Of a stretch of 16,876 nt of DNA, positions 1 through 16,876 are shown one piece after another. Position 1 is the first letter of the stretch. Every line of letters starts with the position of its first letter. A program made the position numbers and the translations under genes. The notes beneath the pieces are model-generated. The model had not been told where the DNA came from and did not search any database. It saw only the letters and a list, made by a program, of their open reading frames with translations. The DNA is taken from assembly GCA_964645535.1 (NCBI GenBank), contig CAZYCQ010000034.1, forward strand, positions 2,204 to 19,079, written 5' to 3'. The DNA comes from an uncultured archaeon (GTDB lineage: Archaea > Asgardarchaeota > Heimdallarchaeia > Heimdallarchaeales > Kariarchaeaceae).

Positions 1-8169: not shown

Positions 8170-8643
8170 TCAATCGCGGCGATAGATGAATTCCCTTATG
8201 ATTTCCTTGCGGGCATTGGCAAAGCCTTGATCCTCACCCGACTTGACAAAGCCGTTCTTTTCAAGCACATGTTGAGATGCCACATTGTCCGCTGCGGTTC
8301 GGGAATAGATCGGCCTTTGCAGGACCTCCTTCAACAAGAGTTCAAGTGCCTTTGTTGCGATTCCTTTTCCCCAATGCCTCCTGTCAATCCAGTACGTGAT
8401 TTCAGGTTCCCCTTCAATCTCAAATTTGATGATGTGGCCGCACACCTCTCCTTCAAGGAGGATGGTACGGGCGACTACACTGTCCATTGCAAGGATTTTT
8501 CTCCAATGAGCATCAAAGGCACTTCTGTCCTGAAAATTCTCAGGAATGAATGCGGCCATCCATTGGGCATCTTGATCCTGCTCGTGCCTGAAAAAGTGGT
8601 CAAGGTCTGCTTCCTGAAATGCACGCAATTGCACATTTTCCAT
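8170..8643 (-). CDS. GNAT family N-acetyltransferase (RimJ/RimL-like)
   Basis: 'YWIDRRHWGKGIATKAL' acetyl-CoA motif and 'DNVASQHVLEKNGF'. Start moved to ATG 8643 (MENVQLR) to avoid a 65-nt overlap with the DinB gene; GTG 8667 is an alternative. Confidence 0.92.
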   Translation of the reverse strand: MENVQLRAFQEADLDHFFRHEQDQDAQWMAAFIPENFQDRSAFDAHWRKILAMDSVVARTILLEGEVCGHIIKFEIEGEPEITYWIDRRHWGKGIATKALELLLKEVLQRPIYSRTAADNVASQHVLEKNGFVKSGEDQGFANARKEIIREFIYRRD

Positions 8644-8668
8644 GCGTTTCTTCCAAGGGGATTGCACT

Positions 8669-9163
8669 TCACTTTTTCGCAGGGGTACCGGCCTGATGGC
8701 TGTCAATGTACGGGTTGAAGTCAGTTTCCGCAATTGTTTCCTTGCCTAGGTAGCGGAGGACGAGTGCCATCTGGCCGCGATGGTAGGTGTTGTGTCCTAT
8801 CAGGTTGAAGAGTACATTGGAGGAATTGGTGTGCGTGACAGTCCATTCAGCACCCCAATCCAACGTCAAATCCTGCCTTTGATGATGTGTCACTTTCTCG
8901 ATGAAGAGCTGGTCAAGGCGTTCCCATGCGGCGATCAGGTCCTTGAAATCGTCAGGAAGGGACGGCCTTTCCTTGGGTACCCCACCAGCATCGAGAACAC
9001 TAAACCAGAAGGAGTACACCTCAATCCCATGCATCAGGATACTTTTGAGGGATTTACCGGTTCCGGGCAGTTGCCTTTCATCCTGCTCTTGGAATTCAAG
9101 GCAATAATCGCGGTAGATGGCATTTGCCCACTGGTTGTACTTGGTCAGTTCGAATAAGTCCAT
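8669..9163 (-). CDS. DinB family protein (DinB/YfiT-like, His metal site)
   Basis: 'YNQWAN', 'SLKSILMH', 'HNTYHRGQMALVLRYLG...TDF'. Confidence 0.9.
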   Translation of the reverse strand: MDLFELTKYNQWANAIYRDYCLEFQEQDERQLPGTGKSLKSILMHGIEVYSFWFSVLDAGGVPKERPSLPDDFKDLIAAWERLDQLFIEKVTHHQRQDLTLDWGAEWTVTHTNSSNVLFNLIGHNTYHRGQMALVLRYLGKETIAETDFNPYIDSHQAGTPAKK

Positions 9164-9394
9164 AATGGTTCTAAAGGTACAGGAATAAAAGGATGATTAA
9201 GAAGGGATTGGATTTGCCGTTGTTGGAGGGGAGTATGAGACAGCAACCCTCGAGCTATCAAGGAAGATTTTAATCCCAAAGAAAAGCGATGAGCAGATAG
9301 GAAGAGTTGACGAGATTGAAATACCCGGTGATTTTCGGTGAATAGATGATACGGAATATGAAAAGGGCGATGAGTGCGAGGACAAAACAGTGGA

Positions 9395-9411
9395 GAAAAA
9401 AGCATAAATAT
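9395..9411 (+). promoter_or_regulatory. Putative BRE/TATA promoter of the membrane-protein gene
   Basis: GAAAAAAGC-ATAAATAT, ending 20 nt upstream of ATG 9432. Confidence 0.45.
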
Positions 9412-9431
9412 TACCCATATATGGAACATTA

Positions 9432-10046
9432 ATGACGTACAGTGATGGGTTCATAACATACCTCAAGATAACGATGGTAGCCAATATGGTGATGAATGCC
9501 CTGCTTTTTTCATTTCTGCGTTTTCTTCCGTATACTGAATCCCCCACATCTTCGATCTATTTTTTTGTTTCTGCAATTGCAGGACTTTTAGGGCTCACTC
9601 TTTTGATTTGGGGTATGGTTTCTGCACCAGCAATGAAAGAGAGAATTGGATGGGGGATTCCGCTAATATCTTTTTTGTTCAACTTCTTCTTTCAACCAAA
9701 GGGAATTAAAGTTGAGGAGATCATACCCATGTTTGCATTACGATCGATCATTCTCTATGTGACAGGAGCCATAGCTGTCTACCTCATTGCAGACTTGAAA
9801 CAATGGAACAGGTTGGTACTTGCATTTGGATTATTGGTGATCACGGACACCAGCATCCTATGGACCATTTTTTACACCTTTAAGATTGAATTTTCCAACC
9901 TGGTTTTCGATATCATCATCAGCAACCTAAGTGTCATTGTAAGGATCAGCATTTTTGGCATTCTCTTTTTCTATGCAGACCGCTTGAAATGGAAGGATGT
10001 TCAAATCGGCCAATATCCCGACTTTCCCGTGTTGACCGAGAATTGA
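9432..10046 (+). CDS. Hypothetical polytopic membrane protein (~6 TM)
   Basis: 204-aa ORF made of about six hydrophobic segments and a polar C-tail; fills the gap between DinB and DUF3179; no family recognised. Confidence 0.7.
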   Translation: MTYSDGFITYLKITMVANMVMNALLFSFLRFLPYTESPTSSIYFFVSAIAGLLGLTLLIWGMVSAPAMKERIGWGIPLISFLFNFFFQPKGIKVEEIIPMFALRSIILYVTGAIAVYLIADLKQWNRLVLAFGLLVITDTSILWTIFYTFKIEFSNLVFDIIISNLSVIVRISIFGILFFYADRLKWKDVQIGQYPDFPVLTEN

Positions 10047-10100
10047 GCACTACAAATTTTTGGAGTGAGAGTAATTATAGGGCCAATATCAGGATAAATT

Positions 10101-11003
10101 GTGAGAAGACCAAAACGGGAGGATTTTCCCTATTTCGGCACTGAAAAGACAATCATTGACATAGAGGAACTGGTTCCCGGTTGTTCAAGACCTGATTGCA
10201 TCCCATCTTTAGATTCTCCAAATTGGGTGACTGCACAACAGGCCAATGCCATATATGGAAAAACTGACGAATTTGTCTGCATCAAGCATGATAAAGAGGT
10301 CTATGCAGCCCCATTGAAGATACTGAACCTGCATGAGATCGTGAACTTCATGGCAGAAGACGGCACTCCGTTGGCAATTACCTTTTGTCCGCTCTGCCAG
10401 ACGGAATCAGGCTATATTAGAACGTTGGAGAGTGGAGAAACTGTTGAATTGGGAGTCAGCGGACTTTTGTGGAACAGTGCCTTGGTTCTGTACGATCGCA
10501 AGACCTTGACGCTTTTTTCGCAGGTGCTTTCAAAGGGGATTGTCGGACCTTTGGCCGGCATCTATCTCAAGAAAATCCCCACCTTCCAGACCACACTCCT
10601 TCGACTTTCAGCGGAGTTTCCAAATGCAAGAATATTGGATAAGGAAACAGGTTCAGACCGGGCAAAGCATTATGACCGGGAGGTATACGGCGATTACCTA
10701 TCAAGTGACCGGATCATTTTCCCTGTCAAGCACTGGGATGATCGACTGAAACCCAAGGAATTGGTGCACACCATTAAGGTAGGTGATGAACATTTAATTG
10801 TCAGACATGAAGATCTCTTGAAATATGAGGGGGCAGTCGCCATTGCGGACGACATTATCTCCGTGAAGGTTGCAGGGTTTCCACTTTTCTTCAGGGAAAG
10901 GTTTGATTGGAAGAGGTGGGTTCCTTCAGACTTCTCATTCTATTTCACTGCTAGGGCTTACTTTCCAGAGGGACACATTGTGGAAATCAAGAAGAAGATC
11001 TAA
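10101..11003 (+). CDS. DUF3179 domain-containing protein (CxxC)
   Basis: 'CIPSLDSP', 'PLKILNLHEIVN', 'ITFCPLC', 'LGVSGLLWNSALVLYDRKT.TLFSQ', 'D.RL.PKE.V'. GTG start with TAATTATA 21 nt upstream. Confidence 0.9.
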   Translation: MRRPKREDFPYFGTEKTIIDIEELVPGCSRPDCIPSLDSPNWVTAQQANAIYGKTDEFVCIKHDKEVYAAPLKILNLHEIVNFMAEDGTPLAITFCPLCQTESGYIRTLESGETVELGVSGLLWNSALVLYDRKTLTLFSQVLSKGIVGPLAGIYLKKIPTFQTTLLRLSAEFPNARILDKETGSDRAKHYDREVYGDYLSSDRIIFPVKHWDDRLKPKELVHTIKVGDEHLIVRHEDLLKYEGAVAIADDIISVKVAGFPLFFRERFDWKRWVPSDFSFYFTARAYFPEGHIVEIKKKI

Positions 11004-11054
11004 ACCAGAAAATAATCCGGCTGTTGAGGAAACAAAATCATTTATTAGCAAGAA

Positions 11055-12851
11055 TCAATCATTGAAAAAATGATAAGTGTTCAAAATAAGCTCAGCAAGA
11101 GTTTGACCTTGAATTACCCTCTTAAATTGACTTGTGAAATGGTAATATGAAAGATCAATAGAGGGCAAGAAAAGAAGATCATTGGGATGGAAAATCCACC
11201 TAAATTGCCTGAGTTGTTTATATGTATGGAGAATCGGCGTCAAGACGTTTCCTTGGTTTAATGAGCACAAAAAGAAAATTCGACCCACATTTTTCTCTTT
11301 TCCAAGTCGATGAATGAACCATCTATAAAAGGAAAAAATATCGATTTCGCCCAACTCCTGCATTGCTTCCTTTATAATTGTTTCAACTTCAGTGTCAGAA
11401 TTCAGATCCTGAATTTCCTTCAAGACAGAACTAAGAGAGATTTTGGGAGATAAGTTATCGGCAGGGTTAATATGTGGGATAGGTGAAGAAGAAAATTCGT
11501 AGAAAGTACTATTTTCAAAAGTATTCAATTCAGAAAATATTTCATGGCAAACCTCATCGAATTGGGCAGGGCTACAACTGTTCTCTGACTTGAAACGCTT
11601 AATGATTTCCATTGTCAGTAAATCATTGGCTTGGTTTAAACTTGAAATGAAAAACGCCACATAAATATGATTAAGCCCAACACTATCGGCACCCCAATTT
11701 GTTGCAAGGTCAACACTTCTTCTAATAAATCCACCGAGTTCCCTAAATTTTAGGGTAACATAACCATAAGTTTCTGCCAAAATGCGAGATAGGTCAAGAA
11801 GAGCCCAAACAGCATCTTGAGAGAATTCCATTTGGTTTTTTTGTTTTTTAATTTCTTGACTGATAAATTGTAGGAGACCCGAATGATAATTCGGAATTTC
11901 TTTTGTTTCATTCGGAAGCATGACCTCATATCCATATCCTTGAAATCGAGACCGAAGGGCAGGATGCAAAAGGTTTACTGTTTCTTTGTTTCCAGCGGCC
12001 ACGAGGGCAAAATCACAAGGAATGGGATCGGATCTCACTGCGGATGAGGATGAGCCTTCAGAATTTCCAGAAATCGGGAGTTTTTTTTCTTGTAGAACAG
12101 ACAGCAACTTTATTTGGGTAGAGTATTTTAACGTTCCAATTTCATCAATATACAGGGTTCCTCCATTTGCCCTGTGGACAGAACCAGGGATCAACCGTTT
12201 GTGAGCGGGAATCGCAAGATTTCCAGACTGATATGGATCATGGAGGACGTCCCCAAAAAGACCATTATCTGCTTGACCAGTTGCATCTACAAAGGGTGAC
12301 TTCCCCCCTTTTATCAGTATTTCGAATTCATCTTTCGGAGACCCATGTGTAGTTTGATTTATTTGAAAAGCCTTCCAAGTCTCAAAAGAAATAAGAACAA
12401 GCAGAAGCAAAAGGATCGAGGTTGTGTTGAAACCATCAAAGAACATTATTTTTCCCAAAATAAGCGAAAAGATAATGTAAAATATGTTTGATCGCAGTTT
12501 TTGAGTCCAAGGTTTGATTGACATTTGTTCTGCATAATCTTGAATTGCAGGTTCTGCGTTTCCAGCCTTTACAAGAAGGATCTTCGGACGAAAGGGATTG
12601 TCGGGGTTTTGCTTCGCGATGATGTCATAGGTGGAATAAGAGGGCTGAAGCTCAGAGTAAGCTTTTCCTAACATAGATTTACCGATACCAGGAGATCCAA
12701 TTAGTAAAACATTGCGCCTGTTTTTGGCTGCAATTTTTACAATTTCCTTTGCATGATTTTGACCGATAACTTGGTCAATTATTTTTTCAGTTTGCTTAAG
12801 TGATAGAACACCTTTGTATTTCATCTGATAGAATAAACTGTCAAGATTCAT
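11055..12851 (-). CDS. lonB: Archaeal LonB-like membrane AAA+ ATPase with a degenerate (probably inactive) protease domain
   Basis: 'IDQVIGQNHA', Walker A GSPGIGKS, two-TM insertion, 'PFVDATG...LFGDVLHDPYQSG.L..PAH.R', Walker B LYIDEI, 'AAGN', 'HPALRSRFQGYGYEV', 'TLKFRELGG'. No GDSAS motif in the C-domain. Start is ATG 12851 or GTG 12857, overlapping the upstream gene. Confidence 0.9.
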   Translation of the reverse strand: MNLDSLFYQMKYKGVLSLKQTEKIIDQVIGQNHAKEIVKIAAKNRRNVLLIGSPGIGKSMLGKAYSELQPSYSTYDIIAKQNPDNPFRPKILLVKAGNAEPAIQDYAEQMSIKPWTQKLRSNIFYIIFSLILGKIMFFDGFNTTSILLLLLVLISFETWKAFQINQTTHGSPKDEFEILIKGGKSPFVDATGQADNGLFGDVLHDPYQSGNLAIPAHKRLIPGSVHRANGGTLYIDEIGTLKYSTQIKLLSVLQEKKLPISGNSEGSSSSAVRSDPIPCDFALVAAGNKETVNLLHPALRSRFQGYGYEVMLPNETKEIPNYHSGLLQFISQEIKKQKNQMEFSQDAVWALLDLSRILAETYGYVTLKFRELGGFIRRSVDLATNWGADSVGLNHIYVAFFISSLNQANDLLTMEIIKRFKSENSCSPAQFDEVCHEIFSELNTFENSTFYEFSSSPIPHINPADNLSPKISLSSVLKEIQDLNSDTEVETIIKEAMQELGEIDIFSFYRWFIHRLGKEKNVGRIFFLCSLNQGNVLTPILHTYKQLRQFRWIFHPNDLLFLPSIDLSYYHFTSQFKRVIQGQTLAELILNTYHFFND

Positions 12852-15447
12852 GACCACACCACTTACAAGTTATTTCATCCGCTGAAACAATAAAAGTGCA
12901 AGAATTGCATGTTTTTTGCTTGTGGGAAGAAATTTTTCGTTTGACCTTTAGTTTTCTCGGAATTAAAGAAATAAAGAGACCAATTAAGAAAGAGATCAAA
13001 AACCATTGAATTAATCCTGGCAAAAATAGTTCAGTATCAATAACAATTTGCTCCACATTACCATTTGCAAAGATAAGATAAAGTTCTGTCTTCATTCGAT
13101 CCTTTAAATCAAGGGGTAAAGGTACAATCATAAAATGCTCTTTCTTTCCAACAGGAGTTATTTTTCTTTCTCCGTCAGTAATTTGTAAGAGATATTGGAT
13201 TGTTTCAGATGCTCTTAACCTTATTTGGACAAAAAGAGGAAACTGAACGGCATATGCAAAGATTTCCCCTTCATTTGGCAAATATCCGAGAGCATGTAAG
13301 AGGAAGTCTATGGTAGCATGCTCTGGAAGACCGAGAGCTATGTTAAATTCCTGAAGAAGATCAAGAAGCATGTACGATGAACTTATGTGGATCAATTTGC
13401 CGTTACCTATCCGAATGAAATATGCATTGGATAAGTTGTTCGACACTGGATTTTTTACTAAAAGGGTGGGAAAATCGACTGAGACATTAAAAGCCTTTGG
13501 AGTATCAGACAGGAACGGAAATGTTGCATTATCTCCATGAAATGTGTTGTTTCTCTCAGGAAAGGACATAAAGGAAATATCTTGCACGTAAGAAATTATA
13601 TTATCCCTGTTGTCGTAAAAGGATTTATTTCCGAAGATTTCAAAACCGAAATTGAACATTGGATCAATAAGTGTAAGATTTAATGGTGAAAACCAAGAAA
13701 ATGGAATGAATTGGGGGTGAAAAACGGATGAATTTGTTTGACCAAAAAACCCTTCAAAATCTTCCCCACCAAACAGGACGGATTTTCCACTTTTAATGAA
13801 TTCATAAACAGCATTTTCAAACGTCATGGAGGAATTTAATTCAGGATCAATAATGATTAAGCTTTGGAATTTTTCAAGTGTATGTACATTTGGCTCTTCA
13901 TAAATTGAATAAAGGGCAATTCCTTGGTATGCAAGGTAAGTTTCGAAGGAGTGATATATTCCTGAAGCGGTATCTTGAAGCATGATTGATGTATCATTTT
14001 CCAAATGTCGTACCATTCCTATCTGAAATTTCGGAACCACTATCGAAATGGAAAACGACTGTGATAGAACATCAATGTTATTTTGGAGGGATATTTCAAT
14101 ATCAAACCTTCCAGGTTGTTCAGGAACATCAGTTATCGTTACTTCAAGAACCAAAATACCTGAGAATGTAGGAACTCGTAAATCCACATGATTACCCAAA
14201 GGACTGATGTGGACATCAAGATATTGGATCTGAAATAAATCATTATCGGGTTCAAATACAGAATATGTCAAATGATAACGGAATTCTTCGCCTAACCAAA
14301 GATAGGATGATGAAGTGAGGTTCCCTACAGATTTAGTAGGAGAACGATACGGAAAGATAAAGGGTTCGATATTAATCAATGATTTTACAGCGGATTTCTT
14401 TAAAGTTTCAAAAAGTTCTGAAAAGTTAATTATTCCTCTTCCTGCAAAATTGTTTTTGTCGGAGGATTCCCAGCTGATTGAAGTTTGCAAGATTCCATTT
14501 TTCAGCTCAAAAGGAGAGATATTTGATCGTATAGACTTTCCAAGTACCTGAACCAGACCTGCAGCAAGGAATGCACAAGGAATATCAAAAGAAGTTTCCA
14601 ATCCATCTGGTAGAGTTGCGTTTTGAAGTTGATCGAAAAAGCCATCATAGAACTCTTTGCTATCCAAAAATGGAACTGCAATATCGGCACGTGCATTGGT
14701 TTCATAGTTGGACCTTGATTGAAGAGGATGTAGAGTATATTGCAATGGCGAATATGGATCAATATATTCGGGAGAAGATTTCGTGACAACGCCAACACGC
14801 AATATTTCGGGGAAAAATGACAACGGATTTACCAAATCCAAATCAAAGCCATAATTTCCAAACGGAGAGATCACGAGAGTCCCTTCACTCACCAAACGGG
14901 TAATTTCGCCCTCTAAAATCCCAAGGTTGAACGGAGAGATAGGGGAAAGTAACAAGACAATGTCCGTTTTTTCAATTGACTTTAAAGTTTCCAATATAAG
15001 GGTATTATTCACATTATGGTAAGTTTCTCTAACTTCGTAGACTGAAATTGACGTGTGATTTAGAATGTCTATTTCATATGAAGAGTACATAGAAAGAATG
15101 AGGTCGGTATAGGTAACCAGATTTCCTTCTGAATCTATGGTGGAGTTCACCATATTGACGTCCACAACATTTCCAACATTATTCCAAAGATTGAGGCCAT
15201 CTCCAACAATGGAAATTGAAATATTCCGAAGCCACTTATTTGGAAGCCTGTCATACCCAGTCAGAGCTTTTGCTACGGAAATTGAAATTGGAAAACTCTT
15301 GCCTTCGTTTTCATTAATCTGTCCCTGATAAATAATGGGGTTCTCAGTTTTCACTTTTCCAAAGGAGAATGGGGTGAACAAAATAGATAAGATCATTAAG
15401 GAAAGCAACGAAATACGAACTAAACCAGCCATAAAAGTTGTCACCAT
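12841..15447 (-). CDS. Membrane-anchored S8 subtilase homolog (Site-1-protease/MBTPS1-like layout), catalytically degenerate, with a cytoplasmic zinc ribbon
   Basis: Colinear S8 landmarks: ISIVGDGL, DSEGNLVT, VISPFGNYG, PEILRVG, SR...ADIAVP, ETSFD, PFELKNGILQTS, AGRGIIN. Then an Ig-like region, a GATase-like domain 'TYLAYQGI...FQSLIIIDPE...EFIKSGKSVLFGGE', a TM, a basic stretch and CNSC-x10-CKWC. Alternative start ATG 15432. Confidence 0.72.
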   Translation of the reverse strand: MVTTFMAGLVRISLLSLMILSILFTPFSFGKVKTENPIIYQGQINENEGKSFPISISVAKALTGYDRLPNKWLRNISISIVGDGLNLWNNVGNVVDVNMVNSTIDSEGNLVTYTDLILSMYSSYEIDILNHTSISVYEVRETYHNVNNTLILETLKSIEKTDIVLLLSPISPFNLGILEGEITRLVSEGTLVISPFGNYGFDLDLVNPLSFFPEILRVGVVTKSSPEYIDPYSPLQYTLHPLQSRSNYETNARADIAVPFLDSKEFYDGFFDQLQNATLPDGLETSFDIPCAFLAAGLVQVLGKSIRSNISPFELKNGILQTSISWESSDKNNFAGRGIINFSELFETLKKSAVKSLINIEPFIFPYRSPTKSVGNLTSSSYLWLGEEFRYHLTYSVFEPDNDLFQIQYLDVHISPLGNHVDLRVPTFSGILVLEVTITDVPEQPGRFDIEISLQNNIDVLSQSFSISIVVPKFQIGMVRHLENDTSIMLQDTASGIYHSFETYLAYQGIALYSIYEEPNVHTLEKFQSLIIIDPELNSSMTFENAVYEFIKSGKSVLFGGEDFEGFFGQTNSSVFHPQFIPFSWFSPLNLTLIDPMFNFGFEIFGNKSFYDNRDNIISYVQDISFMSFPERNNTFHGDNATFPFLSDTPKAFNVSVDFPTLLVKNPVSNNLSNAYFIRIGNGKLIHISSSYMLLDLLQEFNIALGLPEHATIDFLLHALGYLPNEGEIFAYAVQFPLFVQIRLRASETIQYLLQITDGERKITPVGKKEHFMIVPLPLDLKDRMKTELYLIFANGNVEQIVIDTELFLPGLIQWFLISFLIGLFISLIPRKLKVKRKISSHKQKTCNSCTFIVSADEITCKWCGHES

Positions 15448-15451
15448 GAAA

Positions 15452-16729
15452 CTATTTCTTCAAATCCCTTGACCAATTAAATGGTTTATAGGATTTCTTT
15501 AAAAAGGATCGACCCGCTTTTGTTCCAAATAGTATTCGGAGCATTAAATAAGCGATGATAAGGAAACCGACCACAAGACCCCAATTGCGGTTCGTTTTGG
15601 AAGAAGCAGATGATTGACCCAAATCATCACGTAAAATCTCTCCATTTTCAGTGAGAACCAACACACTTACCTCAATTGAAGATCCTCTGTTTCCTAGAGC
15701 ATCATAGGGTGTTACTAAAATAGAATAAGCATAGTAACGGGCTTTAAGGGCATCAGTCAAATCTACTTGATTTTCATGGACAGTATCCAAATACTCGCCA
15801 TCAATTTCTATGTCATAATGATCAGGGTTAGAGAACTGATCCTCTGCAAACCAATGAAGTACAAAGGGATCATTTTCCCGTATCTCTAGATGAGGAACGG
15901 AAAGGTACTCAGTTGTTATAAGATTTAATCCAATGAATTCAATCACGGGACCTTCACTGTCGATTATTATATTTATTGACTTACTTATCCAGATACGGGA
16001 GTAATCCATTGCACGAATTGTTAAATTTGTGGGAGATGAAGAGGAAGACCCCAATTCTAATCCATGAGATCTAAAATATGTTGAATTCACAAAGTACCGG
16101 GTATTGTTTTCCTCTGAAATAGGAGGCCCATCCATATCAATAGCAAAATAGACATCCCCATTCTTCAAAATCTCTATGGCAATCAGTCTAATATCTTCAA
16201 TGATTTCAAAATTCAGGATATGGCGAGGTGACACTATTTCATTCTCTGAAAGACCAACCAACGAAATTTTCGGAGGCTGAAGATCAAAGGGAATTATGAC
16301 CAATGGAACATGCTTTGTTATTTCTGTGCCATTGACATCAATTTTAATTTCAAAGGTTGTTTCTCTTGGTTGAATATCCAAAAAATTGTTCCGGGAAACA
16401 TTCCATTGTCCAGATCCTATATTTTCAAATTGCAAAAAGATTTGTGTGGAAATGGTACTGAGTCCCTCAGTGTCAACGAGCCAAAAGGTTGGATTGGCAT
16501 TTACCTCAACAGTCTCGGAAGAAGTGGTATTGATTAGGGTCAAGGTCAAAAATAATGATGAATTTTGTGTTATCTCAATGGAGGAAATTGAATCATTTAA
16601 CAGAATGTCCAAAGACGAGTCATCAATATTATGAATTTGAGGAATAGTGACAATTGGATGACCGAGATTAGACATAAAATTTGGCATGAAGATAAGACTT
16701 AGTGACAGACACAATAATATTTTTTTCAT
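15452..16729 (-). CDS. Surface glycoprotein with Ig-like domains and a C-terminal TM anchor
   Basis: Start reassigned to ATG 16729 (MKKILLCLSLSL signal peptide; TTTTTAAT about 20 nt upstream). Ig-like signatures 'DLQPPKI...LTIRAMDYSR' and 'DSEGPVI...W..ED....PDHY.I.IDG...ILVTPYDALGN'. TM 'WGLVVGFLIIAYLMLRILF'. Many sequons. The stop lies 4 nt from the next start. Confidence 0.8.
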   Translation of the reverse strand: MKKILLCLSLSLIFMPNFMSNLGHPIVTIPQIHNIDDSSLDILLNDSISSIEITQNSSLFLTLTLINTTSSETVEVNANPTFWLVDTEGLSTISTQIFLQFENIGSGQWNVSRNNFLDIQPRETTFEIKIDVNGTEITKHVPLVIIPFDLQPPKISLVGLSENEIVSPRHILNFEIIEDIRLIAIEILKNGDVYFAIDMDGPPISEENNTRYFVNSTYFRSHGLELGSSSSSPTNLTIRAMDYSRIWISKSINIIIDSEGPVIEFIGLNLITTEYLSVPHLEIRENDPFVLHWFAEDQFSNPDHYDIEIDGEYLDTVHENQVDLTDALKARYYAYSILVTPYDALGNRGSSIEVSVLVLTENGEILRDDLGQSSASSKTNRNWGLVVGFLIIAYLMLRILFGTKAGRSFLKKSYKPFNWSRDLKK

Positions 16730-16876
16730 ATGACAATTGCCTTGTGAAATTAAAAAAAAAATTTCCATTGTTGCACTTCATAAGGCACATAATTAGGAAA
16801 AAAAAACAACTTTCAAATCAACAAATCATGGAAATAACCAGCAAATCGACATTATTTTAAATATTTCACTATAAAA

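What the first reader, a model, noticed from the sequence alone, without database searches (positions are those of the whole stretch)
11055..16729. Operon of two apparent pseudoproteases plus an Ig surface protein
Seen: three tightly coupled genes (4-nt gap; 11-17-nt overlap) with intact long reading frames, all membrane-anchored. They encode an Ig-like protein, a subtilase homolog lacking catalytic Asp/His and a LonB lacking its Ser-Lys dyad but keeping the ATPase motifs. Inference: loss of catalysis in two unrelated protease families in one operon, without frameshifts, suggests repurposing rather than decay. One model is an outer substrate-binding pseudo-S8 coupled through its zinc-ribbon tail to an ATP-driven unfoldase or extractor, for membrane-protein quality control, polypeptide uptake or signalling.
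Basis: partly seen in the sequence, partly recalled or inferred. Interest (0 to 1): 0.82.

Follow-up and report, generated by a model that had tools for sequence, protein, structure and literature searches.

The report
Dead LonB plus dead subtilase operon
A Heimdall-group Asgard archaeon has a three-gene membrane operon in which two unrelated proteases (a LonB and a site-1-protease-like subtilase) have lost key catalytic residues while the ATP motor stays intact; two distant relatives carry the same arrangement, so it is probably a working non-proteolytic machine of unknown function.

Summary
Three minus-strand genes (15452-16768, 12841-15447, 11055-12857) are separated by a 4-nt gap and an 11/17-nt overlap, and all three products are membrane-anchored.

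- **P0001** is a LonB paralogue. Its AAA+ motifs, pore-loop motif and TM hairpin are all intact. Its C-terminal domain is a degenerate Lon protease domain without the catalytic Ser. A canonical LonB sits elsewhere in the genome (contig C12).
- **P0002** has no Pfam or PDB sequence hit. A low-confidence model, ESM features and weak collinear alignments place it in the subtilisin fold. Its domain order is S8, beta-sandwich, GIFT, TM, the same as human site-1 protease. It has no prodomain. The catalytic His is Tyr, the Asp is displaced by one residue, and Ser and Asn are kept.
- **P0003** is Ig-like by homology to a Big_7 protein.

The same cassette (Ig-like, dead S8, dead LonB) occurs in two other Heimdallarchaeia genomes, in a different genomic context each time. 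I found it in only 3 of 400 Asgard species genomes. A sister species has the syntenic locus destroyed by a roughly 4-kb deletion.

The loss of catalysis is therefore old and the genes have been maintained, but the cassette is accessory, fast-evolving and dispensable. The mechanism is inferred: an ATP-driven unfoldase or extractor coupled to a non-catalytic ectodomain binder. Earlier scan notes exist only for this same stretch.

The parts
15452..16768 (-). P0003: Ig-like surface protein of 438 aa (425 aa from the likely start M14 at 16729). It has a signal peptide, a C-terminal TM (residues 397-415, nt 15524-15580) and a basic tail.
   Evidence: ORF, hydropathy. No Pfam hit. BLASTP E 8e-12, 25% identity over 212 aa, to the first gene of the G007 cassette, which carries Big_7. 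ESM Atlas neighbours are all Ig-like clusters at 0.86, which is a lead only.
12841..15447 (-). P0002: 868-aa type I membrane protein, a prodomain-less subtilase lacking an intact catalytic triad, with the domain order of site-1 protease.
   Evidence: No Pfam or NCBIfam hit. AF2 model has mean pLDDT 47.6. Foldseek top hits are human S1P 9csd_A/8uw8_A at E 1e-14. VIA gives Z 21.1 with 501 residues aligned, model 53-736 to S1P 190-882, and subtilisins at Z 17-18. The top ten ESM Atlas hits that carry a family are all Peptidase_S8.
14398..15285 (-). Degenerate S8 (subtilisin-fold) domain, residues about 55-350. G82-D83-G84 replaces D-S-G, Tyr113 replaces the catalytic His, and Asn198 (GNYG) and Ser286 (T-S-F-D-I-P) are retained.
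   Evidence: Alignments A2 and A5 against active relatives. VIA range 55-347 against subtilisin BPN', 226 of 275 residues aligned, rmsd 3.6-3.9.
13240..14385 (-). Beta-sandwich (residues about 355-480) followed by a GIFT/DUF4350-like alpha/beta domain (about 485-736).
   Evidence: hhalign of P0002 309-561 against the active S8+DUF4350 family gives E 1.6e-4, probability 51%. Relatives carry DUF4350, IFT52_GIFT or ABC_transp_aux. The S1P alignment extends to model residue 736. The S1P domain order is taken from PMC11231238.
12859..13017 (-). C-terminal TM helix (residues 811-829), a Lys/Arg-rich linker, and a four-Cys zinc-ribbon-like tail (C846, C849, C860, C863) predicted to face the cytoplasm.
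   Evidence: Hydropathy, sequence. Weak UPF0547 hit at E 0.25. The G007 homologue has a DZR hit at E 0.036. The G046 homologue lacks the tail.
11055..12857 (-). P0001: 600-aa LonB paralogue (start at GTG 12857 or ATG 12851).
   Evidence: TIGR00764 E 4.5e-104 but covering profile positions 2-408 only. The AF2 model has pLDDT 85-96 over most of the AAA+ module, residues 20-400. Foldseek matches T. onnurineus LonB 3k1j at E 1e-34, 35% identity.
11643..12800 (-). AAA+ module, residues about 20-405. It has Walker A G54-S61, the invariant H206-D207-P208-Y209 motif (which I read as the tip of pore loop-1), Walker B D238-E239, sensor-1 N290, Arg finger R302/R304 and sensor-2 R372/R379. The membrane hairpin lies between Walker A and B (residues about 125-166, nt 12360-12485).
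   Evidence: These columns are invariant or nearly invariant in the 10-member paralogue alignment A4 and against canonical LonB. TM hairpin.
11058..11585 (-). Degenerate Lon protease (S16) domain without the catalytic Ser, residues about 425-600.
   Evidence: No Lon_C hit. A profile of the paralogue C-termini against canonical LonB protease domains gives hhalign probability 96.6%, E 4.9e-10, 128 columns. The Ser column is non-Ser in all 10 members. The P0001 model is unconfident here, pLDDT 25-50. This domain evolves faster than the AAA+ module.

Best explanation
This is a maintained but accessory three-part membrane module of Heimdallarchaeia.

Shown:
- A LonB-derived AAA+ ATPase keeps every motor motif and its membrane hairpin. 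Its protease domain has lost the catalytic Ser and survives only as a diverged structural domain.
- The gene immediately upstream, overlapping it, encodes a type I membrane protein. Its ectodomain is a prodomain-less subtilase without an intact triad, with the S8, beta-sandwich, GIFT, TM layout of site-1 protease.
- The gene before that encodes an Ig-like anchored surface protein.

Inferred:
- The dead S8/GIFT ectodomain acts as a non-catalytic binder of an extracellular or membrane-embedded polypeptide or glycan ligand, possibly together with the Ig-like protein.
- The pseudo-LonB hexamer on the cytoplasmic face uses ATP to pull on, unfold or extract a membrane-spanning client. The client could be one of its own partners, held by the cytoplasmic tail. 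The client is released rather than degraded.
- This would resemble the inactive FtsH (FtsHi) subunits proposed to form part of the chloroplast import motor.

The cassette evolves fast, has unusually low GC for this genome, sits in a different genomic context in each genome, and can be lost.
For: - Tight coupling and intact long ORFs in a stop-rich sequence.
- Invariant Walker A/B, sensor-1, Arg finger, sensor-2 and the HDPY motif across 10 paralogues that share only 32-37% identity with P0001.
- Confident AAA+ model matching LonB 3k1j/4zpx.
- The paralogues form one clade, separated from all canonical LonBs with 97/97 support.
- All 10 lack the catalytic Ser, yet the C-terminal domain is still Lon-like at profile level, E 4.9e-10.
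- A canonical LonB is present in the same genome at 833 bits.
- The same gene order with a dead S8 is found in G046 (same genus, different locus) and in G007 (Ca. Heimdallarchaeum endolithica, another family). There the S8 domain is still recognised by Pfam (E 7e-13) although D, H, N and S are all replaced.
- P0003 is homologous to the first gene of the G007 cassette.
- P0002 has the S8/S1P-like fold.
- dN/dS is about 0.23-0.35 in the two segments that survive in the sister species, consistent with past purifying selection.
Against: - No expression, interaction or activity data exist. The mechanism is pure inference.
- The P0002 model is low-confidence (pLDDT 47.6) and was built on an alignment that contains active S8 proteins, so it is not independent of them.
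- The cassette was found in only 3 of 400 Asgard species genomes.
- The syntenic locus in sister species G044 is a deletion remnant.
- The zinc-ribbon tail is absent in G046.
- The dead Lon domain of P0001 is very diverged and is not modelled as a Lon fold.
- Ser286 and Asn198 persist in P0002, so residual or non-canonical hydrolysis is not excluded.
- The dN/dS rests on about 100 codons with near-saturated dS.
Confidence: 0.45

Rival explanations
1. The pseudo-LonB does not work alone. It co-assembles with the canonical LonB into mixed hexamers and tunes or retargets its proteolysis, for example towards the cassette's own membrane proteins or towards clients they recruit. This would resemble FtsHi subunits assembling with the active FtsH12.
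For: A canonical LonB is present in the same genome. The AAA+ module and TM hairpin, which would include the ring interfaces, are conserved at 38-46% identity with canonical LonB. FtsHi/FtsH12 is the precedent (PMC8197885, PMC10500165).
Against: The paralogue clade is long-branched and distinct. Its C-terminal ring domain is very diverged, which would hinder mixed protease rings. In G007 the canonical LonB is itself interrupted. There is no co-localisation with lonB.
Confidence: 0.15
2. The cassette builds or maintains a cell-surface structure or adhesin. The Ig-like and dead-S8/GIFT proteins are the displayed components. The ATPase is an assembly, insertion or turnover chaperone for them rather than an extractor of foreign clients.
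For: All three products are anchored. The ectodomains evolve fast, as surface proteins often do. The window's neighbours are large FG-GAP/PKD/Ig surface proteins. The G007 and G046 cassettes carry one or two extra anchored proteins. GIFT domains were proposed to bind sugars (cited in PMC11231238).
Against: There is no known precedent for a LonB-type motor in surface assembly. No S-layer or pilus genes are adjacent. The topology puts the motor on the opposite face of the membrane from the ectodomains.
Confidence: 0.2
3. The three genes are duplicates on their way to loss. Catalysis has gone because selection has relaxed, and the intact frames only reflect a recent origin in this genome, for example by recent transfer.
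For: Deletion remnant in sister species G044. Patchy distribution. GC of 36.8% lies in the lowest 2% of genome windows. Terminal branches are very long, 1.29 against a median of 0.15. The C-terminal domain is unconfident in the model.
Against: The loss of catalytic residues predates the split of three deep subclades, while the ATPase motifs stay invariant. The gene order is conserved across two families. ORFs of 438-868 aa survive where random frames stop about every 18-20 codons. dN/dS is 0.23-0.35 in the surviving segments.
Confidence: 0.12
4. P0002 is still a hydrolase that uses a non-canonical catalytic arrangement (Ser286 and Asn198 with another base), so only the Lon partner is a pseudoenzyme.
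For: The T-S-x-x-x-P motif with Ser286, the GNYG oxyanion Asn198 and an Asp one residue off the canonical position are retained, and G-D-G is also present in fragment P0005.
Against: There is no His at the aligned position (Tyr113, also Tyr in P0005). The two other cassette-linked homologues have lost Ser as well. There is no prodomain. There is no Pfam S8 signal at E <= 1.
Confidence: 0.05

Closest known systems
Archaeal membrane LonB protease (TIGR00764; T. onnurineus LonB, PDB 3k1j/4zpx)
   Same: Same AAA+ module with the membrane hairpin inserted between Walker A and Walker B, at 35% identity to 3k1j. All motor motifs are present. The C-terminal domain is derived from the Lon protease domain.
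   Different: The catalytic Ser is lost and the protease domain has diverged beyond Pfam recognition. The score is below the family cut-off. It forms a separate clade of 10 members and coexists with a canonical LonB.
Eukaryotic site-1 protease (MBTPS1/S1P/SKI-1; PDB 8uw8, 9csd; PMC11231238)
   Same: Type I membrane protein with the order S8 domain, beta-sandwich, GIFT domain, TM, short basic cytoplasmic tail. It is the best structural match: Z 21.1, 501 residues aligned. ESM neighbours at ranks 2-3 are MBTPS1 clusters.
   Different: No A/B prodomains, no intact triad, and an added zinc-ribbon tail. There are no MBTPS1_3rd/4th Pfam hits. By sequence profile the active archaeal relatives are closest to Tk-SP-type subtilases, with S1P matched only over the S8 core. 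The resemblance is therefore one of architecture; orthology is not shown.
FtsHi, the proteolytically inactive FtsH paralogues of the chloroplast inner envelope (PMC8197885, PMC10500165)
   Same: A membrane-anchored AAA+ protease paralogue that lost its protease active site, kept its AAA+ ATPase domain, and is retained by selection. It has been proposed to be part of a protein-pulling import motor.
   Different: A different protease family (M41 metalloprotease, not S16). It is eukaryotic, organellar and essential, whereas this cassette is rare and dispensable. No functional data exist here.
RadA/Sms and ComM (YifB family)
   Same: P-loop ring NTPases fused to a Lon-protease-like domain that lacks the catalytic dyad and is thought to serve ring assembly. 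This rests on my own knowledge of these families plus the abstract of PMC11612176. ComM appears among the weaker fold hits.
   Different: These are soluble DNA helicases/translocases with no membrane hairpin, and they are not derived from LonB.
PCSK9
   Same: A subtilase-fold protein that acts on its target (the LDL receptor) by binding rather than cleaving. This is from my own knowledge and was not tested here.
   Different: PCSK9 keeps its triad and autoprocesses, is secreted and keeps its prodomain bound. P0002 lacks both an intact triad and a prodomain and is membrane-anchored.

Membership tests
LonB (TIGR00764 / MEROPS S16, LonB subfamily) | AAA+ module with Walker A, Walker B, sensor-1, Arg finger and sensor-2 | tested here: met
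   G54-S61, D238-E239, N290, R302/R304 and R372/R379 are invariant or nearly invariant in A4 and align to canonical LonB. Model pLDDT is 85-96 over most of the module.
LonB (TIGR00764 / MEROPS S16, LonB subfamily) | Membrane-anchoring hairpin inserted between Walker A and Walker B | tested here: met
   Hydrophobic segments at 125-166, modelled as two long helices at 101-169.
LonB (TIGR00764 / MEROPS S16, LonB subfamily) | C-terminal S16 protease domain with a Ser-Lys dyad | tested here: not met
   No Lon_C hit. The Ser column of G-D-S-A-S is not Ser in any of the 10 paralogues. The Lys is ambiguous in P0001 only. Domain homology survives at profile level.
LonB (TIGR00764 / MEROPS S16, LonB subfamily) | Score above the curated equivalog cut-off (516.6 bits) | tested here: not met
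   349.2 bits, profile positions 2-408 of 608. The genome's canonical copy scores 832.8 bits.
Peptidase S8 (subtilases, PF00082) | Subtilisin alpha/beta fold | tested here: met
   VIA Z 17-18 to subtilisins, about 226 of 275 residues aligned, model 55-347. Foldseek E 1e-7 to 1e-14. Caveats: model pLDDT is 47.6 and its alignment includes active S8 proteins. ESM features give independent support.
Peptidase S8 (subtilases, PF00082) | Asp-His-Ser catalytic triad with oxyanion Asn | tested here: not met
   His is replaced by Tyr113. Asp is displaced (G82-D83-G84 against D-S-G). Asn198 and Ser286 are present. The exact column for His differs between alignments A2 and A5, but no His occurs in residues 95-130.
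Peptidase S8 (subtilases, PF00082) | Recognition by the family profile | tested here: not met
   No PF00082 hit at E <= 1 and no PDB sequence hit. The link is transitive, through the G007 homologue (PF00082 E 7e-13) and hhalign E 1.6e-4.
Site-1 protease (MBTPS1)-type architecture | S8 + P-like beta-sandwich + GIFT + C-terminal TM + short cytoplasmic tail | tested here: met
   Model 53-736 aligns to S1P 190-882, Z 21.1. TM at 811-829. The architecture definition is from PMC11231238.
Site-1 protease (MBTPS1)-type architecture | N-terminal A/B prodomains removed by autoproteolysis | tested here: not met
   Only about 30-50 residues lie between the signal peptide and the S8 core. The propeptide block of the active relatives is a gap in P0002.
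Site-1 protease (MBTPS1)-type architecture | Specific sequence kinship to MBTPS1 (MBTPS1_3rd/4th domains) | tested here: inconclusive
   No such Pfam hits in P0002 or its relatives. A profile of the active relatives matches S1P only over the S8 core, behind Tk-SP. ESM neighbours include MBTPS1 clusters at 0.87-0.89, which is a lead only.
Bacterial Ig-like domain proteins (Big_7 type), for P0003 | Tandem Ig-like beta-sandwich domains | tested here: inconclusive
   No Pfam hit in P0003 itself. It is homologous to the G007 protein that carries Big_7 at E 6.9e-9. ESM neighbours are all Ig-like at 0.86.
AAA+ pseudoprotease motors (FtsHi-like way of working) | ATP-dependent unfolding or translocation without proteolysis | not testable with these tools
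   Only motif conservation is available. ATPase, unfoldase and protease assays are needed.

The most novel reading that the evidence does not exclude
The cassette is a previously undescribed kind of transmembrane machine. A dead site-1-protease-like ectodomain captures an external or membrane-tethered client. A dead-LonB AAA+ ring then extracts or unfolds that client from the cytoplasmic side, without degrading it, for signalling or membrane-protein dislocation. This would be an Asgard analogue of eukaryotic systems that process or dislocate membrane-tethered factors. It arose from an archaeal S8-GIFT subtilase family that may also be the source of eukaryotic S1P.
Probability: 0.12. Interest if true: 0.85.

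Novelty: new variant of a known kind. Interest (0 to 1): 0.55.

Why it matters
Pseudoenzymes that keep a motor or a binding fold while losing catalysis are well known in eukaryotes (FtsHi, iRhoms/Derlins, PCSK9). They are rarely documented as conserved operons in archaea.

Here two unrelated protease families have lost key catalytic residues together and stay genetically coupled across deep divergence in Heimdallarchaeia, the Asgard lineage often placed nearest to eukaryotes. That gives a concrete, testable candidate for a non-proteolytic LonB-type motor.

It also draws attention to an archaeal subtilase family with the domain order of eukaryotic site-1 protease. I found no paper mentioning this. 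The weight is limited because the cassette is rare, dispensable and functionally untested.

Tried and rejected
- **Word-index search of 5.8 billion proteins.** P0002, and the C-terminus of P0001, found only themselves.
- **Full HMMER search of 1.8 billion representatives with P0002.** It gave only a 141-aa fragment (P0005, 57% identity) and a LysM-repeat protein (P0006). P0006 matched in 11 short stretches; I regard it as a repeat or composition artefact.
- **Pfam, NCBIfam, PADLOC and PDB sequence searches.** No Pfam family for P0002 or P0003 reached its gathering cut-off, and there were no NCBIfam, PADLOC or meaningful PDB sequence hits. P0001 gave only generic AAA+ hits in PADLOC, so no known defence system is indicated.
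- **The look-up of encoding contigs was closed.** I could not inspect the neighbourhoods of the metagenomic paralogues P0007-P0013, P0017, P0065 and P0073.
- **Four collection scans.** Queries P0065 and P0012 in genome contigs, and P0017 and A8 in metagenome contigs, returned nothing new apart from G007 itself.
- **The genome's other S8 (C12, 861 aa).** It is a Tk-SP-type subtilase with PPC and Big_7 domains. It is not an active twin of P0002.
- **A link to nearby membrane-tethered or PadR-type regulators.** I considered the window gene at 5405-7261 and the PadR+HAAS pair beside the G046 cassette. I left this as an idea only: it appears in at most 2 of 3 loci and the genes are not adjacent in G000.
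- **Per-domain dN/dS.** Not possible. No close intact orthologue DNA was available, and dS between G000 and G044 is near saturation.


Full report
**Setting.** The window is G000:C34:2204-19079. G000 is a 3.6-Mb, 89%-complete genome. Earlier scan notes call it a Heimdall-group Asgard archaeon. This fits the source names of its closest LonB-like relatives, such as Heimdallarchaeaceae. It also fits one same-order genome, G007, being CP084167.1, Ca. Heimdallarchaeum endolithica PR6.

**Observation.**
- Three minus-strand ORFs of 438, 868 and 600 aa lie at 15452-16768, 12841-15447 and 11055-12857.
- They are separated by a 4-nt gap and a 17-nt overlap (11 nt if P0001 starts at the ATG).
- The gene upstream of P0003 is on the other strand, so the unit has three genes.
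- The other five frames over this stretch hold 85-115 stops and no open run longer than 108 aa.
- Hydropathy gives P0003 a signal peptide and a C-terminal anchor.
- It gives P0002 a signal peptide, a TM at 811-829 and a basic tail with CxxC-x10-CxxC.
- It gives P0001 a hairpin at about 125-166.

**P0001 (the LonB-like protein).**
- NCBIfam LonB (TIGR00764) matches at E 4.5e-104, but only over profile positions 2-408 of 608. The score is 349 bits against a cut-off of 516.6. Pfam finds AAA+ families but no Lon_C.
- A canonical LonB lies on contig C12: 832.8 bits, full length, with G-D-S-A-S and G-G-V-T-x-K.
- The word-index search found ten proteins of 527-651 aa that lack Lon_C. Those with a source name are from Heimdall/Asgard MAGs.
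- Across these ten, Walker A, Walker B, sensor-1, the Arg finger, sensor-2 and an H-D-P-Y motif are invariant or nearly so, although they share only 32-37% identity with P0001. I read the H-D-P-Y motif as the tip of pore loop-1. It lies between the hairpin and Walker B, where PMC9569914 places that loop.
- The column of the catalytic Ser is never Ser. The Lys column is replaced in every member except possibly P0001. MAFFT aligns a T-Y-K there; hhalign aligns that region differently.
- A profile of the paralogue C-termini still matches a profile of 102 canonical LonB protease domains (hhalign probability 96.6%, E 4.9e-10, 128 columns). The domain is therefore a diverged Lon domain, not a replacement.
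- It evolves much faster than the motor: for example 78% against 47% identity, and 57% against 24%.
- The AF2 model is confident for the AAA+ module and hairpin, with pLDDT 85-96 over most of residues 20-400. It is not confident for residues 425-600. Its best PDB match is T. onnurineus LonB at E 1e-34 and 35% identity.
- In a maximum-likelihood tree of the AAA+ module, the ten paralogues sit on one side of a 97/97-supported branch, away from 17 Heimdall and 20 other archaeal LonBs. They form three subclades. P0001 has a very long branch (1.29 against a median of 0.15), so its exact placement is unsure.

**P0002 (the subtilase-like protein).**
- No Pfam family reached its gathering cut-off, and there was no NCBIfam hit and no meaningful PDB sequence hit.
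- The evidence for subtilase ancestry is indirect but consistent across five lines:
  - The cassette-linked homologue in G007 (925 aa) has Peptidase_S8 at E 7e-13, ABC_transp_aux (GIFT-like) and a double zinc ribbon. It aligns collinearly with P0002 over 544 residues at 22.6% identity, pairwise E 0.11.
  - hhalign of P0002 against a 14-member family of active roughly 980-aa S8+DUF4350/GIFT proteins gives E 1.6e-4 over residues 309-561.
  - ESM Atlas features place it among S8 clusters. The top hit is an archaeal S8+DUF4350 cluster at 0.90 with 178 shared features. The next two are eukaryotic MBTPS1 clusters.
  - An AF2 model was built on an 18-row alignment (mean pLDDT 47.6, pTM 0.48). Its best Foldseek hits are human site-1 protease with SPRING (9csd_A, 8uw8_A; E 1e-14).
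  - The second-look aligner gives Z 21.1 with 501 residues aligned, model 53-736 to S1P 190-882. Plain subtilisins give Z 17-18 over model 55-347.
- Human S1P is described as signal peptide, A/B prodomains, S8, P-like beta-sandwich, GIFT, TM and a short tail (PMC11231238). P0002 has the same order minus the prodomains.
- Caveat: the model leans on an alignment that contains active S8 proteins.
- Catalytic positions, by alignment to the active relatives:
  - Asp: D-S-G is replaced by G82-D83-G84.
  - His: G-H-G-T is replaced by T-Y113-T-D, and no His occurs nearby.
  - Oxyanion Asn198 is kept (G-N-Y-G).
  - Ser286 is kept. G-T-S-x-x-x-P reads E-T-S-F-D-I-P.
- The G007 and G046 homologues have lost Asp, His and Ser; only G046 keeps the Asn.

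**P0003.** No Pfam family reached its gathering cut-off. BLASTP gives E 8e-12 to the first gene of the G007 cassette, which carries Big_7. ESM neighbours are Ig-like clusters.

**Conservation of the cassette.**
- G046 (same genus) has genes of 341, 337, 838 and 565 aa with overlaps.
- G007 (another family of the same order) has genes of 442, 326, 363, 925 and 588 aa with 4-8-nt gaps or overlaps.
- Flanking genes differ in all three genomes.
- A profile of the paralogues searched against 400 Asgard species genomes found full-length members only in G000, G046 and G007. They scored 640-851 bits, against 440-520 bits for canonical LonBs.
- The active S8-GIFT relatives stand alone. In the two loci I inspected they sit next to Nop5/fibrillarin genes, not next to a Lon gene.

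**Loss in a sister species.**
- In G044 (same genus; its canonical LonB is nearly identical to G000's), the syntenic locus next to the DUF3179 gene holds a single 119-aa frame.
- That frame joins the equivalent of P0002 residues about 29-79 directly to P0001 residues about 546-600. There are stops where the signal peptide should be. This amounts to a deletion of roughly 4 kb.
- The surviving segments are 56% and 65% identical to G000, with dN/dS of 0.35 and 0.23. Neighbouring genes are 58-80% identical, with saturated dS.
- The cassette's GC (36.8%) lies in the lowest 2% of 5.7-kb windows of the genome, whose mean is 41.3%.

**Reading.**
- Loss of catalysis in both protease lineages predates the split of the subclades. 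Meanwhile the motor, the reading frames and the gene order persist. This argues for repurposed pseudoenzymes rather than decay.
- Rarity, changing genomic context, low GC and a clean loss in a sister species mark the cassette as accessory and dispensable.
- Topology puts the dead S8/GIFT and Ig-like domains outside the cell, and the AAA+ ring and zinc-ribbon tail inside.
- I therefore favour an ATP-driven, non-degradative pulling or extracting device coupled to an outside binder. The nearest functional analogy is FtsHi (PMC8197885, PMC10500165). This is inference only.
- The rivals, listed with what would refute each, are: mixed rings with canonical LonB; assembly or maintenance of a surface structure; ongoing decay; and residual hydrolysis by P0002.

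**Literature.** Searches for LonB pseudoproteases, for Lon-like proteins lacking protease activity in archaea, for site-1 protease in Asgard, and for GIFT-subtilases in archaea found no description of this cassette. The library does not cover most subscription journals.

**Earlier scan notes.** Two first-reader notes on this same stretch (e1-5626496, e1-5626495) made the S1P-like and dead-LonB calls. I reached both independently before reading them. I found no note on other DNA.

**Limits.**
- All genomes are MAGs.
- There is no expression or biochemical evidence.
- The P0002 model is low-confidence.
- The exact alignment of the catalytic columns in the most diverged regions is uncertain.

Noticed in passing
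L043:6537-9485, L046-L073 (alignment A6); no counterpart found in G000: Most genomes of the sister family (about 27 of 31) encode a stand-alone subtilase of roughly 970-1010 aa that appears active. Its order is signal peptide, propeptide, S8 (D/H/N/S intact), beta-sandwich, GIFT/DUF4350, TM. This is the domain order of eukaryotic site-1 protease. By sequence profile S1P matches only the S8 core, so orthology is open. I found no paper linking S1P to Asgard archaea.
   Followed up: partly
L105:1244-4752 (G007:C1:3315243-3318751); same hit pattern in G006, G004, G032: The canonical LonB of Ca. Heimdallarchaeum is encoded as two abutting ORFs. The first (708 aa) has Walker A plus an Intein_splicing domain. 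The second (460 aa) has Walker B, the LID and Lon_C. They share one base at the junction. This could be an intein-interrupted or a split LonB. Many other Asgard families show only a 480-540-aa frame matching the LonB profile at about positions 150-450.
   Followed up: partly
L040:7350-7972 (G044:C188): In-frame fusion remnant of the pseudo-S8 N-terminus and the pseudo-LonB C-terminus at the syntenic site of a sister species. It is a clean example of recent loss of the cassette, a deletion of roughly 4 kb.
   Followed up: yes
L039:10735-12238 (G046), window 5405-7261: A PadR regulator plus a HAAS membrane partner lie convergent to the G046 cassette. In the window, a single-pass receptor with a cytoplasmic wHTH (noted earlier by the scan) lies 3.8 kb from the operon. 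A link between pseudo-S1P and membrane-tethered regulators is tempting but is seen in at most 2 of 3 loci.
   Followed up: partly
window 11055-16768: The operon's GC content (36.8%) is about 2 SD below the genome mean (41.3%), in the lowest 2% of windows. This suggests horizontal acquisition or a strong compositional bias in these Asn/Ser/Ile-rich surface proteins.
   Followed up: partly
window 657-5307: Two large surface proteins with MG2, FG-GAP, PKD and Ig-like domains (679 and 866 aa) sit upstream in the window, so this region of the contig is rich in envelope proteins.
   Followed up: no
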